Translations under genes and position numbers: made by a program | Notes under the pieces: generated by a model | Seen by the model: only the letters and a program-made list of their open reading frames with translations | Database searches by the model: none | Told to the model about the DNA's origin: nothing | Part shown: positions 1 to 64,000 of the stretch, piece after piece | How positions within the stretch are numbered: the stretch's first letter is position 1 | How the letters are laid out: the number at the start of each line of letters is the position of its first letter | Source of the DNA: Candidatus Limnocylindrales bacterium | GTDB lineage: Bacteria > Verrucomicrobiota > Verrucomicrobiia > Limisphaerales > UBA11358 | Direction of reading: 5' to 3' | DNA length: 64,000 bases | Assembly (NCBI GenBank): GCA_035604955.1 | Contig: DATNHM010000027.1 | Location: forward strand, 2,202 to 66,201

Positions 1-420
1 CTTTTCCTCGTCGCGCCGCGCGCCGCCGATCAAACAATCAAATTGAAATTCCTCAACCGCGGCGAGGAGGGTCGGGATTTGCAGTTGATTGCGGCTGATT
101 TCGCCAGGCCGCGGCACGGCGATGCCTTTGGCAATGGCCTCCTCGACTTTGCGGACGATGAGTTTGGCGCCCAGTTCTTTGGCGCGCCGGTCGCGGAATT
201 CGTTCAGTTCGGGAAAGTGGTGTCCGGTGTCAATATTGAGCAGCGGCATGGGAATGTCCGACGGGCGGAACGCCTTTTCAGCCAGGCGCAGCAGCGAAAT
301 GGAATCTTTGCCGCCGGAGAAGAGCAGGGCGGGGCGATCGAATTCTGCCGCGACCTCGCGCATGATGTAAATCGCTTCCGTTTCCAGGTACTGCAAATGA
401 TCCAAATGATAACTGTTCAT
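1..420 (-). CDS. cysD: sulfate adenylyltransferase subunit 2 (CysD), N-terminal part; the gene continues past the left window edge
   Basis: Absent from the ORF track because it is open at the edge. Minus-strand translation from the ATG at 418-420 reads MNSYHLDHLQYLETEAIYIMREVAAEFDRPALLFSGGKDS...IGGARRDEEK. This carries the SGGKDS PP-loop and is collinear with E. coli CysD as I remember it. Confidence 0.9.
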   Translation of the reverse strand, partial: MNSYHLDHLQYLETEAIYIMREVAAEFDRPALLFSGGKDSISLLRLAEKAFRPSDIPMPLLNIDTGHHFPELNEFRDRRAKELGAKLIVRKVEEAIAKGIAVPRPGEISRNQLQIPTLLAAVEEFQFDCLIGGARRDEEK

Positions 421-425
421 TTTGA

Positions 426-848
426 CACGGATTTCACGAATTGGCACTGATTCATAAAATAACGCGTTTCCATTCTAGCGAATCTGAGCCGAAATTAACA
501 AGCAATCCCAAACGAAGTTTTGCAGCGGCCAAATAATTTAAGACCTGTTTAGTGTGCGCGTCGGTCAGTCGCTCCACAGCTTTTCCCTCGAACAAAATTT
601 TGTCCCATATCACGAAATCGGCGCGGTAAGAATGGGGGAGAGTCACGCCTTTGTATTGCACCTCGTATTTGTTTTCACGGGCGAACGGAATGTTCGCTCT
701 CCGCGGTTCAACAACCAACGCATCCTTGTAGATGACTTCGTCATAACCCTTGCCCAGTTCACCGTGAATCTCCATGCAAAAGCCGATCAACTGATGCGTC
801 TCTTCGCGGTAAAGAAGTTCGGACATAAATAATTCGTGAAAATCCGTG
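426..848. repeat. 17/18-nt inverted repeat bracketing the GxxExxY gene
   Basis: cacggatttcacgaatt (426-442) versus aattcgtgaaaatccgtg (831-848). They are reverse complements apart from one extra A. Confidence 0.8.
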
Positions 849-856
849 CAATCCAT
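452..856 (-). CDS. GxxExxY family protein (PD-(D/E)XK-like; family known from 23S rRNA intervening sequences)
   Basis: ORF 452..1018 trimmed to the ATG at 854-856 (MDCTDFHELFMSELLYREETHQLIGFCMEIHGELGKGYDEVIYKDAL...). It has the GxGxxExxY-type motif (GKGYDEVIY). The upstream 54 codons overlap the cysH 3' end and look non-coding. Confidence 0.8.
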   Translation of the reverse strand: MDCTDFHELFMSELLYREETHQLIGFCMEIHGELGKGYDEVIYKDALVVEPRRANIPFARENKYEVQYKGVTLPHSYRADFVIWDKILFEGKAVERLTDAHTKQVLNYLAAAKLRLGLLVNFGSDSLEWKRVIL

Positions 857-870
857 GTCAAAACCTTTTG

Positions 871-1533
871 TTAAATCCCTGATCCGAGCGCTTGCGAACC
901 CCAGGTGGCATGCAGGCCGCACTCGCGCTTGTCGTCGGCCTTCGCCGGGTCGAAATAATCCCACTCGTTGGGGAGATGGTGCTGCTTCAGGTAAGCTTCC
1001 ATGTCCGCGTCGGTCCAATAAAAAACCGGATTCACCTTGAGCGCGCCAAAATTTTTGTCCTCCGCCACCACATCCAGTTCCGCGCGGTTCGGATTCTGCA
1101 CCTTGCGCAGGGCCGTAATCCAGACCGTCGGCGCCAGTTCCTTCATGCCGCGCTGAAACGGCTCCAGCTTCATCAACGCGCTGAATTGTTTCAGAGCTTC
1201 CTCGTCATCGGTGGACGGAATGTCGCCATAAAGCGCGTCGTGATGCGCGGCGGAAATTTTTGGCAGATACGTTTTCAGGTTGAGCTTGAGCAATTTTTTC
1301 AATTCCTCGGCGTGTTTGTAGGTTGCCGGGCGGTTGTAGCCGTGGTCCACCCACAGCACGGGAATGTCCGGTAGCGCCTGCACGCACAAATGCAGAATCA
1401 CCGCTTCATAGGGACGAAAATTTGTCGAGACCAGCGCGCGCCTGTTCACCTGGGCAACCGCCCAGCGGACAATTTCGAGCGGCGACTTGTCACGCAACTC
1501 GATATTGGCTCTGGCAATTTGGTCGGCGGTCAT
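871..1533 (-). CDS. cysH: phosphoadenosine phosphosulfate (PAPS/APS) reductase
   Basis: ORF 871..1710 trimmed to the ATG at 1531-1533 (MTADQIARANIELRDK...), 24 nt after the sulfite reductase stop. It has PAPS-reductase family motifs and the C-terminal catalytic ECGLH. No CC...CxxC Fe-S motif is present, so it looks PAPS-type. Confidence 0.9.
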   Translation of the reverse strand: MTADQIARANIELRDKSPLEIVRWAVAQVNRRALVSTNFRPYEAVILHLCVQALPDIPVLWVDHGYNRPATYKHAEELKKLLKLNLKTYLPKISAAHHDALYGDIPSTDDEEALKQFSALMKLEPFQRGMKELAPTVWITALRKVQNPNRAELDVVAEDKNFGALKVNPVFYWTDADMEAYLKQHHLPNEWDYFDPAKADDKRECGLHATWGSQALGSGI

Positions 1534-1556
1534 GGGATGGGAATTTAATTGCCGAC

Positions 1557-3296
1557 TCAATTGACCGCGACCGGGACCGGCTCTGCTTCCCACAACACCC
1601 GATCGCACCAGTCGCCGAACCGTTCGCCGGGATTTCGTTCCTTGGCAAATCGGGCGAGCACGGGACGCAATTCGTTTTCGATATCCGGGTCCTTGACCGT
1701 TTCCTTCCACACGCGATTAAGGCGCGTGCCGGAGACATTGCCACCAAGCCAGAGCTGATAACGCCCCGGCGCTTTGCCGACGAATCCGATTTCGGCCATG
1801 TAAGGCCGCGCGCAGCCGTTCGGGCAACCGGTCGAGCGGATGATGATTTCCTCGTCACCCAGTCCCAAATCGCCGCAAAGCTTTTCGATACGGTCAACGA
1901 GTGCGGGCAATATCCGTTCGCTTTCGGCGAGCGCGAGGCCGCACGTGGGCAGGGCGGGGCAGGCCATCGCGGCGGCGTGCAGGAGGCTTGCCTGATTTTC
2001 AACCGGAATTTTGTGCGCGGCAAAAATCGAATTGATGCCGGCTTTGTCCGCATCGTTCACGTTGGCGAGAATCACATTCTGATTCGTGGTCAGGTGGAAT
2101 CCGGTTTGCGGAAATTTCTCCGCGATTTCGCGTAGTGCGATTTTTTTTTCGTTTTTTACGCGGCCGGTTTCGACAAACAGCGTGAAAAAGTTTTTCCCGT
2201 CCACGGCCTTGTGCCAGCCGAGTAAATCGGCAGTCGTTGTGAACCGGTAAGGCCTGATCGGCGCGAATTGGATGCCGGCGCGTTTCTCGACTTCGGCGCG
2301 CGTCCAATCCACGCCGCGCTCCTCGACAACGTATTTAAAGCGCGCGTGCTTGCGGTCGGTGCGGTCGCCAAAATCACGGTGTATCGTCAGCACGGCTTTG
2401 GCGACATCAATCAATTTGTCCGGCGTGATAAATCCGAGTTCGCTCGCCAGACGCGGATACGTTTCCTTGTTTCCGTGCGTGCGTCCCATGCCGCCGCCGA
2501 CGACGAGGTTGTAACCGACTAATTTGGAGTTGGGAGATAGAAGTTGGGAGTTGGGGTTTTCCCTATCTCCCATTTCCGAACTGCCATCTTCGATGATGGC
2601 GATAAAGCCCTGGTCGTTGGTGAAAATGTCGAGGTCGTTCACCGGCGGGATGACGAACGCGGTTTTGAATTTTCGCGGCAAATAAGTTTTGCCGTAAAGC
2701 GGGTCAACGAACGCCCGATTGAACGGGTCATCAATCTTGAGCTGGAAACCGTCAATCCAGATGGCGTAATAAGCGCGGGTCTGCGGCTTCAGCGCATCCG
2801 CCACCCGCACGCAATCGCGATAGACTTCGTCACGCGCCTTGGTGTAGGCGGGCGTGGGTGGCGCGAGGACGTTACGGTTCACGTCGCCGCAAGCCGCAAG
2901 CGTGGAGAGCAGGCACTCATTGATCTTTTTGACCACCAGGCGCAGGTTCGCCTTGACGACGCCGTGAAACTGAATGGTCTGGCGGGTCGTAATTCGCAGC
3001 GTGTTGTTACCATACAGCCACGCGAGTTCGTCGAACACGCGCCACTGGTTGGCGGTCATCACACCGCCGGGAATGCGGCTGCGAATCATCATGATATATT
3101 TCCGGCCGGCCGCCGAACGCAAATCGCGGTCGTCCTGCGGATAAACGCCGTGAAATTTCAGGAATTGGGCGTCGTCGCCCGAGAACGTGTCGGCGGTCGG
3201 GTCGGCCAGCCTGGACGCGATGGTGCCCGCGAGCGTGGGAATCGCTTCCTTGATCTCTTCATTGTGCGTCAACTCGCGTGGAGCCTCTGTACTCAT
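1557..3296 (-). CDS. cysI: sulfite reductase hemoprotein (siroheme/4Fe-4S; CysI/Sir type)
   Basis: 579 aa. Motifs seen: RITTRQTIQFHGV, LVVGGGMGRTHGN, and the cluster cysteines CPALPTCGLA and TGCPNGCARP. Confidence 0.93.
   Translation of the reverse strand: MSTEAPRELTHNEEIKEAIPTLAGTIASRLADPTADTFSGDDAQFLKFHGVYPQDDRDLRSAAGRKYIMMIRSRIPGGVMTANQWRVFDELAWLYGNNTLRITTRQTIQFHGVVKANLRLVVKKINECLLSTLAACGDVNRNVLAPPTPAYTKARDEVYRDCVRVADALKPQTRAYYAIWIDGFQLKIDDPFNRAFVDPLYGKTYLPRKFKTAFVIPPVNDLDIFTNDQGFIAIIEDGSSEMGDRENPNSQLLSPNSKLVGYNLVVGGGMGRTHGNKETYPRLASELGFITPDKLIDVAKAVLTIHRDFGDRTDRKHARFKYVVEERGVDWTRAEVEKRAGIQFAPIRPYRFTTTADLLGWHKAVDGKNFFTLFVETGRVKNEKKIALREIAEKFPQTGFHLTTNQNVILANVNDADKAGINSIFAAHKIPVENQASLLHAAAMACPALPTCGLALAESERILPALVDRIEKLCGDLGLGDEEIIIRSTGCPNGCARPYMAEIGFVGKAPGRYQLWLGGNVSGTRLNRVWKETVKDPDIENELRPVLARFAKERNPGERFGDWCDRVLWEAEPVPVAVN
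2527..2571. repeat. heptamer-periodic segment with a 9-bp inverted repeat, in frame inside cysI
   Basis: gggagatag (2532-2540) is the reverse complement of ctatctccc (2563-2571). The minus strand reads AACTCCC/AACTTCT/ATCTCCC/AACTCCA units. It encodes the extra peptide SSEMGDRENPNSQLLSPNS. Confidence 0.7.
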
Positions 3297-3413
3297 ATAC
3301 GAACGACTAGAATAACAGGTTTCCTTTTTGCCCGCAACAAGCGAACTACTGAGCGCAGGTGCGGATGCAAAAAGGCGGAAGGTGATTGCCTGTTCAAGCG
3401 CTGCTTGTCAGGC

Positions 3414-3857
3414 AAAGGCTGAATTCTAAAGACTGAAGGCTAAAGTGAGGTATTTCAGGCTTTGGCTTTTTTGTCAATGGTCGTAAAGATAGCGATGAGT
3501 TGTCGTGTTTCGTCAAGCAGCTCGGCCATTCGGCCGGCTGGAACGCAGCCACTATCCACGATCAATTCGAGCCAATATTCGGTTTCATCAATTTCTTTGA
3601 GACAGTCGCCTATCTTGGAAATGAACTCCGCTTTGGAACGGGCGCGGGGGGCTTCGCGATAATTTGCGCCAACCGATGTTCCGGAGCGCAAGACCTGCCG
3701 GCCGAGCACCTGTGCGACGGCGTTGTTCCCGGGCAGTTTGGAATACATATGAATGACCCGAAGCGCAAACGCCTTTGTTCGTATTTTTAAATCCTTCGCC
3801 TGTTCGTTCATATTTCTTTAGCCTTTAGCGTTCAGCCTTCAGTCTTTGCTTTTCAGG
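3414..3857. repeat. complementary heptamer arrays bracketing the four-helix-bundle gene
   Basis: aaagactgaaggct (3428-3441) is the exact reverse complement of agccttcagtcttt (3834-3847). Both arms are 7-nt periodic: (ggctgaa ttctaaa gactgaa ggctaaa) versus (ctttagc ctttagc gttcagc cttcagt ctttgct tttcagg). Confidence 0.8.
3455..3811 (-). CDS. four-helix-bundle protein (23S rRNA intervening-sequence protein family, TIGR02436-like)
   Basis: 118 aa: FALRVIHMYSKLP...LGRQVLRSGTSVGANYREAPRARSKAEFISKIGDCLKEIDETEYWLELI. This is the typical signature of the family. Confidence 0.85.
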   Translation of the reverse strand: MNEQAKDLKIRTKAFALRVIHMYSKLPGNNAVAQVLGRQVLRSGTSVGANYREAPRARSKAEFISKIGDCLKEIDETEYWLELIVDSGCVPAGRMAELLDETRQLIAIFTTIDKKAKA

Positions 3858-4734
3858 TTGCCGGCACGAATCGTTGAAGTCCCAACGTTGCGCCGAACAG
3901 GATTAAGAACACTGCGCTCAATGCGAGTGGACAGCCCGGCGCGACCGCCAGCCAGTCCACCAACACAATTCCCGCCAGCAGGCCGGAAACGATTCGTCCC
4001 ACGTTCACAGCGCCTCCCTGAAAAATGGGCCGCGCACAACGCGCGATCCAGAGCACCAGGACGAGCGACAGCCAGAGGGCGGGAATGCGATTTTCTCCGG
4101 CATCCATCAGCATGGCCAAACAAACCGGCGCGGCCAGCAGGGCCAGCGGCCAATAGGGAACTCGCCCGCGCGAACTTTCCAGCCGCGCCACGTGACTCAA
4201 GCCGGCGACGTAGAATGCCAGGGCCACGCCGCACCAGATCGGCCAGCCGTTCACACCCCAACTGGCACAAGACCCGGCGATGACATAAATCCAGAACCGG
4301 CACAGTCCCATGAGCCACGGTGAAGCGGTGATGACTTTATGCGTGGCATCGTAGACGACGATGCACAGCAGCAACACGAGGGCCAGCGCGCCGGTCGTTT
4401 TCCCGATCATAATCAAACTCAATGCGCCCAGCACCAGCCAGGCCAGTCCCCAGCCCCAAACCGCCGGCAGCGAAATCGCGCCGGAGGGAATCGGCCGTTC
4501 CGATCGGTGTTGGCGGTCGAAATCCGCATCAAACGCGTCGTTCAAATACATCCCACCCAGATAAAGCGCGGTAACGCCGAAGAATAACCAGGGCAGATTC
4601 GCATAATTCTCTCCATCACCGAGCAGCCAACCGACCAGGCAGTTCGACCAGATCGTTGGCAGGTTCGACACCCGCCCCAAAATCACCAGCGTACGGAGTC
4701 GGCGTAAGAAATCCCGGTTCATTGCGCGGAGCAA
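3853..4734 (-). CDS. UbiA-family aromatic prenyltransferase (EboC-like?)
   Basis: 293 aa polytopic membrane protein with the Asp-rich motif NDAFDADFD. It lies 10 nt downstream of the TIM-barrel gene. Confidence 0.85.
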   Translation of the reverse strand: MLRAMNRDFLRRLRTLVILGRVSNLPTIWSNCLVGWLLGDGENYANLPWLFFGVTALYLGGMYLNDAFDADFDRQHRSERPIPSGAISLPAVWGWGLAWLVLGALSLIMIGKTTGALALVLLLCIVVYDATHKVITASPWLMGLCRFWIYVIAGSCASWGVNGWPIWCGVALAFYVAGLSHVARLESSRGRVPYWPLALLAAPVCLAMLMDAGENRIPALWLSLVLVLWIARCARPIFQGGAVNVGRIVSGLLAGIVLVDWLAVAPGCPLALSAVFLILFGATLGLQRFVPAT

Positions 4735-4744
4735 ACCAGAAAAC

Positions 4745-5929
4745 TCACCGGTTGGCGAGTCCGCGTTCCGCCAGTTGCGGCAGCAACCAATCGTATTCGG
4801 CCACGAGTTGTTCGACGACGCTGAGGCTTTTCAGTTCCGGCGGCAACACCTCCCAGGTATAGGTTTCCATTTCCAGATGCGAGCAGAGTTTTGGGTTTTC
4901 GCCCAATAAATCCAGCACCGCGAGCAAGTGATCGCTGGTGGTTTCAAACGGCGGTGTGTTGGGGGCGTGCAGCGGAACATGAAAATGGACGCGCCATTCG
5001 GGCAGAACGCCGGCCGGGTTCGGTCGCCGGGCGTCCGGGTCGGCCAGCGCATCGGGCAGGTCATAATAGATATTCCGATTGCCCGCCGGCTCGCGCACAA
5101 CCACCTGATGCAGGTAAACATCGTTGGCAAACGATTTGAGCGCCTCGCGGGTTTCAACCGTGGGATGGACCTTGAGCGCGGAGCTCAGGTGGATTTTGCT
5201 GATTTTGATGCCGTGCTGGCAGAGGCACGGCAGCGCGTTCTGGGGTTCCTCGAAATTCACGGCGAAGTGGCAAGTGTCGTAGTTGACGCCGAGGTGCTCG
5301 GCCAGGCGGGGGTCGCGCGGATGTTCGATACGCAAGCGGTCGAACAGTTGGATGGTCTCGCCGCTGCTCTCCAACAGGCACAGCGGCTCGGGTTCAAGGC
5401 CGAGGTGCAATTTCCTGCCCGTTTGTTCGGCCAGATGGGCGATATGTTCGACACAATGCCAGAGGTTGTTGCGGGCGGTTTTCAGCGCGTCGGGATGCAA
5501 ATGAAAGCCCTTGAAGGAACCGGGCAGGGTACTGACGCTGCCCTCGACGCCCGCGGGCAATAATTTCGACAGCAGATCGAAAAGCAGGTTTGTGTAAGCC
5601 AGCCGTTCCGGAGAGGTCCAGTCCGGCAGGTAAACCTGCTCCTTCACCCGGGTCTGGTGAAACTGGCCGTAGGGGAAACCATTAATCGTGAAAATGTAAC
5701 AATTCTTTTGCGCGAGCCAATGTTGGAAGGCCAGCAACGTGGCGGGTTCGCTCAACTCTTGCGCGGCCCAGTTGCTCAGGCGCAGGCCGATGGCAAACGG
5801 CTTTTGGGGACAAACCCGCTCGCGCACCGCGAGGGCATGGTTCTGCAGTGAGTCAAACGTCTCGCGCCAGGTTTCGCCGCGATGAATATTGGTGCTATAA
5901 GCCAGGTGCAGACCGTGATTTAATCGCAT
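4745..5929 (-). CDS. xylose-isomerase-like TIM-barrel protein (EboE-like sugar phosphate isomerase/epimerase family)
   Basis: 394 aa. The N-terminus LAYSTNIHRGETWRETF and the length match my memory of the EboE family. The assignment is by recollection, not by search. Confidence 0.6.
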   Translation of the reverse strand: MRLNHGLHLAYSTNIHRGETWRETFDSLQNHALAVRERVCPQKPFAIGLRLSNWAAQELSEPATLLAFQHWLAQKNCYIFTINGFPYGQFHQTRVKEQVYLPDWTSPERLAYTNLLFDLLSKLLPAGVEGSVSTLPGSFKGFHLHPDALKTARNNLWHCVEHIAHLAEQTGRKLHLGLEPEPLCLLESSGETIQLFDRLRIEHPRDPRLAEHLGVNYDTCHFAVNFEEPQNALPCLCQHGIKISKIHLSSALKVHPTVETREALKSFANDVYLHQVVVREPAGNRNIYYDLPDALADPDARRPNPAGVLPEWRVHFHVPLHAPNTPPFETTSDHLLAVLDLLGENPKLCSHLEMETYTWEVLPPELKSLSVVEQLVAEYDWLLPQLAERGLANR

Positions 5930-6065
5930 GGCTGATGGCTTGCTGACTGTCCGCGTTTACTTCTGTTCCGGCCCGGCTTCCGTGGCGCAACCCGTACAGC
6001 GGTTGTTCCGGGTCCATGCTTAGAAGATGGTACGAAATCCCCGTTTGGCAAGACGCAAACCGGCG

Positions 6066-6092
6066 TTGACATCTTCGGCCCAAACGTATAAT
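6066..6092 (+). promoter_or_regulatory. candidate sigma70-type promoter for the 6120 gene
   Basis: Perfect TTGACA (6066-6071) and perfect TATAAT (6087-6092). The spacer is a short 15 nt. The site is 28 nt upstream of the ATG at 6120. Confidence 0.4.
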
Positions 6093-6119
6093 TTGACACA
6101 AAATTGAAGTGACCCATCC

Positions 6120-6887
6120 ATGTTGATTCGCATTAGTTTGATTGTGGCGATTATCGCGGGGCTGCTCGCGGGCGCCCTGAACATCGTTAAAGTTCGGGAC
6201 AAGATCAGTACGCTGATTATCCAGCGGGACGATTTCCACACCGAAAGAGACCAGGCCCGGACCGAACTCGCCAGCACGAAAAAGGACCTGGCCAAGACGA
6301 AAGATGATTTGACCCAGACCCAGCAGCAATTGACGGATACCCAGGCCCAGCGCGACAAGGCGGTGGCCGACGCCAAGACGCAAACCAAACGCGCCGATGA
6401 CTTAGCGGACAAGCTGACCAAGACAACGCAGGACCGTGATGACGCGCAGGCCAAGCTGGCGGCCTATCAGGCAACGGGGCTGACCGCCGACCAGGTAGGC
6501 GGCTTGAACAAGTCGCTCAAATCCACCCAGAATGAGCTCGAGGCGGTCAAGGAGGAAAATGGTGTTTTGCAGCGCACGGTCGGCCGGTTGACTGCTCAGA
6601 TTTACGAATTGATCGGGACCAATTATGTCGTCACCTTGCGCGCGGATCTGAAAGGGAAGATCGTCGCCGTGGATCCCAAGTGGGAATTTGTGGTACTGAA
6701 CATCGGTGGGGACCAGGGCGTGCTGCCGAACGGTGAAATGCTGGTAAGCCGTGACGGCAAGCTCGTGGCCAAGGTCATCGTTCGCAGTGTTCAAAAGGAC
6801 CGCAGCATCGCCAATGTCGTTCCGGGCTGGCAACTGGGAGACGTCATTGAAGGCGATGAGGTCACCCCGGCACATCCGGCTTCCTGA
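6120..6887 (+). CDS. membrane-anchored coiled-coil protein, function unknown
   Basis: N-terminal TM helix (MLIRISLIVAIIAGLLAGAL), a roughly 150-aa charged heptad-rich region (TKKDLAKTKDDLTQTQQQL...), and a beta-rich C-terminal domain. Confidence 0.7.
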   Translation: MLIRISLIVAIIAGLLAGALNIVKVRDKISTLIIQRDDFHTERDQARTELASTKKDLAKTKDDLTQTQQQLTDTQAQRDKAVADAKTQTKRADDLADKLTKTTQDRDDAQAKLAAYQATGLTADQVGGLNKSLKSTQNELEAVKEENGVLQRTVGRLTAQIYELIGTNYVVTLRADLKGKIVAVDPKWEFVVLNIGGDQGVLPNGEMLVSRDGKLVAKVIVRSVQKDRSIANVVPGWQLGDVIEGDEVTPAHPAS

Positions 6888-6888
6888 A

Positions 6889-7056
6889 ATGCAAGGCCCG
6901 GCCATCAAATGGCTTTTGCTGCTCATGTTGGGGGTTCTTTTTTTTGGGATTACCGGCTGTGAAACCAACGAACCCGAAAATGCCTCGGTCCGGCCCTGGA
7001 ACTCGCCGCAGAGCTGGGAGGGCAATTCGCCGATGCTCGACCAGCAGCACCAGTGA
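6889..7056 (+). CDS. small lipoprotein (55 aa)
   Basis: The ATG lies 1 nt after the upstream stop. Signal peptide with a lipobox: MQGPAIKWLLLLMLGVLFFGITGC. Confidence 0.55.
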   Translation: MQGPAIKWLLLLMLGVLFFGITGCETNEPENASVRPWNSPQSWEGNSPMLDQQHQ

Positions 7057-7058
7057 GG

Positions 7059-7086
7059 TGACAAGTGACGGGTGACACGTGACAAG
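7059..7086. repeat. 4 tandem heptamers GTGACNN between convergent stops
   Basis: gtgacaa gtgacgg gtgacac gtgacaa. A single complementary gtcac is at 7095-7099. Confidence 0.75.
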
Positions 7087-7095
7087 ACCAGCGCG

Positions 7096-7668
7096 TCACG
7101 TTCTGAGGCAGTGTGTGGGGGTCACGATAAAATCTACACGGACGTCATGGGTTTCCGCGGGTATTTCCTTCACCATTTGCGCATCAAACGCCACGCCGCA
7201 TTTGATGCCATGTGCTTTCGCCAGCAGCTGGTCGTAGAATCCACGGCCGCGTCCCAGCCGGTGTCCATGCCAATCAAAGGCGACCGCGGGAACCAGAATT
7301 AAATCGAACTTCTCCAGCGGTATGTCCACGCAACTGGCGGATGGTTCGCGAATGCCGAATTTCCCGGCGGCAATGTCCGTCGTTAAATTTTGAACCCGTC
7401 GCGCCGAATAGGTTCGGGTGGCGGAGTTGAAGGCGGGCAGGGCGCAGATTTTTTTTGTCGGCAGCAATTTTTCCAGCAACGGCCAGACATCCGGTTCATC
7501 CGGCAGCGGCGCGAAGAACAAAATCGTGTGGGCGCTCTGCAACTGGGGTTCCAACCGGTCGCAAAGTTCAATGGATTCCACCGCCCGTACCGCTGGTGAA
7601 ATCTTTTGCAGCGCTTCGCGGGTTTGTTCCCGCAGCGCAGCCTTTTGTCCATTCAAATCAACAGTCAT
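7096..7668 (-). CDS. 5-formyltetrahydrofolate cyclo-ligase
   Basis: ORF trimmed to the ATG at 7666-7668, which forms an ATGA overlap with the rarA stop. Family motifs present: PLPDEPD, FDxxGxRLGRGRGFYD. Confidence 0.88.
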   Translation of the reverse strand: MTVDLNGQKAALREQTREALQKISPAVRAVESIELCDRLEPQLQSAHTILFFAPLPDEPDVWPLLEKLLPTKKICALPAFNSATRTYSARRVQNLTTDIAAGKFGIREPSASCVDIPLEKFDLILVPAVAFDWHGHRLGRGRGFYDQLLAKAHGIKCGVAFDAQMVKEIPAETHDVRVDFIVTPTHCLRT

Positions 7669-9035
7669 TTTTCTTTTTGCTTTCGCGCAGCGGCCAGTTC
7701 CGCCCGCCATTTCTCGACGCGCTCCTTGATTTTCTTTTCCACGCCCTGTTCGGTCGGCTGGTAATAAATCTTGTCCGTGCCGAGATAATCCTGCGCCACA
7801 AAATGGCCCGGATGGTCATGGGCGTATTCGTAACCTTTGCCGTGGCCCAGCCGTTCCGCGCCTTTATAATGCGTGTCCCGCAAATGCTCCGGCACCGGCA
7901 GTGTGCGGCCGGACTTTACGTCCTCCAGCGCGGCGTCAATGGCCAGATACGCGCTGTTGCTCTTGTTGGCCGTGGCGATGTAAACCGTCGCCTCGGCCAG
8001 GGGAATGCGCGCCTCCGGCCAGCCGACAAATTCCGACGCCGACAACGCCGCGTTGGCCAGCACCAGGGCCATGGGATCGGCCAGGCCCACATCTTCGGCG
8101 GCGCAAATCACAATCCGCCGCGCGATGAAGCGCGGGTCTTCGCCGGCGTGAATCATCTTGGCCAGCCAGTACAGCGCGGCGTCCGGGTCGCTGCCGCGCA
8201 TGGATTTGATGAAGGCGGAAATGGTGTCGTAATGCGCGTCTTCGTCGTCATACACGACCGCCTTTTTCTGGATGCTTTGCTCGGCGGCGACAAGGTCAAT
8301 GTGGACAACACCCTTTTTGTCCGGCGCGGTGGTGAGCGCGGCGATTTCGAGCGCGTTCAGCGCCTTGCGCGCGTCGCCGTCGGCGATTTTGGCCAGGTGC
8401 CGCAGGGCGTTTTCGTCGGCCTGAATGTTCAGGTAACCGAGGCCGCGTTCAGCATCGGCCAGCGCGCGTTGCAGCAACGCGAACAATTCCGCTTCGCTCA
8501 ATGGGCGCAGTTCAAAGATTTGCGAGCGTGAGACCAGGGGTGAGTTGACAAAGAAGAACGGATTGTGCGTGGTGGCGCCGATGAGCCGGACCACGCCGCT
8601 TTCGACATCCGGCAGCAACACGTCCTGCTGGGCCTTGTTGAAACGATGGATTTCGTCAATGAACAGGATGGTCGGCTGGCCGGTGTTTTCGAGGCGGTTG
8701 GCGGCGGCGGCCAGGACCCGGCGCATGTCAGCCACATTGGATTCCACGCCGCTCAACCGTTCGAACTTGCTTTTGGTCTGAAGCGCGATGATTTGCGCCA
8801 GCGATGTCTTACCGGTGCCGGGCGGCCCGAAGAAAATCAGCGATTGGATGCGATCGGCCTCAATCGCGCGGCGGAGCAACTGGCCGGGAGCCAGAATGTG
8901 CGTCTGGCCGGCAAACTCATCAAGGTTGCGCGGTCGCATTCGCGCGGCGAGCGGCTGGTTTTTGGATACGTCCGGCCCGCCGGCGGCTTCCGGTCCGGGT
9001 TCCACCGGTCTTTGGAACAGATCGTCGAGCGGCAT
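7665..9035 (-). CDS. rarA: replication-associated recombination protein A (AAA+ ATPase)
   Basis: 456 aa. Walker A is GPPGTGKTSLA and Walker B is LFIDEIHRFNK. It also has the MgsA C-terminal domain (YEYAHD, GAERLGHGKGY). Confidence 0.93.
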   Translation of the reverse strand: MPLDDLFQRPVEPGPEAAGGPDVSKNQPLAARMRPRNLDEFAGQTHILAPGQLLRRAIEADRIQSLIFFGPPGTGKTSLAQIIALQTKSKFERLSGVESNVADMRRVLAAAANRLENTGQPTILFIDEIHRFNKAQQDVLLPDVESGVVRLIGATTHNPFFFVNSPLVSRSQIFELRPLSEAELFALLQRALADAERGLGYLNIQADENALRHLAKIADGDARKALNALEIAALTTAPDKKGVVHIDLVAAEQSIQKKAVVYDDEDAHYDTISAFIKSMRGSDPDAALYWLAKMIHAGEDPRFIARRIVICAAEDVGLADPMALVLANAALSASEFVGWPEARIPLAEATVYIATANKSNSAYLAIDAALEDVKSGRTLPVPEHLRDTHYKGAERLGHGKGYEYAHDHPGHFVAQDYLGTDKIYYQPTEQGVEKKIKERVEKWRAELAAARKQKEK

Positions 9036-9077
9036 GGATTGAAATTAACACCGGCGAAAGAATTGCCCAAAACAAAA

Positions 9078-9100
9078 AACCCGCCGTCGGGCGGGTTTTG
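9078..9100 (-). terminator. orphan intrinsic-terminator-like hairpin between divergent genes
   Basis: aacccgcc-gtcg-ggcgggtt (9078-9097). On the minus strand it is followed by ttttttgtttt. No upstream CDS is on that strand. Confidence 0.5.
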
Positions 9101-9425
9101 GTTCGGCAAAATAAAACCCCGCCCTTGCCGTGTGTAACTCTTCCTTTGAACATGTTTTGCAACATGTGGGACGGGCTGGACTGCTTTCGACTTCCAGCGA
9201 AGGCGTGTCGGCCGCAGCCCCGGCTTGGGTCCCGGGATCGTATTATTACGGTTCAAGGATTAGTTGCCTAATCACGAACAGGGCAGGGTAAATTCAACTT
9301 TTAATCAAAGAGCAATTCGCGTTTCTGACGGGTTCAATATCGCTTGAGTCGGGCATTTTCTCAAGAAAAATTCCTGTAAATATTTTGTTGCAACCGCGAA
9401 AACCGCTTGCAAACTCGTGCCGTTC

Positions 9426-10736
9426 ATGAACCGCTCTTTGCGCATCAGGCTGTTCGGCATGATGGTTCTGGAATTTTTCATCTGGGGCGCGTGGTTGCCG
9501 CTCATTTTCAGTTATCTGCCCGGCTTGAATTTTGCGCCGTTCCAGCAATCCTTGATTTTAAACGCCTTTCCGGTTGCGGCCATCATCGGCCTGTTCTTCA
9601 GCAACCAGTTCGCCGACCGGAATTTTGCCGCGGAAAAATTCATGTCCTTCAGCCATCTCGTGGGCGGACTCGCACTGCTCGGCCTGGCGATGACGAAGAC
9701 CTTCTGGCCATTCTTCGGCTTGATGCTGGCGTATTGCCTGCTTTACGTGCCGACGCTTTCGATTGCCAATCAGATTGCGTTCGCGCACTTGAAGGACGCC
9801 AGGGACTTCGGTTTTGTCCGCATGGGCGGCACCCTCGGTTGGATTCTGGCTGCCTGGCCGTTCACGTTTATTCTGGTGGACTGGGACAAGGTGCATGCCG
9901 CCCATCCGCACGGGATTGCCGGTTGGATCGGCATGGCATTGGCCAATGGATTGACCGGCCCCGCATTACGGAACGCGACCAAATGGACTTACGTCGTCGC
10001 TGGCATCGCATCCTTGTTGTTGGCGGCCTTCAGTCTGGTGTTGCCACATACGCCACCCAGGAAAGCGGGTGAAGGCGGCGCAGAAAAATTGGCCTGGGCC
10101 GAAGCGATGAAACTGCTGCGGCATCCGTTTGTGCTGGTGTTGTGGGTGGTCACATTTCTCGATGCCGTGGTGCACAATTGTTATTTCAATTGGGCGGGTT
10201 CGTTTCTGGGCGCGGGCAGGGATGCGGGTGGCGTCGGCATCCCCGGCAACTGGATCATGCCGGTGATGAGTGTCGGCCAGATTGCGGAGCTGCTCACGAT
10301 GTTTATCCTCGGCGCGACCTTGAGGCGCTTCGGCTACCGCGTGACCATGATCCTCGGCATTCTGGCGTATCCGGTGCGTTTTGCGGTCTGGGCATTTTTC
10401 CCGCAGAGCCCGACGCTGATCATTCTGGTGCAAATTCTCCACGGCATCTGCTACGCCTTTTTCTTCGCGGCCGTTTACATTTTTGCGGAGGAATATTTTC
10501 CCAAGGACGTGCGGGCCAGCGCGCAGGGACTTTTCAACGTCATGATTCTCGGCGTTGGCGTGCTGGTGGCCAACAGCATCTGTCCGCGGCTGGCGCAGGA
10601 AACGTTCCTGCGGAATGGTGCGACCGATTTCCATCATCTGTTCCTGGTGCCGCTGACGCTTGCCCTGATTTCGGCGGCTGCGCTCGCGCTTTTCTTCCGG
10701 CCCCCTCCGAGAAGAGAAAGCGAATCCAGCCCGTAA
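9426..10736 (+). CDS. MFS transporter, nucleoside:H+ symporter-like
   Basis: 12-TM pattern. The N-terminus RIRLFGMMVLEFFIWGAWLPLIF resembles the NupG/XapB/YegT family. The ATG at 9426 is preferred over the GTG at 9417. Confidence 0.75.
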   Translation: MNRSLRIRLFGMMVLEFFIWGAWLPLIFSYLPGLNFAPFQQSLILNAFPVAAIIGLFFSNQFADRNFAAEKFMSFSHLVGGLALLGLAMTKTFWPFFGLMLAYCLLYVPTLSIANQIAFAHLKDARDFGFVRMGGTLGWILAAWPFTFILVDWDKVHAAHPHGIAGWIGMALANGLTGPALRNATKWTYVVAGIASLLLAAFSLVLPHTPPRKAGEGGAEKLAWAEAMKLLRHPFVLVLWVVTFLDAVVHNCYFNWAGSFLGAGRDAGGVGIPGNWIMPVMSVGQIAELLTMFILGATLRRFGYRVTMILGILAYPVRFAVWAFFPQSPTLIILVQILHGICYAFFFAAVYIFAEEYFPKDVRASAQGLFNVMILGVGVLVANSICPRLAQETFLRNGATDFHHLFLVPLTLALISAAALALFFRPPPRRESESSP

Positions 10737-10743
10737 CGCCTTC

Positions 10744-13700
10744 CTAGTTACGACCGAGATGGTCCTGTAAAATCTGCAGAAGTTTTTGGGGTAGATACGG
10801 TTTTTGCAGAAAGTTGACGCCGTCAATCAAATTGAGACTTTTGCCAACCACCTCGCCGCTGTAACCGCTGGTATAGACGACCTTGAGTCCGGGTCGGGCG
10901 GTCTGCAATTGTTGGGCCAGTTCATAGCCGTTCATGCCGTCGGGCATTATGATATCGGTCAGCAAAAGTTGAATCCGGTCCTGATGTTCCTGCCAGACTT
11001 TCATGGCGGCCACGCCGGATTCCGCCGCCAGGACGGTGTAACCGCAACGCTGGAGCAGATTGGAGACCAGCAAGCGCACAGCCAGTTCATCTTCAACCAC
11101 CAAAATGGTGCCCGTGCCGTGGGGCAGCTTGGCGACGGCGAGGAGGGGGTCCTTTTCCAATCGCTCACCTTCCACGGCTGGGAAATAGATGTTAAAGGTG
11201 GTTCCTTTGTTGACTTCGCTTGATGCCGTGATCCAGCCGCGATGTTGCTGGACGATGCTGTAAACGGTCGCCAGTCCCAGCCCCGTGCCCTTGCCCACGG
11301 CCTTGGTGGTGAAAAACGGCTCGAAAATGCGCGGTAGGTTTTCCTTGGGAATGCCGCAACCAGTGTCTCTGACGGCAAGGCGAACGTGCGTCCCGGCGAC
11401 CGCGTCGTGATTTTTTTCCACCTGCGCCTTGGTAAATTCCTCCTTGCTGGTACTGATACTCAACTGTCCGCCGGTGGGCATCGCGTCGCGCGCGTTGACC
11501 AGGAGATTCATGAGCACCTGTTCGATCATGCCGGTGTCGGCGTGAATGAGGGCCAGCTCGGACACATAGTTGGTTTGCAGTACAATGTCCTCGCCCAAAA
11601 CGCGCCGCAGCATCTTGGTCATGTTGGCAACCACCTCGTTCAAGTCCACGTTAGCCGGCCGCATGACCTGCTTGCGGCTGAAAATGAGCAACTGGCGTGT
11701 CAGGCTGGCGGCGCGTTCGGCGGCCTGGACAATCTGGCGCGAACAACCGGACCTCTCCGCGGTGTCAAGTTGTGGATTCAACAGCAGGGAAGCATTGCCC
11801 TGGATGACGGTGAGAAGGTTGTTGAAATCATGCGCCACCCCGCCCGCGAGCTGGCCGACGGCTTCCATTTTCTGCGACTGCCGGAGTTGTTCCTCCAGGT
11901 GCCTGCGCTGGACCCGGTTTCGCAGGGTGGCAATACCGAAGGCCAGGTCGTCGGCGAGTTCCATCAACAATGCTGTTTCCGACGGGTTGAAGGCATCGGC
12001 CTGTGAAGAGAAAACCGATAAAACGCCAAATATTTTGTCATCCGCTTTGAGTGGCAGGCCGATGCTGGAGCTGAAACCATGACGCAACGCCTCTTCCCGC
12101 CAGGGCGCAAAGTCGGGGTTCTCTGCCAGATTCGCGAAAGTGGTCGGTCGGCCGGTGCGGATGGCCGTACCGGTTGGGCCGCGGCCGCGTTCCGTGTCCG
12201 CCCAGGAGATTTGCAGATTTTCAAGATAGCCGGCTCCTGCCCCGGCCCAAGCAACGGGACGCACGGATTTGGATTCGTCCTGCCCCGAATAGCCCACCCA
12301 GGCCAATCGAAATCCGCCAATCTCCGTTATGATTTGACAAATCTTCGTCAGCAGCGTGGTTTCGTCGGTGGCCCGCACGACCACCTCGTTACATTTGCTG
12401 AGAGTCTCGAGCGACCGGTTAAGTCGGTGCAATTCCTCCTCTGCCTGCTTGCGTTCGGTGATGTCGCGCCCGATTCCCACCAGACCCTGAATCCGTCCCT
12501 GGCTGTCCCGGAACGGCACCTTGGTTGTCAGGTGGATACATTTCTGGCCAGCGGGGCTGACGCCTTTGCCCTCATGGTCAATGAGCGGTTCGCCGTTGAG
12601 GACCTCCAATTCCGCCGCCCGGAACGCGGCGGCCGCTTCGTTGGGGTAAAAGTCCGCGTCCGTCCGGCCAACGATTTGGGAGGGGCTCTCCTTTCCGAAG
12701 TGTTTGGCGAGTGCCTCGTTGGCAATCAGGAACCGGCTGTCCCGGTCCTTGACGTAAAAAGTTTCCGGCAGCAGATCAATCAACGTGCGGAGCAATTGGC
12801 GTTCGTTGGCAATGGCTTCCGCCACCTGTCTGCGCTCGGTGATGTCCTGGCAGAAGCAAATGGAAAGGCTGCTTTCCGTCATGACCGCGCGCAGTGAAAC
12901 CCAGATCGATTTTCCATCCCGCCGCTTGAAACGGTATTCACCCTCAACATGCTTCTCGGTTGCCAGGATCTGATACGCCTGGCGCACTTTCTCAAGGTCT
13001 TCGGCGGGATGTAAATCCTTGATGGACGTGCCCAACAAAGTCGCAGCGTCATAGCCCAACAAATTGACGGCGGCGGGATTGCAGTCCACCAGGCAGCCTT
13101 TTTCATCGGCCACGAACACCGCCAATGGTGCGTTTTCGACATAAGAGCGGAATTTGGCTTCACTTTCTCGCAAAGCGCTTTCGCTTTTCTTCAAATCGGT
13201 GATGTCGGTGTTGATGCCGAAAATCTGCCAGCGGTTCTCTCCCAGCTTATGGATGGTGATGAATTCCTGCATCCAGTGCTCAATCCCGTGCTTATCCGTG
13301 CAACGAAACTCATTTCGATAAAACGGTTTGTCATGGAGTAATGCCTCCCGGGTAACCTTGTGCATTTCATTAAAATCCTCCGGGTTGCGGCTCTCACTCC
13401 AGACCTGCTGATAGGTCTTGTCCGGCGGCACGTCCAACGGAAACACCTCCTGCGCCGCCTCTTCATTCAGCACGGGAAAGTTCCAGTGGAAGATCGTCAG
13501 CTCATTCATGACCCGTTCGCGCCAGCCTTCGGGCGCCTCCACTTCTCCGCAATTGAGGATGCAACGCGTGCTCCGCATCACTTCCCGCAGCCGCTCCTGA
13601 CTTTGTTTCAAAGCCTCTTCCGCCCGCTTCGTGTGGGAGATGTCACGGAAACTCCAAATCCTTCCGTAACACTTTCCATCCTTACCGACCACAGGCGCGG

Positions 13701-14247
13701 AATACCGGTCCAAAACGGTTCCGTCTTTCAATTCAACTTCATCCCGGCTGATTTCGTTGGGATGCGAGTAAAGGTAAACGACTTTTTCGACAAACTTTTC
13801 CGGGTTTTTGGTCTGGTTCATGACGAACTGGACCTGCTTTTCGTCATCATGATTATTGGCGATGTCCTGTGGAATTTTCCACAGGTCGATCGTGCGCTGA
13901 TTTTGGATGACCTTTTTTCCGTGATTATCCACGACCAGAATCGCTTCGATGGAGGAATTGAGCTGGGCTTCCAGCAGTGCGGTTTTTTCCAGCAACCCTT
14001 CCTCTGCCTGCCGGCGTTCCACGGCTTCCTCGGCCGTGCGCCGCAACTGGCTTCGCAACAGGAAGTAAAGCGCCAGGGCCGTGGTGGCCACGAATGTCCA
14101 ACCCTTGTAGATTTCCAGCCGGTTGCGGAGGGCCGGATCGGGAACCAGGGCGAACAACACCCGGCCCGAAAGCAGTATCCAGGCGCTCCCAATTACGGCG
14201 TAAACCAAACAGGTGCGCAGCGCTACTTTGGCTGGTCTATTTTTCAT
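10744..14247 (-). CDS. hybrid sensor histidine kinase (TM, multiple PAS, GAF, HisKA, HATPase, C-terminal REC)
   Basis: 1167 aa. H-box is [15 protein letters not shown]-boxes are DTGCGI and GTGLGLATV, and the receiver is ILVVEDE...[14 protein letters not shown]...LQKPY. Confidence 0.92.
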
Positions 14248-14510
14248 CCAGATTGTGGCAATTCAACCGTACCTCGCGCCTTGATTTGCCGTTAAACCAA
14301 TGTTGCGATTTTGAAATCAATTTTTGTTGTTATTCCAATTCACGCCTCTGCTTGTGTCATTATGGCTATGCCACTCCATCAGCAGGATTTCTGCCGTTTC
14401 CGGGAAAACGACCGGCTCCGTCCATCAGCATCCCCATGACAACAAACGGATGAACTTCCAACTCGCTTTGCCCCGGCCATTGGCATAATTTGCCCGTCTG
14501 ATTATTTGCC

Positions 14511-17321
14511 ATGACGACAACCGCTCCCATTCGTCCGAGCAGCCGGATCCGGCAGGACTTTCTCGACTTCTTCAAGTCGAAGCAACACACCATCGTACCG
14601 TCTTCGAGCCTTCTACCCGATTCGCCGAACCTCCTGTTCACGAATGCCGGCATGAACCAGTTCGTGCCCATCTTCCTCGGCCAAGCCCAATGTCCCTATA
14701 AACCCGGTCGGGCCGCCGACACCCAGAAATGCATCCGCGCCGGCGGCAAACACAATGACCTCGAAGATGTCGGCCTTGACACCTATCACCACACGTTCTT
14801 CGAGATGCTCGGCAACTGGAGTTTTGGCGATTATTTCAAAACGGAAGCGATCGACTGGGCGTGGGAATTGATTACTGAAGTCTGGAAATTTCCGCCCGAA
14901 CGTCTTTACGCGACGATCTATAATCCTGACAAGTCCCAAGGCGACCCTTCCGAGCGCGACGAAGAGGCCTGGAACTGTTGGGCCGACAAATTCCGCGCTG
15001 CCGGACTTGATCCCGCCGTCCACATTGTCTATGGCGGCAAGCAGGACAATTTCTGGATGATGGGCGACACGGGTCCATGCGGCCCGTGCTCCGAGCTGCA
15101 CGTGGACCTCACGCCGGGCGGCAACACCAACGGCAGTCTGGTGAACAAGGGCGACGCCCGTTGCATCGAAATCTGGAACCTCGTTTTCATCCAGTTCAAT
15201 GCGAACCCCGACGGCACGTTCAGCCCGCTGCCGGCCCGGCACGTGGACACCGGCATGGGCTTCGAACGTGTCACTTCCATCATCCAGGGCACGAAGAATT
15301 TCAAGGATTTCGCCAACGCAAAAATCTCGAACTACGAGACCGACATCTTCCGTCCGATTTTTGACGCGCTGGAGAAATTGAGCGGGAAAAAATATGGCAG
15401 CACACTCCCGCCGGTTGATCTCTCAACGCTCAGTCCCCAGCACACGATTGACATCGCTTTCCGGGTCATCGCCGATCATATCCGCACGCTCGGTTTTGCG
15501 ATTGCCGACGGCATCCAGCCGTCGAACGAAGGGCGCGGTTATGTCCTGCGGCGTATCCTGCGCCGCGCCGTGCGCTACAGCCGTGCACTCGGTTTCAAGG
15601 GGCCGTTCTTCTACAAACTCGTGACCGTGCTCGCCGATACGATGGGCGATGTCTTTCCCGAAATCCGCGCCCGGAAGAAACACATCCAGGAAATCATCCG
15701 CGTTGAGGAGGAAATGTTCAATAAGACGCTGGACCGGGGCATTGAGCTCTTTGCTGAAGAGGCCCGGCGGGTTTCCACGAACGTCGTCGAGTTCCCTGTG
15801 CCCAAAGGTGGTCCAATTGTTGAGATCACCGATTTTGGCAGCAAGGTGATCGCGGGTGAATTTGCCTTCAAACTCTACGACACCTACGGTTTTCCACTCG
15901 ACCTCACCGAATTGATGGCCCGCGAACGCGGCATGACGGTGGACCGGGATGTTTTTGAAAAGTTGATGGAAGAGCAGCGTACCCGCGCCCGGGCAGCGCA
16001 AAAGAAGGAAGTCATTTCGCTTTCAAAATTGGAAACCGCCACGCCGACAAAGTTTGTCGGCTACGACCAGCTTGTGGTGGAGGCCAGGGTTTTGGAGGTG
16101 GTGTCGCTTAAAAACAAAACCGCCATCGTCCTTGACACCAGCGCTTGCTACGCCGAAATGGGCGGCCAGGTCGGCGACACCGGTGAAATTGTAGACGCGA
16201 ATGTCAATTCGCGGGCTTCCGCGCTTTCACAAGCGCGGCTACGCGTCACGAACACACAGAAGTCCGGGAATACGTGGCTGCACTTTGTCGAAGGCGGCGA
16301 CCCGCCGGCGACCGGCTCCAGCATAACGCTCGCTGTTGACAAGCACCGCCGGAATGCCATAGAGCGCCACCACACCGTCACGCATTTGCTGCACTGGGCG
16401 TTGCATGAGGTAGTGAGCCGCGAGGCGTCGCAGAAAGGCTCTTTCGTCGGGCCGGACAAACTGACCTTCGATTTCAACAGCGTACCGCTCACGCCGCAGC
16501 AGGTGGCCGACATAGAGAAACTCGTCAACGAGCGCATCCTCGAAAACGCCGGCGTTAGCTGGACGGAAGTTCCCTACGCCGAGGTGAAATCGCGCAAGGA
16601 CGTAATGCAATTCTTTGGCGACAAATATGGCGACGCCGTCCGTGTCGTCCAAGTCGGCGGCCGGCCAAAAAAGCTGGATGGTTATTCGATGGAACTATGC
16701 GGCGGCACGCATACACGGGCCACGGGCGAGATTGGGTTGTTCCGCATCATCGGTGAGGGCGCGATTGCCGCCGGTGTTCGGCGCATTGAAGCGGTTGCCG
16801 GGCTGGAAGCTTATCGCCGGGCCACCGACGAAGTCACGCTCATCCAATCACTCTCGGACAAGGTCAATTCACCGGTGCACGAGTTGGAAAAGAAGATCGA
16901 GGCGCTGCTCGAACACCAGAAAATGGTTGAAAAGCAACTCAAGTCGGCGCAACAACGCGAAGCCTCAAATGCCGCCAGCCGTTTGCTGGAGGAGGTTCAC
17001 CAGGTAAACGAAATACCGGTCATTCTCCACAACCTCGGCGCGGTGGACGGCGACTTCCTCCAGGCCGTCGCCGATTCATTGAAGGAGCGTTTCAAGGGAG
17101 TGATTGTTCTTGGTGGCGGTGAGCAGCCTGGAAGCGTGGCGCTCGTTGCCGCGGTCACACCTGATTACATTTGGAAGATTCAGGCCGGCAAAATCGTTCA
17201 GCAGATCGCGCCAATTGTCGGCGGCAAGGGGGGCGGCAAACCGGACAACGCACGCGGGGGCGGCAAAGATGCCAGCAAACTGGACGAGGCGCTGGCCATG
17301 GTCAAAACATTGTTGCATTGA
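14511..17321 (+). CDS. alaS: alanine--tRNA ligase
   Basis: 936 aa. Motifs seen: FTNAGMNQF, FFEMLGNWSFGDYFK, the HxxxH editing site HTVTHLLHWAL, and CGGTH. Confidence 0.97.
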   Translation: MTTTAPIRPSSRIRQDFLDFFKSKQHTIVPSSSLLPDSPNLLFTNAGMNQFVPIFLGQAQCPYKPGRAADTQKCIRAGGKHNDLEDVGLDTYHHTFFEMLGNWSFGDYFKTEAIDWAWELITEVWKFPPERLYATIYNPDKSQGDPSERDEEAWNCWADKFRAAGLDPAVHIVYGGKQDNFWMMGDTGPCGPCSELHVDLTPGGNTNGSLVNKGDARCIEIWNLVFIQFNANPDGTFSPLPARHVDTGMGFERVTSIIQGTKNFKDFANAKISNYETDIFRPIFDALEKLSGKKYGSTLPPVDLSTLSPQHTIDIAFRVIADHIRTLGFAIADGIQPSNEGRGYVLRRILRRAVRYSRALGFKGPFFYKLVTVLADTMGDVFPEIRARKKHIQEIIRVEEEMFNKTLDRGIELFAEEARRVSTNVVEFPVPKGGPIVEITDFGSKVIAGEFAFKLYDTYGFPLDLTELMARERGMTVDRDVFEKLMEEQRTRARAAQKKEVISLSKLETATPTKFVGYDQLVVEARVLEVVSLKNKTAIVLDTSACYAEMGGQVGDTGEIVDANVNSRASALSQARLRVTNTQKSGNTWLHFVEGGDPPATGSSITLAVDKHRRNAIERHHTVTHLLHWALHEVVSREASQKGSFVGPDKLTFDFNSVPLTPQQVADIEKLVNERILENAGVSWTEVPYAEVKSRKDVMQFFGDKYGDAVRVVQVGGRPKKLDGYSMELCGGTHTRATGEIGLFRIIGEGAIAAGVRRIEAVAGLEAYRRATDEVTLIQSLSDKVNSPVHELEKKIEALLEHQKMVEKQLKSAQQREASNAASRLLEEVHQVNEIPVILHNLGAVDGDFLQAVADSLKERFKGVIVLGGGEQPGSVALVAAVTPDYIWKIQAGKIVQQIAPIVGGKGGGKPDNARGGGKDASKLDEALAMVKTLLH

Positions 17322-17500
17322 AGGTCAAACCCGCTGTTTTATGCGTCTTTGGAGCCTTTGCGCCTGCCTTTTACCGATGTTGCCAAAAGTTGGCATTCTC
17401 CAGTTAACAGTACATTATTCTGTTGATTATAAGTTACTTATGAAAACTTTTTTCTTTTTCCCTGTTGCCGAATAATCCCTCCCCGTAAAATTCAGCCGGT

Positions 17501-18043
17501 ATGAAACACAATCGGGGGCCAAATAGGGCCCCAAATGGCAATATCGAATTAAGGCAGATGCAGTTAAAGGACCTGCCTCCTGTTTTTCGACTGGGACAAA
17601 GACTTTTCACAGCAGAAGACCTGCCCACGTTGTATCGCAGTTGGGATGAGCACGAGATTCTGGAATTGTTTCGTTCGGACGAAGAAACCTGCCTGGTGGC
17701 TGAGGACGATGAAAAAATCATCGGTTTTGCATTGGGCTGCATGATGGATAAACCGCGCAGCGCCTGGCGATATGGCTGGCTGGAATGGCTGGGAGTGGCG
17801 CCGCGTTACAAGCGGCACGGCATCGCCCGGCGGTTGCTGAACCAATTGACGCAATTGTTCATTGATCGCGAAGCGCGCATCATGCTGGTGGACACCGATG
17901 AGGACAATGCCGACGCGCTGGCCTTCCTGCGCCAGACCGGCTTCGGCCAGGAAACGCGGCATGTGTATCTGTCACGAAATCTGGACGAACATCCCAGAAG
18001 TCTCGAACGCAGGAACGGACACCGGAACGGCAAAGTTCACTGA
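17501..18043 (+). CDS. GNAT family N-acetyltransferase
   Basis: The acetyl-CoA motif region LGVAPRYKRHGIARRLLNQL is typical of GNAT motif A. Confidence 0.8.
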   Translation: MKHNRGPNRAPNGNIELRQMQLKDLPPVFRLGQRLFTAEDLPTLYRSWDEHEILELFRSDEETCLVAEDDEKIIGFALGCMMDKPRSAWRYGWLEWLGVAPRYKRHGIARRLLNQLTQLFIDREARIMLVDTDEDNADALAFLRQTGFGQETRHVYLSRNLDEHPRSLERRNGHRNGKVH

Positions 18044-18058
18044 ATTGGCAGCGTACTT

Positions 18059-18085
18059 GCCGACAAATTAATTTGTCATGTCGGC
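18059..18085. repeat. palindrome spanning convergent stop codons (bidirectional terminator-like)
   Basis: gacaaattaatttgtc (18062-18077) is a perfect 16-nt palindrome. An alternative outer pairing is gccgaca (18059-18065) with tgtcggc (18079-18085). Confidence 0.6.
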
Positions 18086-21000
18086 GCAGTCGCGGATTTT
18101 CTGGAGGAGTTTGGCGGGTTCGAAGGGTTTTTCGAGGAAGGTCTCGTTGTGGCGCAGGGGTGAATCCTTACCGGGCAGGTTGTTGGCATAACCGCTGCAG
18201 TAAATGATCTTGAGTTCGGGTTTATCGGTACGCAGGTGGTCGGCCAGTTCCCGGCCGTTCATGCCGTCGGGCATGACCATGTCGGTGACCAGGATGTCAA
18301 TGCCTTCCCGGCGCTCGCGCCAGATTTCCAGGGCCTGCACGCCCGAAACGGCGGCGTGGATATGGTACCCATGCCGTTCCAGCACACGTTGCATCAGCCG
18401 GCGCAAGGCGGTCTCGTCCTCCACCAGCAGAATCGTCTCGTTGCCACCCGGCACCTCGGCCGGAGCCGTCGGTTGCTCCCCATTGACTAGTTTCTGGGCC
18501 AGGCGTGGGAAATAAATGTGGAAGGTGGTTCCCTGATTGAGCTGGCTTTCGACTTCAATCCAACCCTGATGTTGTTCGACGATGCCAAAGACGGTAGCCA
18601 GTCCCAAGCCGGTGCCTTTGCCGATGTCCTTGGTGGTAAAGAAGGGTTCAAAGAGGTGTGGCAGATGCTCGGGCGCCACGCCACAGCCGGTGTCGGTGAT
18701 GGACAGGCGGATAAAGTCGCCGGGCTGGGCGGTGTGTTTGGTGAACTGGATGGTGTCGGTCAAGGTGACCGGAGCGGTTTCCACAGTGAGCCGGCCGCCT
18801 TTGGGCATGGCATCGCGGGCATTGACGGCCAGATTCATGAGGATCTGTTCCAACATGCCAGGGTCGGCGTGGATGGAGGCGCCACCGGGGGCGTAACGGG
18901 TTTCCAGGGCGATGTCCTCGCCGATGAGCCGGCGCAACATTTTGGTGACATTGGCGACGACCTCGTTGAGGTCGAGGTCCTTGGGTTGCATGGGCTGGCG
19001 GCGGCTGAAGGTGAGCAACTGGCGGGTCAGGTTGGCGGCGCGCTGGGCGGCGCGAAAGATTTCGGCGTTGGCGGAGGCTTGTTCGGTCTCGGAGAGCTGG
19101 CCCATTTGCAGGAGGGAGACGTTGCCCTGGATGACGGTCAGGATATTGTTGAAATCGTGGGCCACTCCGGCGGCCAATTGGCCGAAGGCCTGCATCTTCT
19201 GGGATTGGCGCAATTGCGCCTCCAACTGCTTGCGCTCGGTCAAATCGCGTAAAGCTGTCACCCGCACATCGCGACCGCCCTGGGAAATGGTCCGGGCTTG
19301 TGCTTCGCATTCAAAGACACTCCCGTCTTTATGAAGACATTGATGTTCAAAGCGTTCTTCTTCACCAGAATGGACCCGTTCGGCGACGGCCGAACGCCAT
19401 TCGGGTGCAATCAGAGGGTAAATGTTACGCCCGATCAGTTCATTTCGCTCGTAACCGAACATGGTGGCGAATTGGTCGTTCACATCCAGAATTCGGCCGT
19501 TTTCACTGACACAGATGCCTTCGAAAGAGGCCTCAGCCAGGGTCCGTAATCTCTGCTCACTTTCCCGTACCGCGTCCTCAGCCCGCTTGAGTTCAGTGAT
19601 GTCGTCGTATGTCCCCAAAATGCCGATGACCCGGCCATCCGTGTCATGCAACGGCACCTTGCTGGATCGGTACCAGCCGATAGAGCCATCCTTCCGGGTT
19701 TGTGGTTCCTCGAAATTGAGTTTGGGCTGGTCTTTTTCCATCACCGCCAAATCATTGGCGCGGTATTGCTCGGCGTATTTGACGGCGCCGGTCTCGAAGT
19801 CAGTCTTGCCGATAATGTTGCCGCACTCTTCCATAACCGCCCGATTGCAGCCGAGGATGGTGCCCTGGCGGTCTTTCCAGACAATATGGTGGGGAATGGT
19901 GTCCAGCACGGTGCGGAGCATCAATCGGGAGCTGGACAATTCCTCCTCGGTCTTCCGCATCCGGCGGCGTTGCCATAATAACGCCAGGATCAATGAAGTT
20001 TGCACCGCGAGAGCGGCCAGAACGACAATGGCAATCACATGATAAGCCTGCCACAAGGTCGGCGGGCGGAAACGCCCTTCACTGTTGGGCGGAAGCCGGG
20101 TTGTGCTCAAATGGTATTTTTGCAACTGGCGCCAATCGAACACGAAGCGGCTGCTTTGATCCCGCGCGGTGGGGACAGAATCGGCGTTGCCTGCCCGGAT
20201 GACTGAGGCAATTTGGCCGGCGATCTCCGAATTCAGCGTCGAATTGTTGATGCACATTCCCCCGACAATGCCATTTCCGATATAAAATCTGGAATAACTG
20301 AACATGGGCGCCGTTGAAATGGAGCTTAGTTCTTCCGCTGCCGCCCATGGAAGCATCACCGGCCCCGATCCGTCAGTGCGAATATCGTCGTAATACACAA
20401 TCGTCTTCGGCGGCAATTCAGACAGACGATGCTTGGTTTCGGCCATCGTCAACCCCACCAGATTGATCAATTCAAAATGGTTCGTGCAAAAGCCCTCGGC
20501 GTGCTGCAAATCGCGCTGGTAGGATTCCGCGACATCTCCCGCGGCGCCGCCGGGGGAAACGAAAGCAATCCGGCGCGTGCCGGGAAACAACTGCACGGCC
20601 GTTATCAAGGTGCCTTGGACATCATTGTCAACAATGAATCCGGTGACATTGGTTTGTCCGCCGAGCTCATTAGTCAGAGTCTCCCGGTTTCCAATGGCAA
20701 TGATTGGCACCCCCGGCCACGCCGAAACCCGCACCTTCAGGGCGAAGTCAATTGATTTTCGGCCGGAGGCAACAATCGCGTCCAATTTGTTTCCTCGGTA
20801 TTTGTTGCGCAGCCACCCGGCCAGTTCCTGACGGTAGTCGTCCCTGGTGAAGTGCGTGAAGTCCAGATTCTCCTGATAAATTGTCACCGGTTTCGACAAA
20901 TTCGACATCAAGATCGGGCGCAATCCGTACACGTAATCCACATAGACCGGGCGATAACCACCCTGGTTGACAACCAGAATGGATACGCCTTCCTCGTCAG

Positions 21001-21163
21001 CTCGCCCGGCTGCGCTCAGGCATCCTACCGTGATGAGAACCAATCCTCGCCCGAAAATCCTCCTGGCGATTCGACCCAACGCGCCGTTCTGGCGGAAGCG
21101 CAATCGAGATTGGTGGGACGAGGATTGCATTATGTTCAGTTTATCGGAGCCAGCACGGTTCAA
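18068..21163 (-). CDS. hybrid sensor histidine kinase (periplasmic substrate-binding-like domain, TM, PAS x2, HisKA, HATPase, REC)
   Basis: 1031 aa. H-box is VAHDFNNILTVIQG, and the HATPase and C-terminal receiver are present. The transmitter module is paralogous to that of the 10744 kinase. Confidence 0.92.
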   Translation of the reverse strand: MNRAGSDKLNIMQSSSHQSRLRFRQNGALGRIARRIFGRGLVLITVGCLSAAGRADEEGVSILVVNQGGYRPVYVDYVYGLRPILMSNLSKPVTIYQENLDFTHFTRDDYRQELAGWLRNKYRGNKLDAIVASGRKSIDFALKVRVSAWPGVPIIAIGNRETLTNELGGQTNVTGFIVDNDVQGTLITAVQLFPGTRRIAFVSPGGAAGDVAESYQRDLQHAEGFCTNHFELINLVGLTMAETKHRLSELPPKTIVYYDDIRTDGSGPVMLPWAAAEELSSISTAPMFSYSRFYIGNGIVGGMCINNSTLNSEIAGQIASVIRAGNADSVPTARDQSSRFVFDWRQLQKYHLSTTRLPPNSEGRFRPPTLWQAYHVIAIVVLAALAVQTSLILALLWQRRRMRKTEEELSSSRLMLRTVLDTIPHHIVWKDRQGTILGCNRAVMEECGNIIGKTDFETGAVKYAEQYRANDLAVMEKDQPKLNFEEPQTRKDGSIGWYRSSKVPLHDTDGRVIGILGTYDDITELKRAEDAVRESEQRLRTLAEASFEGICVSENGRILDVNDQFATMFGYERNELIGRNIYPLIAPEWRSAVAERVHSGEEERFEHQCLHKDGSVFECEAQARTISQGGRDVRVTALRDLTERKQLEAQLRQSQKMQAFGQLAAGVAHDFNNILTVIQGNVSLLQMGQLSETEQASANAEIFRAAQRAANLTRQLLTFSRRQPMQPKDLDLNEVVANVTKMLRRLIGEDIALETRYAPGGASIHADPGMLEQILMNLAVNARDAMPKGGRLTVETAPVTLTDTIQFTKHTAQPGDFIRLSITDTGCGVAPEHLPHLFEPFFTTKDIGKGTGLGLATVFGIVEQHQGWIEVESQLNQGTTFHIYFPRLAQKLVNGEQPTAPAEVPGGNETILLVEDETALRRLMQRVLERHGYHIHAAVSGVQALEIWRERREGIDILVTDMVMPDGMNGRELADHLRTDKPELKIIYCSGYANNLPGKDSPLRHNETFLEKPFEPAKLLQKIRDCADMTN

Positions 21164-21593
21164 AAGATGGACCGGTCGAGATGTTCCAACGACGATGCAA
21201 GAGGGAACTCATCCAGCAAGTCAGGATTTGACATTTCATTACCAAAATATGTCACAGCACTTCCGAACGATTTCGTAAGTCGTTCAGCAGTAATGTGATT
21301 ACAAGATTTCGAGATAATTTGCGGGTGACGCATGACATCGCCTATAGCAATTTTCGCTCCGAAAATGTGTAATTAACGATGTGTTATCCATTTGGACAGA
21401 CCCAAACCCGTCTTATCGGCTGCGTCAACCCTTGGCAGTGCTATCTCCCTACTTTGTCGTGTTCTGCGAAGATTTTCCAGGAGCACGGACGACCTTGTCC
21501 GCAAGCTGCTTCCGTCCGGGAAGAGACACGCGGACAAAAGCTGTCCGCGCTCCTTTGATTGCGGCTTGGCCGCGCTAAGTCCATGCCATGCGG

Positions 21594-21720
21594 ATGTTCT
21601 GAGGTAATTTCGAGGGGTTCGAACAGATTTACCAGGAAGCTCTCGTCGTCCCGCAGAGGGCAATTCCTGCCCGGCATGTCGTTGGCGTAAGCAACACCTG
21701 CACGACATCACTCCCCGGTG
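21594..21720 (-). pseudogene. relic of the 3' end of a hybrid-kinase receiver domain
   Basis: The translated AYANDMPGRNCPLRDDESFLVNLFEPLEI aligns with GYANNLPGKDSPLRHNETFLEKPFEPAKL at the C-terminus of the 18068 kinase. DNA similarity is also visible (gggttcgaa, aggaag, ccgggca, gttggc). There is an upstream frameshift and no N-terminal part. The fragment abuts the pckG stop. Confidence 0.5.
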
Positions 21721-21747
21721 CCTTAGGGTGAAAGGGGGAGATGGCGT

Positions 21748-23550
21748 TCAACCCAGCCGTTTGCGGAGCTTTTCAAACTGTTCACTTAATGCGTTCGGCA
21801 GTTTGCCGTCAAACTTGGCATAGTTCGCGGCCACGTCCTCGGCCTCTTTCTGCCACCCCGCGGTGTCCACAGCGAGCAGTTCCTGGAGATCGCCGGCGGA
21901 CAGATGCAATTCCAAGACATCCAGTGCGTCCGGCGTGGGCAAATTCCCGATGGGCGTCTTCTGCGCCTTGCCGGTTCCTTCAACCCGCTCGCAAATCCAC
22001 TTGAGCACGCGGCTGTTTTCGCCGTAGCCGGGCCAGAGCCATCTGCCGTTCGCCGCTTTGCGGAACCAGTTCACGAAATAAACTTTGGGCAGTTTGGCGC
22101 GGTCGGTGCGTTGCGCGAAGGAGAGCCAGTGCGCGAAATAATCCGCCATGTTGTAGCCGCAGAACGGCAGCATGGCAAACGGGTCGCGGCGCAGCACCCC
22201 GGCTTGGCCGAGCGCGGCGGCGGTGGTTTCCGAACCGCAGGCGGAACCCATGAACACGCCATGCTCCCAATCGAACGCCTCGTTCACCAGCGGAATGGTG
22301 TGGGGCCGGCGTCCCCCAAACAAGATCGCCGAGAGTGGCACGCCTTCGGGATTCTGCCAATCGGGATCAATCACCGGACATTGCGCCGCCGGTGCCGTAA
22401 AGCGCGAATTCGGATGCGCGCCTTTTTTGCCATTGTCAGGTGTCCATTCGTCGCCCTGCCAGTCAATGCCTTTGGCCGGCGCGGGCACACCCATGTCTTC
22501 CCACCAGACGTCATCGTCCGGCGTCAGCACGACGTTGGTGAAAATGGTATTCTTCGCGCAGGCCGCCAGTGCATGGGGATTGCTTCGCGCCGAGGTGCCC
22601 GGAGCCACGCCAAAAAAGCCCGTCTCCGGATTCATCGCGTAAAGCCGTCCGTCCTTGCCGACGCGAATCCAGGCAATGTCGTCGCCCAGCGTCGTGACTT
22701 TCCAGCCCGGCACCGTCGGCTGCATCATCGCCAGATTCGTTTTCCCGCACGCGCTCGGAAACGCCGCGGCAATGTAATACTTTTTGCCCTGCGGCGAAGT
22801 CAGGCAAAGAATAAGCATGTGTTCCGCCATCCAGCCTTCCTTCTTCGCCACGGTTGAGGCAATGCGCAGCGCCAGGCATTTTTTTCCGAGCAACGCGTTG
22901 CCGCCATAACCCGAACCGTACGACCAGATGGAAGGTTCCTCAGGAAAATGAACGATGTATTTGTTTTTGGGATCGCCTTCACACGGCCAGGACACGTCCT
23001 TTTGACCGGGCTTCAAAGGAGCGCCGACCGAATGCAGGCAGGGAATGAACGTGCCGTTCGCGCCCAGCTTGTTCAGCACGGCCTGACCCATGCGCGTCAT
23101 GATGCGCATGTTGACGACGACGTACGGCGAATCGCTGATTTCAATGCCGATTTTGCAGAGGGGCGAATCAAGCGGCCCCATCGCGAACGGAATCACATAC
23201 ATCGTCCGGCCTGCCATGCAGCCCTTGAACAGGCCAAGAAGTTTTTGCTTCATCCCGGCGGGATCGGCCCAGTTATTGGTCGGCCCGGCTTCCTCCTTCG
23301 TTTTCGAGCAGATAAACGTCCGGTCTTCCACGCGGGCCACGTCGCTCGGATGCGAGCGCGCCAGATACGAGCCGGGACGCTTCTTTTCGTTGAGCCGGGT
23401 GAAGGTGCCGCTCTTGACCATTAAATCACAGAGCCTTTGATTTTCGGCGTCCGAACCGTCGCACCAATGAATATCCCTGGGTTGGCAGAGTGCTGCCATT
23501 TCATTGACCCATGAAATCAACTGTTGGTTCTTCGTGTTTGCTTTGTCCAT
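21748..23550 (-). CDS. pckG: phosphoenolpyruvate carboxykinase (GTP)
   Basis: ORF trimmed to the ATG at 23548-23550 ([15 protein letters not shown]...). GTP-PEPCK motifs seen: [27 protein letters not shown]. Confidence 0.95.
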
Positions 23551-23770
23551 GCGCTTCTCCTGTCCGTGCATTTTCTGCAAAAGATGTCCGGGTAAACTGC
23601 CAGAACCGGCGCGGCTTGAACAGTCCAAATTGAAGAAATTTGGATACTCGGGCGCAACTCGGCACCGCCGCCGGAGCGCCGGTTTGGAAATCGGCGCTAC
23701 GATTCACGTTTTCTCCTCGGAGGCAAGTGACGCCCATTCGCCGCCAGGTGGGTAATGTCCTGATTTGAAA

Positions 23771-23822
23771 GTAGGGCACGACATAAGTGCTATCACAAGC
23801 GACTCGTTACCTCGTCGCCTAC
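23771..23822. repeat. GTAGG...CCTAC-bracketed double-hairpin element (copy A)
   Basis: Hairpin 1 is gcac-gacataa-gtgc and hairpin 2 is gcgac-tcgttacctc-gtcgc. It shares the cores CGACRTAAG and CTCGTWACCTCG with copies at 35418 and 56631. Confidence 0.75.
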
Positions 23823-23895
23823 AAATTAGGACACCACCGCCAGGTGGACGCTTTTGCGTCGCGCCGTGCTTCGGGCTATGCTAAACATGAATTGA

Positions 23896-26313
23896 ATGAA
23901 TTCGCCGTCTGCAAACCGCGCCGACCAGCCCGAGGCCAATAGCTGCCTCGCGCGCTCGGTCGTGGATACGCTGGCCGAGGAGCCGACGCTGGAAGCGGTG
24001 ACCATTGACCGCGCGCAGCGGAAAATCTCCGTGGCCACGCTGGGCCGCGCCGACATGGCCCGGCTGACGGAGCGCATCACCACCCAATTTCAGACCGCCC
24101 AGACTGCCGATGCCGGCCACACCTGCTCCCTGTTGAACGGCGAAGGCGACTGCTTTTCGTGCAACACGCCGTTGTCCGAGGACGAGCGCAAGAAAATCAC
24201 GATTCAAAACGACGGTCCGACGACCACCATTGCGCGGGTCACGTGCCCGACTGCGCCGACCTTCTGGCGCTGGCGCGACATGCCGTTTCCGAAAGTCGTC
24301 CCGCGCGACGTCGAATTTCTCGAACACGTCGGGGAGATTGACGAGTGGAAAACCCAGCTGGCCGCCGCGATTTTGTGTGGTGTGTTCGGACTGGCCGGCT
24401 TTTTCCTCGGCCGGTTTGGCCAGCCTGCCCTGTCGGTTACCAGTTTCATCATGGCCTATCTGGCCGGCGGTTTTTATCCGGCGGAACAGGTCTGGGAACG
24501 GCTGCGGAAGCGCACGATTGACGTGCATTTTCTGATGCTTTTTGTGGCCGTGGGCGCCGCTTCCATCGGCGCCTGGGCGGAAGGCGCGACGCTGTTGTTT
24601 CTGTTCTCACTCTCCGGCGCGCTGGAGCATTTCGCGCTCGGGCGCACCCAAAAGGAAATCCGCTCGCTCTTTCGCGACGCGCCCAAAGTCGCCACGGTGA
24701 TTGACGCCCACGGCAAAGAACGCGAGGTCAAGGTCGAGCTGCTCAAACCAGGCATGCGCCTGCTGATCAAACCCGGCGCGCAATTTCCCGTGGACGGCGA
24801 AATCACCAAAGGCAGCACCGCGGCGGACGAATCGAATCTGACCGGCGAAGCCACGCCGGTGAAAAAGGCCGTTGGCGACACCGGGCTGGCGGGCACCATC
24901 AACCTGTGGGGCGCGGTCGAGATGGCTGTCGTGCGGCCCGCCGCCGAAAGCGCACTGCAAAAAATCATTACGCTGATCAAGGACGCCCAGCAGCAGAAAG
25001 CGCCCGCGCAACAGTTCACTGATAAATTCAGCACGGTTTACACTTACGCTGTCATCGGGCTTTCATTCGCGATGTTTTTTGTCTGGTGGCTGGGTTTCCG
25101 GCTCGCGCCCTTTGAGTCCGCCGTCGAGTCGCACAGCGCCTTTTACCGCGCGATGACGCTGCTGGTCGTCTCATCGCCGTGCGCGCTGGTGCTTTCGATT
25201 CCGTCGGCGGTGCTGGCGGCCATCGCGTGGGGCGCGCGGCACGGCATTTTGTTCCGCGGCGGTGCCGCGGTGGAAAAGCTCGCCGAAGTGAACATCGTGG
25301 CGCTCGATAAGACCGGGACGCTCACCACCGGCGAATTGCGTGTCGAAAAAATTGAAAGTTTTCCGCCCGGACGCGAATCGGAAATCGCGCGGCTGGCCTT
25401 CTCCTTGGAACGGCTTTCGACGCATCCGCTCGCCCGCGCCATCACGCGCCACGGCAAGCAGCAGAAGCTGGAGCCGATCGAGTTTGAGCATTTTGAGTCG
25501 GTGACGGGGCAGGGCTTGCTTGCCCGGCGCGACGGTATCGAATACCGCCTCGGCGGCCGCGATTGGTTTGAGGGGCCCGGGAGCGCCGGCATCTTGCCGG
25601 CGAGTTCCAAAGACGTTTCTTCCCCGCCCGCCGGCAAGATGCCGGCGCTCCCAAACCCGGTGGACGCCGGTTTTTCCGAGGTTTGGGCCGAGGGCGGTGA
25701 TTTGGTTGGCCGCGTCATTTTGCGCGACGACATCCGTCCGCAATCGGCCGCCGTCATTCAGGAATTGCGGAATGAAGGTTTGCGCACGGTGGTTCTGACC
25801 GGCGACCGCAAGGCGACGGCCGAGCATCTGCGCGCGAAATTGAACCTCGACGACGTGCGCGCGGAATTGAAGCCGGAACAAAAGGTTGAGGCGATTCGTG
25901 CGTTGAGCGAAGACAGTTGCCGGGTGGCGATGATTGGCGACGGCGTCAACGATGCGCCGAGCCTGGCGGCGGCGCATATCGGCGTGGCGATGGGCGCGCG
26001 GGGCGCCGACGCCGCGCTCGAACAGGCGGACGTGGTGTTGATGAACGACCGGCTGGAAAATTTTCTGGCCGCATTCCGCCTGAGCCAGCGGGCGCGGCGC
26101 ATCATCCGGCAAAATCTGTTCATCTCGCTCGGCACGGTGGTGGTACTGGTGTCGTTCGCGATGCTCGGAAAAATTCCGCTGCCCATCGGCGTGGTCGGCC
26201 ACGAAGGCAGCACGGTTGTGGTGGTGATGAACAGTTTGCGATTGTTGTTTGGCGGCACACCGGGGGCCAATCATTCCAATCCCGGATCAACCCTACGCAC
26301 GCCGGGATCATAA
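23896..26313 (+). CDS. heavy-metal translocating P1B-type ATPase (SPC / HEGxT signature, P1B-4-like)
   Basis: 805 aa. Motifs seen: TGEA, DKTGTLT, GDGVNDAP, transmembrane SPC (VVSSPCALV) and HEGSTVVVV. Confidence 0.92.
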   Translation: MNSPSANRADQPEANSCLARSVVDTLAEEPTLEAVTIDRAQRKISVATLGRADMARLTERITTQFQTAQTADAGHTCSLLNGEGDCFSCNTPLSEDERKKITIQNDGPTTTIARVTCPTAPTFWRWRDMPFPKVVPRDVEFLEHVGEIDEWKTQLAAAILCGVFGLAGFFLGRFGQPALSVTSFIMAYLAGGFYPAEQVWERLRKRTIDVHFLMLFVAVGAASIGAWAEGATLLFLFSLSGALEHFALGRTQKEIRSLFRDAPKVATVIDAHGKEREVKVELLKPGMRLLIKPGAQFPVDGEITKGSTAADESNLTGEATPVKKAVGDTGLAGTINLWGAVEMAVVRPAAESALQKIITLIKDAQQQKAPAQQFTDKFSTVYTYAVIGLSFAMFFVWWLGFRLAPFESAVESHSAFYRAMTLLVVSSPCALVLSIPSAVLAAIAWGARHGILFRGGAAVEKLAEVNIVALDKTGTLTTGELRVEKIESFPPGRESEIARLAFSLERLSTHPLARAITRHGKQQKLEPIEFEHFESVTGQGLLARRDGIEYRLGGRDWFEGPGSAGILPASSKDVSSPPAGKMPALPNPVDAGFSEVWAEGGDLVGRVILRDDIRPQSAAVIQELRNEGLRTVVLTGDRKATAEHLRAKLNLDDVRAELKPEQKVEAIRALSEDSCRVAMIGDGVNDAPSLAAAHIGVAMGARGADAALEQADVVLMNDRLENFLAAFRLSQRARRIIRQNLFISLGTVVVLVSFAMLGKIPLPIGVVGHEGSTVVVVMNSLRLLFGGTPGANHSNPGSTLRTPGS
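25579..25652. repeat. perfect 24-bp inverted repeat with a 26-nt loop, in frame inside the ATPase gene
   Basis: gggagcgccggcatcttgccggcg (25579-25602) is the exact reverse complement of cgccggcaagatgccggcgctccc (25629-25652). It is translated as GSAGILPASSKDVSSPPAGKMPALP. Confidence 0.9.
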
Positions 26314-26314
26314 A

Positions 26315-26392
26315 CCTGGGAGCGCCGGCGTCTCGCTGGCAGGTTCGCAGTTCCCATTCCCAACAAGCCGGCGAGACGCCGGTCCTTCCAGG
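26315..26392. repeat. sibling palindromic element 2 nt after the ATPase stop (terminator-like)
   Basis: cctgggagcgccggcgtctcgctggc (26315-26340) pairs 22/26 with gccggcgagacgccggtccttccagg (26367-26392). It has the same 26-nt loop length and the same GGGAGCGCCGGC arm start as the 25579 element. Confidence 0.8.
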
Positions 26393-26461
26393 TGGCCGGA
26401 ACAAAGAAACTTTTCTGTTCATTCCGGTCTTGGTCGTGTTTAATCAAGGCCGGTTGAATTT

Positions 26462-27328
26462 GTGAATCCTTTCCGAGAATATGTTTCCGAACAGGCACGG
26501 CTTCTGCACCGTGGAGCAAAGCTGCCGCTGGGCCGTTCGCAGAAAATCCCGCAGCCGCCCAGGCTGTCGGGAGATGCGCCCAAGGCCTTGATTTTCTCGC
26601 CGCATCCGGATGATGAATGCATCGTCGGCGGGCTGGCATTGCGGCTGTTGCGCGAATCGAGATGGAACATCATCAACGTCGCCGTCACGCTTGGCAGCAA
26701 AAGGGAACGGCGGACGGTGCGACTGCGTGAACTGCAAGGCGCCTGTGCCGTGCTGGATTTTGGTTTGATGGTTCCGAAGGCACAAGGTTTGGAGCATATC
26801 AATCTTAAATCACGGAAACAGAACCGGGCGCATTGGCAGGCGGCGGTCAAAGTCATTGCCGGAATTCTCGCCGAACAGCGGCCACGCGTGATTTTTCTGC
26901 CGCATGAGCATGACGGGCATCCCGTGCACGTCGGCACGCATTTTCTGGTGCTGGACGCCCTGAAAACTCTGCCCGCCGGTTTCCGATGCCACGTTGTTGA
27001 GACGGAATTTTGGGGACAAATGGCGGAGCCCAATCTGCTGGTCGAGTTGGGCGTTGCCGAGGTTGGCGATTTGGTCGCAGCCCTGGCGTGTCACACCGGC
27101 GAGGTGCGGCGCAATCCGTATCACGCACGGTTGCCGGCGTGGCTGATGGATAATGTGCGGCGCGGTGCGGAACGGGTCGGTAGGCAGGGCGGGGCAGCGC
27201 CGGATTTTGTGTTCGGCGCCATTTACCGGCTGGGAAAATGGTCGCAGGGCCGGTTAGCTCCGGTCCAACGCCGACAAAGATTTTTATCGGGTGCAATGAA
27301 TGTCGGTAAGTATCTGGAGTTGAGATAA
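26462..27328 (+). CDS. PIG-L/LmbE family deacetylase
   Basis: GTG start. Carries the SPHPDDECIVGG motif and downstream His residues (PHEHDGHPVH). Confidence 0.8.
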   Translation: MNPFREYVSEQARLLHRGAKLPLGRSQKIPQPPRLSGDAPKALIFSPHPDDECIVGGLALRLLRESRWNIINVAVTLGSKRERRTVRLRELQGACAVLDFGLMVPKAQGLEHINLKSRKQNRAHWQAAVKVIAGILAEQRPRVIFLPHEHDGHPVHVGTHFLVLDALKTLPAGFRCHVVETEFWGQMAEPNLLVELGVAEVGDLVAALACHTGEVRRNPYHARLPAWLMDNVRRGAERVGRQGGAAPDFVFGAIYRLGKWSQGRLAPVQRRQRFLSGAMNVGKYLELR

Positions 27329-27335
27329 ACGGCTG

Positions 27336-27884
27336 CTACCGGTAGTTCTTGTCGTCCACCCGGTTGAGATCCATGCCGTCCTTGAACACGCCCACGGTCA
27401 CGATGGCAAAGGTGAACACCGCCGTTCCGGCTTCGAGATGTCCGCCGAACGCCTTGTCGGGATCGGCGAAGGTGATGTGAGCGTGGACACGGCCGTCAAT
27501 CACGTAGCCGTTCATGCCGGCGATGTCGGCCGGGCCGGTGGGATTCTTCACAAAGATATTTTTCGAGGGAAAGACGCCGTTGCTCACCACGTGGTAATGA
27601 TAGCTTTTCACCGAGCCAATGCCGGACAGGATGACGGCGTTGCGGATTTTGCATTGCTTTACCATGCGTTCCAAACCGGCCAGCAGGTCGGTCTGGTTTT
27701 TGAAACGCAACACGACGATGCGGTCGAACTGGCCGGTGAGTGCATACACGTCCGGCACCTGGTCGCTGTTCGGTTTGGCGTCTTCCGCCGGTGTGGTGGC
27801 GTTGGTCAATTCGGTACGTATCGGTTGGGCGGCGGCGAGGTTAAGCATGGCCAGAAAACCCAGAACTTTAATCAGTCTGCTCAT
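27336..27884 (-). CDS. secreted PPC (DUF296) domain protein
   Basis: Signal peptide MSRLIKVLGFLAMLNLAAA. PPC-domain pattern ILSGIGSV...HAHITFADPDKAFGGHLEAG. Confidence 0.7.
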   Translation of the reverse strand: MSRLIKVLGFLAMLNLAAAQPIRTELTNATTPAEDAKPNSDQVPDVYALTGQFDRIVVLRFKNQTDLLAGLERMVKQCKIRNAVILSGIGSVKSYHYHVVSNGVFPSKNIFVKNPTGPADIAGMNGYVIDGRVHAHITFADPDKAFGGHLEAGTAVFTFAIVTVGVFKDGMDLNRVDDKNYR

Positions 27885-28034
27885 AAAATGCCTGTGGTGT
27901 TGATGGATGGCGGTCAGGTGTGATGAAGGCTAAGCCTGGGCCGGTTGGACAACAAGCCTGGAAGGTGGTGATACAGCTTTCAGGTTTGCTTCGGGCGGGA
28001 ACTTTTCACATTCTTGGTACATCCGACCAATGGG

Positions 28035-28508
28035 ATGAAGAAAAAATTGATCTGGATTCTCGGGCTGCTGGCAGTGATTTTTGTGCTATTGCAGTTCACC
28101 AATCCTGCGCGCACGAATCCGCCGGTCGTTCATGATTTCCTGGCCGCCGAAAACCCGCCGCCGCCGCTCGCTGCCATGTTCCGCGGCGCGTGTTACGATT
28201 GTCATTCCTGCGAAACCCGGTGGCCGTGGTACAGCCATATCGCGCCGGTGTCATGGCTGATTGCCAACGACGTGTCGGGGGGGCGGCGACATTTGAATCT
28301 TTCCGATTGGCCGGTGGACGACCCGGAACGCGCCGCCAAGCGGCTGGAAAACGCCAGCGAAGAATTGGGCTACCACGAAATGCCGCCGGCCAAGTACCAG
28401 GCCATCCATCCGGCATCCCGGCTCACGGCCGACCAACGCCAGCAATTGATTCAGTGGCTCGATCAGGAGGCTAAACGCTTGAAAAGCGTCGCTGCTTCGG
28501 GAAAATAA
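28035..28508 (+). CDS. heme-binding domain protein (Haem_bd family)
   Basis: The start MKKKLIWILGLL is preferred. Motif CYDCHSCETRWPWYSHIAPVSWL...LNLSDW. Confidence 0.75.
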   Translation: MKKKLIWILGLLAVIFVLLQFTNPARTNPPVVHDFLAAENPPPPLAAMFRGACYDCHSCETRWPWYSHIAPVSWLIANDVSGGRRHLNLSDWPVDDPERAAKRLENASEELGYHEMPPAKYQAIHPASRLTADQRQQLIQWLDQEAKRLKSVAASGK

Positions 28509-28511
28509 TTC

Positions 28512-29141
28512 ATGCTCCAAAGCGAATTGATCCCGGCCCGGGAAAGAAATTCCCGCCGGTTGATGGTGATGCTGCATGGTCTGGGCGACAGCATTGAAGG
28601 TTACCGCTGGCTGCCGGAGGCCATGAATCTGCCGTGGCTGAACTATTTGCTCGTCAACGCGCCATTTGATTACTACGGCGGTTATGCGTGGTTTGATTTG
28701 AATGACATCGGGCCCGGCGTGCAGCGCAGCCGGAAACTGCTTTTTGAACTGCTCGACGATTTGCACGTCCGCGGATTTCCGCCGGAACAAATCACCTTCG
28801 GTGGTTTTTCCCAGGGCTCTTTGATGGCCATTGACGTCGGATTGCGTTATCCGCACCGGTTCGCGGGGATCATCGGCATCAGCGGCTGGGTCAATGAGCC
28901 GGAGAAATTGTTGCAGGAACTTCCGCCGGTGGCCCGTCAACAACGGCTGCTGATGACGCACGGTACCGGCGACCCGCTGCTGCCCATTGACCAGGTCCGC
29001 CCGCAAATTCCGCTGCTCAAAGCCGCCGGCATTAGGGTGGAATGGCGAGAATTTGCAAAGGTCCACACGATGATTGAAGAGGAAATTGTGCTGATTCGGG
29101 ACTTTGTGAGCGCCGGGTACGAAAAAGGATTGGTGGATTGA
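28512..29141 (+). CDS. alpha/beta hydrolase (phospholipase/carboxylesterase family)
   Basis: Has HGLGDS, the nucleophile elbow GFSQGS, and the C-terminal HGTGDP and H motif. Confidence 0.85.
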   Translation: MLQSELIPARERNSRRLMVMLHGLGDSIEGYRWLPEAMNLPWLNYLLVNAPFDYYGGYAWFDLNDIGPGVQRSRKLLFELLDDLHVRGFPPEQITFGGFSQGSLMAIDVGLRYPHRFAGIIGISGWVNEPEKLLQELPPVARQQRLLMTHGTGDPLLPIDQVRPQIPLLKAAGIRVEWREFAKVHTMIEEEIVLIRDFVSAGYEKGLVD

Positions 29142-29195
29142 TGGATGAATGGATTGACGGGATGAATCATCAATCCAACCATCCCATCATCCAAC
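29127..29195. repeat. heptamer-periodic hairpin spanning two convergent stop codons
   Basis: 7-nt units are ggattgg tggattg atggatg aatggat. ggattgatg (29135-29143) pairs with catcaatcc (29168-29176), with imperfect extension. Confidence 0.65.
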
Positions 29196-29393
29196 TTTTA
29201 TCTCGCGGCGGGCGCCGGGAATCCAGATTTGTTCCGGGCGCGGTTGACTGGCGGCTTCCCAATCCATGGCGTGGCTTACGAGGTTTCGCATCTGGGTGAA
29301 CCACCAGTCGGCGCGGGTGCGCCGGTTCTGCGTTGCGGGATTTAAGAGGACTTTGCCACCATTGATGCCAAGTTCGAGTTGTTCGTTGTTCAT
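29187..29393 (-). CDS. small conserved-looking hypothetical protein (68 aa)
   Basis: The RRTRADWWFTQMRNLVSHAMDW...RPEQ pattern resembles small hypothetical proteins I recall from PVC genomes. No function is known. Confidence 0.45.
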   Translation of the reverse strand: MNNEQLELGINGGKVLLNPATQNRRTRADWWFTQMRNLVSHAMDWEAASQPRPEQIWIPGARREIKVG

Positions 29394-29685
29394 ATTTAGC
29401 CTTTCATTTTTGCGACATCATAACGGGTGGGGTTGGACAAACGCTGTCCAAGCCGAAAGAAAAACGGGAGTATGTACTTAACGCAAATTAACAGAATTGA
29501 CGGTTTTTGGGCATTTGGTGATGCTCCTCCCGATTGTGGTTAATGAACTTCCAGTATCCGCCAAGCCGCCAGAAAGAAAGCCTGGGCATTTTGAACGATT
29601 TTTGTCCAGCTTACTTGATATTGTCTCAGAACGCATTCCCGGTGCTAAGCAGGCTATTGAATTTATTAAAGGAGGGGTTAAAGAA

Positions 29686-30273
29686 ATGACACGGACGGGC
29701 TGGAGTTTTCTGGCCCTCTGCATTTTGATAATTGCGGTTCCGAGCGCGGTTATCTTTTACTATCTGGGTTGGCATCACGGGTGGACGGCTTATGAAAATT
29801 TTACTGGTGATGCATTGGCTAAGGAAGTAGTTGTGCTTTCTCCGTCAGAACGCGGGAAAAAATATGAGGAATTGTTCTCTGACAACAAGGGGAATGCCAT
29901 GAATCTGGTAATATATGGCCGGTCAGCTTTCAGGGCTGGAGACTATGATTGGGCTGTTAAGTTTTATGAAGAGTCAGAGCTTCATGTGTGGGATGATGCG
30001 TGTCGGGCAAACTATCCTTTTTATCCGGCGGCATTGGTTTTGTTAAAGCGCCAAGATGAGGGGCACCAGAAGTTCAAACTGATGATACGGTTTATTGACG
30101 AGGATATTTCAAAAAATAGCGGGTATCTTCGCTATCGAGTTGCGTTGGGCGCAATTTCGCAAAACTTGAGTGAGGCAAGAAAATTGATGCCAGATAGCGA
30201 AAAAACATACATAGATACAATCCAAGAAGAAGTTGATCAGCGAATAGCAGAGGTGGAAAAAGGACAAGATTGA
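29686..30273 (+). CDS. single-pass membrane protein, function unknown (low-GC island)
   Basis: A strong SD aggagg (29671-29676) lies 9 nt before the ATG at 29686. TM helix is WSFLALCILIIAVPSAVIFYYLGW. Local GC is clearly below the window average. Confidence 0.6.
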   Translation: MTRTGWSFLALCILIIAVPSAVIFYYLGWHHGWTAYENFTGDALAKEVVVLSPSERGKKYEELFSDNKGNAMNLVIYGRSAFRAGDYDWAVKFYEESELHVWDDACRANYPFYPAALVLLKRQDEGHQKFKLMIRFIDEDISKNSGYLRYRVALGAISQNLSEARKLMPDSEKTYIDTIQEEVDQRIAEVEKGQD

Positions 30274-30299
30274 CTCTTCGATCACTGTTTGTCGCCTGA

Positions 30300-31478
30300 C
30301 TACGGCTTCTTGAGAATCTTCCCGAACTCGCCTTCGACCGGTTCGATTTCAATCCGGCCGCTTTCGTGGGTCACATGGTGCCTGGCTTTCTTTTCCACTT
30401 TCGGCGTACTGGTCAAGGCCGGCAGAGCGGCAGTGGCCGGGACCGATTCGGCCGGCTCGTTATCGGGCGGTTCCGCATTCTGGCCGGGGATGAAAAAGTT
30501 GCCCCGGGTTTCCAGCCACTTGGCGTAGCGCTGGAAGGTCCACATGCCGTGGTCGGCGCCGGTTTCGATGGCCGTAATGACTTTAAAAAATTCGCGAGTG
30601 CGGATGAAATTTTTCACGGCATGGGTGGCCATCAGAATTTCACATTCGGGCACCAGGATGTTCAAGTCCTGCCGGAACCGGAGCCGTTGCGAAATGACCG
30701 CGACGAGGCAATCGGCCAGTTGCGAGCAGACGGCGCTTTGAATTTCTGCCGGGAATGCTGACGCCACACGCTGGATCGCCTCGGCGCAGGTCGAGGAATG
30801 CACCGTGGCCAGGACAAGATGACCGGTCTCCGACGCGCTCAAAGTCAAACGCATCGTTTCCGGGTCGCGCATTTCGCCGACCATTAGCACGTCCGGGTCT
30901 TCCCGCAAGGCGTCCAGCAAGGCCTGCTCGAAACTCGGCGTGTCGCGTCCGACTTCGCGCTGGCGGATGTAGGCGCGGCGCGGGCGGAAAGTGTATTCAA
31001 TAGGGTTTTCCACTGTGACGATATGCCGGGCATCAGCGAGATTGATTTCCTGAATCAAGGCCGCAAGTGTCGAGGATTTGCCGCTGCCGGTCGGACCACA
31101 AATCAGAATCAGGCCGTGGGTATTTTTGACGAGTTTTTTCAGGTCCGGCAGCAGGTTGAGTTTTTCCACCGTGGCCTGAAACGCCGCGAGCAGGCGGATG
31201 GCCAGGCCGACGCCACGCGAAGATTGCAGCACATTAATCCGGCAGCGGACGCCGCGAATCGTTTTGGACAGGTCATACGAGCGCCGCTCCAGGAAGGCCG
31301 GCCATTGGCCTTCGCCGATGAGCGTCCGGGCCATGTCCAGCAGGGCTTTCGGCGCAATCGGTTCGCCGGCCACCCGCAAGGCGCCGCGGATGCGCAATGC
31401 CGCGGGCATCCCGGCTTCCAGATGGAGGTCGCTGGCGCCGTTGGCCGCCGCCGATTCAATCAATGATTCCAATTCCAT
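30300..31478 (-). CDS. pilT: type IV pilus retraction ATPase PilT/PilU family, with a roughly 50-aa C-terminal extension
   Basis: Walker A is GPTGSGKSST, Walker B is VLMVGEMRD, and the His box is GHLVLATVHS. Confidence 0.88.
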   Translation of the reverse strand: MELESLIESAAANGASDLHLEAGMPAALRIRGALRVAGEPIAPKALLDMARTLIGEGQWPAFLERRSYDLSKTIRGVRCRINVLQSSRGVGLAIRLLAAFQATVEKLNLLPDLKKLVKNTHGLILICGPTGSGKSSTLAALIQEINLADARHIVTVENPIEYTFRPRRAYIRQREVGRDTPSFEQALLDALREDPDVLMVGEMRDPETMRLTLSASETGHLVLATVHSSTCAEAIQRVASAFPAEIQSAVCSQLADCLVAVISQRLRFRQDLNILVPECEILMATHAVKNFIRTREFFKVITAIETGADHGMWTFQRYAKWLETRGNFFIPGQNAEPPDNEPAESVPATAALPALTSTPKVEKKARHHVTHESGRIEIEPVEGEFGKILKKP

Positions 31479-31523
31479 GCGATTTCAGCCTGTCTAAAGC
31501 AACACTTGGGCCAATGAAAAGTT

Positions 31524-32291
31524 TTAAGATTTGATGAGGGAATTTTTCCAGGCGGCCACGGCGGCCTTGATTTCCGCTGCACAATTGGCCCGTGGTTTGA
31601 CGAAACGCGGCGTGAACCACGGAAACATGCCAATCAAATCCGGCGTCACCAGAATCTGCCCATCGCAGTCAGGGCCGCTGCCGATGCCGATGGTTGGAAT
31701 CGGATGGGCTTTGGTCAATTTCTGTGCCACCGGTGGCGTTACCAGTTCCAAAACAATGGCGAACGCACCCGCGTCTGCCAGCGCCTGCGCGTCCTCGAGC
31801 AAAGCCTGTTGTTCCGTTTCTATTTTGCCTTTGACATGATAACCGCCTTCTTCGACCACGTGTTGCGGCAACATGCCCAGGTGTCCGCAAAATGGAATTC
31901 CGGCGGCAATAATCGCGCGAACGGGTTCAAGGATTCCGCGTCCGCCTTCGGCCTTCACGAATTCCGCACCGGCGGCAACGAGGCGCTTTGAATTCCCGAC
32001 CGCCTGTTCGGGCGTCTCGTAGCTTTTGAATGGCAAGTCTGCGCCGAGCAAGGCCTTTGGCTTGGCGCGGGCGGCGGCACGCACGTGATGCTCCATTTCG
32101 GCCATCGTCACGTGCGTGGTGTCCGGATGGCCGAGCACGACCATGCCCAGCGAATCGCCGACATGAATGAGCGGAATGCCCGCTTCATCGAGCAGTTTCG
32201 TCAGGGGGAAATCATACGCCGTCAGCGCGGCAATTTTCTCGCCGCGGCTTTTCATCGCGCGAATCGTTTCGACGGTGATTTTGGAATTCAT
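31524..32291 (-). CDS. panB: 3-methyl-2-oxobutanoate hydroxymethyltransferase
   Basis: 255 aa. Motifs seen: LTAYDFP, HVGDSLGMVVLGH, VKAEGG. Confidence 0.95.
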   Translation of the reverse strand: MNSKITVETIRAMKSRGEKIAALTAYDFPLTKLLDEAGIPLIHVGDSLGMVVLGHPDTTHVTMAEMEHHVRAAARAKPKALLGADLPFKSYETPEQAVGNSKRLVAAGAEFVKAEGGRGILEPVRAIIAAGIPFCGHLGMLPQHVVEEGGYHVKGKIETEQQALLEDAQALADAGAFAIVLELVTPPVAQKLTKAHPIPTIGIGSGPDCDGQILVTPDLIGMFPWFTPRFVKPRANCAAEIKAAVAAWKNSLIKS

Positions 32292-32298
32292 TGGCTGT

Positions 32299-32350
32299 GG
32301 TAGGGTCGGCGCGCTGCGCCGACCGGACGCCGCAACGCGGCGTCGCTACC
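32299..32350. repeat. GGTAG...CTACC-bracketed double hairpin (copy F) filling the rfaE-panB spacer
   Basis: ggtcggcgc-gct-gcgccgacc (32304-32324) and gacgccgc-aac-gcggcgtc (32326-32344). Confidence 0.8.
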
Positions 32351-33365
32351 GGTTAAAACTTTTCAGCAATTCCGCCGGCGAGGTTGTGGCGGTGCCGACC
32401 TTGCCGACGACGATACCCGCGGCGTGGTTCGACAGGATTGCCGCCTCCAGCGGCGACGCACCGGCGGCAATTCCCAGCGTAAACGTGGCGATGACGGTGT
32501 CACCGGCGCCGGAAACATCGAACACTTCCTGAGCGACGGTGGGGATGTGGAACGGCTTCTGGCCGCGCTGGCAAAGCAACATGCCCAGTTCGCCGAGCGT
32601 GATCAGGAGAACCGCCGGGCGCAGTTCGTTGAGCAAACGTTCGGCGGCGAGCATGAGATTGTTGTCGGCGAGCGGATTTGGGCAGCGCGTTTCGTCCGGC
32701 AGATTCGCCAGTTCAAAGGTTTCCTTGCGATTGGGCGTGATCAGCGAAAGGCCGGTCAGGTTCAAATGGTGAACCGGCTTGGGATCGAAGCTCAACCAGA
32801 CGCCGCGCGCGCGGCAAAGCGATTTGAGTTCATTCAGCAACGGCTGGGTGATGACGCCTTTGCCGTAATCGCCGACAATCACGGCGTCGGCTTTCGGGAG
32901 TTTTGATTTTATTTCCGCCAACAGGCGCCCGGTCAGGCGAGCATCCAGACCGTCGCGGGTTTCGCGGTCAATGCGGACGACCTGTTGCTGGTGGGCGACG
33001 ATGCGGGTCTTGACGCTGGTATGACGCGCGGCATTGGCGAGCAGGCCGCCACAGTGGATATTTTGACCGCAGAGGAGTTCTTTCAAATGCCGGCCGTTTT
33101 CATCATGGCCAATCATGCCGAAAAGTTCCGTGGGCACGTCGAGCGCGGTCAGATTGCGGGCGACGTTGGCCGCGCCGCCGGGCATGAAGCTTTCGCGTTC
33201 GAACTCCACGACGGGTACCGGCGCCTCCGGCGAAATGCGCGACACGCCGCCCCAAATGAAATGGTCGAGCATGACGTCGCCGACGACCAGGACGCGGGCC
33301 CGGCGCGCGGCGGCCAGCAGTTTCCGGACGCGCTCAACCGATAAAATGGTATAGTTCACGACCAT
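32346..33365 (-). CDS. D-glycero-beta-D-manno-heptose-7-phosphate kinase (RfaE domain I, PfkB family)
   Basis: 339 aa. Motifs seen: VLVVGDVMLDHFIWG...ISPEAPVPVV and DVSGAGDTVIA. Confidence 0.88.
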   Translation of the reverse strand: MVVNYTILSVERVRKLLAAARRARVLVVGDVMLDHFIWGGVSRISPEAPVPVVEFERESFMPGGAANVARNLTALDVPTELFGMIGHDENGRHLKELLCGQNIHCGGLLANAARHTSVKTRIVAHQQQVVRIDRETRDGLDARLTGRLLAEIKSKLPKADAVIVGDYGKGVITQPLLNELKSLCRARGVWLSFDPKPVHHLNLTGLSLITPNRKETFELANLPDETRCPNPLADNNLMLAAERLLNELRPAVLLITLGELGMLLCQRGQKPFHIPTVAQEVFDVSGAGDTVIATFTLGIAAGASPLEAAILSNHAAGIVVGKVGTATTSPAELLKSFNR

Positions 33366-33430
33366 CTTTTAACCCGTATTGGCCGGCGAAGGAAACAAAG
33401 AATTGAGGCCCGGCGGGCGGTAACAAATTT

Positions 33431-33460
33431 CCGCGCCCCAGGTCACAAATCGGGGCGCGG
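33431..33460 (-). terminator. GC-rich hairpin downstream of the OMP gene
   Basis: ccgcgcccc (33431-33439) pairs with ggggcgcgg (33452-33460) around a 12-nt loop. The U-tract on the minus strand is weak. Confidence 0.35.
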
Positions 33461-33485
33461 AGGCGCGATCTGATTGTGAGCGGGG

Positions 33486-34280
33486 TTAGAACGTCCAGGT
33501 AAAACTAACGGCGAGGGAATGAGTAAAAAAACCACCCTCTTTGACATGGTCGGGGATTTCGCTGAGGAACCACTTTGGGTCTGACATGCCAAAGAATTGA
33601 TAGCCGACATCAACGGAAGCGTTCCGGGACAACTTGTATTCCACGCCAACTTCCGCCTGATAGGCAAATACGAAGGTGTAATCACTCACGGTGGTGGGCG
33701 CCAGCCCACCGGTGTCAAACGAGATGATGGCCGCTGCTCCGCCCGCGCCGACTCCGACATAGGGAGACCAAGGACCTTTGGTTCGGAACTTATAAACCAC
33801 GTTTGCCAGAAATGGAACGGTATAGGTATCCAGACTCTGGCCAATGGAGCTCAATGAAGTGCCGCCAACTTTGTCCATGGAATTCCAAAGTACTCCTGTA
33901 TCAAGTTCCACCGCCAGTGACTCGTTGATGTCGTAACCCAAAGCAATATCCCCCTTCAGCCCTAGATTAAATGTCGCAGTTTGGGAAGGCATGGTTGATT
34001 GATACAAAGTCGTGTCCTGCTGGTATAAGCCGCCGACATTCAGGCGGGCGTATAGATTTTGCAGCGAGAAGAACGACGAGTTTCCTTCCGGGTCTTGTGC
34101 ATTTTGCGTCCAACCCTGGGAGCGCGGTGTCTGACTTTGGGGACTCGGTGTCTGAGCCGGGGAGCTGGGCAGCGTCCAGACGGTTGAACCTTGCGAACCT
34201 TTGGTCCAATCCTGTGCGGCTCCCGCAACGGCGGACACGACGAGAACGACAACGATGCTTGCGATTGAACGAATGTTCAT
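33486..34280 (-). CDS. outer-membrane beta-barrel protein
   Basis: Signal peptide MNIRSIASIVVVLVVSAVAGAA. Alternating beta-strand pattern and a C-terminal ...SFTWTF. Confidence 0.75.
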   Translation of the reverse strand: MNIRSIASIVVVLVVSAVAGAAQDWTKGSQGSTVWTLPSSPAQTPSPQSQTPRSQGWTQNAQDPEGNSSFFSLQNLYARLNVGGLYQQDTTLYQSTMPSQTATFNLGLKGDIALGYDINESLAVELDTGVLWNSMDKVGGTSLSSIGQSLDTYTVPFLANVVYKFRTKGPWSPYVGVGAGGAAAIISFDTGGLAPTTVSDYTFVFAYQAEVGVEYKLSRNASVDVGYQFFGMSDPKWFLSEIPDHVKEGGFFTHSLAVSFTWTF

Positions 34281-34524
34281 TTCCGTTTGCGACGAATAGC
34301 AACTCTAATGCCACGGCGCCCATCAGCGAATGTTCCTGAGCAGCCCGCATCCGGAAAAATCCGGTACGGAATTCGGGAATATGCGCTGGGAAAGGGCAAT
34401 CTGGTAACGGCCTGATTGCCACGGCACAAGATCGCTCGCTCCTGCAGGACCATCCACCCGGTGCCTAAAATTCTGTTTAGCTGTCCTGTAAAATTTTCCC
34501 GGTTTCGATCCCGCGATTGCCCGT

Positions 34525-35304
34525 CTAATCCAGAAACGCGGTCAGCGGACTCGTGGCGCTGGCGGTTTCCTGTTGCGCGGCGAGGCCGGTTTCGTAGGCG
34601 GCGCGGCCGGCTTCGACCGCGGCTTTGAAGGCCACCGCCATCCGGTTCGGGTCGCTCGATACTGCGATGGCCGTGTTGACGAGCACGGCGTCCGCGCCCA
34701 TTTCCATCGCTTCCGCCGCGTGGCTCGGCGCGCCGAGACCGGCGTCCACAACCACCGGCACCGTGGCCTGCTCGATGATGATGCGGATTTGGTCGCGCGT
34801 CTGGATACCGCGATTCGAACCGATGGGCGAACCGAGCGGCATGACTGTCGCGCAACCGGCATCCTGCAACCGCTTGGCCAGCACCGGGTCGGCGTTGATG
34901 TAAGGCAGGACGGTGAATCCTTCCTTCACCAGCATTTCGGCGGCCTTGAAGGTTTCCACCGGGTCGGGCAACAGGTAACGCGGGTCGGGATGGATTTCGA
35001 GTTTGATCCATTTCGGCAGTCCCGCGGCGGCGGCCAGGCGCGCGAGCCGGACCGCTTCCTCGGCGTTCATCGCGCCGCTGGTGTTGGGCAGCAGCAGATA
35101 TTTTTTCGGGTCAATGAATTCCAGAATGTTCGCGAACGGATCATGCTTGCCGCTCAGGTCAGCGCGGCGCAAGGCAACGGTGACCAATTCCGCGCTGCTG
35201 GCGTCGAGCGCGTCGCGCATGGCTTCCGGCGACGAGAATTTTCCCGTGCCCAGAATCAGGCGCGACCGGAAACTTCTGCCCGCGATGGTCAATGGCCGAG
35301 TCAT
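34525..35304 (-). CDS. thiG: thiazole synthase
   Basis: 259 aa. Motifs seen: [14 protein letters not shown] (Schiff-base Lys), [21 protein letters not shown]. Confidence 0.96.
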
Positions 35305-35308
35305 TTAT

Positions 35309-35343
35309 GATTTACGATTGGTGATTTACGACTGGCGGATTTT
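35309..35343. repeat. heptamer array GATTTAC/GATTGGT immediately upstream of thiG
   Basis: gatttac gattggt gatttac gactggc ggatttt, with a 14-nt super-period. Confidence 0.65.
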
Positions 35344-35417
35344 CAGCCGCGCAAGTCAAACGACATTCCAACAGTTTAAGAAAAAAATGCCACTTGTCGA
35401 GGCGGGAACTGGCTTGG

Positions 35418-35490
35418 GTAGGAGACGACGTAAGGAGTCTCTAACTGAAAATCCGGAATCAAGAATGAGACTCGTAACCTCGTCTCCTAC
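35418..35490. repeat. GTAGG...CCTAC-bracketed double-hairpin element (copy B)
   Basis: gagac-gacgtaagga-gtctc (35422-35441), a 25-nt spacer, then gagac-tcgtaacctc-gtctc (35467-35486). The two arms also pair with each other at 18/21. Confidence 0.85.
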
Positions 35491-35498
35491 AAAACAGT

Positions 35499-36380
35499 TT
35501 ATTTGTGGCCGCCGTGCTGGCTGATCATGTCGGCGGCCTCCTTATACCATTTATCCGATTGAGCGCTGTAACCTTTGCCCACCGTCATTTGCAACGGCGT
35601 CCGGCCGGCGTTATCCTTTGCGTTTACATCCGCTCCATTGGCTAAAAGCAATTCCGTCGTATCCGGGGAACCGTTTAGCGCCGCGGAATGCAAAGGCGTT
35701 TCGCCATTATTTTCTTTCGCGTTCACATCCGCTCCATTGGCCAGCAGCAATTTTATTATGTCCGTGTGTCCCCTGGAGAATGCCGTCAGAAACAAAGGCG
35801 TCTCGCCCTTGTTGTTCCGGGCATTGACATCCAATCCTTTCGCCAGCAGCAATTCCGCCACGCCGGGATGAAAGAACCCTGCCGCAGCGTGTAACGGCGT
35901 ATTGCCATCCTTGTCCCGCACATTTAAATCGGCCCGATGTGCGAGCAACCATTTCACCATGTCCGTTTGACCATTTCTGATTGCCGCCAGCAGAGGCGTC
36001 TCGCCGGATTCGTCCTTGGCGTTGACATCCGCGCCTTTGGCAAAAAGCAGTTCTACAATCTCTTGGTGTCCCCACAGCGCCGCGCCAAGCAAAGGCGTTT
36101 GGCCGCTGTTGTTCGTGGCGCTGACATCGGCATTATTCGCCAGCAAAAATTCCACAACCTCTTTGCGATCGTAGAACGCCGCCAGATACAAAGGAGTGGT
36201 GCCGCGTAAATCCGGTCGGGGTTCCGTGTCCCGGCTGTTCACCAAATCGGAATTGGCTTTGAGCAGCGCCTTGACCTTTGCCAAATCACCACCCGCCGCT
36301 GCGTCATGAATCTCGCCGCAGAAGGCGAGAGTGCTCCAAAGCAATGCGACCAGCGGAACTGCAACAAGCTTCCGGTTCAT
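35499..36380 (-). CDS. secreted ankyrin-repeat protein
   Basis: Trimmed to the ATG at 36378-36380 (MNRKLVAVPLVALLWSTLAFC). About 8 ANK repeats (GxTPLHxAAxxGHxxxVxLLLxxGADVNA). Confidence 0.88.
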   Translation of the reverse strand: MNRKLVAVPLVALLWSTLAFCGEIHDAAAGGDLAKVKALLKANSDLVNSRDTEPRPDLRGTTPLYLAAFYDRKEVVEFLLANNADVSATNNSGQTPLLGAALWGHQEIVELLFAKGADVNAKDESGETPLLAAIRNGQTDMVKWLLAHRADLNVRDKDGNTPLHAAAGFFHPGVAELLLAKGLDVNARNNKGETPLFLTAFSRGHTDIIKLLLANGADVNAKENNGETPLHSAALNGSPDTTELLLANGADVNAKDNAGRTPLQMTVGKGYSAQSDKWYKEAADMISQHGGHK

Positions 36381-36426
36381 GGCTTGTGGGGATAGCCCGT
36401 TTGCGGGACATTGGCAAGCGTGACTT

Positions 36427-36495
36427 GTAGCAGCCGACATAAGTCGGCTCTATCTAAAAAATGAGCAGACTCATCCCGCATTGCGGGACTGCTAC
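36427..36495. repeat. GTAGCAG...CTGCTAC-bracketed double hairpin (copy G), with probable terminator function
   Basis: agccgac-ataa-gtcggct (36432-36449) and tcccgca-t-tgcggga (36474-36488). On the minus strand the second hairpin is followed by cattttttag. Confidence 0.75.
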
Positions 36496-36499
36496 TGCT

Positions 36500-39394
36500 T
36501 TAAGGCGCGGGCGTGACGGTGACGTGGTCGAACAGCGTGGAGTTTAATTCCGTGTTGTTGTGCGCGGTAAGAGCAAGACCAACATAAACAGTCTTGCCCA
36601 TGTGCACGGCGATGCTGTCCACCCATTTCCAATCCTGGCCGTCCGGCGAAACATAGCCGGTGAACGTGTCGCCGGCGCGAACCAAACGCACCCAGCACGA
36701 CACATTTACGGCCGGACCGTCGGTGTTCCAGGTGGGTCCGTCCGTCTTCACGCGCCGTTGATAAACCGAGCCACCACCGGCGGTGACAATCATCATGGCG
36801 TCCTTCGCGCCGGCGGAGAAATTCTCCCGGAACATGACGCCCGCCTTCGCCCACGGGTCGGTGTATTGCATCGAAACGATGTGCGCAATGATTTGTCCGT
36901 CACCGGTCAGCGGCGTGCCGCCGAAGTGGCAGCCGTCGGCGGTGCTCCAGATATCCGTGCCGGACGCGACCAGGTTGAAACGTCCATCCGCATAACCGGC
37001 GTCACCGGCCACGCCGACGTTACCGACGTCCGCGTGCTTCCAACCCGGCGGCAACGACGGCACGATCCGCGACAGGGAATTGATCCAGGCAGCGAGAACG
37101 GCGACGGCATTGGTGTCGGTCACGTTGCGGGCCAGCGGCGGCATCTGCAGGTTGCCGACAATGCTGACGCGATGAAAGAGAACGGACCTGGACACGTCGC
37201 CGGGGACGATGATTTTCGCGCCGGAAATGCCGAGGGGATTGGCGATGGGACCGTTGATGAGTCCCTGTTTTTCGAGCGGCGTGTCGAACCGGGTGTCGAA
37301 GAACGCCTCGACGCCGCCAGGGCGGTGGCATTGCGCGCAGTTGGCGTCGAGATAGGAGCGGGCGCGAAGTTCGAGCGGCTCACTGGCATCGTTGACCGCG
37401 ACCAGTTTGGCAAAACGCGAAATATTATTTTCGTCGAGTTTGGTGTCGAAAAGGCCGAGGTGATTCCAGGCGCGGAGTTGGTTGTCGGTAACGCCGTTGG
37501 GATACTGGAAATCGCCGTTGAGCTGGCGGGTTTTGACACCAAGCACGCCACCCGACACGGGCGTGTGGCAGGTCAGGCAATCCTGCCGTCCGGGGTAAAA
37601 CCAGTTTTGCGTGCGCATCCCCGCCGCGGTTTTGATTTCAATCGGCTCGGTGATGCCCGCGGTGACCAAATCCGCGTCGCTATGATCGGCGCGCCATTTG
37701 TAACTCGCGCCATAAACCGTGCCGTTGGTGTCACGCACGAGCAGGCGGGTTTCGAGCCGGCGCAGGATTTGCGGGTTCGTGTCGTCCACGGGCAGTTGAA
37801 ACGTTTTGACGAAGACGGTTCCGGCGGGGAATTGCCATTCGCCGTTCGGTGCAAAATGAATGGCCGTGCCGGCGGGCAGCGCCATCCAGCGCGTTTTGAC
37901 CGCGCCGTCCGACCACAACGGCGTGTTGACGGAGTAGGGGATGAGACCGTCAGCCGGCTGCATCGTTTGCAGGTCACGGAACGCGCCGGTTTGCGACAGC
38001 AATTTTGGGAACGGATGACCGGGCGGCGGCGGCCCGCCGCGGGCGATGGTGTAAATGCGCCCGCCAATGCTGCTCATCTGGCACATGTAAATTTCGCCGT
38101 TGGCGTCCGTGCCGAACGACGAAAGCCCGGTGTAATCGGAGCCGGAATTGGGTCCGGAACCCTTGGGAATGGTGCAAAGCAGATGTTTGGCCACCGGCGT
38201 GGTGGTTTCGTCCATGGCCCAAATGATCCGCATGACGTTGTCACCGAAGATGTATTTGCCGCCGAGATCGGCGGCGAATTTTTGGCCGCGGTAAACGTAG
38301 CCGCCGATGACCGCGCGCCCGTCGCTGTGCGGATAATCCAAAACCGGCCCGCGGCTGATACCGAGGTAAGACGACGGCATTTTGCCGAGCGTGCCTTCGC
38401 AATAAGGCCACTGAAAATTCAGGCCGGATTCGCCCGGCTCAATGATATCCACCTCCTCACGCGCACTTTCACCAACGTCACCGATAAAAATCCGGCCGGT
38501 GGCCGGGTCGTGGGTCATGCGATGCGGGCTGCGCAGGCCAAGGCAGAAAAATTCCTCAAGGACGTTGGGTTGACCGACGAAGGGATTGTCGTTGGGGATG
38601 AAATAATTCGCCGAGTGGCCGTTGAGCGGCTGGCGCGGAATGGGATGGCTGACGGAACCGCCGCGGCAATCCACGTCCAGGCGCAGCACGCCGCCGTACA
38701 AACTTTTGTTGATGACCTGGTCATTATCACCGACGGAATTATCGCCGATGGTCAGATAAAGAAATCCGTTCATCGGGTGAAAAAACATGCCGCCGCCGTG
38801 ATGCCAGATGGTCTGGTCGGCCAGATCAATCAAAACGGTTTGGGAACCGGGAATTGCCACGCCGTTTGCGTCGAGCGTGTAACGTTCTAGCCGGTCGTGG
38901 TAATTGCCCGTCGGCGGCGGGCGGACCGTCGGGCTGCCGGCCACCTTGCCGGGCGGACACCAGGTGTAATAGACGAACAGGTAATGGTTCGTCCCAAAAC
39001 CCGGATGAAACGCCACGCCTAGCAAACCGGAATCGTCCCAGCCCTGACATTGGTTGTGAACGTCGAGCACGAGTTTTTTTTGCGTCGCGCCCGGGTCATT
39101 TTTAAACGTCCAGACACGGCCTTCGCGTTCCCAGACGCACAATTGATCTGTGCCCGGCACCGACGCAAGACCGACGGCGTTGGTGAAAGGCAGATTCGGA
39201 AAGGCGACTACCGCCGACCAGTCACCCGAAATACCCGGCGCAGTTTCGGGCATCGTGCCGTCGAGGAACGGCCCGATGGACGGGTATTGGGTGATTTCAT
39301 AAGGTCTTGCGTTCGCTGGAAAGACAAATCCGGCCAGCAGTGTGAGAGCCAGAATCCATTGGCGGTTTTTGACGGGCAACTTGTTCACGAACAA
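36500..39394 (-). CDS. secreted fusion protein: PQQ-dependent sugar dehydrogenase-like beta-propeller + diheme c-type cytochrome (SO2930-like) + ConA-like C-terminal domain
   Basis: 964 aa with a signal peptide. The N-terminal half resembles glucose/sorbosone dehydrogenase (GLLGVAFHP, HHGGGMFF, GLRSPHRM). It has two CxxCH motifs (CLTCH, CAQCH). The C-terminal part has W..DIW...WAKAGVMFR, a lectin/glucanase-like pattern. Confidence 0.8.
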   Translation of the reverse strand: MFVNKLPVKNRQWILALTLLAGFVFPANARPYEITQYPSIGPFLDGTMPETAPGISGDWSAVVAFPNLPFTNAVGLASVPGTDQLCVWEREGRVWTFKNDPGATQKKLVLDVHNQCQGWDDSGLLGVAFHPGFGTNHYLFVYYTWCPPGKVAGSPTVRPPPTGNYHDRLERYTLDANGVAIPGSQTVLIDLADQTIWHHGGGMFFHPMNGFLYLTIGDNSVGDNDQVINKSLYGGVLRLDVDCRGGSVSHPIPRQPLNGHSANYFIPNDNPFVGQPNVLEEFFCLGLRSPHRMTHDPATGRIFIGDVGESAREEVDIIEPGESGLNFQWPYCEGTLGKMPSSYLGISRGPVLDYPHSDGRAVIGGYVYRGQKFAADLGGKYIFGDNVMRIIWAMDETTTPVAKHLLCTIPKGSGPNSGSDYTGLSSFGTDANGEIYMCQMSSIGGRIYTIARGGPPPPGHPFPKLLSQTGAFRDLQTMQPADGLIPYSVNTPLWSDGAVKTRWMALPAGTAIHFAPNGEWQFPAGTVFVKTFQLPVDDTNPQILRRLETRLLVRDTNGTVYGASYKWRADHSDADLVTAGITEPIEIKTAAGMRTQNWFYPGRQDCLTCHTPVSGGVLGVKTRQLNGDFQYPNGVTDNQLRAWNHLGLFDTKLDENNISRFAKLVAVNDASEPLELRARSYLDANCAQCHRPGGVEAFFDTRFDTPLEKQGLINGPIANPLGISGAKIIVPGDVSRSVLFHRVSIVGNLQMPPLARNVTDTNAVAVLAAWINSLSRIVPSLPPGWKHADVGNVGVAGDAGYADGRFNLVASGTDIWSTADGCHFGGTPLTGDGQIIAHIVSMQYTDPWAKAGVMFRENFSAGAKDAMMIVTAGGGSVYQRRVKTDGPTWNTDGPAVNVSCWVRLVRAGDTFTGYVSPDGQDWKWVDSIAVHMGKTVYVGLALTAHNNTELNSTLFDHVTVTPAP

Positions 39395-39450
39395 ACCGAC
39401 ATAGCATTCTCCAATTAGGACGCGACGTCAAATACCATAATTTAGTCGGG

Positions 39451-39485
39451 CCGCTTTCCGCTTTGCGCTTTCTCTTTTCCGCTTT
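39451..39485. repeat. 5 tandem heptamers CCGCTTT just upstream of hisA
   Basis: ccgcttt ccgcttt gcgcttt ctctttt ccgcttt. No complementary arm is nearby. Confidence 0.75.
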
Positions 39486-39496
39486 AGTTTGGGCGC

Positions 39497-40267
39497 ATGT
39501 TCCGTCCGTGCATTGACCTCCATGAAGGCAAAGTGAAGCAAATCGTCGGCGGCTCGCTTGGCGATTCGGGCTTGCGAACGAATTTCATCGCCGAAAAACC
39601 TGCCGCGTGGTTTGCCGAACTTTACAAGCGCGACGGCTTGGCCGGCGGCCACGTCATCATGCTCGGGCCCGGTAACGAGGCCGAGGCCCGTGCGGCGTTG
39701 GCGGCGTTCCCGGGTGGCCTGCAAATCGGCGGCAGCGTCAACGCGCAAAACGCGCGGGGCTGGCTTGAGGCCGGTGCCTCACACGTCATTGTCACCAGTT
39801 GGGTTTTTCGTGAGGGTCGCGTGGATGAAGAACGGCTTGCCGGATTAGTTAAGGCGATTGGCCAAGCGCGGCTCGTGCTGGATTTAAGCTGCCGTCGGCG
39901 GGGTGCAGATTATTTTGTCGTTACCGACCGCTGGCAAAAGTTTACCGAGCTGACCATTTCTTCGGAAACTCTGCAAAACCTCGCCCGGAGCTGCGCCGAA
40001 TTTTTGGTTCACGCAGTGGACGTGGAAGGTTTGGGTCGCGGCATTGACCGCGAGTTGGTGGAGAAACTTGGTCAGTGGACGCCGATCCCGACGACTTATG
40101 CGGGCGGCGCAAATTCGCTGGGTGATCTGGAAGAGGTCACGCAGTTGGGGCAGGGGAAAGTTGATCTAACCATCGGCTCGGCGTTGGACCTCTTCGGTGG
40201 TAGCGGCGTGAGATACGAAGACTGCATAAAATTCAACCGCCGCCAGAAAAATTCCAGCGGCGGTTGA
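39497..40267 (+). CDS. hisA: ProFAR isomerase, eukaryote-like His6-type HisA
   Basis: MFRPCIDLHEGKVKQIVGGSL...VIVTSWVF...LDLSCRR...HAVDVEGL...GKVDLTIGSALDLFGG is collinear with yeast His6 as I remember it. Confidence 0.88.
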   Translation: MFRPCIDLHEGKVKQIVGGSLGDSGLRTNFIAEKPAAWFAELYKRDGLAGGHVIMLGPGNEAEARAALAAFPGGLQIGGSVNAQNARGWLEAGASHVIVTSWVFREGRVDEERLAGLVKAIGQARLVLDLSCRRRGADYFVVTDRWQKFTELTISSETLQNLARSCAEFLVHAVDVEGLGRGIDRELVEKLGQWTPIPTTYAGGANSLGDLEEVTQLGQGKVDLTIGSALDLFGGSGVRYEDCIKFNRRQKNSSGG

Positions 40268-40285
40268 GATCATCAGGAACCGTAC

Positions 40286-40627
40286 TTATTTGGCCGCTTC
40301 AATTTTGGAGGCTACCAGCATTTCTTTTTCACCCTTTTCCTTGACTGTGCCGGTAACGGTGACTTTTTCGCCATCATTCTGGCAAATATTGGAGTGGAAG
40401 TCTTTGCTGACCTTGTTTTGGGTCAGGTAGTAGTTGACCGTCTTGCCGTCCTTTTCGACCTGCAAAACATTCTGGCACTTATCCGCTTCGTGCAGTTTGC
40501 ATTTGGCACAGACCATTGTGCCGGTCAGGGTGGTTTCTGTGCTGGCGTCGCTGGCCAGCAGGCGCGCCGCACCAAAAGCCAGCAGCAGGCCCGTCGCCAG
40601 AGCCAATGTGAGGGAGGTTTTTTTCAT
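40286..40627 (-). CDS. small secreted Cys-containing protein, function unknown
   Basis: Signal peptide MKKTSLTLALATGLLLAFGAA, plus a CAKCKLHEADKC motif. Confidence 0.6.
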   Translation of the reverse strand: MKKTSLTLALATGLLLAFGAARLLASDASTETTLTGTMVCAKCKLHEADKCQNVLQVEKDGKTVNYYLTQNKVSKDFHSNICQNDGEKVTVTGTVKEKGEKEMLVASKIEAAK

Positions 40628-40704
40628 AGGCTATATTCAGGTTTGTGGTTGTCGGGATTAAGACAGCCTAAGCCGCGTTTTCATTCAAGCATAAAAACAG
40701 AAAA

Positions 40705-41190
40705 TTAATCCGCCTTCGGCTGTGCGGCGAACAATTCGGCGATAACAATTTGAAATTCCGGGATCAACGCCTCTCCCAGCACCTCGCTCCCCGCGAGAAT
40801 GCCCTTCAGCGCCAGCCCCCATTCGGTGCACTGGTAGATCTCCACGTTGTCATAGCGCGGGTCAACCATCCACAGCCGCGGCACGCGGATATCCTCGTAA
40901 AGCTGCTTTTTAATGACCGTGTCGGCCTGATGATCTTCCCGGCTGATAATCTCCACCGCCAGCCAGAGTTTGCCGGTGGCCACCGTGACCAGAGCCAGAT
41001 CAGGGCAAATCGTGGTGGAAGGGGAAACTCGGACTTGGGTGCGCGGAGCTAGCAATTGCGTGGCAGGAAGGTTCGCGACGCTGGCCGTCATCAACGTGTG
41101 CAGGCGTTCGCAAATCGCTTCGTGCCGCGCGCCCGGCGCGGAGCGGGGCAGGGTTTCGCCGCTTAAAATTTCTTCATAGGGCCGGTTCAT
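40705..41190 (-). CDS. Uma2 (DUF820) family putative endonuclease
   Basis: Trimmed to the ATG at 41188-41190. Carries the PDLALV...LAVEIISRED...K pattern of the PD-(D/E)XK Uma2 family. Confidence 0.7.
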   Translation of the reverse strand: MNRPYEEILSGETLPRSAPGARHEAICERLHTLMTASVANLPATQLLAPRTQVRVSPSTTICPDLALVTVATGKLWLAVEIISREDHQADTVIKKQLYEDIRVPRLWMVDPRYDNVEIYQCTEWGLALKGILAGSEVLGEALIPEFQIVIAELFAAQPKAD

Positions 41191-41252
41191 TCCGCCAAGC
41201 AAACCAATGATTGGCAAACTCGGCAAGCAGCCTTTTTCCTCGAAAACAGGAC

Positions 41253-41281
41253 TTGCCAAGCACGCCGCGCGACGTTAAACT
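41253..41281 (+). promoter_or_regulatory. candidate promoter of the rpsP cluster
   Basis: TTGCCA (41253-41258), a 17-nt spacer, then TAAACT (41276-41281). It lies 22 nt before the rpsP ATG. Confidence 0.3.
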
Positions 41282-41302
41282 CTGTGCTCTTTTGAATAAT
41301 TT

Positions 41303-41557
41303 ATGGCAGTAAAAATTCGCATGAAACGTGTCGGGACGAAGAACGCCCCGGTGTTTCGCATTGTGGTGGCTGACGGTCGCAGTCCGCGCGATGGCAAGTT
41401 CATCGAGGAAATCGGCACGTATCAGCCGTTGAAGAAGGGCGATAATTTTTCGCTGAAACTTGACCGCGCCCAATACTGGCTGGGTAAGGGCGCACAGCCG
41501 AGCGAAACCGTCGCCAGCTTTATCAAGAAGGCAGGCAAAGCCACGGCTCCGGCCTGA
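41303..41557 (+). CDS. rpsP: 30S ribosomal protein S16
   Basis: [42 protein letters not shown]. Confidence 0.97.
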
Positions 41558-41573
41558 CCGGATTTTTTGTGCC

Positions 41574-41828
41574 ATGCAGGCGTTTTTGGAATACGTCATC
41601 AAGGGACTGGTGCAACATCCCGAGGCGGTTTCCATTACGCCGGTGGAACGCGAGGGCATGACGGTATACGAGCTGCGCCTGGATCAGCAGGACGTCGGCA
41701 AAATTATCGGCCGGCACGGTGTGACGATCAACGCCATCCGATCCTTGTTGCTGGCCGGCAGCGCCCGCAAGGGCCTGCGTTGTTCGGTGGAAATCGTCGA
41801 GGACAAACCGGCGGGTCGCAGTCAGTAG
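41574..41828 (+). CDS. KH-domain RNA-binding protein (UPF0109/YlqC family)
   Basis: The ATG at 41574 and the GKIIGRHGVTINAIRSL GxxG KH motif. It occupies the canonical position after rpsP. Confidence 0.85.
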   Translation: MQAFLEYVIKGLVQHPEAVSITPVEREGMTVYELRLDQQDVGKIIGRHGVTINAIRSLLLAGSARKGLRCSVEIVEDKPAGRSQ

Positions 41829-41902
41829 TGGGCAGTCAGTAGTCCGTAGCAAAACGACTCGCGGGCAATTGCCACTGACTATTAACTACTGACTACTGAC
41901 TG
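41819..41902. repeat. AGTCAGT-heptamer hairpin filling the KH-trmD spacer
   Basis: cagtcagtagt (41819-41829) pairs with actactgactg (41892-41902). Inner repeats pair imperfectly. The apex palindrome is ggcaattgcc (41864-41873). The left arm overlaps the KH stop and the right arm abuts the trmD GTG. Confidence 0.8.
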
Positions 41903-42571
41903 GTGAAAATTGACGTGCTCACATTGTTTCCGGCGATGTTCGCCGGGCCGCTCGATGAAAGCATCATCCAGCGCGCGCGGGCCGGCGGATTGCTGGATGT
42001 GAAGATTCACCAGCTCCGTGACTGGGCGCATGACCGGCACAAAACGGTGGATGACCGTCCGTTTGGCGGCGGGCCGGGGATGTTGCTGAAGCCCGAACCG
42101 CTCTTTGAAGCGATTGAAGATTTGCGGCGCAAAAGCACGCGCGTGATTTTGTTGTCGCCGGCCGGCCGGAAATTTGATCAGGCCATCGCGCGCGAACTGG
42201 CTGGACAAAAACATCTGTTGCTGGTCACCGGGCATTACGAAGGTTTTGACGAGCGCGTGCGGGAAAAACTGGCCGACGACGAGTTGTCCATCGGCGACTA
42301 CGTGTTGACCAACGGCGCGCTGCCCGCAATGGTGGTGATCGACGCGGTGACCCGGTTGTTGCCCGGCGTGCTGGGCGACGATGAAAGTTCGCGCGACGAG
42401 TCGTTCAGCGCCGGATTGCTGGAATATCCGCAATACACACGGCCGGCGGAATTTCGCGGGATGAAAGTTCCCGGGATGTTGTTGTCCGGCAACCACGCTG
42501 AAATTAAAAAGTGGCGCGCAGAGCAGGCGAAGTTGCGGACGAAATGGCAGCGGCCGGATTTGCTGAAATAG
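41903..42571 (+). CDS. trmD: tRNA (guanine37-N1)-methyltransferase
   Basis: GTG start. Sequence reads [13 protein letters not shown]...[12 protein letters not shown]...[10 protein letters not shown]...[10 protein letters not shown]. Confidence 0.96.
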
Positions 42572-42650
42572 TTTTTAATTTTTAGTTTTGAATTTTGAAT
42601 TCGAAACGCGGCAATTAAAAATTAAGAATTAAAAATTTAAAATTGATTTT
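42572..42650. repeat. AT-rich heptamer hairpin filling the trmD-rplS spacer
   Basis: The left units tttttaa tttttag ttttgaa ttttgaa face the right units aattaaa aattaag aattaaa aatttaa. Complementarity is imperfect. Confidence 0.65.
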
Positions 42651-43034
42651 ATGAACCAGGCATTGTTGGAAAAAATTGAGTCGGAGCAGTATCGCAAGGA
42701 CGACGCGAAATTCGCCGTCGGCGACAGTGTGCGCGTGCACACCAAGGTCGTCGAAGGCGACAAGGAGCGCATCCAGATTTTCTCCGGGGTGGTCATCGGC
42801 AAACGCGGGCACGGTTTGAACGAAACTTTCACCGTCCGCCGCATCAGCTATGGCGAAGGCGTCGAGCGCGTGTTTCCTTTGCACTCACCGCGCGTGGACA
42901 AGATCGAAGTCGAACGCAAAGGCGAAGTCCGCCGCGCCAAGCTCACTTATCTGCGCAAACGCCTCGGCAAGGGTGCGACCCTCGTGCGTGAAAAGGAAGA
43001 AAAAGCCGCAACTACCGAGCCGGCAACGAAGTAA
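42651..43034 (+). CDS. rplS: 50S ribosomal protein L19
   Basis: [60 protein letters not shown]. Confidence 0.97.
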
Positions 43035-43074
43035 ACCTCCGCAAAAGGAGGTAGTGGGGCTCTCCAATTGACGC

Positions 43075-43101
43075 CAGGGTGGATTAGCCCTGCTTTTTTT
43101 G
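43075..43101 (+). terminator. intrinsic terminator after rplS
   Basis: caggg-tggattag-ccctg (43075-43092) followed by cttttttt. Confidence 0.6.
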
Positions 43102-43140
43102 CTGTCGTTTCTGACCAAGGCCTGCTAAATTGACGGTATT

Positions 43141-43566
43141 ATGAACAGGCTCGCCGTTCAATTTCTGGATCAAGGGCTGCATCGCGTCTTGTTCGATGCC
43201 ATGCCGCTGCCGGTATTTGTTGTGGACAAGGACGTCAATGTCCTGGAATGCAATGCCGCAGCCGCCCGGCTGTTCAAACCAGGCAAGCAAATCAACAGGC
43301 AACGCAAGGCAGGTGATGTATTGCATTGTCTGCATACGACGGAATCGCCGAAAGGGTGCGGTGAGGCAACGGCCTGTTCCGACTGTGGGCTGCGCGCGGC
43401 GGTGCGGGCAGCGTCCCGGGGCCAATTGGTAATGCGCCAGTGGGCGGAAATGGAATTGATCCGGCGGGGCCGGCCCGTCACGGTGGAACTACGGGTGAGT
43501 TGCCAACCGTTCACGTATGACCGGAGTGCTTTCGTCCTCCTGGTTCTCGAGGGTTTGAACGATTAG
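43141..43566 (+). CDS. stand-alone PAS-like sensor domain protein with a Cys/His cluster
   Basis: 141 aa. The fold pattern is PAS-like (LFDAMPLPVFVVDKDVNVLECNAAA). It carries the HCLH...GCG...CSDCG cluster. Confidence 0.6.
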   Translation: MNRLAVQFLDQGLHRVLFDAMPLPVFVVDKDVNVLECNAAAARLFKPGKQINRQRKAGDVLHCLHTTESPKGCGEATACSDCGLRAAVRAASRGQLVMRQWAEMELIRRGRPVTVELRVSCQPFTYDRSAFVLLVLEGLND

Positions 43567-43589
43567 CCGTTCGCGTTCCGGCGAACGGC
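43566..43589. terminator. 9-bp hairpin between convergent genes
   Basis: gccgttcgc-gttccg-gcgaacggc. There is no clear U-tract. Confidence 0.35.
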
Positions 43590-43651
43590 CGCTTCGGATT
43601 AAAATTGGCAGAGCCAGGCTGACGCTCCGGTGAGTTGTCGGAGTGAACGAA

Positions 43652-44788
43652 TTATTTGGTTGAACCGCGCCCCGTGGCTGCCTCGGCCAGTTGTTTTTCA
43701 ACAAATTCCCCGAACACGGTCGGTTCATACGACCAATTTTTAAACATCGTTGGTCCCGCGGTAGCGCTGAAATTCCAGGCGGTCCACATCCGGAGGTCAT
43801 GTCCCTTTACGTAACCCATCAACCGTTGTCCGTAAGCAGGACCATTCGTGCCGCTAAAGGCCCGTCCGCCAAAACCCCATTCTCCGACATACACCGGATA
43901 TTTCAGGCTGATCCTGCCAAAGTTGTTGTCCCAATTCTTTTTGTTGGGATAGGGATGGGTTTCATAGACGTAATTTGTGCCGGTGATGGCGTTGCCGTCC
44001 AACACGCCGCTCAAGTCATAGCCCCAATCCAGTCCGGCAACGGTCACGACATTCTGCGCGCCGGTCGCGCGGACCGTGTCATAAAGCTTCTGCATGCCCA
44101 CTGATTCGTATTTGGTTCTTGCCTCGTCGCGGTTCCAGTTTGCCGGGATGTCAGTGACCATTCCGCCATTGCGCCAGACATTCCAGGGCACGTCATGCGG
44201 TTCGTTGTAGAGTCCGAAGATGACGTTGGGATGGTTTTTGAAACGCGTGGCCAGGTCATGCCAGAAAACAACGGAAATGGGATCCGGCATGTTATGCTGG
44301 CCGAGCTGGCCGCCTTCGTTGACCCATTTGCCGCAGTCTGACCAGTGCAAATCCAGGTCAATGTAAACATGAGCGGCCGCGCAGGCATCCACGAGATTAT
44401 CCACAACGGCACGATAAGCCGCGCCGCCGTCGGTCTGGTCTTTCATTTTGCCGAACCAGCGGTCCTGGGCCAGCGGCAGGCGGATCAGGTTTGCCTTCCA
44501 ATCGTTGATGGCGCGATTTACGGATTCCTGCACATGGTCGCCGTCGGTTCGATATTCGAGGGACGCGATGTTGACTCCGCAGAGCCAGACCGGCCGGTTA
44601 TTCGCATCAAAAATCCGGGTGCCTGCGGTGTGCAAGGACATCGGTGCGAGCGCCGAATCGTACGGATGCGTCTGACTGGCCAGCAGTCCGGTTTCAGGCG
44701 GCTGGCCATTTCCCTTCGAGTAAAACAGAATGAACCAGGCTAACACGGCAAACGTTGTTTTAAAAGAATTCATGCTATGCCGGAACAA
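43652..44788 (-). CDS. glycoside hydrolase family 5 (secreted)
   Basis: Signal peptide present. The GLYNEPH acid/base and VGEWGF nucleophile motifs are present. Confidence 0.85.
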   Translation of the reverse strand: MFRHSMNSFKTTFAVLAWFILFYSKGNGQPPETGLLASQTHPYDSALAPMSLHTAGTRIFDANNRPVWLCGVNIASLEYRTDGDHVQESVNRAINDWKANLIRLPLAQDRWFGKMKDQTDGGAAYRAVVDNLVDACAAAHVYIDLDLHWSDCGKWVNEGGQLGQHNMPDPISVVFWHDLATRFKNHPNVIFGLYNEPHDVPWNVWRNGGMVTDIPANWNRDEARTKYESVGMQKLYDTVRATGAQNVVTVAGLDWGYDLSGVLDGNAITGTNYVYETHPYPNKKNWDNNFGRISLKYPVYVGEWGFGGRAFSGTNGPAYGQRLMGYVKGHDLRMWTAWNFSATAGPTMFKNWSYEPTVFGEFVEKQLAEAATGRGSTK

Positions 44789-44814
44789 GCTTTATCAGAC
44801 GTCTGGCAGCGAGA

Positions 44815-45348
44815 TCAAATGCAAACTTCCCGAAACGCGGTTTGGTGAACCGCCAGCGCACTCGCGCCGAAGCAAACCAGAATCACCTTTTGCATCGAAC
44901 GGTTTTGTTCCAGAAAATGTTTCGTCTCGCGCAGGGCAATTCGGGCCGCGCGCTCCATTGGAAAACCATAGGCACCGGTGCTGATGGAGGGAAACGCCAC
45001 GGTTTTTATTCCCCGCTGTTCCACCAGCGCGAAGCAACTGCGATAACAACTGGCGAGCAGTTCCTCCTCATGGTGGTGGCCGCCACGCCAGACCGGGCCG
45101 ACGGTGTGAATCACCCAGCGGGCGGGAAGTTTGTAGCCGCGCGTGATTTTGGCCTGGCCGGTGGCACAACCACCCAGGGTACGGCATTCCGCCAGCAACT
45201 CCGGCCCCGCCGCGCGATGAATGGCACCGTCCACACCACCGCCACCAAGCAACGATGTGTTCGCCGCATTCACCATCGCGTCCACCTGCTGTTGCGTGAG
45301 GTCGCCTTCAATCACGGCGATGCGATTTGAAACCGGCTCGCAGTGCAC
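44815..45348 (-). CDS. macro-domain protein (O-acetyl-ADP-ribose deacetylase / ADP-ribosylhydrolase, YmdB-like)
   Basis: [26 protein letters not shown] ... [13 protein letters not shown]. Confidence 0.9.
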
Positions 45349-45352
45349 GAGG

Positions 45353-46546
45353 TTATAGTTTTTCCGGCCTGGACATCAAATCCGCGACGTGCTGAAGCAA
45401 CCGACCCGCCGCGCCGCCGTCGATCACACGATGGTCGAAGCTCAACGTCAGGTTTGCCTCCATGAGCGGCACGAACTGGCCTTTCACGGAATCCCAACTG
45501 GGTGCGTGCCGGGCCGCACCCATGCCCAGCACGAGCGTTTGTTCCGGCAGCGGAATCGGCGTCGCCCATTCCAGACCGAACGTGCCGAAATTGGTGACCG
45601 TGGCGATGGAACCGCCCGTGGCATCCGGCGGCAGCTTGCGGTCACGCGCCAGCCTGACCAGTTCATCGTAGGGCGCAATCAGGTCCTTCAGGAGCCGCTT
45701 GTCCGCGTTGCGAATGACGGGAACCAGCACGCCTTCCTCGGCCTCGACGGCAAAGGCGATGTCAATCGAGGAGGGATGCACAATCTTGTTTCCCACCAGG
45801 CGGCCGGCCGGGGCGCTGTTTTCCGCCAGGGCCACCGCCAGCGCCCGCAAGGCACAGAGCGCCGGGCCGGGTTTGGGCCGGGCCACCTTGCGGTAGGCAA
45901 AAAGCGGGTCGAGACAAACCGGCATCCCGACGTGCGCGATGGGTCGCGTCCAACTGCGCCGCATGGCGTCGGCCACGGCCACGCGCATCGTCGAAGCCTG
46001 GCTCATTTTTTGTTTCTCGAGATGGGCGATGAACTTTTCAAAATCTTCAACAGTCACGCGCCCCGCCGCACCGCTGCCGGCGACACCCGCGAGGTCAGCG
46101 GCGCTCAAGCCCAGTTCCGTCATGCGCGCCTTGAGCCGTGGGGAAAGAAAGCTGGCGCCGGCGACGTTCGCCGGCACGGGCAGACCACGCACGGTTGGCT
46201 GCACACGGCTCCTGCTGCCGTTCCCTCCCCCCTTGGCCACGCGGTCGGTTTCGCCCGGTTTGGTGGGTGCGGAAACGTCCAAACCCAGCCGCGCGGCTTC
46301 CTCCTGGGTGGTTTCAATACGGCCCAGCGTGGCGCCCACAGCATAACTTTCATTCAGTTGGGCCGAGAAGTTTTCGATGCGTCCGCCGCAGGGCGACGTC
46401 ACTGTCATGCTGGCTTTGTTGGTTTCCACTTCAATCAAATCCTGGCCGGCCTCGACGGCGTCGCCCGGCTTGACCAGAAAGCCAATGATATTTGCCTCGG
46501 CAATGGATTCACCGAGCTGCGGCATGATGATCGGAATCTGTGGCAT
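45353..46546 (-). CDS. 2-oxoacid dehydrogenase E2 (dihydrolipoamide acyltransferase)
   Basis: Lipoyl domain [11 protein letters not shown], a peripheral subunit-binding domain, and the catalytic [10 protein letters not shown]. Confidence 0.92.
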
Positions 46547-46553
46547 AATTTTT

Positions 46554-47519
46554 TCAAAGCCTCAGGAGTTTTCGGGCGGCGGCGGCAATGGCCCGGGCCG
46601 TCGGGCGATGGGCCGCCCACAAATTCGGGTGATACGGCACGGGGGTGTCCTTGGCATTGAGCCGTTGCGGCGGCGCGTCGAGCAAACCATAGCCTTCACT
46701 CGTCACGCGCGCGATGATTTCCGCCGTCACTCCGCCCCAGGACCAGGCTTCACCGACGCAGAGCAATCGCCCCGTGCGCGCCACGCTGGCCATCACCGTG
46801 TCGGTGTCAATCGGTTTCACGGAACGCAAGTCCACCACTTCCACTTCCCAGCCTTCGGGCGCGAGTTCCTTCGCTGCCTCCAGCGCTTCGTGCACCATGG
46901 CGCTGTAAGTGACGATGGTCATGTCGCGGCCTTCGCGCGCGATGCGGGCCTTGCCGACGGGCAGGGCTTCGCTCGGCAATTTTTCGGCCTTGAGATGATA
47001 ATAAAGAAATTTGTGCTCACAGAAAATCACCGGGTCGTCAATCGCCACCGCTTCCAGCAACATGCTGTAGGCGTCTTCGACCGTGGCGGGCGTCAGCACG
47101 ATCAGTCCCGGGTAATGCGCATAAACCGTTTCCATGCACTGGCTGTGAAACGGTCCGCTGCCCGACGTGCCGCCAAACGGCAGGCGCACGGTGATGGGAC
47201 ACGGTACGCTCGTCCGCCAGAAAAGGGTCGCCGCCTGGTTGACAATCTGGTTGAAACCGACGGTGGAGAAATCCGCGAATTGCATTTCCACAATCGGCCG
47301 CATGCCTTCAATCGCCGCGCCGACGGCCAGACCCATCATGGCATCCTCGCTGATAGGTGAGTCCAGGACCCGACCGGGAAATTCTTTGGCCAGATTTTTC
47401 GTGGCCTTGTGTGCGCCACCGAACGCGCCGACATCCTGTCCATAGATGAACACCCGCGGATCGTCACGCAGGGCATGGGCCTGCGCTTCACGGATGGCTT
47501 CAAGGTAAGTGACACTCAT
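46554..47519 (-). CDS. 2-oxoacid dehydrogenase E1 beta subunit
   Basis: 321 aa with transketolase-like pyrimidine-binding and C-terminal domains (FGGAHKATKNL, DSPISE). Confidence 0.92.
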   Translation of the reverse strand: MSVTYLEAIREAQAHALRDDPRVFIYGQDVGAFGGAHKATKNLAKEFPGRVLDSPISEDAMMGLAVGAAIEGMRPIVEMQFADFSTVGFNQIVNQAATLFWRTSVPCPITVRLPFGGTSGSGPFHSQCMETVYAHYPGLIVLTPATVEDAYSMLLEAVAIDDPVIFCEHKFLYYHLKAEKLPSEALPVGKARIAREGRDMTIVTYSAMVHEALEAAKELAPEGWEVEVVDLRSVKPIDTDTVMASVARTGRLLCVGEAWSWGGVTAEIIARVTSEGYGLLDAPPQRLNAKDTPVPYHPNLWAAHRPTARAIAAAARKLLRL

Positions 47520-47525
47520 GCCGGA

Positions 47526-48566
47526 TTATTTCTCGTTTTCGTCGTGGGTCTCGCTCAATTGTTTTGACGAAATCGCGCGCCATTCCTCGACGAAAGGGTC
47601 AGGCGCGGGCTCACGCTGAACCTGGGCAATGACCTGCTCGATTTCATGAATGGCCTCGCTGCGCCAGGCCGCCAGCGCCGCGCTGTCCGCCCATTTCTGC
47701 CGGATCAGATATTCCTCGGCCACCTTCAAACAGTCGCGTCCCACCGGCGACGTTTTCAACTTCGAATCAACATATCCGGCATCGTCGTGCTCGCCATGGC
47801 CGCACAGCCGGAGCAACGTGGCCACGACCATCTGCGGTCCGCGACCCGCCCGTGCCTGAGCAATCGCCTGGCCAACGGTTTTCAAACACGCGTCCAAATC
47901 CGTGCCATCCACGGAATCCGCCTCGACGCCGTAGCCGGCCGCCTTGTCCGTGAGGTCGTGGCAGGCGAACTGGCGCGAAGTCGGCGTGGAATAGGCGTAT
48001 TGATTATTGGCCACAATCAATACGAGCGGCAATTTTTCCACCGCCGCCTGATTGAGTGCTTCATGAAACGCCCCGGTGGAAGTTGCGCCGTCGCCGACAC
48101 TGGCGACACCGACGGTGCCGGGAATTTTTTTAAAGCGGTGCGCCAGCAGGATGCCGTTCACGACGGAAATCATCGCGCCGAGATGGCTGATCATCGGCAG
48201 ATAACCTTCCTTCGGTTTGCCGCGGTGGACGTTGCCATCACGTCCCCGCATCGGCCCCAGCGCCGAGCCGAGGTAGGTGCGCGCCGCGTCCAGGACCGTT
48301 TCGCCAAAGGCCAGCCGTCCCGCGGCGTCACGAATCAATGGCGCAAACACATCGCTTTTTTTCAGGGAGACACCGGTCGCCGCGCTCAAGGCTTCCTGGC
48401 CGCGTCCCAGGAAGACGCCGCCATGGATTCTACCGGAACGCCAAAGCGCGGCGAATTTGTCATCCAACAACCGCGCCAGCAACATGAAGCGGTAGGCGGC
48501 CAGGTACGATTCACGAAATAAAACCGTGTTTTCCGCCCTGCCAGGCTCAAGCACCGTTTGCAGCAT
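47526..48566 (-). CDS. 2-oxoacid dehydrogenase E1 alpha subunit (TPP-dependent)
   Basis: TPP motif GDGATSTGAFHEALNQAAVEKLPLVLIVANNQYA. Confidence 0.92.
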   Translation of the reverse strand: MLQTVLEPGRAENTVLFRESYLAAYRFMLLARLLDDKFAALWRSGRIHGGVFLGRGQEALSAATGVSLKKSDVFAPLIRDAAGRLAFGETVLDAARTYLGSALGPMRGRDGNVHRGKPKEGYLPMISHLGAMISVVNGILLAHRFKKIPGTVGVASVGDGATSTGAFHEALNQAAVEKLPLVLIVANNQYAYSTPTSRQFACHDLTDKAAGYGVEADSVDGTDLDACLKTVGQAIAQARAGRGPQMVVATLLRLCGHGEHDDAGYVDSKLKTSPVGRDCLKVAEEYLIRQKWADSAALAAWRSEAIHEIEQVIAQVQREPAPDPFVEEWRAISSKQLSETHDENEK

Positions 48567-48736
48567 GGGCGGATTTTACCGTCGAAACCCTGCGCCAGCA
48601 ATGTTTCTTTCGGCATTGGAAATGCGGTAAACCCAAAAAAACGGGTTGGCCAAAATGGCAAAACTGATATTGAATGGGTGGCCTGAGGCAAAGCGTCCTT
48701 AAAATAGACATCACACGTTAAATTAAAGTCGTCGTC

Positions 48737-51181
48737 ATGAGACAAGCCGCAGCTCAAATTTTCCTGGTGGGCAACAATCCGGAATTGCTGGCGACGCTGT
48801 CCGAGCTGCTGCGGGCGGACGATATCGCCATCCGGCTGGCGCCATCCGGTGGCGGGATTTTTGAAATGCTTCGCGACCAGCCCCCCGAACTGATTCTGCT
48901 GGATGGCGCGGATGTGGAATTACTGCAGGAACTCAAGGAAGTCCCGGCCACCCAGACCGTCCCCGTCATTGTGTTCCTGGCCGCGAATGCTCCGGCGGAG
49001 AAGGTTCGTGCGTTTGAACTGGGTGCGCACGACTGTGTGAGCCGGCCGTTTGAGGTCGCGGAACTCCGTGCCCGCCTCCACGCGGCGTTGAAAATCAAGC
49101 GGCAGTTTGGCGACTTGCTCCTGCGTCAGCGCGAGTTGATGTCAGCCCGGATTACCGCCGAATCCGCCGCGCGCGCGAAGGCAGATTTTCTGGCGGCCAT
49201 GAGCCATGAAATCCGCACGCCGATGAACGGCGTCGTGGCGATGGTCGGTCTGCTGCTCGAAACGCAGTTGACCGCCGAGCAGCGGGGCTACCTGGAAACG
49301 ATTCATGCGAGCAGCGAGGCCTTGCTCACCATCATCAATGACATCCTCGATTTTTCCAAAATTGAAGCCGGCAAACTGGAACTGGATTCGCGGCCGTTCG
49401 ACCTGCGCGCGTGCGTGGAAGAAACGCTGGACCTGATGGCCACGAAGGCATTCGAAAAGAATCTTGACCTGGTTTATCAGATGGACGGCGGGATTGTTTC
49501 GCTGGTGGAAGGCGACGCCTTGCGCCTGCGCCAGGTCCTGGTGAATCTTTTGAGCAACGGTATCAAGTTCACCAAGACCGGCGAGATTCTGGTGCAAATC
49601 AAATTACTTTCGGCCAAGGTGGAGGAACAACAAAATCGCTCCCTGTTGCACCTTCATTTTTCCGTGCGGGACACGGGGATTGGCATTCCGCCGGACCGCC
49701 TGGCGCGTTTGTTCAAACCCTTCATGCAGGCCGACGCCTCCACCGCGCATCGTTACGGCGGCACGGGACTGGGCCTGGCCATCAGCAAACAACTGGTCGA
49801 ACTGATGGGCGGCAAAATGTGGGCCGAGAGCGTGGCGGGTGAAGGCTCGACATTCCACTTCACCATCAACGTGCTGGCCCAACCGCAAACCGCCCTGTAC
49901 GCGCTGGCGGGCCGGCAGGATCAATTGGCGGGCCGGCCGGTGTTGATTGTGGACGACAACGCCACCAGCCGCCGCGCGCTGGCCGAACTGGTAACCCGGT
50001 GGGGGATGATTCCCCGCGACGTGGGGGACGCGCAGCAGGCAATGAATTTCCTCCGCGACGGCAATCAGGTTGATCTGGCGATTCTCGACGCGCAATTGCC
50101 GTACATGGATGGTTTCACTCTGGCCGGCGAAATTCATCGGTTGCCGCAGACGACCACACTGCCGCTGGTGTTGCTTACGCCGCTCGGGTGGCGCCGGGAA
50201 ACGCCCGCTGCCGCCTCCGACCCGTTCCTTGCTTTCGCCGTCAAGCCGGTCAAACCCGCGCAATTTTTTGAAACGTTGAACCGCGCCCTGTCCGATACCG
50301 ACCCCGCGCTGGAGCCGGCACCGCTGCCGGTTCAGACCCATCAAACGACTTTTGCCCGCCGTCAGCCATTGCGCATATTATTGTGCGACGACAACGCCAT
50401 CAATCAGAAGGTTGCCGTGCGCATCTTGCAGCAGTTGGGCTACGAGCCGGATTTGGCCGTCCATGGCCGGGAAGCCCTCGAGGCGCTTGACCGGAAGCCG
50501 TATGATTTGATTTTTATGGACGTGATGATGCCGGAAATGGACGGTTTGGAAGCGACGCGCGCGATTCGCGAGTTCCAAAAAGCCGGCGGGAAGGCCAATT
50601 ACAACTCCCGGATTATCATCGTTGCCATGACGGCGCAGGCGATGCAGGGCGACCGTGAGAAGTGCATCGCCGCGGGCATGGACGATTACCTTGCCAAACC
50701 CATTCGCCCGAAGGATGTCCGCACCGTCATCGAGCGCTGGAGTTCGGAGCTGGGTTCATCGGCCTTGGCCCAACCCGGGCTCCCGCCCGTCGCCGCCGCG
50801 CCGGACCCGGAAGCATCGCCGGTGGAAATGGATCGGCTGATGGATTTGGGGGGCGGGAACGCGGAAAGCCTTTGCGAGTTGGTGGAGCTTTACTTCAAAC
50901 AGACCCTCGGGCAACTTGCGCAATTGGAAACGGCGATTCAGGCGGACAAAGCCGAGGAAGTGCGCCAGGTGGCGCACAGTTGCGCCGGTGCCAGCGCCAC
51001 CCTGGGCATGACGCGACTGGTGCCGTTGTTGCGCGAATTGGAGCGGCAGGGCAAGACCGGCCGGTTGAGCAACGCGCAACAACTCTGCGCTGAGGCCCAG
51101 CGCGAATTCAGACGCACCCAGGATTTTCTGACGAAGCATCCGGCCCTGACCGGGCGGATTGCGACCACGGTGCATTCATGA
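48737..51181 (+). CDS. hybrid histidine kinase: degenerate REC - HisKA - HATPase - REC - REC - Hpt
   Basis: H-box is FLAAMSHEIRTPMNG and G-boxes are DTGIGI and GTGLGLAI. There are two receivers (ILDAQLPYMDG; FMDVMMPEMDG) and a C-terminal Hpt (QVAHSCAGASATLGM). Confidence 0.92.
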   Translation: MRQAAAQIFLVGNNPELLATLSELLRADDIAIRLAPSGGGIFEMLRDQPPELILLDGADVELLQELKEVPATQTVPVIVFLAANAPAEKVRAFELGAHDCVSRPFEVAELRARLHAALKIKRQFGDLLLRQRELMSARITAESAARAKADFLAAMSHEIRTPMNGVVAMVGLLLETQLTAEQRGYLETIHASSEALLTIINDILDFSKIEAGKLELDSRPFDLRACVEETLDLMATKAFEKNLDLVYQMDGGIVSLVEGDALRLRQVLVNLLSNGIKFTKTGEILVQIKLLSAKVEEQQNRSLLHLHFSVRDTGIGIPPDRLARLFKPFMQADASTAHRYGGTGLGLAISKQLVELMGGKMWAESVAGEGSTFHFTINVLAQPQTALYALAGRQDQLAGRPVLIVDDNATSRRALAELVTRWGMIPRDVGDAQQAMNFLRDGNQVDLAILDAQLPYMDGFTLAGEIHRLPQTTTLPLVLLTPLGWRRETPAAASDPFLAFAVKPVKPAQFFETLNRALSDTDPALEPAPLPVQTHQTTFARRQPLRILLCDDNAINQKVAVRILQQLGYEPDLAVHGREALEALDRKPYDLIFMDVMMPEMDGLEATRAIREFQKAGGKANYNSRIIIVAMTAQAMQGDREKCIAAGMDDYLAKPIRPKDVRTVIERWSSELGSSALAQPGLPPVAAAPDPEASPVEMDRLMDLGGGNAESLCELVELYFKQTLGQLAQLETAIQADKAEEVRQVAHSCAGASATLGMTRLVPLLRELERQGKTGRLSNAQQLCAEAQREFRRTQDFLTKHPALTGRIATTVHS

Positions 51182-52362
51182 AAAAAATTCTCATAATCGA
51201 AGATGATCAAATCATAGCGAACATCTACCGGAATAAATTCGCGACCGAAGGCTATCAGGCGGAGACGGCCTACGATGGCGAAAGCGGCTTGAAAAGCGTG
51301 AGGGCGTTTCAGCCCGACGTCATCCTGCTTGATCTCATGCTGCCCAGGATGTCGGGCGTGGATTTCATCATCCACATCCGCAGCGAGGCGGATTTTGTCA
51401 AGGTGCCCATTATCGTTTTTTCCAACACTTACCTGACCAATATGATTCAGGAAGCCTGGAAAGCCGGCGCGAACAAATGCCTCTCCAAGACCAATTGCAC
51501 GCCCAGAGACGTTCTGGAAGTTGTCCGCCAGACCATCGGCGCCAGCGGCTCCGTTCCGCGTGATCCCGCGGAGCGGACCACTTCGACCCCTTCCGCCCGG
51601 CCGAATTTCACCGATACCGAGGGGGACACAAAATTTCTAAACGAATTGCGGACGGCGTTTATTGAAGGCGAACCGGCCACGCTGGCGGCGTTGCGCAGCG
51701 GTTTGCAAAACCTCATCAAGGCGGACAACGAAGCCGTCCAGCTCAAGGACATCCACGAGCTTTACCGCCGCACCCATGCGCTCGCCGGCAACGCCGGCCT
51801 CGCCGGATTCGTTTATGTCTCGCAAATGTCCGCCGCCGTGGAGGCGTTGCTCAAGGAGCTTCACGAAAAACCGAAGAGCATCAATACCTCCACCCTGCGT
51901 ACCGTTGCGGCGGCCGTGGATTTTCTCGGTTTTCTCTTTGAACGCGGCAAGCAGCCGGATAATCCTGACCCGCCCGCCGTCAACATCCTCGTGGTGGACG
52001 ACGAGCCGATTTCGCAGCGTGCCGTGATTTATGCCCTGGAAAAGGCGCAGTTGCCTTCCACCAGCACCGCCGACCCCAACGCCGCCCTGAAATTGCTGAC
52101 GGAAAAAAAGTTCGACCTGGTGTTCCTGGACGTGGACATGCCGGGCATGACCGGTTTCGAACTCTGCACCAAGCTGCGCGCCATGCCGCAGTACAAGAAA
52201 ACTCCCGTTGTCTTTGTCACTGCGCTCAGCGATTTCGACAGCCGCACCAGTTCCATGATGGCCGGCGGCAACGATTTCATTGCCAAGCCGTTCCTGTTCA
52301 TCGAACTTACCGTCAAGGCCCTCATCCACGTCCTGCGGGCCAGGTTGCAACCGGCAAAATAA
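51178..52362 (+). CDS. response regulator REC - Hpt-like - REC
   Basis: ATGA overlap with the kinase stop. The N-terminal REC is ILIIEDD...ILLDLMLPRMSG. The central region is an Hpt-like helix bundle (THALAGNAGLAG). The C-terminal REC is ILVVDDE...VFLDVDMPGMTG...IAKPF. Confidence 0.88.
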   Translation: MKKILIIEDDQIIANIYRNKFATEGYQAETAYDGESGLKSVRAFQPDVILLDLMLPRMSGVDFIIHIRSEADFVKVPIIVFSNTYLTNMIQEAWKAGANKCLSKTNCTPRDVLEVVRQTIGASGSVPRDPAERTTSTPSARPNFTDTEGDTKFLNELRTAFIEGEPATLAALRSGLQNLIKADNEAVQLKDIHELYRRTHALAGNAGLAGFVYVSQMSAAVEALLKELHEKPKSINTSTLRTVAAAVDFLGFLFERGKQPDNPDPPAVNILVVDDEPISQRAVIYALEKAQLPSTSTADPNAALKLLTEKKFDLVFLDVDMPGMTGFELCTKLRAMPQYKKTPVVFVTALSDFDSRTSSMMAGGNDFIAKPFLFIELTVKALIHVLRARLQPAK

Positions 52363-52398
52363 AATGCGGCCGATTTACTGTTAGACAAGTATCAACTT

Positions 52399-52854
52399 AT
52401 GGTACTCATCCAATATATGATGATGATTGGGCTGGGTGCGTTAGGAATATGGATGCTTTACACCGAGCGTAAGACGATTTGCCAGGCATTTGCTGCTTAT
52501 CGATGGATGACGACGGAAGGGATAGTTGTGGATATGTTCGATGACTCTTTTACAACGTCAGGGATTGACAGAACCAGTGCGGGCATTGTTCCGGTCACGT
52601 ACATGGAGACAAAACATGTCTATGAGTATATGGTGGGTGGTCAAGTTTACCGGTCCAGCAATTTCTGCTTCGGTGGTCATGTTGAGCAGGCTGAGGCGTC
52701 ATTCGCCGTCGGCGCGAAAGTGAAGGTTTTTTATAACCCAAGAGACCCACAGACTGCCGTATTGAAGCGCGGCGTTCCAGGCGTGGCGTTTATTGGCGTG
52801 CTTCTTGTTGGCGGAGGAGCATTCATGGGCTGGAAAATCTTTTCTGGCGGATGA
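52399..52854 (+). CDS. DUF3592-like membrane protein
   Basis: N- and C-terminal TM helices flank a beta-rich domain (WMTTEGIVV...YEYMVGGQVYRS...VKVFYNPRDP). GC is lower than in the neighbours. Confidence 0.65.
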   Translation: MVLIQYMMMIGLGALGIWMLYTERKTICQAFAAYRWMTTEGIVVDMFDDSFTTSGIDRTSAGIVPVTYMETKHVYEYMVGGQVYRSSNFCFGGHVEQAEASFAVGAKVKVFYNPRDPQTAVLKRGVPGVAFIGVLLVGGGAFMGWKIFSGG

Positions 52855-52884
52855 GTCTGACATGCGTCTGCTTCTCGATCTTTT

Positions 52885-53742
52885 CTAACCCGTCATTGAC
52901 CCGCTGAACATTTCCCTCGCGATCACGCCGTCGGCCACCTTGGCCACGGCGCCGGTCATGCGAATGGCATAATCGTTGCCAATCTCGATTTCAATGATGC
53001 CACCGGGCATGTGCACCGAAACCTCGCGGTCGCACAGGCCGAGCCGGTGCGCCACCGCCGCCGCCGCGCTACTGCTGCTGCCGCTCGCCAGGGTGTAGCC
53101 CGCGCCGCGTTCCCAGATTTCAATCTGGATGTTGTTCCGGTCAATCACCTTCATGAACTGCACGTTGGTGCGTTTGGGAAATCGCAGGTGCGTTTCCAGC
53201 AACGGCCCCATCTGCCTGGCAATTTCCGGGCTGATTTTTGACATCGGCAGCACGCAATGCGGATTGCCCACGGTGGCCGCGCAGAAATTGAATCGTTCGC
53301 CGCGCAGATGAATCGGTTCGTTGATGACCTCGCGGCGCGGACCGGCCACGGGAATCTCGTCGCTCCAAAAACTGACCTTGCCCATCTCCACGCGCACAAT
53401 TTTGCCGCGTTCCGTGACCGTGGCCTTCACCAGGCCTCCGGCGGTTTCGACGGCGAACTCGTCCTTGCCGACCAGTTTCTTGTCCCACAGGTAACGCGAA
53501 AAAATCCGGAGGCCGTTGCCGCTCTTTTCCGCCTCGCTGCCGTCGGGATTGAAAATGCGGACCGCGAACTTCGCGTTTTTGGAGGGCAGGGGACCGAGCA
53601 GAATGCCGTCCGATCCGATGCCGTAATTGCGATGGCAAATCGTCTTGATCTGCGCGGCTGTCAGCGGCGCCGGCAGGTTCTTCGGGTCAATGACGATGTA
53701 GTCGTTGCCAAGCCCGTGATATTTGGTAAAGGCCCACAGCAT
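52885..53742 (-). CDS. diaminopimelate epimerase homolog with both catalytic Cys replaced by Ser
   Basis: The DapF motifs HGLGNDY, GNPH and ERGAG are present. The two catalytic positions read EKSGNG (AGC at 53521-53523) and LASGSS (AGC) instead of CGNG and ACGSG. Confidence 0.85.
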   Translation of the reverse strand: MLWAFTKYHGLGNDYIVIDPKNLPAPLTAAQIKTICHRNYGIGSDGILLGPLPSKNAKFAVRIFNPDGSEAEKSGNGLRIFSRYLWDKKLVGKDEFAVETAGGLVKATVTERGKIVRVEMGKVSFWSDEIPVAGPRREVINEPIHLRGERFNFCAATVGNPHCVLPMSKISPEIARQMGPLLETHLRFPKRTNVQFMKVIDRNNIQIEIWERGAGYTLASGSSSSAAAAVAHRLGLCDREVSVHMPGGIIEIEIGNDYAIRMTGAVAKVADGVIAREMFSGSMTG

Positions 53743-53812
53743 GAATCCAGCATAGCGCGCCGGGCGCGAAGCGCAAAATAGAATAGTGGCGCAGGCTTCT
53801 GGCCTGTGTGCT

Positions 53813-54805
53813 TTAACTTTTCAGTATGGCCTCAATTTTCCGAAGTTCTTCGGCGCCCAAAGTCAGATGGTTCAATGTGCCGACGGCGTCTTCGATTTGC
53901 GCGACGCGGCTGGCGCCGACCAGCGCGGAGGTCATTCCCGGATGGCGCAGCGCCCAGGCCAGCGCCATTTGAGCCAGCGTCTGGCCACGCGCCCTGGCCA
54001 GTTCGTCCAGCTGTTTTACCCTGGCAATTTTCGCGGGGGTAACGTGTTCCGGCCGCAGAAAACCATGCGGTTTGGAAGCGCGGGAGCCTTTGGGAATGCC
54101 GTCAAGGTACTTGTCCGTCAACAAGCCTTGCGCCAGCGGCGAGAACACGATGCAACCGATGCCTTCCTGCGCGAGTGTTTCCAGCAGCCCGTCTTCGATC
54201 CCGCGGTTGAACATGTTGTAGGACGGCTGATGAATGAGACACGGCGTGCCCAGCGTGCGAAGCATTTGCGCGGCCTGGCGGGTCGGCGCTGGCGGATAGT
54301 TGGAAATGCCCGCGTACAATGCCCGCCCGCTGCGCACAATGAAATCCAGCGCGCCCATCGTTTCCTCCAGGGGCGTGTCGGGGTCGGGCCGGTGGGAATA
54401 AAAGATGTCCACGTAATCCAGTTTCATCCGCTTTAAACTTTGGTCGAGGCTGGCCACCAGATACTTGCGCGAACCCCATTCGCCGTAAGGCCCCGGCCAC
54501 ATCAAATAACCCGCCTTGGTGGAGAGGATCAGTTCGTCGCGGTAAGGCTTCAAATCACTGCGGTAAATGCGTCCGAAATGCTCCTCCGCCGAACCCGGCG
54601 GCGGTCCGTAATTGTTCGCCAGATCGAAATGCGTGATGCCCAAATCGAACGCGCGGCGCACCATTTTCCGGCCGTTGTCAAAGCTGTCCACGCCGCCAAA
54701 GTTATGCCAGAGACCGAGCGAAATGGCGGGAAGCTTGAGACCGCTGCGGCCGCAGCGGTTGTAGCGCATGCCTTGATAACGTGAATCCGATGGCGAATAT
54801 TTCAT
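53813..54805 (-). CDS. aldo/keto reductase (YghZ/Tas-like)
   Basis: Trimmed to the ATG at 54803-54805 (MKYSPSDSRYQGMRYNRCGRSGLKLPAISLGLWHNFG). The AKR catalytic D/Y/K/H pattern is present. Confidence 0.9.
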   Translation of the reverse strand: MKYSPSDSRYQGMRYNRCGRSGLKLPAISLGLWHNFGGVDSFDNGRKMVRRAFDLGITHFDLANNYGPPPGSAEEHFGRIYRSDLKPYRDELILSTKAGYLMWPGPYGEWGSRKYLVASLDQSLKRMKLDYVDIFYSHRPDPDTPLEETMGALDFIVRSGRALYAGISNYPPAPTRQAAQMLRTLGTPCLIHQPSYNMFNRGIEDGLLETLAQEGIGCIVFSPLAQGLLTDKYLDGIPKGSRASKPHGFLRPEHVTPAKIARVKQLDELARARGQTLAQMALAWALRHPGMTSALVGASRVAQIEDAVGTLNHLTLGAEELRKIEAILKS

Positions 54806-54851
54806 GGCGTTTTGTCTGATGAGAACACGGGTGTGCGCGTGAAGCTCCATT

Positions 54852-55229
54852 CTAAACCCTGGTGTCTTTATCCTTCCCCTGATCACGCCGGCTTTCCTCC
54901 AGATGAAACTTGTGGAGGAACCGGTGGAAGACCGGCGCAAAAATAATTCCGAGACTCGTGATGAACGCCAGCCCGCTGAAGAGGGCGTAGCAACCGGCGA
55001 AAATCTTGCCGCCATCGGCTTGCAGTGACGACACCGGCCCCATACCGGACAAAATCATCGCCGCGTTGACAAAGGCATCCACCCATGACATGGGCTCAAA
55101 ATAGCGGTAACCGGCCATCCCGATGCCCAGCGCAAACACGACGAGCAAGGCGGCAATGGCCGTGCTGCGCGCCAGGCGCCTGTAAAATTCCCGGCGCGGC
55201 AACAGCGGTTTTGAACGATGCTCGAACAT
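54852..55229 (-). CDS. two-TM ion-channel-like membrane protein with a degenerate selectivity-filter region
   Basis: Trimmed to the ATG at 55227-55229. TM1, then pore-helix-like SWVDAFVNAAMILSGMGP, then TM2. No TVGYG filter is present. Confidence 0.5.
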   Translation of the reverse strand: MFEHRSKPLLPRREFYRRLARSTAIAALLVVFALGIGMAGYRYFEPMSWVDAFVNAAMILSGMGPVSSLQADGGKIFAGCYALFSGLAFITSLGIIFAPVFHRFLHKFHLEESRRDQGKDKDTRV

Positions 55230-55240
55230 ATCAGATTTTG

Positions 55241-55317
55241 GATTTACGATATTCGATTTACGAGTCTCTTGAGAATTGGCTGCGGCGCGCAAATCATAGA
55301 TCGCAAATCGCAAATTA
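55241..55317. repeat. heptamer hairpin between the pyrD stop and the channel-like gene
   Basis: gatttac gatattc gatttac (55241-55261) faces gcaaatc atagatc gcaaatc gcaaatt (55290-55317), with one mismatch per unit. Confidence 0.65.
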
Positions 55318-56229
55318 CGTTTTCACCGCCACACTGCCGATGATTTCTTTTACGTCCTTCAGGCCATGCTTTTCCATGAATTCGCGGAGGCCGGCAATCA
55401 CCTGCAACGGCGTCTGCGGTTCGTAGAAATTCGCCGTGCCGACCGCCACCGCGGTTGCGCCGGCCACCATGAATTCAATCGCGTCCGCCGCGTTCTGAAT
55501 GCCGCCCATGCCGATGATGGGAATTTTCACCGCCTTGGCCGCTTCCCAGACGAGTTTGACGGCAATCGGCTTGATGCACGGCCCGGTCAGGCCGCCGGTC
55601 ACGTTCGCCAGTTTTGGCGTGCGCGTCTCAATGTCAATTGCCATGGCCGGATAGCTGTTCATGATGGACAACGCGTCGCTGCCGGCGTCCGCCGCCGCCC
55701 TGGCGAAGGGCGCGATGCACACCACGTTCGGGCTCATCTTGGTAATCAAGGGCAGCTTCGTTACCTTGCGGCAGGCGGCGACGACTTGTGCCAGTAATTT
55801 TAAGTCGGTGCCGAACTGGGCGCCGCCTTCCTTGATGTTGGGGCAGGACACGTTGAGTTCCAGCGCGCCGACGCCACCAAGCGCGTCGAAGCGCCGCGCC
55901 ACTTCCGCGTATTCTTCAACCGTGGTGCCCCAGATGTTGATGATGGTCGCGACTTTGAGTGTTTTGAGAAACGGCCAGTATTTTTTAATAAAGCCGTCCA
56001 CGCCCGGCCCTTGCAGGCCGATGGCGTTGATCAGTCCGCTCGCAACCTCGACCGTGCGCGGCGTGGCATTGCCGCGGACCGGATGCAATCGGATGCCCTT
56101 CACGACGACCGCGCCGAGCTGGTTCAGGTCGAGAAGCTGCGCGTACTCGACGCCGTAACCGAACGTCCCGGAGGCGACCATCACCGGGTTTTGCAGCGTC
56201 AGCTTGCCGATTTTGACAGAGAGGTTCAT
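55315..56229 (-). CDS. pyrD: dihydroorotate dehydrogenase, class 1B catalytic subunit
   Basis: Trimmed to the ATG at 56227-56229 (MNLSVKIGKLTLQNPVMVASGTFGYG). Carries LNVSCPN (catalytic Cys) and GGIQNAADA. Confidence 0.95.
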   Translation of the reverse strand: MNLSVKIGKLTLQNPVMVASGTFGYGVEYAQLLDLNQLGAVVVKGIRLHPVRGNATPRTVEVASGLINAIGLQGPGVDGFIKKYWPFLKTLKVATIINIWGTTVEEYAEVARRFDALGGVGALELNVSCPNIKEGGAQFGTDLKLLAQVVAACRKVTKLPLITKMSPNVVCIAPFARAAADAGSDALSIMNSYPAMAIDIETRTPKLANVTGGLTGPCIKPIAVKLVWEAAKAVKIPIIGMGGIQNAADAIEFMVAGATAVAVGTANFYEPQTPLQVIAGLREFMEKHGLKDVKEIIGSVAVKT

Positions 56230-56263
56230 GAAAGCACCTCCGGGCTGAGGGGAAAAATGGATG

Positions 56264-56361
56264 AACATTCAACATTCAACATCGAACTTCGAACATCAAA
56301 TGACTCCATTCGCCCGTCACTCTGGTTGGGCGTTGAATGTTGAATGTTGAATGTTGAATGT
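56264..56361. repeat. complementary heptamer arrays (AACATTC x5 versus GTTGAAT x4) forming a long hairpin in the pyrK-pyrD spacer
   Basis: attcaac attcaac atcgaac ttcgaac (56267-56294) faces gttgaat x4 (56332-56359). The loop is about 37 nt. Confidence 0.85.
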
Positions 56362-56383
56362 TTTCCACCCATAAATTGAAATC

Positions 56384-57274
56384 TCATTTTGTGGTTTCCC
56401 AAATAATCTGTCTCGCATCAAACACCGGCCCCTCGGTGCAGGTGCGTTGGTATTCCCAGCCGTCGCCGGTTTTGACCGGGATCACGCAGGTCAGGCAAAC
56501 GCCGACGCCGCAGCACATGTGTTCGTCCATCGAAAGTTCCGCCGGGACATTGAAATCCCCGGCGATTTTGCCAACCGCCTTCAACATTCCCGTCGGACCG
56601 CACGCAAAAATTTTGACCTTCCGAACTGCCGGAGCCGACGTCAGGAGGCTCTGACCCTTTTTTGATTTTTGAATTTGAGCCTCGTTGCCTCGGCTCCCGC
56701 GCAATTCGACCAGCAAAGGTTGCGTGACCAGACCTTTTTCACCGTGGCTGCCGTCCTCGGTGGTCACGCGTACGTCCCAGCCGAGCGCCTGAAATTCCTT
56801 TTCACACAGGATATCCACGCGCCGCCGGCCGCCGACAAAGGCGATGCCTTTCAGGGGCGAGCGTTGCGCGAGCAGATACATCGCCGCCATACCGTAACCG
56901 CCGGCGACGAGCAAGGGCGTCCCGCCGCCGCGCTTGGGCACGGTGAATCCGTGGCCGAGCGGCGCGATGACGCTGAGTTCCTCGCCGGCACCCAGCCGGG
57001 CGAGCGCGTCGGTGCCTTTGCCGACAGTTTTGTAGAGGATGGAAAAAGTGTCGCCGGAAACCTGGAAGATGCTGAACGGCCGGCGGAGCAGGGCCTCCTT
57101 CAGCGACAGGACACGAACATGTGCGAATTGACCGGGCTGGATGAGCGGCGCGATTTGCGGCGCGCGCAGGACGAGACGGAAATAAGAATCAGTGTCGCGC
57201 TCGTTGGAGACTATCTGGACAGTTTGCTCAAGCATCGGCGTCGCCAGCATGGTCGGCAACGGCAAACCTGTCAA
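56384..57274 (-). CDS. pyrK: dihydroorotate dehydrogenase electron-transfer subunit (FAD / 2Fe-2S)
   Basis: RPFSI FAD motif, GGYGMAAM, ACGPTGMLKAV, and the cluster CCGVGVCLTC...C. The true start may be an internal Met (57250 or 57235). Confidence 0.9.
   Translation of the reverse strand: MTGLPLPTMLATPMLEQTVQIVSNERDTDSYFRLVLRAPQIAPLIQPGQFAHVRVLSLKEALLRRPFSIFQVSGDTFSILYKTVGKGTDALARLGAGEELSVIAPLGHGFTVPKRGGGTPLLVAGGYGMAAMYLLAQRSPLKGIAFVGGRRRVDILCEKEFQALGWDVRVTTEDGSHGEKGLVTQPLLVELRGSRGNEAQIQKSKKGQSLLTSAPAVRKVKIFACGPTGMLKAVGKIAGDFNVPAELSMDEHMCCGVGVCLTCVIPVKTGDGWEYQRTCTEGPVFDARQIIWETTK
56631..56697. repeat. double-hairpin element (copy C) in frame inside pyrK
   Basis: gagcc-gacgtcagga-ggctc (56632-56651), a 25-nt spacer, then gagcc-tcgttgcctc-ggctc (56677-56696). 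It has the same 67-nt architecture as 35421-35487. It is translated as about 23 extra residues (GSRGNEAQIQKSKKGQSLLTSAP). Confidence 0.85.
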
Positions 57275-57387
57275 GGTAGGGACGGATCGCCAAGGCCCGA
57301 ACCATCTGCCTTAAGAAGCACCTTTCGCATGATGCCTCGGGTCTAATGGGCTGATTGAAATTCATGGCTGTTGTCAGGTTCGGATAT

Positions 57388-58473
57388 TCAATCCGAGGAT
57401 GGCGGGGACGGGGAGGAGGGCGGGTCGGAACGATGGCTGGAAATCCATTCTTCCGCCAGCCGGTAGCCGACGGCCAGCAGCGTCGGGCCGAGAAAAACAC
57501 CGATGAAGCCGAAGGCCAGCGCGCCGCCAATCACGCCGATGAAAATCAAAATGAACGGCATGTTGCTGCCCTGGCTGATGAGCCACGGCTTGACGACGTT
57601 GTCGAGGCTGGCCACGCCTACGCCCCAGATGAGCATGAAAATGCCCCAGCCGGTCGCTCCTTGATGAAACAGCCAGAGCGCCGAGGGAATCCAGATCAGC
57701 CCGGTTCCCACAATGGGCACGATGGAAGCGAAAAAGGTCAACAAGGCCAGCAGAGCGGCCCCGGGCACGCCGGCGATGAACAAACCGATGCCGGTCATGA
57801 CCGCCTGCGCCAAGGCGGTGCCGAGGATGCCATAGACCACCCCGCGAATGGTCTGGCCGGCTACGGTCAGCAGGTGTTTGCCTTGTTCACCACCGATGCG
57901 TTCCACTGCCGTGATCAACCGGTCGGCGACCGCCACACCGTCGCGGAAAAGGAAGAACGCGATAAAAATACTCAAGGCCAGTTGCAGGAGGCCGCCACCC
58001 AATGCCAGGCCCCGTTGAAGCAGCCAGGCGCTCACGGGTTTAATGAACTGCTCCGTTTGCGCCCACAGTCGGGCGGTGTCCGCCGTCAGGTTCTGCCAGT
58101 ATTCCGTTGCCCAGGCACCGATCACTGGCACGCGGGCCAGCCAGTCGGGCGGGGCGGGCGGGCCGTTTTGGGCCCAGGCTTTAACGGCGCCGGTGAGTTG
58201 GTTGATGTTGTCGGCGAGGGTGGCGCCGATGATGACAAAGGGCAGGAGGATGATGAGGACCATAGCCAGGGTCATCAGGGAAGCGGCCAGCGTGCGCCGG
58301 TTGCGGACCAATCCGAGCAGCCGGCGATAGATGGGCCAGCTTGAAAAGCAGAGCACGACGGCCCAGAGCAGCGCGGACACGAACGGGCGCAGCACGAGCA
58401 GGCAGCCGGCCAGCAACGCCAGCAGGACAATCCAGCCGAGGTACTGCTCCAATTTGGGCCGCAATGGGTTCAT
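57388..58473 (-). CDS. AI-2E family transporter (PerM/UPF0118)
   Basis: 361 aa with about 8 TM helices. Family-typical segments: LRPFVSALLWAVVL and GVFLGPTLLAV. Confidence 0.85.
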   Translation of the reverse strand: MNPLRPKLEQYLGWIVLLALLAGCLLVLRPFVSALLWAVVLCFSSWPIYRRLLGLVRNRRTLAASLMTLAMVLIILLPFVIIGATLADNINQLTGAVKAWAQNGPPAPPDWLARVPVIGAWATEYWQNLTADTARLWAQTEQFIKPVSAWLLQRGLALGGGLLQLALSIFIAFFLFRDGVAVADRLITAVERIGGEQGKHLLTVAGQTIRGVVYGILGTALAQAVMTGIGLFIAGVPGAALLALLTFFASIVPIVGTGLIWIPSALWLFHQGATGWGIFMLIWGVGVASLDNVVKPWLISQGSNMPFILIFIGVIGGALAFGFIGVFLGPTLLAVGYRLAEEWISSHRSDPPSSPSPPSSD

Positions 58474-58530
58474 GGCGAGAGTCCGCGGCGAGTGTGTGAT
58501 GGCGACGCCACGGCGTCAATGACGCAGGCA

Positions 58531-58558
58531 ATTTACGATTACCGACTTACGATTGAGC
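58531..58558. repeat. 4 degenerate heptamers ATTTACG-like
   Basis: atttacg attaccg acttacg attgagc. Confidence 0.5.
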
Positions 58559-58614
58559 CGTCGGAATCACATTCTCAATCAATGAATACAGAGCGATTAA
58601 GATTGCGAGAAAGA

Positions 58615-60678
58615 TTAAGATTGGCGGCGGACGACTTCGGGCGCGGTTTCCATGCCGGGATGCGACTGGCCATCCATGTCCTCCGCTTGTGGAGCTTGTG
58701 GAGCGTTGGCACGTTCGACAATTTTGCGATACGTCGCCAGCGCCAGCAGCGGCCAGGCGTTGCGGTACATGTCGTATTTCAAATAGAACACCTTGGGGAA
58801 ACCAGTGCCGGTGGTTTCGTGCTCCGTCCATGAGCCGTCGGGGTTTTGCGTGCGTGCCAGATATTCGATGCCGCGCTTGAGATAGGGATTGTCCGGGTCG
58901 TCGAACGCGCACAGGCCCATGACGGCCCAGGCGGTCTGCGACGCTGTACTCGGACCGCGCGCCTTGAAGACCGGGTCATCGTAGGTGTTGCAACGTTCAC
59001 CCCAGCCGCCGTCTTCGTGCTGGACGCTTTCGAGCCAGTGACGCGCCTTGAGCAGCCACGGCTGGTTCATGTCCAGGTTCATCGCGCGCAGGCCGCGCAA
59101 CACCTGCCACGTGCCGTAAACGTAATTCACGCCCCAGCGGCCGTACCAGGAGCCGTCAGGTTCCTGTTGGGAGCGGATGTAATCGAGCGCCTTTTTCACG
59201 CGCGCATGATTCACCCGGAAATTCTCGGCGCCGAGCAATTCCAGAATGCGCGCGGTGATGTCGGCGCATTCGGGGTCGAGCATGGCGTTGTGATCGGCGA
59301 ACGGGACCTTTTCCAGGATGTTCTTGGTGCAATCCTTGTCGAATGCCGCCCAGCCGCCGTCCTTGCACTGGAAGGTCAGCATCCAGGTCAAGCCGCGCTG
59401 GAAACACTCGTCGCGCCGGTTCGGATGATCAGTAGGAATCTTGCGGAGCGCGAGCAGCACCATGGCCGTGTCGTCCACGTCCGGGTTCCATTGATTATTA
59501 AATTCAAAGACCCAGCCGCTCGGTTCGACGCGTGTGGGATTTTTGTGATGCCAATCGCCGCGAATGCGGATTTCCCGGTCCATCAGCCAGGTGGCGGCCT
59601 TTTTCAGGGCGGGATGGTTTTCGGAGATGCCCGATTCGTGCAGGGCAATGATGACGTACGAGGTGTCCCACACCGGCGAGAAACACGGTTCGATGCGCAC
59701 ATCGTCATCGGTTTCGTGCTCAAGTTTCTTCAATTCGTGCGTGGCGCGGACCACTTCCGGGTGGTCGTCGGGATAGCCCAGTGACTGGAGCGCGATGAGC
59801 GAATTGAGCATCGCCGGGAAAATTGCCGCCAGCCCGTCCGAATGTTCGAACCGTTCGAGCATCCATTGCTCGCATTTCCGCAAGGCGCGCTTGCGGAACG
59901 GATGGATTTTGTGTTCGGCAAACCATTCGGCGAATTTGTGCAACCGGTCGAGCCAGAGAAAGAAATTCCGCCACGACAACGCGTCCGGGTCGGGCGCGAG
60001 GGCGAGGTCGCGTTCATGCAGGCCTTCAGGATACAGCTCGTCCAGGTCCACCTTGACCGGGCGGGTGGGTTTGAAATGGTTGATGATGGCCAGCGGGACG
60101 AGCATGGCGCGCGACCAGTTGCTCATGTCCCAAAAATTCACGTGGAACCATTTGCCCAGCATCATCACCTCACAGGGGATGGTGGGCACGTATTCCCAGG
60201 AATAAAGCCCGAGCAGGGCGAGATACAGCTTGGCGAAGGTGTTCATGCGCGGCACGCCACCGAGGTGCAATGCCACTTCGCGGGCGCGCAGCATGCGGGG
60301 GTCGGTCTCCGGGACGCCGGCGAGTTTGAGCGCGAGATACGCCTTGATGGTGGCGTTCACGTCCGACGGGCCGCCGTGATAGATGTTCCAGCCGCCGTCG
60401 GGCAATTGCATGGAAAAGATGTGATTGACGGCCTTGCGCTGCCACTCGCGGTCAATTTTGCCATGCCAATGGTGGTACGCCACCGTGTCCGACACGAGCG
60501 TGGAATCCACCATCAGTTCGCCGATCCAGTAGCCTTCGGGCTTCTGCAGGCCCAAAAGGTGCTCCTGCGACCGCAGAATGGCCGTCTCGATCTCTCTCTC
60601 AAAGTCCGTTTGAAGCCGGGCCGACCGGGGCGACTGCGTCGTCTGAACCCTTGATTCGCTTTCAGTCAACACGCCCAT
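58615..60678 (-). CDS. shc: squalene-hopene cyclase
   Basis: Trimmed to the ATG at 60676-60678. It has QW repeats, the DVDDTAMV (DxDD) motif and GGWG motifs. Confidence 0.93.
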   Translation of the reverse strand: MGVLTESESRVQTTQSPRSARLQTDFEREIETAILRSQEHLLGLQKPEGYWIGELMVDSTLVSDTVAYHHWHGKIDREWQRKAVNHIFSMQLPDGGWNIYHGGPSDVNATIKAYLALKLAGVPETDPRMLRAREVALHLGGVPRMNTFAKLYLALLGLYSWEYVPTIPCEVMMLGKWFHVNFWDMSNWSRAMLVPLAIINHFKPTRPVKVDLDELYPEGLHERDLALAPDPDALSWRNFFLWLDRLHKFAEWFAEHKIHPFRKRALRKCEQWMLERFEHSDGLAAIFPAMLNSLIALQSLGYPDDHPEVVRATHELKKLEHETDDDVRIEPCFSPVWDTSYVIIALHESGISENHPALKKAATWLMDREIRIRGDWHHKNPTRVEPSGWVFEFNNQWNPDVDDTAMVLLALRKIPTDHPNRRDECFQRGLTWMLTFQCKDGGWAAFDKDCTKNILEKVPFADHNAMLDPECADITARILELLGAENFRVNHARVKKALDYIRSQQEPDGSWYGRWGVNYVYGTWQVLRGLRAMNLDMNQPWLLKARHWLESVQHEDGGWGERCNTYDDPVFKARGPSTASQTAWAVMGLCAFDDPDNPYLKRGIEYLARTQNPDGSWTEHETTGTGFPKVFYLKYDMYRNAWPLLALATYRKIVERANAPQAPQAEDMDGQSHPGMETAPEVVRRQS

Positions 60679-60818
60679 ACTTTGCGGGGTTAACGGGAGA
60701 CTGTAAAGATTTTTAGTCGCCGGCCGGCACACCATAAGAAACTTAAATTTTTGTGTTGGACAAACCTGGCAAATTCTCCTAGTTGATGAATCGGCGATTG
60801 GACAGACACCAACAAGCC

Positions 60819-61580
60819 ATGAGCTACAAGATATCCCGCTACGGCTGGCTGCCGGATTTGCCGGATCATCGCGACCATTATTACGCCGCGCCGGTTGAAG
60901 GGGCGGAGGCTTTGCCGCCCAGCAAGGATTTACGCGCCCAATGCCCGCCGGTTTACGACCAGGGCCAGCTCGGCAGTTGCACCGCCAATGCCATTGCCGG
61001 GGCGATTGAATTCGACCGGTTGAAACAAAAAGTAGCTGACTTTACACCCTCACGCCTGTTTATTTATTACAACGAACGCGTGATCGAACGCACGGTGAAC
61101 ACAGACAGCGGCGCCCAAATCCGCGACGGCATCAAGAGCGTCGCCAGGCAGGGCGATTGTCCGGAAACCGAGTGGCCGTATGTCATCGCCAGATTCAAAA
61201 CCAAACCGCCGGCAAAATGTTACTCCGACGCGCTCCAATACCGGGTAGTGACGTATCAGCGTCTGGTGCCGGTGCTCAGCCAATTGCGAGGCTGCCTGGC
61301 GTCGGGCTATCCGTTCGTGTTTGGTTTTACCGTTTATGAAAGCTTTGAAAGCCCGCAGGTGGCCCGTACCGGCCACGCTTCGCTGCCGCTTTCCGGCGAA
61401 CGCGCCATTGGCGGCCATGCCGTGGTTTCCGTCGGCTACCAGGACCGGCAGCAGTGGTTCATTATCCGGAATTCCTGGGGCAATCGGTGGGGACTAAAGG
61501 GTTACTTTACATTACCTTATGCTTATTTAACCGACGAAAATTTATCAAGTGACTTCTGGACAATCCGTGTCGTTCAGTGA
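60819..61580 (+). CDS. papain-like C1 family cysteine peptidase
   Basis: QGQLGSCTANA (Cys), GGHAVVSVGY (His) and IRNSWG (Asn). No obvious signal peptide. Confidence 0.88.
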   Translation: MSYKISRYGWLPDLPDHRDHYYAAPVEGAEALPPSKDLRAQCPPVYDQGQLGSCTANAIAGAIEFDRLKQKVADFTPSRLFIYYNERVIERTVNTDSGAQIRDGIKSVARQGDCPETEWPYVIARFKTKPPAKCYSDALQYRVVTYQRLVPVLSQLRGCLASGYPFVFGFTVYESFESPQVARTGHASLPLSGERAIGGHAVVSVGYQDRQQWFIIRNSWGNRWGLKGYFTLPYAYLTDENLSSDFWTIRVVQ

Positions 61581-61606
61581 TAATTTAATTAAACCCAAAA
61601 AAAACT

Positions 61607-61927
61607 ATGACTCTAACCAAACGCGACCTTGTTATTCGCATCAGTAATGAAACCGGCCTCGTCCAACAGCAAGTGTTCGACGTGGTCCAGAAAACATTGG
61701 ACTACATCGCCGAGGCCCTGGCCAAAGGCGACAAAGTGGAGCTGCGCAACTTCGGCGTCTTTGAAGTCAAGGTCCGCAAGGCGCGCGTGGGCCGCAACCC
61801 GAACAAACCGGAAACCGACGTGCCCATTCCCGCCCGCGCCACCGTGAAATTCAAGGCCGGCAAGGAAATGCGCGCCGATGTCTTCAAGCTGTCGCCAAAA
61901 GCACAGGCGTCAGCCGCCGCGGTTTGA
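61607..61927 (+). CDS. HU/IHF family DNA-binding protein
   Basis: LTKRDLVIRISNETGL...VELRNFGVFEVKVRKARVGRNPNKPETDVPIPARATVKFKAGKEM. Confidence 0.92.
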   Translation: MTLTKRDLVIRISNETGLVQQQVFDVVQKTLDYIAEALAKGDKVELRNFGVFEVKVRKARVGRNPNKPETDVPIPARATVKFKAGKEMRADVFKLSPKAQASAAAV

Positions 61928-61988
61928 TTTTATCAGACTGGCCGGGTGTTTGTGCGCTGCCGTAGTTGATGACCGGACTTTTCAAAAT

Positions 61989-62035
61989 CCGCAAAAGATT
62001 TATTTAGTTTTTGCGGGTTTTATGCTTTTTTGCGG
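61989..62035 (+). terminator. terminator-like hairpin after the HU/IHF gene
   Basis: ccgcaaaa (61989-61996) pairs with ttttgcgg (62009-62016), followed by a T-rich tract gttttatgctttttt. Confidence 0.5.
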
Positions 62036-62042
62036 CTGATTT

Positions 62043-63299
62043 ATGGAACGACTGCCCGGTTTCCGCGATTTTTATCCCGAACCCCTGCCGTCCCGCGACA
62101 CGGGATGGAGTTTTGACGCCCGCCAATACGTCTTCGATAAATGGCGTGAAACCGCCCGGCGCTACGGCTTCCGCGAATACGACGGACCCCCGCTGGAATC
62201 ACTCGAACTCTTTACCACCAAAAGCGGCGACGAAATCGTCGGGCAGCTCTACAATTTCACCGACAAAGGCGACCGCGCCGTAGCGCTCCGGCCGGAAATG
62301 ACGCCGACGCTGGCGCGCATGGTTGCTGCGCACGAACGCAACTACAAGAAACCCATCAAGTGGTTCGCCATCCCGCAACTGTTCCGCTACGAACGGCAGC
62401 AGAAGGGCCGGTTGCGCGAGCATTTCCAGTTCAACGCCGACCTCATCGGCGAGACCGATCCGGCGGCGGACGCGGAACTCATCGCGCTGCTCATTGACAC
62501 GCTGCGGTCATTCGGCCTGACCGAACAGGATTTTATCATCCGCCTGAGCAGCCGGAACGCGTGGCACGAATTTTATGAAGCCGGAAGTCAGAAGTCAGAA
62601 GTCAGAAGTGCCAGCCACGAATACGAATTTTTCCAGACGATTGACAAACTGGAGCGCACGCCGCCGGAAGAGAGTGAAAAGAAGCTGGCCGCGCTCGGAT
62701 TTTCATTGGCCGACGTGAACCGGTTCATCGAATCCGGCAAACCGGCGGCGGGGTTGCAGAGCATTCTCGACAATCTCGCGGCGCGCGGTCTGCGCAATTT
62801 TGTGAAAGTGGATTACCACGTCATTCGCGGGCTGGCGTATTACACCGGCGTGGTGTTTGAGGCATTCGATGCCCAAGGCGAGTTCCGCGCCATCGCCGGC
62901 GGCGGGCGTTACGACAACCTCGTCAAGCTCGTCAGCGGCGGCAAGGTGGATTTGCCCGCGCTCGGCTTCGGCATGGGCGACGTAGTGCTGTTGGAACTGC
63001 TCAAAGCGCGCGGTTTACTGCCGAAATTCGACGCTGTTACCGATGTTTTTGTTTTGATTGAAGACGAAACATTGCGCGTCCAATCACTCAAGCTCGTACA
63101 GGAGTTGCGCGCCGCCGGTTTTGCGGTGGATTATCCGCTGACACCCGTCAAGCCGGACAAGCAATTCAAACGAGCGCAGGAGTTGAAGGTGGGTCACACC
63201 GCCCGCGTGGAAAGCGACGCCTATGTGCGCATCCGGAATTTGAAGACCCGCGATGAAGTCGTCGCTGGCTTTGCCGACGTGGCGAATCATCTGGGATGA
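62043..63299 (+). CDS. hisS: histidine--tRNA ligase
   Basis: 418 aa. Class II motifs seen: MERLPGFRDFYP, ALRPEMT, FRYERQQKGRLREHFQ, GGGRYDNL. Confidence 0.96.
   Translation: MERLPGFRDFYPEPLPSRDTGWSFDARQYVFDKWRETARRYGFREYDGPPLESLELFTTKSGDEIVGQLYNFTDKGDRAVALRPEMTPTLARMVAAHERNYKKPIKWFAIPQLFRYERQQKGRLREHFQFNADLIGETDPAADAELIALLIDTLRSFGLTEQDFIIRLSSRNAWHEFYEAGSQKSEVRSASHEYEFFQTIDKLERTPPEESEKKLAALGFSLADVNRFIESGKPAAGLQSILDNLAARGLRNFVKVDYHVIRGLAYYTGVVFEAFDAQGEFRAIAGGGRYDNLVKLVSGGKVDLPALGFGMGDVVLLELLKARGLLPKFDAVTDVFVLIEDETLRVQSLKLVQELRAAGFAVDYPLTPVKPDKQFKRAQELKVGHTARVESDAYVRIRNLKTRDEVVAGFADVANHLG
62584..62611. repeat. tandem heptamers GAAGTCA x3 (+1 imperfect) in frame inside hisS
   Basis: gaagtca gaagtca gaagtca gaagtgc, translated as SQKSEVRSA. 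It is flanked by the 9-nt direct repeats acgaatttt at 62566-62574 and 62623-62631. Confidence 0.9.
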
Positions 63300-63341
63300 A
63301 AAACCGGCGGGTTCGTTTGGATTTGCGTCGTGGGAAATGTC

Positions 63342-64000
63342 ATGATTGATTCGGCTCAACGATTTTCCAGCCGGGTGGAAAACTATATCAAATACCGGCC
63401 CGGCTATCCGGCGGCCATTCTGGATTTGCTCAAGGAAAAATGCGGGCTGACTTGCCGTTCCGTCGTGGCGGACATCGGGTCGGGCACGGGCATTTTAACG
63501 GAATTGTTCCTGCGGAACGGCAACCGGGTTTTTGCCGTGGAACCCAACCGCAATATGCGCGAGGCCGCCGAACGGCGGCTGGGGCAATATCCGAACCTCA
63601 CGAGCGTTTCCGGAACCGCCGAAACCAGCACACTGAAGGACCAAAGCGTGGACTTCATAACCGCCAGCCAGGCATTTCACTGGTTTGATCGCAAGCAATC
63701 GCGCCGGGAATTTCTACGCATTCTCAAACCCGGCGGCTGGACGGTGTTGATTTGGAATGAACGGGTCATAGCCAGCCCGTTTGCCAGGGCTTACGAACAT
63801 TTGCTCCGGACTTACGGAACAGATTACGAGGATGTGAACCACAAACATACCGACGCCAAGGTCATTGGACCGTTCTTTGGCACGAACGGTCATGAGCAGG
63901 CAGATTTTCCAAACCGGCAGGTTCTCAATGGGGACGAATTGAAAGGGCGGCTCCTGTCATCGTCCTATGCGCCGGAGCCGGGGCATCCCAGGCACGTTCC
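63342..64000 (+). CDS. class I SAM-dependent methyltransferase, N-terminal part; the gene continues past the right window edge
   Basis: Absent from the ORF track because it is open at the edge. The ATG at 63342 gives MIDSAQRFSSRVENYIKYRPGYP...VADIGSGTGILTE (motif I)...ILKPGGW. Confidence 0.85.
   Translation, partial: MIDSAQRFSSRVENYIKYRPGYPAAILDLLKEKCGLTCRSVVADIGSGTGILTELFLRNGNRVFAVEPNRNMREAAERRLGQYPNLTSVSGTAETSTLKDQSVDFITASQAFHWFDRKQSRREFLRILKPGGWTVLIWNERVIASPFARAYEHLLRTYGTDYEDVNHKHTDAKVIGPFFGTNGHEQADFPNRQVLNGDELKGRLLSSSYAPEPGHPRHV

Follow-up and report, generated by a model that had tools for sequence, protein, structure and literature searches.

We demonstrate here that a gene for a 118-aa four-helix-bundle (4HB) protein, situated between two protein-coding genes of a bacterial operon, forms the loop of a long hairpin whose arms are arrays of complementary heptamers. 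The same layout recurs around related genes in other bacteria, where arrays and protein diverge together, and gene-loaded and empty heptamer hairpins are supported as two states of one IVS-gene system. The analysis started from one stretch of DNA of 64,000 nucleotides, which as a whole is called the window in the following, and from a sequence-only reading of its letters in which this hairpin had been noticed.

The window is derived from a peat-metagenome genome. Near-identical contigs are present in several peat runs, and the closest loci were found in Verrucomicrobiota (Limisphaerales) MAGs from peat. The locus is reproduced at 100% by two independent Logan assemblies (L001, L002). On the minus strand, the genes for eboE, an eboC-like protein, the 4HB protein, cysI, cysH and a GxxExxY protein form one co-directional row:

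4745-5929, minus strand: eboE (gene row)
3853-4734, minus strand: UbiA/eboC-like prenyltransferase (gene row)
3455-3811, minus strand: 4HB protein gene, 118 aa, loop of the long hairpin (TIGR02436 and PF05635)
1557-3296, minus strand: cysI (gene row)
871-1710, minus strand: cysH (gene row)
452-838, minus strand: GxxExxY protein gene (TIGR04256)

Both IVS-type genes, 4HB and GxxExxY, thus lie within the one row that runs from eboE to GxxExxY, in agreement with the sequence-only reading, which had placed them in a single operon.

The open reading frame at 3455-3811 is the sole family-matching gene between the two arms of the hairpin. With 82 bits for TIGR02436 and 60.6 bits for PF05635, its product exceeds the curated cut-offs of 24 and 33.8, respectively, and is therefore a member of both families. 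The length of 118 aa falls within the expected range of ~110-125 aa, and residues 2-113 are matched by chain A of the solved four-helix-bundle structure 2RLD (E = 5e-21), a PDB entry with 5 chains. Thousands of relatives of the protein are found at 78-92% identity. Against orthologues and paralogues its dN/dS amounts to 0.04-0.10, i.e. strong purifying selection, and on the basis of these values the protein is evidently functional; dS between the copies is saturated (0.8-2). A purely selfish model leaves such a strong constraint on the protein unexplained. In the promoter scan no promoter-like site was detected adjoining the 4HB gene, and promoter and terminator scans together returned nothing specific. 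PADLOC and PHROGs gave no match for the 4HB or the GxxExxY protein, and the Rfam search yielded no family at any of the hairpins and no rRNA in the window.

According to the sequence-only reading, the gene is bracketed by two mutually complementary arrays of 7-nt periodicity that share an exact core of 14 bp. Both points were borne out. Tandem Repeats Finder (TRF) and an inverted-repeat search located the arrays at 3410-3445 and 3816-3849, and the exact core is formed by 3428-3441 (aaagactgaaggct) and 3834-3847 (agccttcagtcttt). The hairpin comprises the following parts besides the gene itself:

3816-3849, minus strand: upstream (5') arm in gene sense, purine-rich heptamers (TRF, inverted-repeat pair I1, sequence)
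3455-3472, minus strand: degenerate inner forward array over the last codons and the stop codon (AAAAAAGCCAAAGCCTGA, encoding KKAKA*)
3428-3444, minus strand: core of the closing helix (minimum-free-energy fold of 3400-3865, minus strand)
3410-3445, minus strand: downstream (3') arm in gene sense, pyrimidine-rich (TRF, inverted-repeat pair I1)

The arms found by the inverted-repeat search (3412-3445 and 3816-3849) are 34 nt long, 79% complementary and 370 nt apart, and additionally match in slipped registers. TRF assigned a period of 14, corresponding to two heptamers, to the array at 3410-3445 and a period of 7 with 4.6 copies to that at 3816-3847. In gene sense, the 5' arm reads AAAGACT GAAGGCT GAACGCT AAAGGCT AAAG and its last base is located 4 nt before the ATG; the stop codon of the eboC-like gene (TGA, 3853-3855) is situated just beyond this arm and in phase with the array. 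The 3' arm reads CTTTAGCC TTCAGTC TTTAGAA TTCAGCC TTTGCC, with its first base 10 nt after the stop codon of the 4HB gene. In the predicted fold of the 466-nt sense RNA the gene is closed by an uninterrupted helix of 17 bp including one G-U pair (3831-3847 with 3428-3444), and two outer helices of 5 bp each are formed by 3419-3423 with 3852-3856 and by 3411-3415 with 3858-3862.

The flank-complementarity score at the 4HB gene is 20. Shuffling the flanks 1000 times gave a mean of 6.8 (sd 1.2, maximum 13), and among the 435 control genes a score of 20 is attained by only 2. The period of 7 is singled out in the window, where 55 sliding windows show at least 21/28 matches as compared to 0-1 for every other period between 4 and 12. 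In related loci totalling 1.14 Mb it leads as well, with 368 arrays versus 152 for the next period, and array length in this related DNA has a sharp peak at 4-4.5 units. At least eight types of heptamer unit occur within the window. The hairpin is real and lies far beyond chance expectation.

The generality of this layout was assessed in 79 non-redundant loci (80 in one of the counts) from species-representative genomes, mostly Verrucomicrobiota MAGs, with Chloroflexota, Holophagaceae and Lamprocystis among the remaining taxa. In nearly all of them a purine-rich forward heptamer array is present before the ATG and a reverse-complement array after the stop codon. The units are specific to the locus (GGCTRAA, GGATGAA, TTATGAA, AATGCAG, ATGACCA, GGAAGAA and others), and within a locus one arm matches the other. 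With a score of at least 12 in 61% of the 79 loci as compared to 1.6% of the 435 control genes, flanking inverted arrays are clearly enriched at other members of the family, as one would expect if the sequence-only reading had recognized more than a local peculiarity. The complementarity between the flanks of a gene has a median of 14 versus 6 in the 435 controls (Mann-Whitney p = 5e-29), and an arm pairs better with its own partner than with a permuted one (median 14 versus 8, p = 1e-13). For 56 stems, lengths of 14-39 bp and 88% Watson-Crick pairs were determined; the median distance is 2 nt from the end of the stem to the ATG and 9.5 nt from the stop codon to where the stem resumes, and both codons are often included. 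The distances between inverted array pairs, i.e. the loop lengths, are bimodal, falling into classes of 0-60 nt and 300-500 nt. Of 69 upstream neighbours, 59 point in the same direction as the gene; the median gap is 56 nt. The layout is also found beyond MAGs: a finished plasmid of Nostoc punctiforme carries four copies of CAATTCG before the gene and four of TTGCGAA after it, and matching layouts are present in isolates of Planktothrix, Gloeocapsa, Chlorohelix and Treponema.

The more alike two of the proteins are, the more alike are their arrays (Mantel test; the observed value was reached in 0 of 300 permutations). Thus, gene and arrays evolve as one unit, arguing against the independent evolution of the two that would have spoken against the sequence-only reading. 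Furthermore, the mismatches in the 56 stems were sorted by type. The 29 G:T-type and 22 A:C-type mismatches (p = 0.40) reveal no bias towards G-U pairs in the sense RNA, and selection on the stems specific to the sense RNA is unsupported by this strand test. The matching of the arms may therefore be kept by copying at the DNA level and not by selection for RNA pairing.

The sequence-only reading had raised the idea that empty and gene-loaded hairpins are two states of one system, and that they could be landing pads or excision scars of gene cassettes, or else RNase III processing modules. The junction between eboC and cysI is conserved in 80 metagenome loci, and several states were indeed encountered at this orthologous site: an empty hairpin, a one-arm remnant, the gene in sense and the gene inverted. 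The gene is present in sense in the window, in L096 and in L181-L185. It is antisense in L100 and L093, where exactly the segment between the outer arms is inverted; the inverted gene of L093 is frameshifted. An empty hairpin occupies the same spot in L095 (24-nt loop; -49.8 kcal/mol, z = -6.4), and variant units are common to its arms and those of L096. In L097 a lone reverse arm is found together with the 3' flank of the gene (AAGTTTGCTG). Relatives with an eboC identity of 57-82% contain a spacer of 70-115 nt without arrays. IS481-like insertions were observed in L094, at the start of the 4HB gene, and in L016.

In a neighbour-joining tree of eboC, L097 is placed inside the gene-bearing clade and L095 beside the array-free relatives. 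Because of its position inside this clade and of the 3' flank of the gene that it retains, L097 is interpreted as a deletion scar. The idea of excision scars thus stands for one clear case, and the choice between scar and landing pad for the empty hairpins is settled in part only; insertion into a pre-existing hairpin was observed in none of the eboC-cysI relatives compared. The full layout of the orthologues consists of an outer forward array, the ORF, an inner forward array, a short loop and the reverse array. The inner forward array of the orthologues overlaps the conserved C-terminal KRAKG* (GGCTAAAGGCTGA, two units). It is still clear in L181-L185 (GGGCTAAAGGCTGA, encoding KRAKG*), followed by the short loop and the reverse arm, and has decayed in the window. 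Since direct repeats thereby flank the ORF, its deletion to leave an empty hairpin is mechanistically trivial. As judged by comparison of the loci, deletion, inversion and turnover of units have evidently taken place at the DNA level. The closest relatives (88-92% identity) are all orthologues at the eboC-cysI site, and, with dS saturated as well, recent transposition is not indicated. The cassette is hence old, stable at this position and not recently mobile.

Hairpins of the same build with a short loop had been reported elsewhere in the window by the sequence-only reading, and TRF and folding confirmed three of them:

41820-41901, plus strand: gene-less hairpin, AGTCAGT arm, 24-nt loop, ACTGACT arm, directly upstream of trmD (TRF, fold)
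42568-42648, plus strand: gene-less hairpin of TTTTGAA / AATTAAA type, between trmD and rplS (TRF, fold)
56260-56367, minus strand: gene-less hairpin of GAACATT / GTTGAAT units, between pyrK-like and pyrD (TRF, fold, neighbours by Pfam)

Each short-loop hairpin of the window has its own unit, and the folding z-scores range from -2.4 to -5.3, with -38.9 kcal/mol and z = -3.6 for the hairpin upstream of trmD and -45.5 kcal/mol and z = -5.3 for that between pyrK-like and pyrD. The loops of empty hairpins measure 0-59 nt, and only a subset of them begin like the gene-loaded form (AAAGTTTATG). No other part of the region varies as much among related strains as the hairpins do, as seen from drops in depth and from joints: the hairpin at 41820-41901 is skipped or replaced in a related strain, and a joint from 42568 to 42648 is present in run X4. 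Hairpins were also found in frame within the cysI coding sequence, and hairpins of one unit type are clustered in successive spacers of L003, L020 and L065.

Two metatranscriptome contigs, both identical in sequence to the window, extend over 3267-3449 and 3807-3974, each including host flank and the whole arm on its side of the gene. As the RNA contigs cover the arms, the arrays are transcribed together with the operon; both contigs are low-depth Logan assemblies of peat metatranscriptomes, which may contain DNA. The two contigs stop 4-9 nt into the loop, whereas RNase III would cut inside the stem. RNA contigs also span the short-loop hairpins, including that at 41820-41901, and the contig 42505-42683 spans the hairpin at 42568-42648. 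Since these contigs run intact across the short-loop hairpins, cleavage, if any, is incomplete there.

The second IVS-type gene of the row is likewise enclosed by inverted arrays:

420-863, minus strand: second IVS-type cassette in the same gene row (TIGR04256, inverted repeat)

Its ORF at 452-838 encodes a GxxExxY (PD-(D/E)XK-like) protein with 128.8 bits against TIGR04256. The arms (420-452 and 831-863) have a length of 33 nt and are 79% complementary, with units of ~9-10 nt of the CACGRAT type (CACGGATTT / CACGAATTGG / CACTGATT). GxxExxY genes with similar flanking arrays of ~9 nt were also found in a Luteolibacter MAG and on plasmids of Treponema, Gemmatirosa and Sphingomonas. This small sample suggests that each IVS-type family may have its own repeat period, ~7 nt for 4HB and ~9 nt for GxxExxY.

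Taken together, it appears rather probable to us that the 4HB element is an IVS-type cassette residing in an mRNA operon, whose arrays drive deletion and inversion in the DNA and would act as an RNase III-type stem in the transcript. The cassette consists of a promoterless, strongly conserved 4HB ORF between purine-rich heptamers reaching up to the start codon and a reverse-complement array after the stop codon. It would be transcribed within the message for eboE, the eboC-like protein, cysI and cysH, and the arrays would then pair into a duplex of ~17-34 bp around the whole ORF, providing a substrate for RNase III. By cutting this duplex, the enzyme would set the 4HB message free and split the host cistrons into separate RNAs with stem-bearing ends, and due to this cut-out the insert would be tolerated inside an operon. 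At the DNA level, as the comparison of the loci shows, the arrays act as direct and inverted repeats and render the cassette plastic: the ORF is lost when the outer recombines with the inner forward array, so that either an empty hairpin or a single arm stays behind as a scar, the gene is turned round when the inverted arms recombine, and slippage alters the number and sequence of the units while the arms stay matched. We infer the predicted cleavage by RNase III at the 4HB cassette from its anatomy together with the Coxiella precedent described below, and any role of the 4HB protein would likewise have to be inferred.

It is possible, although we consider it unlikely, that the element is a mobile cassette at the DNA level only. 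The ORF with one array would then be excised and re-inserted into arrays of like units, the arrays would be sites of recombination or of hairpin formation (as cruciform or single-stranded DNA), the empty hairpins would be landing pads and the RNA stem a by-product. The direct forward arrays flanking the ORF in the orthologues, the lack of a G-U bias among the stem mismatches as well as the deletions, inversions and switched junctions seen at the arrays (L097; L100 versus L096; L011 versus L003) are all in line with this explanation. Moreover, the GGCTRAA unit goes with this 4HB clade at unrelated loci, too, and multiple copies of it exist in the metagenome (depth spike of 319x versus ~16x beside it), and the hairpins in frame within cysI and those of one unit type in successive spacers of L003, L020 and L065 would also be accommodated. 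However, the cassette has no associated recombinase or transposase, the relatives of 88-92% identity are all located at the same site with a saturated dS of 0.8-2 and hence give no sign of recent transposition, and no insertion into a pre-existing hairpin was caught. The stem ends that hug the start and stop codons would also be left unexplained.

A partnership between protein and repeat, in which the 4HB protein binds its own array of ~4-5 heptamers and thereby regulates its own translation, protects the RNA or spreads the array, seems quite improbable to us. The peak in array length at 4-4.5 units would fit a protein of this kind, given that the relatives Avd and 2RLD are pentamers, the 2RLD entry containing 5 chains. 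Avd also binds nucleic acid in diversity-generating retroelements. The limit in array length may equally reflect the instability of long palindromes or the size required by RNase III, though. The period specific to each family (~7 nt for 4HB, ~9 nt for GxxExxY), the strong purifying selection on the 4HB protein and the forward units, which often contain Shine-Dalgarno-like AAGG or AGGA, ATG and TGA near the real start, also point in this direction, but units differing widely among closely built elements make a sequence-specific recognition hard to envisage. We are similarly doubtful about the broader proposal that the 4HB proteins (~4-5 heptamers) and the GxxExxY proteins of nuclease fold (~9-nt units) are each partner and driver of their own repeat class. 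If true, heptamer repeats such as the cyanobacterial STRRs and the empty intergenic hairpins would be traces of a pan-bacterial protein-repeat element, or sites of its propagation, and not passive products of slippage.

That the heptamer hairpins are generic intergenic punctuation, with a gene located between two of them by coincidence, is hardly credible: although 12-18% of the control-gene flanks are also 7-periodic and a few host genes are bracketed by arrays, of opposite polarity, the difference in complementarity (61% versus 1.6%), the stems abutting start and stop codons, the co-divergence of arrays and protein and the recurrence of the layout across five phyla as well as in the rRNA IVS of Coxiella speak against it, and chance flanking by generic hairpins is ruled out by the control-gene statistics.

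The four-helix-bundle genes of PF05635 are among the commonest unexplained small bacterial genes, and the rule that they form the loop of a hairpin holds in at least five phyla. It joins three observations, namely the ORF-bearing IVS of 23S rRNA, the solitary 4HB genes that interrupt operons and the cyanobacterial heptamers known since 1990. The operons interrupted in this way are ebo/cys in the window and, elsewhere, BREX, DISARM, restriction-modification and CRISPR operons. The purpose of the heptamer repeats and the harmless residence of a gene in an essential operon or in rRNA have thereby become testable questions. Heptamer hairpins should also be helpful in annotation, as they indicate where cassettes are gained, lost or inverted, and in-frame insertion into enzymes is possible, as in cysI.

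When the IVS-type cassette in an mRNA operon, as preferred here, is compared to known systems, Avd of the diversity-generating retroelements shares the homologous four-helix-bundle fold, and CDD cd16375 groups Avd with PF05635 proteins. Neither a reverse transcriptase nor a template/variable repeat was found within 4 kb on either side of the 4HB element. REP/REPIN sequences, MITEs and integron attC cassettes are comparable as short palindromic intergenic elements, some of them with promoterless ORFs in operon-like rows, to which insertion sequences are drawn. In contrast to these, the arms of the 4HB element are tandem heptamers of no fixed consensus, the neighbours examined include no RAYT, transposase or integrase such as would identify a MITE, REPIN or integron, and no target-site duplication is present beyond the arrays themselves. 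The intercistronic RNase III hairpins of phage T7 early mRNA and of operon sites resemble the 4HB element in that a long intercistronic duplex could separate messages and provide stem-capped ends. Those hairpins have short loops and unique sequences, however, whereas the arms of the 4HB element are periodic arrays and its loop extends up to a whole gene.

Cyanobacterial STRRs, tandem heptanucleotide repeats reportedly described without cargo or function by Mazel et al. in 1990 and Elhai et al. in 2008, are intergenic and comprise many unit types, as do the arrays of the window. In Nostoc, Planktothrix and Gloeocapsa, the 4HB genes themselves have exactly this kind of array on either side, in inverted pairs. 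The present arrays differ from STRRs in that the host is a verrucomicrobium and not a cyanobacterium, and in that they form complementary pairs around a defined gene family.

The closest counterparts are the ORF-bearing IVS of 23S rRNA in Coxiella and Leptospira, which likewise contain an ORF of the PF05635 family within stem-forming terminal inverted repeats. In Coxiella burnetii, the S23p (PF05635) ORF of the 23S rRNA IVS follows 3-4 tandem GACAGAT heptamers, which vary in copy number between strains and are located within terminal inverted repeats of 28 bp, and RNase III cuts this IVS at the first repeat, as determined in vitro and by RACE (PMC4990558). The window thus has in common with it the enclosing stem, the PF05635 ORF as loop and the tandem heptamers directly before the start codon. 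Unlike the rRNA IVS, the 4HB element is located between protein-coding genes (eboC-like and cysI) and not in helix 45 of 23S rRNA. Strong purifying selection acts on its gene, while the Coxiella counterpart is in decay. For the Coxiella IVS, neither a heptamer rule nor matching arms were described, nor were empty, inverted and deleted forms of one and the same site. In our literature search no paper was found that extends the link between heptamers and 4HB genes beyond Coxiella, to non-rRNA copies or to other phyla, and the general rule of an ORF as the loop of a hairpin of matched heptamer arrays appears to be previously undescribed. Overall, the 4HB element is related to the ORF-bearing rRNA IVS and works like them, albeit outside the rRNA location by which these are defined.

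Complementary arrays enclose the second IVS-type gene of the window, which lies downstream of cysH:

452-838, minus strand: GxxExxY gene, enclosed by complementary arms (whole element 420-863)

The arms are 33 nt long with a complementarity of 79%, and within this element their units measure about 9-10 nt (CACGGATTT, CACGAATTGG and CACTGATT). GxxExxY genes are bracketed by comparable arrays, of CACGRAT type and about 9 nt, in loci from other genomes or metagenomes (L-numbers), namely L072, Treponema L186, Gemmatirosa L188 and Sphingomonas L189, the last of these genes being positioned between fabD and fabG. Flanking arrays were absent from the GxxExxY gene of Persicobacter (L187). Among the tandem periods in the related loci, period 9 ranks second by frequency.

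Arrays were also found inside coding sequence. The window cysI gene carries an in-frame insertion of 57 nt, equivalent to 19 amino acids (GSSEMGDRENPNSQLLSPN; approximately 2529-2588), which is a small heptamer-array hairpin of GGAGTTG units with GGGAGATAG pairing with CTATCTCCC. This insertion is missing in all 10 orthologues compared. Thus, heptamer hairpins are able to enter coding sequence. The hisS reading frame (histidyl-tRNA synthetase, 62043-63299) contains a perfect heptamer array, GAAGTCA x3.7, at 62584-62609, which may be a further in-frame array insertion.

In two more distant lineages, the eboC-cysI spacer, which in the window is the site of the four-helix-bundle cassette, also holds hairpins (L102, 1177-1320; L146, 1821-1968). 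Since their units, of the GGTTAAAT type and of a period-8 GGATTGAT type, are unrelated, this points to independent gain of array hairpins at this spacer. Elsewhere, near four-helix-bundle cassettes, a single unit type is repeated as hairpins in consecutive intergenic spacers (L003, 2200-4310; L020, 3520-3790; L065, 800-5680), with up to three tandem hairpins in 270 nt where clustering is densest. Several empty hairpin loops from different species begin alike, with AAAGTTTATG, and also have in common a short reading frame extending into the reverse arm.

Five additional periodic arrays were observed in the window (29127-29190, 7056-7086, 39451-39485, 35303-35335 and 55288-55315). One is a zero-loop hairpin of period 8 (GGATTGAT... 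/ ...ATCAATCC); the rest are solitary heptamer arrays in spacers (AGGTGAC, CCGCTTT, ATTTACG-type and CGCAAAT). The window also holds an RNA gene:

9112-9292, minus strand: 6S RNA gene (Rfam RF00013, 68 bits)

Palindromic four-helix-bundle cassettes seem to attract insertion sequences. An IS481-like transposase element sits exactly at the four-helix-bundle start codon in L094 (1060-2350), and the end of a related insertion sequence lies in the loop 3' of the gene in L016 (downstream of 6354).

In isolates as well as MAGs, four-helix-bundle cassettes are often located within defence operons (L173-L178, L059, L073, L083, L092). The cassette adjoins hsdM in L059 and is flanked by helicase and N6-methylase genes in Chlorohelix, and by genes for DUF1156 and HEPN proteins in Gloeocapsa. 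Downstream of it lie cas1 in Pseudanabaena and cas4 in three Chloroflexota loci, and in Planktothrix it has drmD of DISARM on one side and pglX of BREX on the other.

Follow-up and report, generated by a model that had tools for sequence, protein, structure and literature searches.

A perfect palindrome that lies in frame within a heavy-metal P-type ATPase gene of a verrucomicrobium was found, judged by its sequence, to be a REPIN, that is, two inverted REP units with a spacer between them, belonging to a RAYT-associated family. The reading that we favour, with a probability of about 0.8, is that the REPIN was mobilised by a RAYT, inserted in a loop of the ATPase and tolerated there, while its arms were maintained at the nucleotide level. 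The analysis covered a 64-kb stretch of DNA (64,000 nucleotides, hereafter the window), in which the family is represented by two copies only, the in-frame one and a sibling just past the stop codon of the same gene.

A repeat search placed the two arms at 25579–25602 and 25629–25652, each of 24 nt, 100% complementary and 26 nt apart, in frame within an ORF at 23896–26313 (plus strand, 805 aa) whose translation includes YRLGGRDWFEGPGSAGILPASSKDVSSPPAGKMPALPNPVDAGFSEVWAEGGDLVGRVILRD. The coordinates and arm sequences of the perfect 24-bp inverted repeat with a 26-nt loop in the original prediction were borne out, and the small palindrome expected inside each arm, GCCGGCA-TCT-TGCCGGC, was seen in both. 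The left REP unit (25577–25602, plus strand) is made up of the tag CC, GGGAGC, the mini-hairpin GCCGGC-ATCTT-GCCGGC and a G, with 0 mismatches to the REP core, and is translated as (P)GSAGILPA. It is followed by the spacer (25603–25628, plus strand, 26 nt), translated as SSKDVSSP(P), and by the inverted right unit (25629–25654, minus strand), which is the perfect complement of the left unit and reads (P)AGKMPALP on the plus strand. No stop codon interrupts the arms in any of the six reading frames. Folded as RNA, the element gave −66.4 kcal/mol (z −7.7) on the plus strand and −77.2 kcal/mol (z −10.7) on the minus strand, and 0 of 200 shuffles were as stable. When the entire window was compared with Rfam at gathering thresholds, a 6S RNA was the only match and neither palindromic element was recognised, and the 12-mer GGGAGCGCCGGC was not enriched in the window beyond the two elements (3 matches versus 1.34 expected). 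At the insert, the ATPase translation contains the peptide stretch GSAGILPASSKDVSSPPAGKMPALP. The claim that about 25 residues are added stands for what the 74 nt encode but not for the net gain, which is 16 relative to element-free orthologues: the distance from GGRDW to FSEVW is 45 residues in the window ATPase and 29 in those orthologues. From this comparison, the element evidently took the place of a native segment and is not a simple addition.

The host gene encodes a heavy-metal-exporting ATPase of the P1B-4 type (TIGR01525, 571 bits; Pfam E1-E2_ATPase and Hydrolase), and its best solved relative is 7qbz (E 1.8e-108). The P1B-4 motif set (DKTGT, TGD and GDGxNDxP together with SPC and HEGxT) is complete; subgroup 4 of the P1B pumps is marked by SPC in core transmembrane helix 4 and HEGxT in core transmembrane helix 6. 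DKTGT (D471–T475), TGD (T635–D637), GDGVNDAP (G681–P688), SPC (S427–C429), HEGST (H769–T773) and HP were all invariant in 43 homologues, and synonymous changes far exceed amino-acid changes across the gene. The ORF is intact, as had been proposed, and no pseudogene, and it is under purifying selection.

The REP unit of the window family consists of C[T/C]GG, GAGC and then a mini-hairpin GCCGGC-N5-GCCGGC. When public genomes were scanned with the arm 23-mer (3 degenerate positions), it was found in more than 119 genome stretches, a count that is a lower bound, mostly from Verrucomicrobiota and also from other phyla. Among the matches listed, 130 arms of 119 loci share the REP architecture of a short imperfect palindrome forming a stem-loop; CT or CC stands directly before GGGAGC in 115 of these 130 arms, so that the tag reads CTGG in 82 and CCGG in 33. 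An inverted partner was present in 68 of the 127 elements among the matches listed; the spacer that separates the 23-nt REP cores has a median length of 25 nt and differs in sequence between copies. The window copy has the arrangement that defines a REPIN (PMC3116915), two inverted REPs and a spacer in one hairpin. The canonical 5′ tetranucleotide GTAG (or GTRG/GYAG) is not matched by the family, which differs at position 1; degenerate tags are nevertheless known, the GTAG-20 tag of Opitutus terrae being mostly GTGG (PMC3733652). Several minor features were noted during the scan. Copies in Obscuribacterales are preceded by a GGTTCGATCC motif. Partnerless 23-mer matches in high-GC Actinomycetota genes (ComEC in L077, and L085) may be due to chance and were left out of the insertion counts. 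The 5′ part of the REP recalls a tRNA D-arm, a likeness that was set aside when ARAGORN reported no tRNA at such places.

A RAYT gene flanked by REPs of this family was found at three loci. L058 encodes a Y1_Tnp protein (PF01797, E 4e-12) with REPs on both sides; L063 encodes a RAYT 51% identical to that of L058, flanked by REPINs at 2738–2814 and 3586–3662; and L195 encodes a RAYT 75% identical to that of L063, with REPINs of the ATCTT subtype at ~1295–1372 and ~2150–2258. Homologues of these proteins carry the JGI name 'REP element-mobilizing transposase RayT'. No RAYT gene was detected by tblastn in the 64-kb window.

The place of insertion is a variable part of the ATPase. The length of the N-domain loop lies between 25 and 80 residues across 64 orthologous loci, with similar variation among 120 homologues, and the loop carrying the insert aligns with the stretch ahead of the last N-domain helix of 7qbz. 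Palindromic inserts occur in 23 of the 64 sampled orthologues and belong to at least three families, some of them nested; 26 have no element, and 13 more have a short remnant only, so that the pump does not need the element. The existence of element-free orthologues had been predicted. The inserts of at least three families all lie at the same junction, directly after GGAGCGCCGG, and some are nested in remnants of an older REP-like palindrome. The ATPase loop site is a landing pad for palindromic inserts. In other orthologues the REPINs are framed by outer arms, LERR...IGAP, which are absent from the window clade. Nested palindromes within REPIN loops were also seen elsewhere, at L025 and L029. 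Modelling of the N-domain, suggested earlier as a check on surface exposure, was informative in part. In an AF2 model built from 43 close homologues, the insert (residues 561–583) is coil with pLDDT below 50 and the adjoining N-domain lies at 67–83, but the model is poor overall (mean pLDDT 48, pTM 0.29) and was used for this local contrast only. Most likely, as the model hints, the insert peptide forms a passive, disordered surface loop.

Within the family, in-frame copies inside a Pfam domain match were found in six other genes, encoding a UvrD/AddA-like helicase of the sister genome (L080), a protein of the xanthine-dehydrogenase type (L011), MetH (L014), a radical SAM protein (L028), a methyltransferase (L052) and GyrA (L118). 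L034 has the same flanking peptides as L028, which indicate that its copy is in frame as well. Together these make 7 of the 127 elements among the matches listed that lie in frame within a continuing, domain-bearing ORF (six Pfam-tested plus L034); many others in the classified part of the 127 lie outside any long ORF. The Gly-Ser-Ala-Gly (GSAG) frame is used by 7 of 8 in-frame copies, namely the window ATPase and the six Pfam-matched genes, a count that leaves out L034. The one exception, L070, is putatively coding and has its copy in the GAPAS frame of a 1196-codon open frame with MMPL and acyltransferase matches.

The sibling copy past the stop codon is real. It is an imperfect REPIN of the GTCTC subtype (26316–26391) with REP cores at 26318–26340 (plus strand) and 26367–26389 (minus strand), and it begins 2 nt past the ATPase stop codon, which ends at 26313. 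Its loop is not of 26 nt as had been claimed, since in the REP register the 24-nt arms are 24 nt apart; the repeat search gave arms of 32 nt at 26314–26345 and 26362–26393, 81% complementary and 16 nt apart. The sibling folds at −57.2 kcal/mol (z −6.3). It had been said to look like a terminator, a reading that is weak because no T-tract follows it, the terminator scan does not report it and a separate hairpin with a T-rich tail lies downstream (26424–26453, plus strand), which was reported by that scan and is conserved in L121, L123 and L124. If either stops transcription, the downstream hairpin would be the likelier one. Among the relatives compared, the sibling is confined to the window, L120 and L123, and sister lineages have another kind of palindromic element in its place 3′ of the ATPase. 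Lying in the usual position of REPs, the sibling is an ordinary extragenic member of the REPIN family. In the 3′-end alignment, a C-terminal extension of the ATPase (26263–26313, plus strand) reaches up to the sibling and is due to an indel of 2 nt by which the gene differs from that of the L124/L121/L122 clade (805 versus 793 aa).

The suggestion of a recent insertion is not supported, because L122, a relative with 87% gene-wide nucleotide identity, shares the in-gene copy down to its spacer; the element is, on this evidence, older than ~13% nucleotide divergence within the window clade. Beyond that clade, the copy could have arrived rather late, and independently of the REPINs at the same place in distant orthologues, in a hot spot derived from REPs that the same family has entered repeatedly, a history that we consider quite possible, at somewhat below even odds. 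The spacers of the five REPIN groups at the loop site resemble one another no more than unrelated spacers do, the use of one junction by at least three families is certain, and the window clade stands next to element-free forms in the distance tree. To the eye, spacers at the loop site share a ...KD[VI]S... motif. When the window spacer was scored against those of distant REPINs at the same site, the scores (2–7) did not exceed those of unrelated spacers (mean 3.4, maximum 7), so a single ancient insertion is unsupported; yet no 26-nt spacer could be recognised in any case once neutral identity is ~60%, and the missing LERR...IGAP outer arms fit either history. A distance tree of 121 proteins was also tried as a guide, but the states are interleaved in it and sliding-window comparison revealed the ATPase gene to be a recombination mosaic, so that the tree cannot settle the insertion history. 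A local origin, in which the in-gene palindrome is a duplicate of the 3′ hairpin or terminator of its own gene, or the reverse, might be suggested by two copies only 740 bp apart being the only ones in 64 kb. We reject it, its probability being negligible, because relatives carry one copy without the other: L124, L121 and L122 have the in-gene copy and, in place of the 3′ copy, another element. Moreover, the two subtypes differ (ATCTT/AAGAT versus GTCTC/GAGAC), their arms are only 81% alike and copies of the family are scattered over more than 100 genomes.

Selection on the structure, the other possibility raised originally, has only modest support that depends on the lineage. Between the window and L122, the element has 3 differences in 74 nt, compared with 37 in 300 in its 150-nt flanks and 295 in 2281 in the rest of the gene (p 0.02 for the latter comparison), and synonymous-only codon differences in the element number 0 against 5.8 expected (p 0.0014), whereas L121 shows four non-compensated arm changes and its element evolves at the average rate of the gene. 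Non-selective mechanisms could give the same result. Across 10 copies at the loop site 92.5% of cells pair and 4 pairs have changed on both sides, covariation that may perhaps reflect independent insertions of subfamily members instead of change in place. One could still suppose that the hairpin persists because it serves a selected function in the gene, the element having been domesticated and being no longer a passenger; as an mRNA structure it might pause ribosomes between the N- and P-domains or control mRNA decay or processing, or as DNA it might be a site bound by a protein. The frozen sites in L122, the very stable fold and the distant orthologues, whose arms are 96–98% identical while their spacers are 27–58% identical, all speak for such a function. 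We nevertheless regard it as unlikely, given the decay of the stem in L121, the element-free and remnant-only orthologues and the unrelated palindromes at the same place in other lineages. Constraint at the level of the sense-strand RNA was considered and discarded: 6 cells are G-U-compatible on the sense strand and 8 on the antisense strand only, and this lack of a wobble strand bias argues against an mRNA-specific constraint. It is very improbable that the 25 residues themselves are the selected feature, as a flexible Pro/Gly/Ser linker or a docking peptide, with the palindromic DNA incidental. The gene is under purifying selection and the preferred frame gives GSAG(I/V)(L/S/P)PA, but such a frame bias is also expected from a filter against harmful peptides, the spacer peptides vary freely between lineages, many orthologues lack the peptide, and in the element amino-acid changes are as many as synonymous ones or more, the ratios of synonymous to non-synonymous changes being 0:3, 1:1 and 2:4, compared with 175:77, 109:34 and 104:38 elsewhere in the gene.

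The favoured reading, a RAYT-mobilised REPIN tolerated in the ATPase loop, can be put as the following sequence of events. By analogy with TnpA-REP of E. coli, a RAYT, that is, a single-strand-DNA Y1/HUH transposase of the IS200 type, would have mobilised the REPIN into the P1B-4 ATPase gene; TnpA-REP acts on single-stranded DNA, where it binds the hairpin of the REP, depends on the 5′ tag and cleaves between C and T (PMC3333891). The landing place would have been the N-domain stretch that holds a short, length-variable segment in relatives, and in the frame used the arms encode small, flexible residues (GSAGILPA ... AGKMPALP). The reading frame was kept and the insertion tolerated, leaving the pump intact and under purifying selection. 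That the arms are perfect in spite of an old insertion we attribute to maintenance of the palindrome at the nucleotide level, for which arm-to-arm template switching (quasipalindrome correction; PMC7202029), conversion from other copies and selection on the hairpin as RAYT substrate are candidates. Going further, the REPIN population may still count the in-gene copy among its live members, with arms preserved as RAYT substrate, and the loop may display a target rule of transposition; we consider this doubtful. If true, it would account for the frozen synonymous sites within the gene, and by the rule REPINs would insert directly behind GGAGCGCCGG, in or beside a REP-like hairpin that was already there. 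A near-identical REP unit across phyla, together with RAYTs 51% identical, would then point to horizontal movement or an unusually strong sequence constraint, either of which conflicts with REPINs being lineage-specific and vertically inherited, as published families are described.

The closest known systems are the REP/REPIN–RAYT systems of P. fluorescens SBW25 (GI–GIII) and E. coli (REP/BIME with TnpA-REP), which share with the window family a 5′ tag followed by a GC-rich imperfect palindrome, inverted doublets with a less conserved spacer that form a long hairpin, the flanking of a Y1/HUH RAYT gene, and extragenic copies near the 3′ ends of genes. The GAGC that follows the tag recalls Pseudomonas REPs (GT[AG]GGAGC...). 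The tags differ, however (GTAG/GTRG versus C[T/C]GG), the window copy, whose mobility is presumed by analogy, lies inside a coding sequence whereas REPINs usually lie between genes, and the 23-mer occurs in several phyla with RAYTs only 51% identical, unlike published REPIN families, which are described as lineage-specific. Coding REP copies have already been described in related bacteria, and the window element is a good example of this known oddity: intragenic REP dimers of 20–30 aa were reported in 2013, most of them in the verrucomicrobium O. terrae (PMC3733652). Those GTAG/CGTC REPs (GTAG-17 to -20 in O. terrae) are likewise in-frame monomers or dimers of ~20–30 residues in normal proteins and most frequent in a verrucomicrobium, and their hosts include UvrD-type helicases, comparable to the UvrD-like gene of L080; Di Nocera et al. 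suggest neutral insertion in linkers or loops (PMC3733652). Their peptides (GTGVPPV, VGPALAAG, GRDARAT) differ from GSAGILPA/AGKMPALP and represent a different sequence family, their supplementary table has no ATPase host (PMC3733652), and they describe no single orthologous site entered by several families and no nested inserts.

The likeness to Rickettsia palindromic elements proposed originally is apt in that both are palindromic repeats translated in frame within intact, functional genes, although the window element is more precisely a REPIN, a REP doublet. RPE-1 elements are longer palindromic insertions. Rickettsia palindromic elements are not known outside Rickettsia or in association with a RAYT. 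Coding palindromes of Nematomorpha are also perfect inverted repeats within protein-coding genes, but they are mitochondrial, reach 284 bp and form no dispersed REP family (PMC6649704). MITEs such as Correia/NEMIS and the cyanobacterial Nezha are small non-autonomous repeats that can also land in genes in frame; their ends are inverted repeats that match an insertion sequence, and they make target-site duplications, whereas the enzyme linked to the window family is a Y1 transposase and no direct duplication surrounds the window copy (...GAGGGGCC / element / AAACCCGG...).

A selfish palindromic element can thus join a working enzyme without breaking it, provided that it passes certain filters: the loop must be permissive, the reading frame must be kept, and the frame used must be the one of the three that gives small, flexible residues. 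The orthologue series, running from element-free forms through short remnants and REPINs of several families to nested palindromes, lets one follow over natural time how REP-type elements are gained, become nested, decay and are lost at a single coding site, and could serve in studies of how REPINs choose their targets and persist. For annotation purposes, peptides such as GSAGILPA, AGKMPALP, RRQDAGAP and WERRHLAG are a mark of translated REP DNA when they turn up in predicted proteins of soil and peat metagenomes; most such matches will be spurious ORFs, and a few will be real in-frame insertions.

Within the open reading frame 23896-26313 (+), a repeat search found two 24-nt arms (25579-25602 and 25629-25652) with 100% complementarity across a gap of 26 nt, and the palindrome is translated in frame, the translation including ...LGGRDWFEGPGSAGILPASSKDVSSPPAGKMPALPNPVDAGFSEVW..., which agrees in repeat length, gap and frame with the original prediction. 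Each arm holds a small palindrome of its own, GCCGGCA-TCT-TGCCGGC. The RNA fold reached -66.4 kcal/mol (z -7.7) on the + strand and -77.2 kcal/mol (z -10.7) on the - strand, and 0 of 200 shuffles folded as well. In the 64-kb window, the 12-mer GGGAGCGCCGGC was not enriched beyond this element and its sibling after the stop codon.

The host gene encodes a heavy-metal P-type ATPase (TIGR01525, 571 bits; Pfam E1-E2_ATPase and Hydrolase), with 7qbz as the nearest solved relative (E 1.8e-108). Its SPC and HEGST motifs are those of the P1B-4 subgroup. Since no catalytic motif varies among 43 homologues and synonymous codon differences from relatives are well above amino-acid ones (175:77, 109:34 and 104:38), the gene is functional and not the pseudogene considered at the outset. 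Residues 1-150 (23896-24350) form a conserved N-terminal region with invariant C17, C77, C86, C89 and C117; this region had no Pfam match and may be a metal-binding domain. Neighbouring genes, like close homologues, assign the window to Verrucomicrobiota of peat and soil metagenomes.

When one genome per species was scanned with the arm pattern GGGAGCGCCGGCRTCTYGCYGGC, at least 119 stretches matched, revealing a dispersed family. Among the matches listed, the unit common to the copies reads C[T/C]GG-GAGC and then GCCGGC-N5-GCCGGC. Of 130 arms, 115 have CT or CC directly before GGGAGC, and 68 of 127 elements are paired with an inverted copy, the spacer between the cores of the two REPs (units of a short tag and a mini-hairpin) having a median length of 25 nt. 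A REPIN consists of two conserved inverted units and a less conserved spacer, forming one long hairpin (PMC3116915). The family shows the same anatomy of inverted REPs, long hairpin and variable spacer, the spacer sequence changing from copy to copy.

Members of the family also flank REP-associated Y1 transposases (RAYTs) in stretches of other public genomes and contigs. L058 encodes a Y1_Tnp protein (PF01797) that lies between REPs of this family, and L063, from a 1.47-Mb Verrucomicrobiae contig, encodes a RAYT 51% identical to it, with a REPIN on either side (2738-2814 and 3586-3662). The RAYT of L195 is 75% identical to that of L063, and REPINs of the ATCTT subtype (the middle bases of the mini-hairpin, as in the in-gene copy) lie immediately upstream and overlap its 3′ end. 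Homologues of these three transposases bear the JGI name "REP element-mobilizing transposase RayT". No RAYT was found in the 64-kb window, and the family has the tag CYGG in place of the canonical GTAG. By most tests of membership, the window element works like a REPIN of a RAYT-associated REP family. The REP 23-mer was also seen in other arrangements. In a Myxococcales MAG (L074, 3476-3670) it lies in each of a set of 97-nt tandem direct repeats, unlike the inverted doublets. In a single Obscuribacterales MAG (L083, L100, L048, L072, L075, L087 and L090) it is preceded by GGTTCGATCCC, which resembles a tRNA T-loop, the two forming tandem arrays in L083 and L100; ARAGORN found no tRNA at these sites.

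The length between LGGRDW and FSEVW is strongly variable among 120 close homologues of the ATPase. Orthologous loci (n=64) were collected from metagenome contigs with a pattern taken from the conserved coding flank, whatever the site itself contained. The short native form (...GRHADAIARAPAT...) was present in 26 of the 64, a short form framed by the small palindrome GGAGCGCCG...CGGCGCTCC (peptide LERR...IGAP) in 13, a longer REP-like palindrome (e.g. CCGGCACGGCGC...GCGCCGTGCCGG) in 9, a REPIN of the window element's family in 8, an unrelated hairpin GTTGGAGTTCA...TGAACTCCAAC (peptide GVQASAC..TLKRELQ) in 6, and another short form in 2. The inner element starts 1-3 nt past GGA(G/A)CGCCGG in most longer forms; thus, three families hit one junction, nested in an older palindrome. 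Given that several families share this junction and that the short forms equal the matching stretch of 7qbz in length, the site is a loop that tolerates insertions and a hot spot for them. In an AlphaFold2 model that is poor overall (mean pLDDT 48), the neighbouring N-domain scored 67-83 and the insert (residues 561-583) below 50, without secondary structure, and the inserted peptide was judged a passive loop. Other palindromes are nested inside REPIN spacers of this family at L025 4557-4680 and L029 7194-7300, the former being the same GTTGGAGTTCA...TGAACTCCAAC hairpin.

Among close relatives of the locus, L120 and L123 carry in-gene elements identical to that of the window. L124 (93% gene nucleotide identity) has one arm change, giving G-U; L122 (87%) has one, giving U-G, and two spacer changes; and L121 (93%) has four non-compensated arm changes. 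Because the element occurs in relatives down to 87% identity, the insertion is older than about 13% nucleotide divergence, against the proposal of a recent event. The other proposal, selection on structure, has modest, lineage-dependent support. Between the window and L122 the element differs at 3 of 74 positions and the rest of the gene at 295 of 2281 (p 0.02), and synonymous-only codon changes in the element number 0 against 5.8 expected (p 0.0014), all three changes altering the amino acid. Frozen synonymous sites of this kind mark a constraint that acts on DNA or RNA and not on the peptide, although they concern one lineage and small numbers and are contradicted by L121. Wobble pairs showed no strand bias (6 vs 8), which argues against a constraint specific to the mRNA and is consistent with a process acting on DNA.

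Over ten copies at the ATPase site, pairing is seen in 92.5% of cells, and in four pairs both partners differ between copies, which exceeds shuffled and slid controls; in distant orthologues the arms match the window at 96-98% identity and the spacers at 27-58%. These figures are no proof of change in place, since the spacer similarity to distant copies lies within the background of unrelated spacers, element states are interleaved in the protein tree, and recombination has made a mosaic of the gene. Along 150-nt windows of 23896-26313 the nearest relative switches from L122 to L129 and then L125, which indicates recombination among lineages of this ATPase. A single old insertion and repeated insertions at the hot spot are both possible.

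The predicted sibling element was recovered at 26314-26345 and 26362-26393, starting directly past the stop codon, with imperfect arms (81% complementarity) and a fold of -57.2 kcal/mol. It is of the GTCTC subtype and, among the compared relatives, is carried only by the window, L120 and L123, while L124, L121 and L122 have a different palindromic element at the same intergenic spot. A 2-nt indel near 26262 in the window lineage extends the frame up to the REPIN (26255-26313), ending 2 nt before it, so the proteins of L124, L121 and L122 are 12 residues shorter. The suggestion that the sibling is a terminator is weak: no T-run follows it, and a separate hairpin at 26424-26453 is conserved and has a T-rich tail. 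REPs typically sit within a few bases of 3′ gene ends (PMC3733652), as this copy does.

Several of the 127 elements lie within long open frames, and Pfam was used to find real genes whose domain match spans the element. In a sister genome (L080 3088-3153, CAVPSH010000001.1), an ATCTT REPIN is in frame (GSAGILPAGAQFAKRRQDAGAP) in a UvrD/AddA-like helicase-nuclease, between two parts of the UvrD-helicase domain, on a 2.24-Mb contig that also bears the closest complete orthologue of the window ATPase. Pfam matches likewise span in-frame copies in a xanthine-dehydrogenase-type protein (L011), MetH (L014), a radical-SAM CofH/MqnC-type enzyme (L028), a methyltransferase (L052) and, as a single REP unit, GyrA (L118), and the element is tolerated in frame in these genes as in the ATPase. 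L034 has the same flanking peptides as L028, judged by the peptides and not by a Pfam scan. The unit is read as GSAG(I/V)(L/S/P)PA in the Pfam-backed copies and the ATPase, and in another frame in one further possible coding copy (L070), so that 7 of these 8 copies use this one of three frames (binomial probability ~0.003); the arms contain no stop codon in any of six frames. The frame bias is accounted for by a filter that lets through harmless peptides of small residues. In-frame REP monomers and dimers coding 20-30 residues were described in 2013, with the highest number in the verrucomicrobium Opitutus terrae and with UvrD-type helicases among the hosts; the window family differs in sequence, and no ATPase is among the hosts listed there (PMC3733652).

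Translated REP dimers in Verrucomicrobia are already published. Beyond the published REP work compared go the use of one orthologous coding site by several families and nested inserts in one third of the sampled relatives, the single reading frame shared by surviving coding copies, and a unit nearly identical across several phyla. The E. coli TnpA-REP requires single-stranded DNA and a 5′ tag and cuts between C and T (PMC3333891). By analogy, a RAYT may have moved the REPIN as single-stranded DNA, with the CT or CC ahead of the unit as the putative cleavage site. The perfect arms could result from arm-to-arm correction by replication template switching, known as quasipalindrome mutagenesis (PMC7202029); alternatively, other copies might have converted them, or selection might have favoured a hairpin on which a RAYT can act.

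Elsewhere in the window, the sole Rfam match at gathering thresholds is a 6S RNA at 9112-9292 (-) (RF00013, 68 bits, E 2.7e-11). Four more intergenic palindromes lie at 56264-56362, 41819-41906, 42569-42631 and 35418-35490, three of which consist of short units repeated in tandem and arranged as inverted arrays: one of AACATTC heptamers, one of CAGTCAGTAGT units and one AT-rich. Heptamer arrays of a similar kind also flank REPINs at other loci. A further inverted repeat, TTTGGAGTTGGGAGATAG / CTATCTCCCATTTCCGAA, was found at 2523-2580 within a crude predicted ORF, 1557-3296 (-).

Follow-up and report, generated by a model that had tools for sequence, protein, structure and literature searches.

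Diaminopimelate (DAP) epimerase (DapF; EC 5.1.1.7) is a model for the cofactor-free removal of a very weakly acidic C-alpha proton. It is also a target for antibacterial agents; among its mechanism-based inhibitors, the best ones act by alkylating the cysteines. As published, its mechanism depends on a desolvated thiol/thiolate pair (PMC12039745, PMC8142540); a review presents the cysteine pair as the rule and names as sole exceptions Cys/Thr enzymes, which belong to other families (PMC8142540). In DapF and related enzymes, engineered Cys-to-Ser substitutions are reported to impair catalysis (PMC12039745; PMC11602996). A His and Glu pair is essential for epimerase activity (PMC5885031), and the contacts made by DAP have been described for the Anabaena, Haemophilus influenzae, and Arabidopsis structures, with the equivalents of Glu208-Arg209 binding DAP at its distal amino group and distal carboxylate in the Anabaena enzyme (PMC12039745). 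In the openly searchable full-text literature (subscription-only papers lay outside this scope), we found no description of a natural DapF with serine at both catalytic positions. GapMind 2026, considered as a possible prior report, deals with DapF2, which is PLP dependent, and with a catalytic serine in another enzyme (bioRxiv 10.1101/2024.10.14.618325).

The window analyzed here (the whole 64-kb stretch of DNA, from a Limisphaerales-type member of the Verrucomicrobiota) encodes a DapF-family protein with serine at both of these positions (Ser/Ser; Table 1). Its open reading frame (ORF) contains the HGLGNDY, FNPDGSEAEKSGNG, GNPH, and ERGAGYTLASGSS segments quoted in an earlier reading of the DNA made from its letters alone (the sequence-only reading). 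The translated protein matched the Pfam family DAP_epimerase (PF01678) in two stretches (E=4e-60, 201.6 bits; cutoff, 34.7) and the NCBIfam equivalog TIGR00652 over residues 4 to 275 (247.1 bits; cutoff, 114.65). Identity to the solved DapFs of Anabaena, Pseudomonas aeruginosa, Arabidopsis, Acinetobacter baumannii, Escherichia coli, and H. influenzae ranges from 36 to 40%. The N-terminal domain includes Asn13, Gly46, and Asn65 as well as the SEAEK-S74-GNG segment, which forms a loop and the start of a helix. Judged by its sequence, the protein is a homolog within the DapF family and not a canonical two-thiol DapF.

Table 1. Features of the Ser/Ser dapF gene and its product, in window coordinates
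Feature	Position	Strand	Basis or detail
Ser/Ser DapF-family gene, complete, 285 aa	52885..53742	minus	ATG 53740..53742, stop 52885..52887
N-terminal DAP_epimerase domain, residues 5-126	53365..53730	minus	best Pfam stretch and residue map
Ser74, codon AGC (= Cys73 in E. coli/H. influenzae, Cys75 in Anabaena)	53521..53523	minus	structure alignments
Ile80, in place of the third conserved Cys (GNGxRC, Cys79)	53503..53505	minus	residue comparison
His162 (= E. coli His159), kept	53257..53259	minus	residue comparison
Glu211-Arg212 (= Glu208-Arg209), kept	53107..53112	minus	residue comparison
Tyr216, clade specific, within ERGAG-Y-T	53095..53097	minus	residue comparison
Ser220, codon AGC (= Cys217 in E. 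coli, Cys224 in Anabaena)	53083..53085	minus	structure alignments

The catalytic columns were placed by HMMER alignment to the DapF structures 9mro, 8qzy, 3ejx, 5ha4, and 4ik0. In all structure alignments, the E-x-C-G-N-G motif fell on SEAEK-S74-GNG of the query and the T-x-A-C-G-(T/S)-G motif on YTLA-S220-GSS. The catalytic thiol/thiolate pair Cys73/Cys217 is absent from the window protein and replaced by Ser74/Ser220. The sequence-only reading had claimed that serines encoded by AGC codons replace both catalytic cysteines, and it had named an alignment to curated DapF sequences as a check. Structure alignment and codon reading bore out this claim in every detail, and the alignments to solved DapFs placed Ser74 and Ser220 of the window protein, not Cys, in the catalytic columns. 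In the AF2 model of the protein (pLDDT, 96.8; pTM, 0.93), helices 75-87 and 221-233 begin right after Ser74 and Ser220. The top 18 Foldseek matches to this model were all DapF (TM, 0.82 to 0.92), and the closed Anabaena DapF 9mro was matched with a TM of 0.90 to 0.92. As modeled, the protein retains the two-domain DapF fold with its two central helices directed towards the active site, and Ser74 and Ser220 are shown at the N termini of the two active-site helices, the positions of the canonical thiols.

The residues that contact DAP are kept in the window protein (Asn13, Gly46, Asn65, Gly75-Asn76, Asn160, Asn193, Glu211-Arg212, and Gly221-Ser222), in agreement with the contacts published for the three structures named above. 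In canonical numbering, the retained set comprises Asn11, Asn64, Gly74-Asn75, Asn157, Asn190, Glu208-Arg209, Gly218-Ser/Thr219, and His159. For a residue comparison, 75 diverse Ser/Ser representatives were set against nine Cys/Cys enzymes. Ser74 and Ser220 are invariant among the 75 representatives, for which the mean column identity is 40%, and His162 and Glu211 show little or no variation. Position 80 is Ile in 95% of the Ser/Ser representatives and Cys in 8/9 of the Cys/Cys references. Similarly, position 216 is Tyr in 80% of the former and in none of the latter (0/9), which have Glu, Ile, Ala, Pro, or Gln there. Beyond the two serines and Ile80, the conserved clade-specific differences are Gln195, Ile209, Tyr216, Ser223, Met245, and Val266.

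A phylogenetic survey, also called for by the sequence-only reading, found the Ser/Ser form to be widespread. All of the closest database homologs (120/120), which are 80 to 94% identical and come from Verrucomicrobiota/Limisphaerales MAGs, are Ser/Ser. Further Verrucomicrobial homologs (n = 346) were gathered with Verrucomicrobiales and Opitutaceae queries; 344 of these are Ser/Ser, and in the remaining two, one motif was not locatable. An exhaustive HMMER search covered 1.84 billion representatives of 50%-identity clusters, and the residues were read in the best 150, which extend to ∼38% identity; 125 of these 150 are Ser/Ser and four are Cys/Cys. When one genome was scanned for each prokaryotic species, at least 596 matches were confirmed, and every locus retrieved from among them (80/80) is Ser/Ser. 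The retrieved loci belong mostly to the Verrucomicrobiota (subdivision 3/Limisphaerales, Opitutaceae, and Verrucomicrobiales), with scattered loci labeled Desulfobacterales, Polyangiaceae, Anaeromyxobacter, Anaerolineae, Pirellulales, Nostoc, and Aphanothece. A search started from a Verrucomicrobiales sequence gave MAG proteins only. Cultured carriers, namely Opitutaceae bacterium TAV1, TAV5 (protein AHF89550.1), and Opitutus sp. ER46, emerged from a profile built on Opitutaceae sequences; the Lacunisphaera protein WP_069963382.1 was not among the matches to this profile. The sequence-only reading had argued that two changes at exactly the catalytic pair make a sequencing error unlikely. This was right yet understated, as both serines occur in a deep clade spanning hundreds of species.

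Pairwise dN/dS values of the window gene against its orthologs lie between 0.08 and 0.22, and the gene is under strong purifying selection. The codons used for the two serines add to this picture. A switch between AGY and TCN codons must pass through Thr or Cys unless two hits coincide. Among 78 loci, both codon classes occur at both sites (57 AGY and 21 TCN at site 1; 33 AGY and 45 TCN at site 2); thus, serine has been actively maintained over a long time. In a neighbor-joining tree, which is crude and whose topology is tentative, the Ser/Ser sequences form one clade beside the plant/cyanobacterial-type Cys/Cys DapF. Nested in the Ser/Ser clade or near its base lie one C/C form and a few sequences of the S/C, T/C, C/S, S/T, and A/S types. 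The rare nested mixed forms suggest that Ser, Thr, and Cys are interchangeable at the catalytic positions. As far as sequence comparison can tell, Ser/Ser DapF is a large, old, and natural subclade of the DapF family.

Within the window, the neighbors of dapF encode a DUF3592 protein, an aldo/keto reductase, PyrD/PyrK, an AI-2E transporter, a squalene-hopene cyclase, and a two-component pair. These are unrelated housekeeping genes and are uninformative on function. No second dapF was found within the 64-kb window. Clustering of the ORFs around 83 loci revealed no neighbor conserved across the Verrucomicrobiota beyond local synteny; therefore, in the lineage to which the window belongs, genomic context does not inform on the role of the gene. 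The informative contexts were gene fusions and two MAGs of deltaproteobacterial type.

One fusion joins a Ser/Ser DapF to MurE in a protein of 808 aa that is full length in six cluster members and is encoded by one ORF on each of two independent metagenome contigs. The ligase part of this fusion scored 451 bits against TIGR01085 and 433.6 bits against NF001126, the meso-DAP-adding equivalog (cutoff, 373). LysA-DapF(Ser/Ser) fusions scored 360 and 410 bits against TIGR01048 (cutoff, 297.9), and fusions of alanine racemase (Alr) to DapF(Ser/Ser) also occur. In a Polyangiaceae MAG (locus L045), the Ser/Ser dapF is separated by a 3-nt gap from dapL (TIGR03542, 545.6 bits; cutoff, 364.7), after which lies a LysA-like gene whose score of 256 bits is just below the LysA cutoff. 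Gene sizes and spacing at a second locus (L079) are identical to those of this dapF-dapL-lysA operon. LL-DAP is made by DapL, and meso-DAP is used by LysA and MurE; thus, the epimerase is the sole step missing between them. By gene association, the fusions and the operon of these relatives place Ser/Ser DapF, putatively, in the meso-DAP pathway. For the Verrucomicrobiota themselves, Lacunisphaera limnophila IG16b (Opitutaceae) is described as having the DapL pathway, one named DapF (possibly of the Ser/Ser type), and DAP in its cells (PMC5303756). In Verrucomicrobium spinosum, DapL is the sole route, Ddh activity is absent, and there is one dapF, VspiD_010100011375, likewise a possible Ser/Ser form (PMC3390587).

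Some carriers lie well outside this setting. The Pseudomonas syringae group carries a Ser/Ser paralog (P0298; 41% identical). Its operon encodes a ferredoxin, a heme-oxygenase-like oxidase, a 2OG oxygenase, ThiF, an aminotransferase, a semialdehyde dehydrogenase, a GNAT protein, and a LuxR-type regulator. A Ser/Ser gene is also present in Nostoc sp. CCY 9925; both this strain and the P. syringae group belong to lineages that presumably have a canonical DapF besides the Ser/Ser gene. Because the P. syringae gene lies in an operon that resembles a biosynthetic cluster, at least some Ser/Ser members may have another role. The operon is neither the mangotoxin cluster nor the belactosin/hormaomycin cluster, as the papers on those describe different clusters. 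We note that BelM and HrmT, from the belactosin and hormaomycin pathways, are DapF homologs.

We conclude that the window protein is probably a working LL/meso-DAP epimerase in which a serine pair replaces the thiols, and that the window gene is most likely the putative DAP epimerase of its Limisphaerales-type organism. The sequence-only reading had offered "an epimerase with an unusual mechanism" as one possibility, and this proposal fits the conserved DAP-contact residues, the fusions to MurE, LysA, and Alr, the operon with dapL and lysA, and the strong purifying selection. The balance of the evidence also leans towards a more general reading, namely that the Ser/Ser proteins form a clade of thiol-free epimerases that use the serine pair for two-base proton transfer at C-alpha and serve as the housekeeping DapF in most Verrucomicrobiota and in many other bacteria. 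If so, the two-thiol textbook mechanism is probably not the sole way in which the DapF class works.

In the mechanism that we propose, the domains of the Ser/Ser enzyme would close around DAP, and a two-base 1,1-proton transfer would then interconvert LL-DAP and meso-DAP. Ser74 and Ser220 would form the base/acid pair, one acting as an alkoxide base and the other as a hydroxyl acid. Alkoxides are more basic than thiolates, and the difficulty lies in forming one. Candidate means of activating the serines are the helix dipoles, backbone NH groups, desolvation upon domain closure, and His162/Glu211, to which second-shell residues (Ile80, Gln195, Ile209, Tyr216, Ser223, Met245, and Val266) may contribute. 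A likely benefit would be immunity of the enzyme to inactivation by disulfide formation, oxidation, and thiol-reactive compounds. A disulfide can form in canonical DapF and inactivate it (5h2g, "oxidized DapF"); the loss of three cysteines may therefore reflect selective pressure from thiol oxidation. This is speculation, and the clade is also found in anaerobes.

In a different account, the Ser/Ser protein would bind DAP with little or no catalysis, as a pseudoenzyme, regulator, or scaffold, and epimerization would be left to a Cys/Cys paralog, a DapF2/Alr2-like enzyme, or Ddh. In E. coli, DapF has a moonlighting role in activating RppH, and a complex of the two has been solved (6d13). Moreover, Cys-to-Ser replacement is used in the laboratory precisely to hinder catalysis, and the search for a second dapF covered the 64-kb window. 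A PLP-dependent, Alr-like family of DAP epimerases is known (bioRxiv 10.1101/2024.10.14.618325), and some Ser/Ser domains are fused to Alr. A dead site would be expected to drift, however, whereas the two serines, His162, and Glu211 vary little or not at all across the 75 representatives, and the serines have been maintained across AGY/TCN codon switches. A middle catalytic step is likewise indicated by the dapF-dapL-lysA operon together with the fusions to MurE and LysA, and the surveys of the two Verrucomicrobia name one dapF and no Ddh. We therefore regard a noncatalytic role as unlikely. One experiment that the sequence-only reading had suggested, growth complementation of an E. coli dapF mutant, would be a poor test of activity because deletion of dapF in E. 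coli leaves growth normal (bioRxiv 10.1101/2024.10.14.618325).

It is rather improbable that the protein is instead a DapF-fold enzyme with altered chemistry or an altered substrate, such as an eliminase or dehydratase, or an epimerase of a DAP analog (lanthionine or a secondary-metabolite intermediate). Elimination needs a beta leaving group, and DAP has none. In addition, the DAP-contact residues are all unchanged, relatives are fused to, or share an operon with, DapL, LysA, and MurE, and in the Verrucomicrobiota the gene behaves like a widespread single-copy housekeeping gene. The match to the Pfam family Pro_racemase (PF05544) stays below threshold (16.9 bits; cutoff, 27), and the pocket is of the DAP type. 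These points weigh against altered chemistry even though a Cys-to-Thr change makes an epimerase of the proline racemase family a dehydratase (PMC8142540). This analogy was the ground on which the sequence-only reading had raised a "different chemistry", a suggestion disfavored by the missing leaving group, the unchanged pocket, and the pathway partners. An altered substrate would find some precedent in Anabaena DapF, which already tolerates lanthionine (PMC12039745), and in the operon setting of the P. syringae paralog. The chance that the serine pair stems from faulty sequencing or assembly, or from gene decay, is negligible, as nothing speaks for it beyond the prior expectation raised by two missing catalytic residues. 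Error, pseudogene formation, and misalignment of the columns are ruled out by the intact full-length ORF, the hundreds of Ser/Ser sequences, the dN/dS of 0.08 to 0.22, the confident model, and the structure alignments.

If the Ser/Ser proteins are indeed epimerases, oxygen bases suffice for DAP epimerization, and the clade offers a natural set of compensating residues. The Ser/Ser enzymes would then be insensitive to oxidation and to thiol-directed DapF inhibitors (aziridino-DAP), and the serine pair may explain how the bacteria that carry them avoid the disulfide inactivation seen in canonical DapF. Annotation pipelines name the Ser/Ser proteins DapF. Active-site rules and pipelines overlook the absence of catalytic residues; depending on activity, either the rule or the annotation needs revision.

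Among known systems, canonical DapF shares with the window protein its fold, its DAP-binding residues, the placement of the catalytic positions at helix N termini, and, in the Ser/Ser relatives, the partners DapL, LysA, and MurE. It differs in having Cys73, Cys217, and Cys79, where the window protein has Ser74, Ser220, and Ile80 together with a clade-specific second shell. A serine at a catalytic Cys position within the same fold is also found in the H. influenzae DapF mutants C73S and C217S (2q9h and 2q9j) and in C-to-S mutants of HisR/CntK. Those laboratory mutants are single, engineered, and hindered in catalysis, and they trap the open form. In contrast, the Ser/Ser DapF of the window is natural and has serine at both positions, with surroundings that appear to have coevolved and with strong purifying selection.

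Other DapF-related or functionally comparable enzymes are more distant. The Cys/Thr Asp/Glu racemases EcL-DER and MMP0739 are cofactor-independent enzymes in which a natural hydroxyl stands in for one catalytic Cys and which still work (PMC8142540). They belong to another fold and superfamily, have only one Cys replaced, and are unidirectional, whereas both cysteines are replaced in the window protein. In trans-3-hydroxy-L-proline dehydratase (Cys-to-Thr), which has a related fold (4k7g and 6r76; Foldseek TM, ∼0.74), loss of the Cys alters the outcome of the reaction; its substrate carries a beta-hydroxyl leaving group, unlike DAP, and its identity to the window protein is ∼14%. Staphylococcus DapF2 (Alr2-like) represents another noncanonical solution to the same reaction (bioRxiv 10.1101/2024.10.14.618325), although it is PLP dependent and of unrelated fold, while the window protein is a true DapF homolog.

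A DapF variant from within the PVC superphylum is the chlamydial bifunctional DapF/glutamate racemase, which has a remodeled pocket but keeps and needs both cysteines (PMC5885031). The pocket of the window protein is not remodeled, and the score against the corresponding model, NF038284, is below its cutoff (64.1 bits; cutoff, 350). Finally, the O-ureidoserine racemase DcsC (7vdy) scored 121.5 bits, compared with 175 to 197 bits for the DapF structures; thus, the window protein is closer to DapF.

In the Ser/Ser clade (DapF homologues with serine at both catalytic-cysteine positions), the loss of cysteine extends beyond the catalytic pair. The third conserved Cys of canonical DapF is replaced by Ile in 95% of clade representatives, including the window protein (Ile80); thiols are systematically removed from the active-site helix region across the clade. 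Serine codons of both the AGY and TCN types are used at both catalytic sites (78 loci, L001-L083). Rare natural mixed forms, designated by their residues at the first and second catalytic positions, are nested within the clade: S/C (P0179, located on a 1.6-Mb contig), T/C (P0148), C/S (P0246), and S/T (P0147). These forms could be evolutionary intermediates.

The Ser/Ser DapF domain also occurs in natural fusions, in some proteins with MurE, LysA, or alanine racemase. It is combined with a gamma-glutamyl cyclotransferase-like domain in P0129 and joined to a class I methyltransferase in P0184.

Features in the window and at homologous loci
Feature	Location	Details
Ankyrin-repeat protein	window 35499..36440	313 aa
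Hybrid histidine kinase and double-receiver protein	window 48737..52362	second protein 394 aa; 4-nt gene overlap
Ile80 codon of window DapF	window 53503..53505	third conserved Cys position in canonical DapF (GNGxRC)
Aldo/keto reductase ORF	window 53813..55015	400 aa as listed
Squalene-hopene cyclase	window 58615..60735	both Pfam domains matched, with E-values from 1e-106 to 1e-141
Ser/Ser DapF fusion P0137	L085:127-2553 and L086:662-3088	
Ser/Ser DapF fusion P0127	L084:8001-10211	
Further Ser/Ser DapF fusions		P0138, P0144, P0167, P0220, P0129, P0184
Ser/Ser DapF paralogue operon	L001:5048-11375; also L002, L003	Pseudomonas syringae group genomes

Among the other window genes, squalene-hopene cyclase is syntenic with dapF at 13 loci including the window, mainly in Limisphaerales-type genomes. 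The aldo/keto reductase ORF carries an N-terminal extension of ~95 residues without a Pfam match; translation probably begins at an internal Met (MKYSPSD...), and the intergenic gap would then be longer. The hybrid histidine kinase comprises HisKA, HATPase, three receiver stretches, and Hpt, and its two-receiver partner has no output domain recognized by Pfam. We note that the ankyrin-repeat protein is encoded in a bacterial genome. At nine Opitutaceae loci (L044, L048, L050, L056, L063, L064, L072, L073, and L081), a conserved gene whose product has about 500 aa lies upstream of dapF on the same strand, separated by about 60 nt where spacing was measurable.

Cyanobacteria usually possess Cys/Cys DapF. 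The Ser/Ser gene was retrieved from two cyanobacterial records, Nostoc sp. CCY 9925 (L042) and an Aphanothece MAG (L030), with 65 to 67% identity to the Verrucomicrobial gene; its presence there could reflect horizontal transfer or contamination/mis-binning. In the Nostoc record, a lytic transglycosylase-like gene adjoins dapF.

The Ser/Ser paralogue of the Pseudomonas syringae group (P0298) shares 41% identity with the window protein. Its operon encodes, in order, a ferredoxin, a heme-oxygenase-like oxidase (PF14518), a 2OG-Fe oxygenase (PF10014), ThiF, an aminotransferase, a semialdehyde dehydrogenase, the DapF-like protein, a GNAT protein, and lastly a LuxR-type regulator. The mangotoxin (mbo) cluster was considered and rejected as its identity; in overall appearance, the operon resembles a biosynthetic cluster.

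Follow-up and report, generated by a model that had tools for sequence, protein, structure and literature searches.

An in-frame dimer of GTAG-headed REP hairpins in verrucomicrobial pyrK, very probably the legacy of an ancestral insertion

The window analyzed here, a 64,000-nucleotide stretch of a Limisphaerales genome, holds two double-hairpin sequences of the same build, one between genes and one inside pyrK. The locus raises the question of what these sequences are, and of how one of them came to be part of the coding sequence of an enzyme. The original prediction held that the two copies match base for base in architecture, and reading of both sites bore this out. The pyrK copy at 56631-56697 is laid out as g-gagcc-gacgtcagga-ggctc-(25 nt)-gagcc-tcgttgcctc-ggctc-c, and the intergenic copy at 35421-35487 as g-gagac-gacgtaagga-gtctc-(25 nt)-gagac-tcgtaacctc-gtctc-c. 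Each measures 67 nt with a 25-nt spacer; one pair of loops shows a single difference and the other shows two. In all four half-stems, one and the same position differs by an A/T to C/G change, and the stem swap is, as claimed, compensatory in both hairpins. The inner layout proved exact, but the extent of 67 nt did not hold, as the true element is 3 nt longer at either end. The intergenic copy bears the heads GTAG (left) and CTAC (right) there, as does the window copy at 23771; in the pyrK copy the heads are degenerate and read, on the coding strand, GCGG (56700-56697) and CGGC (56631-56628). A degenerate arm pattern matched four times in the window, two arms per copy, against 0.01 matches expected from dinucleotide shuffles, and the pattern of the partner arm also found a degenerate third copy near 23800. 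In all, four copies of the family lie within the 64 kb (35418, 56628, 23771 and 36427; Table 1). The gene bracketed by two of the elements (35.5-36.4 kb) was considered as a transposase and rejected, since it encodes an ankyrin-repeat protein.

Table 1. The pyrK locus and the family copies in the window (window positions)
Feature	Position	Strand	Description
pyrK	56384..57250	-	dihydroorotate dehydrogenase B electron-transfer subunit; 288 aa from ATG 57250
pyrD	55315..56268	-	catalytic subunit; directly downstream of pyrK; intact
REPIN-like dimer in pyrK	56628..56700	-	in frame as (R)GSRGNEAQIQKSKKGQSLLTSAPA; coding strand: head GCGG, arm A, spacer, arm B, head CGGC
Arm A of pyrK copy	56677..56700	-	GCGG-GAGCC-GA-G-GCAA-C-GA-GGCTC; 3 mismatches to arm A consensus
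Spacer of pyrK copy	56652..56676	-	AAATTCA AAAATCA AAAAAGG GTCA; 25 nt, A-rich, heptamer-like
Arm B of pyrK copy	56628..56651	+	GCCG-GAGCC-GA-C-GTCA-G-GA-GGCTC
Intergenic REPIN-like dimer	35418..35490	+	intact GTAG...CTAC heads, GAGAC/GTCTC stems; 9 nt past the stop of the ankyrin-repeat gene (35499..36440, -), upstream of the next same-strand gene
Degenerate short-spacer dimer	23771..23822	+	GTAGG clamp; left hairpin GCAC/GTGC, right hairpin GCGAC/GTCGC; arms with differing, self-complementary stems
REP singlet, fully paired sub-type	36427..36495	+	GTAG-C-AGCCGAC-ATAA-GTCGGCT-C; singlet and an unrelated small hairpin both inside a GTAGCAG...CTGCTAC clamp; 5 nt past the upstream gene's stop

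The pyrK element is an inverted, REPIN-like dimer of 24-nt GTAG-headed REP hairpins. The arm consists of GTAG, one base S, a stem of 4-5 bp (AGNC/GNCT), tandem G·A/A·G, a closing pair and a GNRA-like tetraloop. Tetraloops in 166 unique arms were GTGA (61), GTAA (43), GTCA (29) and GTTA (11); as closing pair, 70 have C-G and 63 have G-C. This pair (positions 12/17) is complementary within the arm in 167 of 174 cases, yet between the two arms in only ~40% of elements. Between the arms, position 5 is complementary in 77 of 87 and so lengthens the GTAG/CTAC clamp. Intra-arm pairs are paired in 94-95%, positions 8/21 and 12/17 having changed in both partners, and the fully paired sub-type (GAC...GTC replacing GAC...GGA) is a further compensatory variant. 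The unit has the marks of a GTAG-type REP, which is a short imperfect palindrome of 20-40 bp (stem 5-13 bp, loop 2-20 nt) with GTAG at one end and complementary changes; here it measures 24 nt.

The fold was evaluated on 71 distinct elements from outside pyrK, in which GTAG/CTAC is present in at least 87% (columns 1-4 and 45-48). The arrangement of a clamp and two hairpins left 94.3% of cells paired, with 141 cells changed on both sides, and its covariation of 0.342 compared with 0.107 in shuffles (reached in 0/500) and with less than 0.07 in slid controls. RNAfold, applied to both strands, preferred a single extended hairpin with bulges (about -34 to -38 kcal/mol, z about -5). That hairpin was paired in 86.8%, with a covariation of 0.135, and its pairs 12-37 and 17-32 were broken in 48 of the 71 elements. 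On covariation the long hairpin was set aside and kept as an alternative fold, and the double hairpin, as originally drawn, has the better support. A search of the window against Rfam at gathering thresholds gave no match at the element, the sole hit being a 6S RNA elsewhere; permissive thresholds returned just chance-level hits to the element (E about 4).

Repeats of this kind are known. Di Nocera, De Gregorio & Rocco (2013, BMC Genomics 14:522; PMC3733652) established GTAG REPs as a superfamily, together with their dimers and the RAYT "REPtrons", and reported that intragenic GTAG REPs encode 20-30 aa and are most numerous in the verrucomicrobium Opitutus terrae, both uvrA genes included. The present family resembles theirs, which has stems of 5-13 bp, frequent inverted dimers with spacers of 20-100 bp and sometimes complementary ends, repeat-flanked RAYT genes, and intragenic dimers, often in repair genes such as uvrA and uvrB. 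It differs from the O. terrae families GTAG-17 to GTAG-20, whose peptides (e.g., VGPALAAG) bear no resemblance to SRGNEAQ or QSLLTSAAT; the host here is of the Limisphaerales/Pedosphaera type and the spacer is often a heptanucleotide array. By its peptides, the present family is a separate one within this already published kind. The text of PMC3733652 mentions no tetraloop, GNRA motif or heptamers, and describes no flipping closing pair, no nucleotide-level constraint and no clade-wide tracing of a single intragenic copy, whereas one such copy is traced here through many orthologues. A literature search for heptamer arrays in Verrucomicrobia returned nothing relevant.

With E. coli RayT as probe, we searched all open reading frames of the sampled loci. 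One frame (L100:935-1561) matched (4e-6), as did a truncated frame in L144, and these were the only two RAYT frames in 1.48 Mb of sampled loci, a tally in keeping with a low copy number. The L100 frame matches the NCBIfam model REP_Tyr_transpos (NF047646) with an E of 9e-12, under the curated cut-off, and has the HUH (DHIHLVW) and tyrosine (YVLMNPVKDG) motifs. It has 1375 homologues, many of them named by JGI as "REP element-mobilizing transposase RayT". The Pfam search of the RAYT candidates gave no hit, Y1_Tnp included, so that the frame is identified by NCBIfam, by its similarity to E. coli RayT, by its motifs and by the source names. In all six independent RAYT genes that were read (L100, L144, L203/204, L205, L206 and L207-211), inverted arms of the family stand within about 100 nt on both sides; some of these loci carry arrays, with roughly 30 arms in L203 and, in L205, a tandem array of 132 nt. 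The association is seen in relatives, as the window has no RAYT gene within its 64 kb, and from these relatives a RAYT link may be inferred for the window genome. The family is most likely copied and mobilized by a dedicated RAYT-type tyrosine (HUH/Y1) transposase that acts on single-stranded DNA. Among 80 elements there was no target-site duplication, merely direct repeats of 2-3 nt in nine, which is the chance level, and a pyrimidine is preferred just 5' of GTAG. The lack of a target-site duplication is expected for HUH/Y1 enzymes. It also led us to reject a reading of the elements as MITEs. These repeats resemble MITEs (Correia/NEMIS, Nezha) in being small, non-autonomous and RNA-foldable with inverted ends; MITEs, however, have terminal inverted repeats and target-site duplications, whereas here each end is a hairpin.

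How does pyrK accommodate such an element? The listed reading frame begins at TTG 57274, but ATG 57250 is the likeliest start and matches the orthologues. The two genes pyrK and pyrD are intact, with the Pfam domains DHODB_Fe-S_bind and DHO_dh, respectively, and pyrK retains its frame and Fe-S motif. As proposed, the element lies in an open, stop-free minus-strand frame and would be translated as RGSRGNEAQIQKSKKGQSLLTSAPA, corresponding to residues about 186-208 of PyrK. The protein had been estimated at about 40 aa over a typical length of about 256 aa; this was too much, as the insert adds 22 residues, and the 288 aa compare with 262-268 aa in orthologues without it. In alignments with the PDB PyrK chains 5ksw_B and 1ep3_B, residues 5-176 and 214-283 are matched and the insert is passed over. 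We also examined an AlphaFold model with the insert in place, built on a 41-sequence alignment, whose mean pLDDT of only 56.7 makes it usable for local contrast alone. The Rossmann-like blocks are predicted with a pLDDT of 71-92, while residues 189-208 fall below 50 and appear unstructured, the insert being placed between a helix (176-186) and a strand (212-218). The simplest reading of the model is that the insert would be a tolerated surface loop.

The closest PyrK proteins come from MAGs of Limisphaerales and other Verrucomicrobiia. We aligned 120 PyrK homologues and retrieved 78 metagenomic pyrK loci as DNA. Most PyrK orthologues of the Limisphaerales type have the insert, whereas others are without it, with 32 residues between the conserved anchors DGSxG and ACGP in place of the 54 in the window, and it is thus a true insertion. 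Four states were found at this one site. By approximate count, as the regular-expression classes mislabel some nested-insert forms, 19 loci have no insert (32 aa between the anchors), 26 have a stretch of 7-aa periodicity only (35 aa, e.g., RTPNSELRTPK from (GAACTCC)n), 10 have the left arm and the 7-aa-periodic stretch (43-50 aa), and 23 have the full element (53-76 aa). On the coding strand of the orthologues, arm A reads C-GTAG-[G/C]AGCC-GA-G-GTAA-C-GA-GGCTC and, after the spacer, arm B reads GAGCC-TC-C-TYAC-G-TC-GGCT[C/G]-CTAC. The spacer between them is an overt heptanucleotide array, such as (GGAAAGC)n or (GAAATCC)n, of 25, 43, 46 or 52 nt. Each of these lengths leaves a remainder of 1 on division by three, which is what the reading frame demands.

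The conservation of the motifs SRGNEAQ and QSLLTSA(A/P)T across orthologues of 78-96% identity might suggest that the insert serves PyrK as a functional peptide under selection on the protein, the palindromic DNA being incidental. We regard this as highly improbable. The peptide is indeed shared among orthologues, but its coding DNA there is the palindromic GTAG repeat, and the same DNA occurs between genes and, in other frames, within unrelated proteins, where it reads VAADVRRL, EPPHVGSY or RASSRRLL. The refuting condition set with the original prediction, a shared peptide encoded by non-palindromic DNA, was thus checked and came out in favor of the prediction. All three codon positions are equally conserved, the covariation of R with P and of S with A maps onto a base pair, the insert is predicted to be disordered, and many orthologues lack it altogether.

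The 22 of 22 full pyrK copies that were analyzed agree in the order of the arms (A then B), in phase and in the left junction. Independent copies outside pyrK exhibit A/B, B/A and B/B. One order and one phase in pyrK, against every order elsewhere, argue for a single ancestral insertion followed by vertical inheritance. The alternative would be that the pyrK site is a hot spot, hit repeatedly and independently in different lineages. The insert states are indeed interspersed on the neighbor-joining tree of PyrK, a second small GTAG palindrome is nested in arm A of some orthologues (L012, L041), and in ArgJ the same site is occupied in two genomes by elements of opposite arm order and different stems. 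Yet the full pyrK copies are uniform, unlike independent copies elsewhere, and the partial forms share their heptamer unit with neighboring forms that have the left arm and heptamers, as stepwise loss predicts. A hot spot is improbable in our assessment. The tree, from about 250 aa, implies 18 changes of state and is poorly resolved; we dropped the counting of gains and losses from it, and the single origin rests on site, arm order and phase because the tree is too weakly resolved. On the same tree the heptamer-only forms cluster with left-arm forms that carry the same heptamers, and they may be read as products of stepwise arm loss, a direction that such a weak tree can only suggest. The original prediction, that a repeat family has colonized pyrK without breaking the frame, stands with respect to the family, the insertion and the frame; the event itself is old and shared by a clade, and is not a recent one of this genome.

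Most orthologous pyrK copies keep the GTAG/CTAC heads, unlike the copy in the window, and among the closest relatives of the latter (protein 92-96% identical) the decay of the heads is stepwise. The left head passes from GTAG through GCAG (P0002) to GCGG in the window, and the right head from CTAC through CTGC (P0001) to CGGC. After this decay, one position of the window heads is re-paired (C-G) and one is broken. E. coli RayT binds and cleaves single-stranded REP and needs GTAG for the cleavage (PMC3733652). As its heads are lost, the window copy is probably no longer a substrate of the transposase and would be immobile. Its arm A loop has changed from GTAA to GCAA, which keeps the GNRA form.

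The arms are constrained at the DNA level. At third codon positions, the entropy is 0.395 bits in the arms (16 sites) and 0.839 bits in the flanks (100 positions; p = 3e-4, one-sided Mann-Whitney). At first and second positions there is no difference (0.215 in the arms, 0.194 in the flanks). Because third positions are less variable while first and second positions are unchanged, the constraint is on the nucleotides and not on the peptide. The covariation of the clamp is visible even in the protein, with RSSR accompanying SAAT in 32 proteins and RRSR accompanying SAPT in 20, against two with the S-P combination. Constraint of this strength is not what a dead, neutral relic would show, and it counts against the reading of the insert as merely tolerated. 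We considered whether gene conversion might have homogenized the arms; this is unsupported, as the stem variant of pyrK differs from those of the other copies in the window and at the locus.

These observations bear on a reading that agrees with ours on the origin of the insert and differs on its persistence, namely that selection keeps the pyrK hairpins for a function of the nucleic acid, be it an mRNA structure for stability, RNase processing or a translation pause between the domains of PyrK, or a DNA site for the RAYT or some other protein. We hold this to be possible but unlikely. It would explain why the third positions of the arms are half as variable as the flanks, why clamp and stems have changed in a compensatory manner and why the loop of arm A has stayed GNRA-like. 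The distinct stems of pyrK speak against simple gene conversion. The reading would also be in keeping with the view, argued in a preprint (bioRxiv 10.1101/2021.07.10.451892), that REPIN-RAYT systems last vertically for millions of years. The third-position comparison, however, rests on 16 sites, many orthologues lack one or both arms and have an intact pyrK, and the window copy is headless. Furthermore, unrelated genes carry the element in both arm orders and in several frames, which argues against a gene-specific role. A broader proposal, that intragenic REPIN hairpins of Verrucomicrobiota are, within essential genes, under long purifying selection as nucleic acids and that their heptamer spacers constitute an in-frame expandable module, is speculative and, in our opinion, unlikely to be right. 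Were it true, these hairpins would have a host-level role in coding mRNA or DNA, for example in RAYT- or RNase-dependent control.

The insertion in pyrK is one of many within genes, and the family is widespread in the Verrucomicrobiota. A scan of species-representative genomes found the element at 120 or more loci, nearly all in MAGs of Verrucomicrobiota. A few loci are titled Klebsiella or Bifidobacterium, and we took these for mis-binned MAGs. With spacers of up to 70 nt allowed, about 100 well-formed dimers were found, of which 80 lie outside pyrK; these were drawn from the scan irrespective of location, and their spacers span 7-65 nt with a mode of 25. For 28 of the 80, the reading frame stays open over 240 nt or more to either side. 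Of the intragenic copies tested, 17 of 20 lie in real proteins with Pfam domains, and at least 17 of the 80 (at least 21%) are therefore intragenic. The notion that the family normally inhabits spacers does not survive this count. The hosts include ArgJ (twice), Hsp70/DnaK, MnmA, UvrA, UvrB, two P-type ATPases, xanthine dehydrogenase, a class-III aminotransferase, AcrB, cytochrome c peroxidase and an Eco57I-type methylase, among others, and in about ten cases one domain envelope encloses the element. On either strand, two of the three frames run through the arms without a stop, and for this reason several peptide versions recur: SSRREEA/SRGNEA, VAADVRRL, QSLLTSAAT, EPPHVGSY and RASSRRLL.

This habit sets the family apart from the REPIN-RAYT systems described so far (Bertels & Rainey 2011, PMC3116915; Bertels et al. 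2017, PMC5581495). The likenesses are two inverted REPs around a spacer, foldable as one long hairpin, a RAYT flanked by REPs (here in relatives) and long vertical persistence. Those systems, however, belong to Pseudomonas and Enterobacteria and to RAYT groups 2 and 3, and they are extragenic by definition, whereas here at least 17 of the 80 non-pyrK dimers are in frame in genes with Pfam domains. In its behavior the element resembles the Rickettsia palindromic elements (RPEs), its classical functional analogue, which, by the account in PMC3733652, are in-frame palindromes that add a short surface peptide to genes whose proteins are probably still functional. It is not a member of an RPE family. 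RPE-4 and RPE-6 are of the CGTC type with no dedicated transposase known and RPE-1 is longer, and the host is an obligate intracellular alphaproteobacterium; the present tag is GTAG and the host belongs to the Verrucomicrobiota.

Very probably, then, a GTAG-REP dimer of Verrucomicrobiota, linked to RAYT, inserted in an ancestral pyrK, was tolerated and has been inherited vertically. One REPIN dimer would have landed in the pyrK of the ancestor of a large Limisphaerales-type clade, in the loop that joins the last helix and the last strand of the Rossmann-like domain. With arms free of stops in two of three frames, and with arms and spacer together amounting to a multiple of three, the outcome may have been a surface loop longer by about 22 residues, which the enzyme would have tolerated. 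In the subsequent vertical descent, the spacer would have grown and shrunk in steps that keep the frame, and the loss of one arm or of both would, in some lineages, have left no more than a remnant of heptamer repeats. In the lineage of the window, both GTAG heads would have mutated and the copy probably became immobile.

The odd 22-residue loop of an essential enzyme is thus explained as the trace that a mobile palindromic repeat left behind. In a poorly studied phylum, such repeats appear to lengthen housekeeping proteins (DnaK, UvrA/B, ArgJ, MnmA and PyrK) as a matter of routine. For annotation, this means that SRGNEAQ…QSLLTSAAT, SSRREEA, VAADVRRL and EPPHVGSY in verrucomicrobial proteins are to be seen as repeat insertions and not as conserved domains. 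The pyrK locus offers an orthologous series of empty, full, one-arm and spacer-only states, and because its conserved arms exhibit nucleotide-level constraint and compensatory changes, it would be a convenient case on which to test whether REPIN hairpins are selected or merely persist.

The insert site in pyrK is also occupied in some orthologues that lack the repeat arms. These armless orthologues carry a heptamer array in frame at the site, and its total length is constant, giving 35 aa between the DGSxG and ACGP anchor motifs. The repeat unit changes between lineages (GAACTCC, GAAATCA, GAAATCG, GAAATCC, GAATGCG, GAAGTCA or GAAATTC), yet the length is fixed. The encoded peptides are periodic at 7 aa, as in RTPNSELRTPK and RNQKSEIRNYK.

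Arrays of this kind are not confined to pyrK. The window holds 13 period-7 tandem arrays, which are short (4-5 copies each) and differ in unit from site to site. Some stand as inverted pairs, one in the pyrK-pyrD spacer and another near 41.8 kb, and such pairs could form long hairpins. In 1.48 Mb of verrucomicrobial DNA, perfect three-copy arrays of period 7 numbered 87, a count inflated by the 80 pyrK loci included in the sample, versus 0-13 for periods 5, 6, 8 and 9. A literature search found no description of frequent heptanucleotide arrays in Verrucomicrobia. Separately, the window contains a 6S RNA gene on the minus strand (Rfam RF00013, 68 bits).

In some orthologues the pyrK element itself contains further inserts. 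Its arm A loop can hold another short palindrome, CCCGTCCTCCGTAGCAGTACTGCGGAGGGTGGA (33 nt), which has its own GTAG and encodes the peptide PVLRSxTAEGG. Other in-frame inserts, nested or adjacent, are GLPRRSAAEAG in two PyrK homologues (P0030 and P0095) and RRNATQLKNYHPA at two loci (L005 and L025).

Coding sequence other than pyrK is also involved. Two genomes carry a dimer in argJ at the identical codon position, with opposite arm order and unlike stem variants; either a hot spot for insertion or an inversion of the element might account for this. The verrucomicrobial repeat was seen as well at loci (L092, L107, L141 and L152) whose MAGs bear the name Bifidobacterium or Klebsiella, or in a few cases Acidobacteria; the contigs concerned are probably mis-binned or mislabelled.

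Positions of heptamer arrays, repeat arms and associated features
Feature	Location	Remark
Heptamer array	window 2526-2555
Heptamer array	window 3816-3847
Heptamer array	window 7056-7084
Heptamer array	window 35303-35335
Heptamer array	window 39451-39485
Heptamer array	window 41820-41849	(AGTCAGT)n, facing next
Heptamer array	window 41874-41901	(ACTGACT)n
Heptamer array	window 42572-42644
Heptamer array	window 55288-55315
Heptamer array	window 56263-56297	(AACATTC)n, facing next
Heptamer array	window 56332-56362	(GAATGTT)n
Heptamer array	window 62584-62609
6S RNA gene	window 9112-9292
Armless pyrK with array	L015, L029, L036, L039, L043, L044, L052, L059, L066, L067, L069, L070, L073, L074, L080
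Nested palindrome	L012, about 6100-6135
Nested palindrome	L041	pyrK
Nested palindrome	P0041, P0073, P0085, P0097	proteins
Dimer in argJ	L089:3238-3304
Dimer in argJ	L096:6893-6959
Arm array	L203:2150-5056	about 30 arms in 3 kb
Arm array	L205:2555-3906	132-nt tandem array
Translated arm in RAYT	L100:1516-1539	C-terminus

Some genes for RAYT, the REP-associated tyrosine transposase, are surrounded by dense arm arrays, one of them beside a PemK-type toxin gene (L203) and another a regular tandem array (L205). At locus L100, an arm is translated within the RAYT C-terminus (…GGQSLLTSVATETEGGS), and the transposase reading frame has thus itself been lengthened by its own repeat.
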